Assembly (NCBI GenBank): GCA_964426185.1
Contig: CAYRPF010000012.1
Coordinates: 1 to 11,148 of the forward strand
Length of the DNA stretch: 11,148 bases
Source: an uncultured archaeon
GTDB lineage: Archaea; Asgardarchaeota; Lokiarchaeia; Sigyniarchaeales; Promethearchaeaceae
Direction: 5' to 3'
Positions 1 to 11,148 of the stretch are shown one piece after another. The position numbers and the translations under genes were made by a program. How positions within the stretch are numbered: the stretch's first letter is position 1; each line of letters opens with the position of its first letter. The notes below the pieces were generated by a model that ran no database searches, had not been told where the DNA came from, and saw only the letters and a program-made list of their open reading frames with translations.

Positions 1-8
1 ATTTGATT

Positions 9-878
9 TTATAATTTACGCATTGAAACTTTAGGAATTATGGGCTCAATTTCAACTGATTTGAGTTGTTCTTCAAATTCATCTAACTTTTCTATGAAAA
101 TCTCGATGGCTTTTGAAAAAACTTCTTTTAATGGTAATGAACCAGTGCCTTCAACTGTAAATACAAATTTATTAGGTTCAAAATCAAATTTAATTGCACT
201 TGGAGGGGCATGATGGGCAATAGAATCTGTAAAATCTGGACCTTTCCAATAATCTTTAACTAAAACCAATTTTCTATCTTCCTTCTTAAATGATTTAGTA
301 TGATCCTTCAATAGAAATTCGTCAATTTCACTTTCATCTTTAAATTTTGAATTATCTATTGTAATTTTTGGAAAATACTTGTATCCAATAGAGCAGACTG
401 GCTGAAATTTCGCGTGATCTTTTCCTCGACCTAATTGAGCAAAAGCTTCAAATACTAATGAGGTACGTTTCCCTAATTTTGCAATTAAGTAATTCTCATT
501 TACAGGATGAATTTTTGGATCTAATGATTCCAAATCACGAGAGTAAACCGAGATTTGCTCATTTTCAGCATGAACTTCACACATCAATTGAGCTTGGCAT
601 AAAGTACATCCCTGACCTCCACAAGAACATTCTTCGGGAAGATTATAATTTTTCAGATCCGTGGTCAATGGAATCAATCCCAATCGATGGGCAATCATTT
701 CATCATATAAAACGGTGTCATTTTCTACAAAGAGAACTTCGTTGATTGCCATTGTGGGAACTTCAGTCAAAATCATCCTGCGAAAAGCATTTGCTAATTC
801 CACACTGACACCATCTAAAACAAATTTAACCATATCTAAATTTTCGGTTTGAACGCGTTCAAAAACTTCAATTTTCAA
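9..878 (-). CDS. rpoD: DNA-directed RNA polymerase subunit Rpo3 (D), Rpb3/alpha family
   Basis: Signature ANAFRRMILTEVPTMAI..V.F.EN...LYDEMIAHRLGLIPL, Zn-loop CSCGGQGCTLC, G.GK.HAKFQP and F.VEGTGSL. The ORF track starts at 893, but TTG at 878 gives the family-typical N-terminus MKIEV and follows GGTGGA (885-890), so 878 is preferred. Confidence 0.97.
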   Translation of the reverse strand: MKIEVFERVQTENLDMVKFVLDGVSVELANAFRRMILTEVPTMAINEVLFVENDTVLYDEMIAHRLGLIPLTTDLKNYNLPEECSCGGQGCTLCQAQLMCEVHAENEQISVYSRDLESLDPKIHPVNENYLIAKLGKRTSLVFEAFAQLGRGKDHAKFQPVCSIGYKYFPKITIDNSKFKDESEIDEFLLKDHTKSFKKEDRKLVLVKDYWKGPDFTDSIAHHAPPSAIKFDFEPNKFVFTVEGTGSLPLKEVFSKAIEIFIEKLDEFEEQLKSVEIEPIIPKVSMRKL

Positions 879-956
879 AATTAATCCACCCATGAATGAG
901 ATTTAAAAAAAATGGAATTCTATTTATGAATTCTATTCTAAGTAATATATTTGTAA

Positions 957-1358
957 TTAACGATAACTTTTTTGGAATCGTTTTCGAGCTTTACGACCTC
1001 CCCAGTGTTTTCGTTCAACTTGGCGAGAATCTCCCGAAAGCATAGATCGATCATATTCTTTAATAGCGCGGATAACCGACTTTTTCTTCAAGAATTGAGT
1101 AATCGCTCGACTTAAGGCAATACGGGCTGCGTCAATTTGACCAATAACCCCTCCACCTTCTACTTTAACATCGATATTGATGGTATTCAATTTTTCATCG
1201 TTAACAATAATTAATAATTCTTCTATTTTCATGCGAGCCAATTCTGGTTGAATTTTTTCAATAGGAATTCCGTTGATTCGGATGATTCCTGTTCCAGAAC
1301 GGACGGTAGCACGTGCTACTGCATTTTTTCTTTTACCACTGGTTTGGATATGCTTCAT
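957..1358 (-). CDS. rps9: 30S ribosomal protein S9 (uS9)
   Basis: GKRKNAVARA, G.IRING, V.GGG..GQ.DA.R.AL.RA and archaeal-type C-terminus YDRSML.GDSR..E.K.WGG..AR..FQKSYR; GGTGA SD at 1365-1369. Confidence 0.98.
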   Translation of the reverse strand: MKHIQTSGKRKNAVARATVRSGTGIIRINGIPIEKIQPELARMKIEELLIIVNDEKLNTINIDVKVEGGGVIGQIDAARIALSRAITQFLKKKSVIRAIKEYDRSMLSGDSRQVERKHWGGRKARKRFQKSYR

Positions 1359-1374
1359 ATTTATTCACCAGTTA

Positions 1375-1854
1375 TTAAATTGAAAGTTCCTTTCCTCGCT
1401 TGCGGGTCCAGCCCATATTATTGCAAACATCTTCAATTGTAACCGATTTTCGGCTTAATCGTTCTTTTGAGGCATTTCGAACAATTATCGGTTCAGCATT
1501 AGCGTATTTTGATTTCTTCACATCAGGAATGTCTGCAATATAAACGTGAACTCGTTTTAGAGCTTCTGCTCCACGATGATTTTTAGGTAGCATAAATCTG
1601 ATTTTTTGTCGCAAAAAAGTATCAGGTCGACTGTTATGGAAGGGGCCTCTACGTGGATTGCTTAAATTTCGTATATCACGACGTAAATGAACATATTTTG
1701 CCAAAATTTGATTCCTTCTACCACTTATTACCGCATCTTTTGCATTGATAATCACAATATGTTCTCCGAGTAATGCTAATTTTGCAACTTGAGAGCACAT
1801 TCTGCCCATAATCATATCTGCGGCATCTAACAATTTCCATTCAGGTTGTTGCAT
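1375..1854 (-). CDS. rpl13: 50S ribosomal protein L13 (uL13)
   Basis: DA....MGR..S.VAK..L.GE..V.INA....ISG, P.RGPFH..RPD, MLP....RG..AL.R..VY. The start is placed at the second ATG (1854) because GGTGA (1860-1864) precedes it; the ORF track start at 1866 is the alternative. Confidence 0.97.
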   Translation of the reverse strand: MQQPEWKLLDAADMIMGRMCSQVAKLALLGEHIVIINAKDAVISGRRNQILAKYVHLRRDIRNLSNPRRGPFHNSRPDTFLRQKIRFMLPKNHRGAEALKRVHVYIADIPDVKKSKYANAEPIIVRNASKERLSRKSVTIEDVCNNMGWTRKRGKELSI

Positions 1855-1865
1855 AATAATCACCA

Positions 1866-2219
1866 TTATATTATAATTCTTACTCCTGTTCCTGTTGGAT
1901 TTTTTTCCAACAATTCTTCTATTGTTATTAATTTCGATTTTGACGCCGCGATTTTTTCTCGAGCAGATTTTGAAATGGCTTTACAAGCAATGGTGAGTGA
2001 TTTTTCCAATGTTCCATTTGCAAGTATTTTTCCTGGAACAACAATCGTCTCGCCTTGTTGTGTTAATCTTTCTAATTTCGCCAAGTTGACCTCGACTCGG
2101 TTTTTTTGCGGAGCCATCAAACGTTTTGAAACATCACGCCATATCGGTCGTTTTGTTTTCCATAGTGTTCGAGCTAATTTTCTGATATAGACATTGCTCG
2201 GGCCTGTTGGATGGGTCAT
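1866..2219 (-). CDS. rpl18e: 50S ribosomal protein L18e (eL18)
   Basis: IW.DV..RL..P...R.EVNL.KL.R, IVVPGK.L..G, A....S.SA.EKI, I.EL...NP.G..VRII; GAGGT SD at 2229-2233; adjacent to rpl13. Confidence 0.97.
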   Translation of the reverse strand: MTHPTGPSNVYIRKLARTLWKTKRPIWRDVSKRLMAPQKNRVEVNLAKLERLTQQGETIVVPGKILANGTLEKSLTIACKAISKSAREKIAASKSKLITIEELLEKNPTGTGVRIII

Positions 2220-2353
2220 TTGTGAAAAACCTCAAAAATCAATATGATTTTCAAAAAAAGAAATAATCCATTTAATTTATTTTTTGCGCTTTACTCGGCA
2301 GAAAATCATATGTTGTGAGAAAAAAATGTCTAATTTAAGGATAAATATCATAA

Positions 2354-2380
2354 CTGAAAAATTTATATGCTATTTTTCAG
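2354..2380. promoter_or_regulatory. Putative BRE-TATA core promoter inside a 9-bp inverted repeat (possibly bidirectional)
   Basis: CTGAAAAAT-TTATATGCT-ATTTTTCAG. The + strand reads GAAAAA TTTATATG (BRE + TATA) about 60 nt before ATG 2430; the - strand reads GAAAAA TAGCA TATAAA toward rpl18e. Confidence 0.55.
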
Positions 2381-2429
2381 AAAGTAATTATTAAACACTT
2401 AATATTCAGATATTTTAATGGTGTAAAAT

Positions 2430-3668
2430 ATGAGCGAAGAACCCGAAGAAAACCAAGAAGAAGAATACGACCAAGAATTAGACGACCAAGATTTTAAAAA
2501 TCTGGATGAGGTCGTAGATGAAGTCCAAGAATTGGAAATTGGCTCGGATGAAGAAGAATCCCTAAACATGGATGATTATTCAATCGAAGATATTGATGGG
2601 GAAAAAGAAGCAATACAAATGAGCAGGCAATGGTACAAAAGAATCGAGGTTGATACATGGCTTACAAAATTACATATGGCAACTACAGGGATTCGACAAA
2701 AAGATCAATATCGCGCCCAAAGTAGACAATTTACCAAAAATATGGAAGTAACAGGAGATATTTCATTCTTTTCCTATTCTCCAGAAGATTTGGCTAAACC
2801 TTACAAAGAACGAAAGAAGGAGCAAAAAGATAAGACTTATAAGGAAGTAATCGGATATAATATATCTTTCTGGGATCATACGTTTAAAGAGTCAGTTATT
2901 TATCAAGAAGCCCTAAAGCACAGCCAAGATTATGAACCGGAAGAATTTTCTAAACTTCTTAAAAGAATAGTAATTAAAACATTTACAGAATTAAAGCGTG
3001 ATAAAAAGAAAGAAGGACATGCGGGCCGTTGGCGTGGAACTTTAGAAGAAAGCCTTCTAATGAGCATCAATAATATGTTTGGAGAAAATCGAGGGAAACC
3101 TCGCCCTTTCTTCTACATTAATTTGCCTGGTTTCGAATATCGAATTGCATTAATGCGAACTCATAGTATTATTGGTGATCGTTATATGTTTACGGTTCCA
3201 AATCCCAAAACAGGAGAATTGACAACATTTCGAATTAAAGGTCGGCGTTTTACTCCTGGAAAAGATTTTAGAGTATATAATGCAGAAACGGGTGAAAGAG
3301 TTGCCGAAATCGATGATCGCATGCTGAATGTTGGTGGTAGAACAACTATTCGATTTAGAAGTGAACCAGAATTTGAATTATTAAATCGTTCAGTCGTTTT
3401 TCGGAGAGTCCTAATTCTCTTTGCAATATACATACGTTTTATGAAAGAAAACAATAAGAAATACCGACACATCTATAAAGCCTTGAGAATGAAGAAAAAG
3501 TACATGAGAGCGATTAAAAAGGCAAAGAGAAGCAAGGATCCTGCAAAATTGCAAAAAGTAAATATGAAATTTGAGCAACTGCAGCGAAAGTGTAAAATGA
3601 TTAAATCTATTTCCGTTACCAATTCAGAGATGACTTTGCATTATAATCCACGCAGGATTCGGACGTAA
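2430..3668 (+). CDS. Hypothetical protein (412 aa): acidic N-terminal tail, Tubby C-like/LURP-one/scramblase-like domain, basic C-terminal helix
   Basis: Long ORF with GGTG SD at 2420-2423; 29 of the first 60 residues are D/E. FRIKGRRFTPGKDFRVYNAETGERVAEIDDRMLNVGGRTTIRF followed by hydrophobic helix VFRRVLILFAIYI resembles, by eye, the last strands and central helix of the Tubby/LURP barrel. The ORF is confident, the fold tentative. Confidence 0.75.
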   Translation: MSEEPEENQEEEYDQELDDQDFKNLDEVVDEVQELEIGSDEEESLNMDDYSIEDIDGEKEAIQMSRQWYKRIEVDTWLTKLHMATTGIRQKDQYRAQSRQFTKNMEVTGDISFFSYSPEDLAKPYKERKKEQKDKTYKEVIGYNISFWDHTFKESVIYQEALKHSQDYEPEEFSKLLKRIVIKTFTELKRDKKKEGHAGRWRGTLEESLLMSINNMFGENRGKPRPFFYINLPGFEYRIALMRTHSIIGDRYMFTVPNPKTGELTTFRIKGRRFTPGKDFRVYNAETGERVAEIDDRMLNVGGRTTIRFRSEPEFELLNRSVVFRRVLILFAIYIRFMKENNKKYRHIYKALRMKKKYMRAIKKAKRSKDPAKLQKVNMKFEQLQRKCKMIKSISVTNSEMTLHYNPRRIRT

Positions 3669-3669
3669 A

Positions 3670-3692
3670 TTTTTCTTCTTTACTTTTTTTTT
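3670..3692 (+). terminator. Oligo-T archaeal terminator after the 412-aa gene
   Basis: TTTTTCTTCTTTACTTTTTTTTT immediately after the TAA stop. Confidence 0.6.
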
Positions 3693-3724
3693 CACCCTAA
3701 AAACCTTTTTCGTTAAATTATAGT

Positions 3725-3872
3725 ATTATTGAAAAGAATGCAATACTACCAAGCACCAAAGGGTTGACAATTGCTTGATATTACAATGTAATGGTTGAAT
3801 TTGTTGAATTTTGGGATGAAATCATGCCTACAATTCAGTAAAATGCAGTTTTGGGTATAACTTTTCAATAAT
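3725..3872. repeat. 12-bp perfect inverted repeat bounding a 148-bp intergenic segment
   Basis: ATTATTGAAAAG (3725-3736) and CTTTTCAATAAT (3861-3872) are exact reverse complements. Confidence 0.5.
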
Positions 3873-3957
3873 TCTTACTTTTTATGGTGAATTCTCAACA
3901 ATACTTAACAAGTTAAGGATAAAAGTAGTTACCGAAAAGCAAGATGTTAAAATTAAA

Positions 3958-3971
3958 TGAAAGGAAAAAAA
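3958..3971 (-). terminator. Oligo-T terminator candidate after the GTPase gene
   Basis: The minus strand reads TTTTTTTCCTTTCA starting about 15 nt after the stop at 3986. Confidence 0.4.
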
Positions 3972-3985
3972 TTTTTACTTTTTTG

Positions 3986-4600
3986 TTAGTTTTCTGTTGC
4001 TATCTTTAAGATCATTTCTGCCGCTTTATCATTATATTTTTCCATGTTTGAAATATTTTCTGCACAAACAATATGAAATTCTTTAATTGAAATCTTACGT
4101 TTCATGAAAAATTCTATAATTTCTTCTTTCATTTTCTCAATCATGCTTTCACGTTCAGATTCTGGTAATAAGTCGTATTTGTTGAAGCAGACGTAAATTT
4201 GACCGGGGAAAAAGCGAACATCTCTGAAAAATTGAAATTGATCTTGAACTGGGCGATCACAAGCGAAAACTGCAATAATTTGTTTTGCGATACGAGAAAT
4301 GGTTATTACACCCATTCTGACAACAGCACGTCCCCTATCCCCTCCAGGTGCGAATAATGTGTGATTTTTATGTGTATCCACTTCTCTAAATACAACTCGG
4401 TTTGGATGAATTGTTTTTGTCTCTTTTACTCCTGTTTCTGGATCTAAAACTGCCTCACCGGAAAAATCTGTTTTTACGACGACGCACTCTTTTCCCCCTT
4501 TAACTTCTGTAATTTTTTTCGTTTTCAAATATTTCACAAATAATCTTAATATCGTTGTTTTTCCAACGGAAACCGCACCAAGTAATCCTATATTTGCCAT
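3986..4600 (-). CDS. Small P-loop GTPase, divergent MglA/Ras-superfamily-like (204 aa)
   Basis: G1 GAVSVGKTT at the N-terminus, putative G2 Thr in KTIHP, G3 position LFAPGGD (no Asp, no Gln), G4 NKYD, G5-like VCA. GGAGGG SD lies inside the end of the upstream gene. Confidence 0.88.
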   Translation of the reverse strand: MANIGLLGAVSVGKTTILRLFVKYLKTKKITEVKGGKECVVVKTDFSGEAVLDPETGVKETKTIHPNRVVFREVDTHKNHTLFAPGGDRGRAVVRMGVITISRIAKQIIAVFACDRPVQDQFQFFRDVRFFPGQIYVCFNKYDLLPESERESMIEKMKEEIIEFFMKRKISIKEFHIVCAENISNMEKYNDKAAEMILKIATEN

Positions 4601-4602
4601 TT

Positions 4603-5436
4603 TTATCCCTCCCCTTCATCGATTTCTTCGATTTCAAGTAGTTGATTCAAAAATGTTTCATAATCACCCACTAAAAATTGTTCTAACATGGAATTATTGT
4701 GAACTTCGATTAATGCCATCATTAAATCTTTTAATGAAGTTGCACTTCGAATGAATTTTACGAAATTTTTTTCTGTGGGTTCCATAGTAAATTCTTTTGG
4801 AGATTGACCGAAACCAAAGTTATCTGTTCGTGGTAGATCAGAAAAATAACCAAAAGCACTATATCCACTATAAGAAAAATAAACATAATAGCGAGATTTC
4901 ATATTTTTTACATAATTGGACAGAAATACTGTGCTGTATAATTCCCCTAAGAATAATTCTTCATCTTGCTTCAAAGTATAATATGGGGCAATTGGTGATT
5001 TTAAGCCTGGTGGAAACATTTCTGCGGGTGGAAGGGATACGAATGGAAGTTTTTCTTCTATTATTGCCCATAAATCATCCCGTCCTTTTTCAGTTAATAT
5101 TTCCTTGATTTCATCGTAAGCAAATGCAAAATCTGCTTGAAAACTAATTAATGATGATAAATAAACAGATAAACAAGCAAAAGTTGCGTCTAAAATTGGT
5201 CTTTTTTTAGAACTTGAAGGTTTAATTGCGCCTCTCCATGATCGAATGGCGGAATATGCCCATCCACGAGTATCGAAGAAATTTCCACTTAAAAAAATAA
5301 AATTGATATCAGTTTCGTTAATGCCCAGTAATTCTTTTGCTTTATTGACTAAGGCAACTTCCACTTCATCACTATTATATGTTGAGTGTATTTTGGGGTA
5401 AATTAGAATCGCTTTCTTTGCTTTTTTTGCCATCAT
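4603..5436 (-). CDS. Hypothetical protein (~277 aa), probably translationally coupled to the GTPase
   Basis: Long ORF with globular composition; its stop is 2 nt before the GTPase ATG. The start is ambiguous (TTG 5439, ATG 5436, ATG 5433). No family recognised with confidence. Confidence 0.82.
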   Translation of the reverse strand: MMAKKAKKAILIYPKIHSTYNSDEVEVALVNKAKELLGINETDINFIFLSGNFFDTRGWAYSAIRSWRGAIKPSSSKKRPILDATFACLSVYLSSLISFQADFAFAYDEIKEILTEKGRDDLWAIIEEKLPFVSLPPAEMFPPGLKSPIAPYYTLKQDEELFLGELYSTVFLSNYVKNMKSRYYVYFSYSGYSAFGYFSDLPRTDNFGFGQSPKEFTMEPTEKNFVKFIRSATSLKDLMMALIEVHNNSMLEQFLVGDYETFLNQLLEIEEIDEGEG

Positions 5437-5450
5437 CAATTCTACTCTTC

Positions 5451-5464
5451 TATTTATAAATATA
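5451..5464 (-). promoter_or_regulatory. Putative TATA box for a leaderless or short-leader transcript of the 278-aa + GTPase pair
   Basis: The minus strand reads TATATTTATAAATA about 20-30 nt upstream of the ATGs, and there is no clear SD. Confidence 0.35.
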
Positions 5465-5539
5465 ATTAGTTATGAGTTATGCTTTAAGATTTTGCTTTTG
5501 TTTTTTTGCAAAATAACTCAGAGAAATTAAAGCGCAATT

Positions 5540-6100
5540 CTATTTATCTGCAGCATTTTCCAGATTTTTCAGAATATATCTTTTAAATTCATCATATATT
5601 AAGATAAAACTTTCATAATTTTGAACATTTTGTAGAATGATTGAAGATATTAACGTATCCAATGGAGTTTCTAACTTTACGACATGGGATTGAAGGTTTT
5701 GTTCGGTTTTTTTGAGAGGAACTAAAATGGGTTTAATTATTTCTGTAATGAATCTTTCTTGATTAATATTTATTTGTTCCGGATGAGAAAATCGAATTTT
5801 AATGGTATTTTTTGAAAAATTAAGATCTGCAATTAAATCATCAGTGTTGGGGACGAAAATTTTCTTGTTAAATTGGAACCTATCTGAGGTTACTTCCTTT
5901 TTCGCCGCTGTTTCTGCATCAATTAAGTTAGCTGCAGATATAAAACTCTCTTTTGAGATTAAATTGGTTATTTTTTCCACTAGTTCCTTAAAAATGTCTA
6001 TTTCTTTTTGAAAATCTTCGATGTACTCTTCTTTTTTTTTAATTAACTTAATTAATTCTTCTTTAAGCTGCAAGAGAATTTTGATATCTGCTTCTTTCAT
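5540..6100 (-). CDS. Hypothetical protein (186 aa): N-terminal coiled coil, SF..A..L motif, C-terminal alpha/beta domain
   Basis: Heptad-like helix over residues 1-50 ending KESFISAANL. The layout recalls an uncharacterised TACK/Asgard family (recollection, not searched). Confidence 0.8.
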   Translation of the reverse strand: MKEADIKILLQLKEELIKLIKKKEEYIEDFQKEIDIFKELVEKITNLISKESFISAANLIDAETAAKKEVTSDRFQFNKKIFVPNTDDLIADLNFSKNTIKIRFSHPEQININQERFITEIIKPILVPLKKTEQNLQSHVVKLETPLDTLISSIILQNVQNYESFILIYDEFKRYILKNLENAADK

Positions 6101-6159
6101 ACAAAATTTATTAGTACAAAAAGAATAAAAAAGATGGGTATTTTCGAATTTGTAAATTA

Positions 6160-6480
6160 TTATGATTTCAATTTCAATTTTTTAGTTTTTGTAACCGGAA
6201 GAGTGGGGTTTATTTCTTCTAAGGTTTTTATTAAAGCCGGAACTTCATCTTGGAATAAAGCCTCTTGAAACTGTAAATACATTTCATAGTCGGCTATAAA
6301 CAAGCCTTTTCTTTTCTTTGGCTTTCCCGTTACCTTATCAACAGGATTGATTTCGACCATTAAGCGCGCTTCTCTTGTTTTTGTTCCAGGAATTTTAACT
6401 ACAAAGACACCTGGAATATCTGTTTCCATTTTTTCCCAATCTTGACCAGTTTTTAGAAAATTTTCCAAATCTTCAATCAT
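6160..6480 (-). CDS. Conserved archaeal hypothetical protein (106 aa), possibly nucleic-acid binding
   Basis: L..FL..G.DWE...T.IPGVF.VK.P, L.VEINPV...GKP.KRKGL and L...LEE.NP recall a small uncharacterised archaeal family; GTGA SD at 6487-6490. Confidence 0.85.
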   Translation of the reverse strand: MIEDLENFLKTGQDWEKMETDIPGVFVVKIPGTKTREARLMVEINPVDKVTGKPKKRKGLFIADYEMYLQFQEALFQDEVPALIKTLEEINPTLPVTKTKKLKLKS

Positions 6481-6525
6481 TTTTAATCACGACAAATTAG
6501 TGAGTATGAATAACAAGAATTCGTA

Positions 6526-6558
6526 ATTTAAATCTTTTGTGTTACACCTATGTGTTAC
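6526..6558. promoter_or_regulatory. BRE-TATA for the 106-aa gene, overlapped by a TGTGTTAC direct repeat (candidate RHH operator)
   Basis: Minus strand ACAAAAG-A-TTTAAAT (6540-6526); TGTGTTAC at 6538-6545 and 6551-6558. Confidence 0.5.
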
Positions 6559-6652
6559 GACTATAGAGTATTGATTATTTCTATTCTTTTAATAATAATA
6601 TTTTTTAAGAAAATTTAATCATTCATTATAATCTAGATTTGAGGAATAAAAA

Positions 6653-6847
6653 ATGAAAATGCTAACTGTCTTTATCCCAGAAAAATATATTGAGTCATTA
6701 GATTTATTGGTTGTGGAAGAATTATTTCCCAATCGAAGCGAAGCTATTCGATCAGCCATTAGGGATTTAATTCATAAAGAATTGTTGTTAAAAGAAGAAA
6801 TCGCTCGACGAACGGAGAAAAAAAAAGAGAATGAATCTACGCCATGA
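6653..6847 (+). CDS. Ribbon-helix-helix (CopG/Arc/MetJ) transcription regulator, CdrS-like (64 aa)
   Basis: Beta ribbon MKMLTVFIP, helix EKYIESLDLLV, then FPNRSEAIRSAIRDLI; GAGG SD at 6641-6644. Confidence 0.92.
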   Translation: MKMLTVFIPEKYIESLDLLVVEELFPNRSEAIRSAIRDLIHKELLLKEEIARRTEKKKENESTP

Positions 6848-9800
6848 TTTTATTCTTACGTGCTTTTCTTCGAATTTTCTTTCTTATTTCAATCCGTAGT
6901 TGTTTTCGCAATTCGGGAGATTCAATTTCATTTAATTTTTCTAATGCGAATTTTTCATTCTGATATTTCTTATAACTTAATTCAATTCTCTTAAGATTTT
7001 GTTCACACAATCGTCTTAAATCACTTAATCCTAAATTGGTAAAAATCTCTAAAGCTTTTTGATTTTTGATTTTAGCATCTTCAAATTTCGCTTGTTTTAC
7101 AAAATCCTTGGCAGAATTTAATAATTCAAAACCATCTTCTTTCGTCGGTAATTGAGCTCGATGTTCCAGTTTTGATTTTAATGCTAATATTTCGATATGA
7201 AGGTTTGTCAAATTTTCTAGTGATTGCTGCCATTTTAAACGCTCCATTTGTTTTTTAATCGTATTATATGAATTCAATGCTCCATCTATATTTTCTTTAT
7301 CTAGAAAATTAATACATGCTGTAATTTCTTCTAAAATTATATTTTCATCATCCAAGACAGTATTCTGTAATAATTCAGGTAGATGAATCAAAGTCTGAGG
7401 AATTTGTGAATAAATTTGTTGCAATCGTTTTTTAGTGGTATTTACCTCTAGAGTCCAGTTATTTTGAGTGAAATTATACATTGCATGGTGGAGATAATAT
7501 AGACTTAAATAAGGATTTCCTTCTCTAAGGGAGTTTTCCCCAATTTCAAGAAATTTGTAGGCTTGTTCTCCCCGTTCCTGTTCGAGACTAGCCAATCGCT
7601 TTTGTTCTAACGAGATTTCTTCAAAACTTTCTAAAGAAGATTTCCGTTTTAATTCTTGTTGTGCCATTAATTTTTCAAAATCTTTCTGTTTCTTCAATTC
7701 TTCTTCTTGTCTTTTACGAATTTCTGCCACTTTTTGGGCATATAGTTGCTTTTTTACTTTAGTTTCTTCTATTAATTGTTTAATTTGCTTCTTTTTCAAA
7801 GGCCAATTTATTTCATCGAACAAGATTAAAGCTTCCTTATATCGTGCAATGGCTAAATCATATTCATGTTGAAGCGCAAAATTGCTCCCCATCTCTAATA
7901 GGTCAAATATTCTATTTTGAATTTGTTCTTCTTTATTTTTTATTTCGTTTTCTTCTAGTTTGCGCTTCTGTTCTTCTAATAATCGACGTTCCGATTCTTT
8001 TTCTGATTTCCTTATTAATTCTTTAATTCTTTCAATTTCCTCTTTTCTTTCTTGCTCTGCAATTTCTTGTAATTTTTGTTGTTCTTGGTAAGCTTGCATA
8101 TCTTGCTGTGTTTTTTTAATCGTTTCTTGGGTAATTCGAATTCCAACTTCATAATTGATTTGTTGGTAAAGATCTAAGACTTGCTGATATATATTCAAAG
8201 CATCTTTGAAATTGTTTTCTTTAACAAATGCTCTGGCTTGATCTAATAATTGAAAACATTGGTTATGTATTTCCTGGGCCTTTCTGGCTTTTTCTTGTTC
8301 TTTTGCAAGTTTTTGCTGTCTTTTCAACTCTTCTTGGCTCTTAATCTGTTGACTTTCGGAAATTAGCTTTTGAATTTCTTCTAAATCTCGCTTTCGTTTT
8401 TCTTCTTCCAACATTTTCCTGTGTTTTTCTTGTTCTAATTGTTCTTTTTGTTTTAAACTCCATGAAATACGAGCTTTCTTTTCTAATTCTTCATATTCCT
8501 TAATTCTTTTCAATCGTTCTTCTTCTTGACGTTTAAGCTCTGCTAAGTATTCCATTTCTTCTTGTTTGAAAAATTCAATTTGATTGGCAATTTTCTCTGC
8601 TTCTTGTTTCCATCCAATTTGTTGGAAAAGTTTACTTGCTTCTAAATATTTAATGATTGCTTCTTTAAACTTGTGTTCTTGAGCTAAGTTATTTCCTTCA
8701 GTAATCATGGTTAAGGCTCTTTCAGAAATTTCCTTTTGGTGTTGCATTTCTTGATTTTGTATCGCTTTTTGATTTGCTTCTTGCTGCATTCTCTGATAAA
8801 GTTCTTCTTGGGATTTTTTTATTTGTTGTTGTAAAGCCTTGGCATTCATTTCTTGAATTTCCTTTTGTTGCTCAACTCGTCGCCGATATTCTTGATCTTT
8901 CTTTAAACGCTCTTGATATGTTTTCACACCTTCAAAAAGTTTGATTCCCTCATCCCGCCATCCAATGGCTTCTAATTTTTTCGCTGAATCTAAATAAATT
9001 TTAATTGCCTCTTCATATGGTGGAATAAATGAGTATCTCTCTATGTGAGACTCGTATTCTCTAACTTTATTTTCTATTTCATCAATTTTGTTAAATATTT
9101 CCTTGGCTTTTTGCTCTTTTTCCTTTTCTTCCGCTTCTCTTCTCCTTTTGATGGTTTCTTGTTCTTTTTGATGTTTAAGTTGAATTTCACGAGAAAGTCT
9201 CGCTCGCTCTTCCAACAATCTTTCTCCTTCTTTCGTTTTAGCTATTCGAAGTTTTTCTTTTTCTCGATAGATTTGATCTTTTCTCAATTTTTCTTGATAT
9301 GTTTTAATTCCATCAAATAAACGAATACTCTCAGAGGTCCACCCAATTTCCCTTATTCTTTCTGCTGATTTTTGATAAATTTTAATTACTTCTTCATATG
9401 GGCAGATATATGGTATTTTATCAACACGAGATTCGTAATCTTTTACTTTTTGTTCTGCTTCGGCGATTTCGGATAAAATATTTTTTGCCACTTCTTGTTT
9501 ATAGGCATTTTCTTCTTGTTCTTTCCTTAATCGTTCTTGTTCTTGTTTACGTCGTGCTTCTTGGATCTGTTTTGCCTTTAATGCCCTTTGTTCTAATAGT
9601 TTTTGTTCTTCTAAGGATTTGGCAACCCGCAGTTGTTCATTCCGCCTAAATTCTTGATCTTGCTTATACTTTTGTTGGTAAACATGCATACCTTCTAATA
9701 ATTTAAGACCTTCTGAATTCCATCCAATATCAATAAGTTGTTGTGCCCCTTGTTTATAAATTTCAATACATTTTTCATATGGAGGATCAAAGAGGATTTT

Positions 9801-11147
9801 CTCCGGCTGAGATTCATATTCTTCTACTTCTTTTTCGATCTTCTCAATTTTTGCGTAAATTTGATCTGCTATGGCTAACTTGAAATTTTGCTCTTCTCTT
9901 TCTCGCTTCTTTCGTTCTTCTAATTCTTTTTCTCTCTGACGTTTAAGTTGTTCTGCTAATTTAGCTCTCTGTTCCAGTAGTTGTGCTTCTTCTTTTGATT
10001 TTGCTTTGCGACGTGCTTCTTCTTCTCTAAATTGTTGATCTTTTTCCAATTTTTGAGAATAAACTTGAGCCCCTTCGAACAATTGAATCGATTCTTTTGT
10101 CCAATTGATTTCTTTAAGTGTTTTTGCTCCTTTAAAATAAATCTCGATAGCGCGTTGGTAGGGAGGTTCGAATGGTATTTTATCAAGTAATGATTCGTAT
10201 TCCTTAATTTCTTGTTCAATTTTTTCTATTTGGCTAAAAACTTGATTTGCAATCGACTCTTGATATGCTTTCAATTCTTGTTCTTTTTTCTTCTCTCTTT
10301 CAAGAGTTTTTAATCTTTCCAATTCTAATTGTTTGGCTTTTTGTGCTCTTAATTCAAACATGCGCTCTTCTTCTTTAGTTTTTGCTTGACGAAGGTTTTC
10401 TTTTTCTCGGTATTTTCTATCTTGCTCCATTTTTTTTTTATATGTAGAAATTGCATCTGAAAGTCTAATTGCCTGTTCTGTCCATTCTATGTCTCGAAAA
10501 GTTTCTGAAGCTTGCTTATATACTTCAATTGCTTTTGTATAAGGTGATTCTAAAATAATTTTATCAGGTGTCTGTTCATAATTTCTAATTTTAGCTTCTA
10601 TCTCATCAATTTGTGCAAAAAGTTGTGCTGCAATTGCTTGCTGATAAGCATTTTTTTCTCGTTGTCTTTGTTTTTCTTTTGCTTTTTGTCTCTCTTTTTT
10701 CTGTTGATTTTCTTTGGCTTCTAAGGCTTTCTGCTCAAGTTCTGCAAGTTCTTCTTTAGTCAATTCTTCTTGGCGCGCTAGCTTCTCTCGGTATTTTTTA
10801 TCTTCAGTTAATTTTTCCTGATAACGGATAACTCCTTCAGCTATTCGTTTACTTTGGTCGGTCCAACCTAATCGGGATAATTTTGGGGCAGATTCGGAAT
10901 AAACTTTAATGGCTTCTTCATAAGGGCAAGGATAATCGAAACGGTTAGCTTTTGACTCATATTCATTTACTTTCTTTTCAATAGATTCGATTTGGTTTAA
11001 AATTTGTTCTGCTTGTTTGTTAAGTGCTTGTTGTTTTCTTCGTTCTTCTTCTTGTTTGCGTAATATTTCCGCTTTTTGGCGTTCAGATTCCTTTTTGGCT
11101 TCTAAGGCTTTCTGCTCAAGTTCTGCAAGTTCTTCTTTAGTCAATTC
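6837..11147 (-). CDS. Giant helical-repeat protein, 5'-partial (>1435 aa): TPR/MIT-like modules alternating with E/K/R/Q-rich long helices
   Basis: The frame is open to the window edge; the track's M at 11144 is an internal TTG (Leu of EELTKEELAEL). About 12 modules with pattern A..I...I...E.......(P)Y..AI..Y..A...L..I.W..E...L, and a basic C-tail RKKIRRKARKNK. Confidence 0.92.
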   Translation of the reverse strand, partial: ELTKEELAELEQKALEAKKESERQKAEILRKQEEERRKQQALNKQAEQILNQIESIEKKVNEYESKANRFDYPCPYEEAIKVYSESAPKLSRLGWTDQSKRIAEGVIRYQEKLTEDKKYREKLARQEELTKEELAELEQKALEAKENQQKKERQKAKEKQRQREKNAYQQAIAAQLFAQIDEIEAKIRNYEQTPDKIILESPYTKAIEVYKQASETFRDIEWTEQAIRLSDAISTYKKKMEQDRKYREKENLRQAKTKEEERMFELRAQKAKQLELERLKTLEREKKKEQELKAYQESIANQVFSQIEKIEQEIKEYESLLDKIPFEPPYQRAIEIYFKGAKTLKEINWTKESIQLFEGAQVYSQKLEKDQQFREEEARRKAKSKEEAQLLEQRAKLAEQLKRQREKELEERKKREREEQNFKLAIADQIYAKIEKIEKEVEEYESQPEKILFDPPYEKCIEIYKQGAQQLIDIGWNSEGLKLLEGMHVYQQKYKQDQEFRRNEQLRVAKSLEEQKLLEQRALKAKQIQEARRKQEQERLRKEQEENAYKQEVAKNILSEIAEAEQKVKDYESRVDKIPYICPYEEVIKIYQKSAERIREIGWTSESIRLFDGIKTYQEKLRKDQIYREKEKLRIAKTKEGERLLEERARLSREIQLKHQKEQETIKRRREAEEKEKEQKAKEIFNKIDEIENKVREYESHIERYSFIPPYEEAIKIYLDSAKKLEAIGWRDEGIKLFEGVKTYQERLKKDQEYRRRVEQQKEIQEMNAKALQQQIKKSQEELYQRMQQEANQKAIQNQEMQHQKEISERALTMITEGNNLAQEHKFKEAIIKYLEASKLFQQIGWKQEAEKIANQIEFFKQEEMEYLAELKRQEEERLKRIKEYEELEKKARISWSLKQKEQLEQEKHRKMLEEEKRKRDLEEIQKLISESQQIKSQEELKRQQKLAKEQEKARKAQEIHNQCFQLLDQARAFVKENNFKDALNIYQQVLDLYQQINYEVGIRITQETIKKTQQDMQAYQEQQKLQEIAEQERKEEIERIKELIRKSEKESERRLLEEQKRKLEENEIKNKEEQIQNRIFDLLEMGSNFALQHEYDLAIARYKEALILFDEINWPLKKKQIKQLIEETKVKKQLYAQKVAEIRKRQEEELKKQKDFEKLMAQQELKRKSSLESFEEISLEQKRLASLEQERGEQAYKFLEIGENSLREGNPYLSLYYLHHAMYNFTQNNWTLEVNTTKKRLQQIYSQIPQTLIHLPELLQNTVLDDENIILEEITACINFLDKENIDGALNSYNTIKKQMERLKWQQSLENLTNLHIEILALKSKLEHRAQLPTKEDGFELLNSAKDFVKQAKFEDAKIKNQKALEIFTNLGLSDLRRLCEQNLKRIELSYKKYQNEKFALEKLNEIESPELRKQLRIEIRKKIRRKARKNKIMA

Positions 11148-11148
11148 T
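8730..11148 (-). repeat. Degenerate intragenic tandem repeat, period 381 bp (127 aa), six full units plus a partial seventh
   Basis: Conserved Trp codons at 10863, 10482, 10101, 9720, 9339 and 8958 are each exactly 381 bp apart. Confidence 0.93.
10713..11148. repeat. Exact 55-bp direct repeat (10713-10767 = 11094-11148)
   Basis: TTTGGCTTCTAAGGCTTTCTGCTCAAGTTCTGCAAGTTCTTCTTTAGTCAATTCT occurs twice at an offset of 381 bp; the second copy runs to the last base of the window. Confidence 0.97.

Follow-up and report, generated by a model that had tools for sequence, protein, structure and literature searches.

What is encoded by the very long open reading frame that occupies much of the window analysed here, a stretch of 11,148 nucleotides from an archaeon of the class Lokiarchaeia, and what could such a protein be for? 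The Asgard origin that a preliminary description of the sequence had proposed is correct, and the frame (6837..11147, minus strand) translates into the C-terminal 1436 codons and the stop of a giant gene. Its end does not lie at 11147, where the preliminary description had placed it, since the frame continues past an assembly gap of 100 N, situated at contig positions 11149-11248 and hence beginning where the window ends, as far as an ATG at 12047 on the contig. The gap thus splits a gene that spans 6837-12047 on the minus strand of contig C12 and that has at least three additional long-type units beyond the gap. The protein is real and exceeds 1,700 residues, most of which the window encodes, and a same-genus ortholog from a closed genome has 2417 residues. 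We find it probable, if by no means assured, that this is a cytoplasmic, non-enzymatic protein built as beads on a rod, in which small helical bundles serve as docking knobs, semi-rigid helices as spacers and the C-terminal end as an attachment module.

The repeat array

The array has an exact period of 127 residues, with tryptophans at aa 95, 222, 349, 476, 603 and 730 of the translation and their codons recurring every 381 bp from 10865-10863 down to 8960-8958. Six blocks of 127 aa align without a single gap at 28-48% identity, and there is accordingly no net indel despite the divergence. The number of six modules given previously is right for the window, but it is a lower bound for the protein because the scaffold gap lies inside the frame. 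All units are on the minus strand. Unit 1 (aa 1-127, 10767..11147) belongs to a recently duplicated N-proximal sub-array, and its final 55 nt (11094-11148) recur unchanged at 10713-10767. Unit 2 (aa 128-254, 10386..10766), delimited by the gap-free block alignment, is the positional ortholog of the unit starting at residue 1113 of the relative P0002, to which it is 48% identical. Units 3 (aa 255-381, 10005..10385), 4 (aa 382-508, 9624..10004) and 5 (aa 509-635, 9243..9623) were defined by block alignment and AlphaFold2 together, unit 4 sharing 66% identity with its P0002 ortholog, and unit 6 (aa 636-762, 8862..9242), again from the block alignment, is the final strict 127-aa unit, as identity falls to 10-13% in the block that follows. 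Orthologous units of the two proteins are 48-66% identical, whereas paralogous units are 30-48% identical, and all are exactly 127 aa long. In the nucleotide sequence, a 60-nt family is repeated every 381 bp, and the 381-bp array is absent from the output of Tandem Repeats Finder.

The strict units are followed by degenerate units of a short, TPR/MIT-like type carried on very long helices (aa 763-1255, 7383..8861, minus strand), as judged from the structural model and from tryptophan spacings of 116, 50, 219 and 116; a single low-confidence segment is found in this region at approximately aa 1037-1062.

Predicted structure of the central array

AlphaFold2, run on three units with an alignment of 115 rows, gave a model with a pLDDT of 88.3 in which each unit takes the form of a short bundle of three helices, TPR/MIT in type and equivalent to 1.5 TPR. 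In unit 3 the modelled order is linker helix, loop 65-75, helix 76-92, a G-W turn and a long helix. Helix 2 of the unit comprises 17 residues and the bundle helices about 17-25, which leaves some 50 residues of connecting helix free. Residues 96-191 and 223-318 are modelled as unbroken helices of 96 residues with pLDDT values of 83-96, and since these are continuous, helix 3 of each bundle would traverse the linker and serve as helix 1 of the bundle after it, just as the preliminary description had anticipated. The linkers are in other words predicted to be helical and not disordered. The pTM values of 0.41 and 0.36 in the two AlphaFold2 models mean, however, that the placement of the bundles, and with it the straightness of the rod, is predicted without confidence.

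The model furthermore bears on the notion that this is an ordinary TPR protein folding into a compact superhelix, with the rod being a modelling artefact. Weak matches to TPR_2, TPR_12 and TPR_16 would agree with this, as would the TPR proteins (such as LGN, OGT and SNAP) that make up the best Foldseek rows, at E ~2e-3 for the model with the C-terminal cap, neither model having a match in the PDB at E <= 0.001. Every Pfam TPR score of the giant protein, those for PF13424, PF07719 and PF00515 included, is nevertheless under its cut-off (24.7 bits against 27 for TPR_2, 16.5-18.9 against 30.1 for TPR_12), and TPR stacking requires contiguous 34-aa repeats, whereas some 53 Pro-free residues separate the hairpins here and the helices modelled between the bundles are 96 residues long. 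The TPR_12/LGN-type and SNAP-type TPR proteins do share the hairpin geometry, but the central hairpins of the giant protein are not stacked on one another, and the model of the central array shows no compact solenoid. A superhelix therefore seems highly improbable, even though a contiguous TPR-like stack is predicted for the C-terminal 150 residues.

Composition of the linker

AlphaFold2 tends towards long helices for charged sequences, and the composition of the linker, with its scarcity of proline and glycine and its charge pairs, gives independent support for helicity. Among 60 in-register 127-aa units from the giant protein and six close relatives, each with a linker of 53 residues, the total of 3180 residues includes no Pro and just 2 Gly, and 68% are E, K, R, Q or D. 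Oppositely charged pairs at i+3/i+4 occur at 0.375 per residue against 0.286 in shuffled sequences, and like-charge pairs at 0.177 against 0.282. The earlier characterization as a charged, Pro-free tract is in good agreement with these figures, but the linker is not purely charged, since E+K+R reach 52% and strong hydrophobics 18%, and the tract is rich in Gln. Conserved hydrophobic unit columns (9, 10, 14, 16, 17 and 20) lie within the first 20 linker residues, which on the pattern of conservation suggests a buried interface.

The likeness to ER/K single alpha-helix spacers, such as the lever extensions of myosin VI and myosin X and the helix of caldesmon, is consequently partial. Common to both are a Pro-free charged helix with enriched i/i+4 salt bridges and the prediction that it stands alone between folded domains, and both the charge-pair enrichment and the near lack of helix breakers speak for a single alpha-helix. 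The present linker falls short of a classical E/K single alpha-helix in being Gln-rich and in carrying conserved hydrophobics in its first half, and typical ER/K helices have an E+K+R content above 52%.

Some of these departures are what would be expected if the long helices paired between chains, in parallel or antiparallel, to form a self-associating coiled-coil filament or bundle as in intermediate-filament-like and crescentin-like proteins, with the bundles acting as registration points and not as ligand sites. The conserved hydrophobic columns, the modest charge content and the sequence conservation of the linker's N-terminal half across both families all fit such an arrangement. However, a period of 3.5 residues does not stand out as a peak in the hydrophobicity spectrum, where its power is 2.7 against 6.2 at 3.2 and 5.1 at 3.67, and columns 21-39, the linker's second half, are almost devoid of hydrophobic positions, while the enriched charge pairs are intrahelical. 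We therefore regard a coiled-coil filament as unlikely, if still deserving of attention; a homodimer prediction with two copies of the three-unit segment scored 0.00, and as it was made without control runs it argues neither for nor against self-association.

Relationship to MIT domains and spectrin repeats

In the model, the beads are asymmetric three-helix bundles of about 70-80 residues, as in MIT domains (PF04212), and they superpose on these over the full domain in VIA-align, with 72/74 residues of 2w2u_B aligned at an rmsd of 1.9 A and a Z of 8.4, 71/73 of 4a5x_B at a Z of 8.0, and 3eab_A at a Z of 7.7 (rmsd range 1.9-2.5 A), a Z of about 8 being within the noise range that unrelated helical bundles can attain. 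The three-helix fold thus agrees with the TPR/MIT type named in the preliminary description, but sequence does not establish the central units as MIT domains. The best PF04212 match of the giant protein is unit 7 (8541-8723), which at 18.8 bits is below the gathering score of 30 bits, and 6/115 three-unit segments match at E < 0.01; the N-terminal units of distant relatives do pass the cut-off, with 40.9 bits for P0016 and 94.6 bits for P0069. In hhalign, 120 central bundles compared with 29 Asgard Vps4 MIT domains gave a probability of 12% and an E of 0.0024 over 24 columns, all of them in helix 2, and a comparison of the bundle profile with a single Vps4 MIT sequence was discarded at a probability of 0.4%. 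Searching the profile of 120 bundles against PDB sequences returned designed proteins and chance matches and no MIT protein, and a bundle query of the ESM Atlas had no usable match.

On this evidence it appears quite improbable that we are dealing with a true ESCRT-system protein made of many MIT domains, in which each bundle would bind a MIM-type C-terminal helix and the rod would gather or space ESCRT-III polymers or Vps4. Such a function would agree with the superpositions, which cover the whole bundle at low rmsd, with the matches above cut-off in distant members and the sub-threshold match of unit 7, and with the presence, in the host genome, of a Vps4 gene whose product has a canonical MIT domain. 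It is in poor agreement with the profile comparisons and with the rarity of PF04212 among the segments, and furthermore with the genomic context, as no ESCRT genes are found in the neighbourhood of the giant gene at the loci examined in the host and its relatives; in addition, a comprehensive ESCRT survey mentions the term 'MIT domain' in three places only, and the passages of it that were consulted do not describe such a protein. The MIT domains of Vps4/CdvC, spastin and MITD1 share with the present bundles the three helices, the 1.5 TPR and the helix 2 pattern, but known MIT proteins, including the tandem cases calpain-7, Atg1 and Vta1, have one or two MITs beside an enzyme or adaptor module, while members of the giant-protein family carry 13-21 copies on long helices and their central units lack a match to the MIT profile.

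The connection between beads resembles that of spectrin-repeat rods (spectrin, alpha-actinin and dystrophin; PF00435), which likewise consist of tandem three-helix bundles with a continuous helix from unit to unit and likewise combine a long rod and a fixed residue period with a copy number that varies among orthologs. The modelled helices are consistent with the spectrin-like linkage suggested earlier, but PF00435 is not matched in Pfam by the giant protein, its three-unit segments or its relatives. Moreover, the 106-aa unit of spectrin is wholly taken up by its three helices, each about 30 residues long, giving about 5 nm per unit, whereas the 127-aa unit here has the free stretch of connecting helix and an estimated 11 nm per unit, and its helix 2 is of the TPR/MIT type.

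The C-terminal end

The array ends in a compact TPR-like cap (aa 1256-1407, 6927..7382, minus strand) predicted to consist of seven short helices joined by turns of 2-3 residues, with pLDDT mostly >90; the cap corresponds to model residues 494-645 and resembles a short TPR stack. It is followed by a terminal polybasic helix (aa 1411-1435, 6843..6917, minus strand), delimited from the model and the tail columns of the alignment, in which one Arg column is invariant family-wide and two further tail columns are nearly so, and K or R account for 12 of the final 26 residues of the giant protein. A MIM1-like motif (acidic-x-x-L-x-x-R-L-x-x-L-K/R) was considered for the start of the linker and the tail, where the family consensus is partly similar by eye, but this idea was dropped as the giant protein's own tail is unlike the pattern.

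Possible function

For the beads-on-rod protein that we favour, the third helix of each bundle would run unbroken for about 96 residues through the Pro-free linker with its many salt-bridge pairs and enter the following bundle as its helix 1. With 1.5 A for each residue, minus the overlap inside the bundle, this would give about 11 nm per unit, and a monomeric rod would measure at least about 0.14 micrometre in the present protein and about 0.2 micrometre in the ortholog known in full, as estimated from helix lengths and not from coordinates. The bundles may then present, at regular intervals, knobs on which helical or peptide ligands could dock, with the linker as a semi-rigid spacer, and the TPR-like cap and polybasic helix could together form an end-specific attachment module. 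What the analysis demonstrates is the anatomy of the repeats, the fold as predicted, the narrow distribution and the pairing of genes, whereas rigidity, a monomeric state, the binding of ligands and a part in the cell as scaffold, tether or spacer are inferred. Profile searches with the giant protein and its segments revealed no enzyme domain, and a transmembrane segment is absent, as had been noted. The most likely partner would be the product of the small winged-helix-like gene immediately upstream, whose taxonomic distribution nearly coincides with that of the giant gene. That rod and partner together form a hitherto unknown length-defining scaffold of the Lokiarchaeia, a prokaryotic analogue in function of spectrin or nebulin, with MIT-like knobs docking the helical tails of ESCRT-III-type or cytoskeletal proteins and the polybasic end anchoring to membrane or nucleic acid, and that it acts in spacing within the cell body or protrusions, is an extension that we consider rather doubtful.

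Asgard archaea have an actin cytoskeleton and long protrusions, but the structural proteins known from them are few. A conserved, order-restricted protein predicted to form a rod of 0.1-0.2 micrometre with periodic docking knobs would be a new structural element of these cells, and it would join three eukaryote-like designs, namely spectrin-style linkage, peptide-binding bundles of the predicted MIT/TPR type and charged single-helix spacers. The rod idea is open to direct test with recombinant fragments and in cultured relatives.

Distribution, period and gene neighbourhood

The repeat unit was found in 70/75 sampled genomes of one Asgard order (Loki-type), and the 226 genomes outside that order gave four weak single matches. 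Among 1.84 billion representative proteins it was seen in just 190, and the 72 homologs are from Asgard MAGs in every case where the source is named. Pfam searches of full-length close relatives gave chance matches only (for instance Mo-nitro_C, NUMOD1 and PCIF1_WW), and DUF7458 matches 10/115 three-unit segments. A literature search found no paper on the giant protein; giant genes of Asgard mobile elements, encoding proteins of >3000 aa, have been reported (PMC8813620), but these differ in size and domains and are unrelated.

The fixed period put forward in the preliminary description is exact in the host clade but not across the family, since the strict 127 is confined to this one clade and other members have periods of 116-134, depending on the position within the protein, with one member at 204-205. 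A strict reading as a molecular ruler is weakened by this variability. The length of the connecting helix does vary but is bounded, with >95% of continuous-helix spans family-wide at 73-95 residues. Quantization by helical turns was considered and rejected, since the common spans of 73, 80/81, 84, 87/88, 91 and 94/95 residues are matched in frequency by those of 85 and 86. Within the host clade, the retention of exactly 127 residues per unit despite deep divergence makes the array a clean natural example in which to study how length is constrained in repeat proteins.

The small winged-helix-like gene is present in 67/75 genomes of the host order and in 1/226 elsewhere, and in genomes for which both positions are listed the two genes are adjacent on one contig; this pairing could be inherited gene order inside one order. 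In both families the giant gene has downstream of it a conserved gene for a 106-aa protein of no known family (6160..6480, minus strand), which has a mean column identity of 72% and matches only unnamed archaeal clusters in the ESM Atlas. Between the two, a 64-aa ribbon-helix-helix gene (6653..6847, plus strand) is convergent with the giant gene and overlaps its 3' end by 11 nt, a position that is kept in relatives.

The repeat array and the extent of the gene

On the minus strand of the window, positions 6837-11147 hold a reading frame open over 1436 codons, the product of which (P0001, hereafter the giant protein) carries tryptophans at residues 95, 222, 349, 476, 603 and 730, a spacing of exactly 127, and six blocks of 127 residues can be aligned in register and free of gaps with pairwise identities of 28-48%, the identity falling to 10-13% for a seventh block. 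The preliminary description was thus right about the position and regularity of the repeats, with a Trp every 127 residues and gap-free blocks, but the interval that it gave, 6837-11147, falls short of the full gene, since the frame goes on to contig position 12047. At the DNA level the array is seen as a 60-nt family recurring every 381 bp, and Tandem Repeats Finder reports no 381-bp array in the window because the copies are too diverged.

The contig is 54 kb long; its first 11148 bases form the window, and a scaffold gap of 100 N (contig 11149-11248), located inside the giant gene, starts exactly where the window ends. Beyond the gap the frame reaches an ATG at contig 12047, which amounts to 1736 codons in all, 34 of them X. 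The final 55 nt of the window (11094-11148) recur without a difference at 10713-10767, and the two sides of the gap share a 159-nt stretch at 85% identity; the repeat array has therefore collapsed in assembly. Measured over the gap, moreover, the repeats are spaced by 354 rather than 381, and together with the near-identical flanks this indicates that the assembly broke within near-identical units and that 27 + 381n bases are missing.

Unit anatomy and predicted structure

A consensus of 60 in-register units, taken from the window protein and six close relatives, begins and ends in the linker (columns 114-127 plus 1-39), which is followed by helix 1 (columns about 40-64, with K-E-Y-E at its end), a Pro-rich loop ending in P-Y, helix 2 (columns 76-92, with the pattern A-I-x-I-Y ... 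L-x-x-I-G), a G-W turn and helix 3 from column 96 onward. The 3180 linker residues of these units include no Pro and only 2 Gly, E, K and R make up 52% of them (68% with Q and D included) and strong hydrophobics 18%. Opposite-charge pairs at i+3/i+4 are enriched in the linker (0.375 per residue vs 0.286 in shuffled controls), and like-charge pairs are depleted (0.177 vs 0.282).

An AlphaFold2 model of units 3-5, among the six strict 127-residue units at aa 1-762, was based on a 115-row alignment of three-unit segments of homologs and has a mean pLDDT of 88.3 and a pTM of 0.41. Its helices span residues 2-64, 76-92, 96-191, 203-219, 223-318, 330-346 and 350-380, and helix 3 of each bundle therefore extends without a break, 96 residues in all, to become helix 1 of the following bundle, as had been proposed from the sequence. 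From the predicted helix lengths, and without coordinates, the rise per unit is estimated at about 11 nm. The C-terminal 674 residues, modelled with a pLDDT of 82.1, form more bundles joined by connecting helices of 130 and 93 residues, then a compact stack of short helices (model residues 494-645, pLDDT above 90) and finally a helix bearing a polybasic tail, in which the family alignment has one invariant Arg column and two nearly invariant columns. Model residues 275-300 are of low confidence; they correspond to aa about 1037-1062 of P0001 (window about 7960-8040), the sole non-helical stretch of this kind in the C-terminal model (pLDDT 44-47), which could be a hinge in the predicted rod. 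The earlier statement that the protein lacks a transmembrane segment is borne out as well, the highest 19-residue Kyte-Doolittle mean being 0.82.

The reading towards which we lean, on balance, is that the protein is a rod, either of single chains or laterally associating, in which the bundles would serve as docking sites at regular intervals, the linkers would act as semi-rigid spacers between them, and the C-terminal cap with its polybasic helix would form an attachment end. The main rival, a filament held together by coiled-coil pairing, seems rather unlikely; it draws on hydrophobic positions that are conserved within the first 20 columns of the linker, and the hydrophobic profile of the linker has no heptad peak.

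Relation to known folds

At E <= 0.001 Foldseek returned no match for either the model of units 3-5 or that of the C-terminal part, and its best rows above this threshold are the TPR proteins LGN, OGT, SNAP and MamA. That the protein is an ordinary compact TPR solenoid is nevertheless very improbable, far more so than a coiled-coil filament, and in the model the bundles are joined by the continuous helices described. A VIA-align search of the bundle against 48,161 chains returns three-helix bundles, and here MIT domains span the whole bundle, namely those of Sulfolobus Vps4 (2w2u_B, Z 8.4, rmsd 1.9 Å, 72/74 residues), MITD1 (Z 8.0) and spastin (Z 7.7), Z values that unrelated helical bundles also reach. 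In shape the predicted bundle resembles these MIT domains, but the central units match them weakly in sequence and in helix 2 only, since hhalign of the bundle profile against 29 Asgard Vps4 MIT domains gave a probability of 12%, restricted to this helix. Likewise, all TPR and MIT matches of the window protein in Pfam are sub-threshold, and a profile of 120 bundles found no relative among solved structures. A true poly-MIT protein linked to ESCRT is doubtful, and less likely than the coiled-coil filament, even though N-terminal units of two distant members of the family exceed the Pfam MIT cut-off (P0016 at 40.9 bits and P0069 at 94.6 bits). We can conclude that in structure the bundles are of the TPR/MIT class; that the central units are members of the MIT family is not established.

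Our literature search found no paper on the architecture of the giant protein. Its building blocks are already known, and it is therefore classed with the helical repeat rods; what the window contributes is a partial copy of the gene, sequence-profile tests of MIT membership that failed, the positional orthology of units and the finding that the upstream gene is co-distributed with the giant gene.

Distribution and evolution of the period

A word-index search identified 72 homologs of 850-2507 residues, nearly all annotated as hypothetical, and those with a named source all stem from Lokiarchaeota, Promethearchaeota, Hodarchaeota or Thorarchaeota MAGs. When 1.84 billion representative proteins were searched exhaustively with HMMER, only 190 matched at E <= 0.001. 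A survey with the bundle profile covered 301 genomes of the phylum; it gave matches in 4 of 6 genomes of one family (f1) and in 66 of 69 of a second family (f2), the two forming one order, and outside this order there are four weak single matches among 226 genomes. The giant gene is single-copy in the source genome, which also encodes two weak paralogs, a small protein (about 200 aa) that has two TPR/MIT-like units of the short type (contig C44, 13246-13911, plus strand) and a 1147-aa frame on contig C126 with sub-threshold MIT and bundle matches.

The same-genus ortholog P0002 (K9W44_16785, on a 4.36-Mb contig of GCA_021498095.1) has 2417 residues and 13 strict 127-residue spacings. We take this assembly to be the genome of Ca. 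Harpocratesius repetitus FW102. The latter genome is described in PMC8813620. An exact period of 127 holds for the window protein and its closest relatives, for each of which 3 to 13 such spacings are listed, but not for the family at large, where the period ranges from 116 to 134 depending on the position within one protein and where many arrays close with the spacings 116, 116. In P0019, a homolog of 2507 aa, it is even 204-205 with the bundle unchanged, the continuous helix being 170 residues long, eight consecutive times, compared with 73-95 in the family. Of the two parts into which the period can be divided, that of the bundle comes in size classes of 33, 35, 39 and 43 residues, and that of the continuous helix measures 73 to 95 residues in more than 95% of cases. 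Units 2-6 each have one P0002 unit as best match, at 48-66% identity as against 30-48% for paralogous units, and this one-to-one correspondence implies that they are older than the species split and have retained their 127-residue length through deep divergence. Unit 1, nearest the window end, lies in a homogeneous, recently expanded sub-array, and it is within this sub-array that the assembly failed.

Genomic neighbourhood

Gene order is the same around the giant gene and the P0002 gene, and three conserved genes flank the giant gene in both families. Beyond the window, 54 nt upstream, lies a small co-oriented gene of 99 aa (contig 12102-12401, minus strand), whose product measures 96-132 aa elsewhere and whose counterpart directly adjoins the giant gene in 3 of the 4 relatives' loci examined. 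The protein shows weak similarity to ribosomal protein eS19 in the wing region of the latter (E 5e-4), which is consistent with a winged-helix-like fold. Its profile matches 5/6 f1 and 62/69 f2 genomes (67 of the 75 in the order) and a single one, of the same class, among 226 genomes outside the order, with none in the other 225. It is always single-copy where found, and in genomes with both positions listed it shares one contig with the first bundle matches, 1-2 kb apart. Judging from this pairing, the putative winged-helix protein is the most promising candidate for a partner of the giant protein; alternatively the pairing may reflect inherited synteny, since its carriers all lie within one order.

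A ribbon-helix-helix gene of 64 aa (window 6653-6847, plus strand) faces the giant gene in convergent orientation and shares 11 nt with its 3' end, and relatives from both families have such a gene at the corresponding site. The next gene (window 6160-6480, minus strand) encodes a protein of 106 aa, 106-107 across loci, which matches no Pfam family and has a mean column identity of 72% between families. The neighbours that a language model assigns to it are archaeal clusters without a name, belonging to other phyla, and it may therefore occur widely and have no connection with the rod. The closed genome of the same genus differs from the window in having an inserted IS66-family transposase (18302-19072 of that locus) that separates the 106-aa gene from the genes after it; the equivalent site in the window has none. 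On the minus strand at window 3986-5439 a 278-aa protein without family precedes, by 2 nt, a 204-aa small GTPase with only a weak GTP_EFTU match, and the closed genome has syntenic counterparts of this pair, of 276 and 204 aa.
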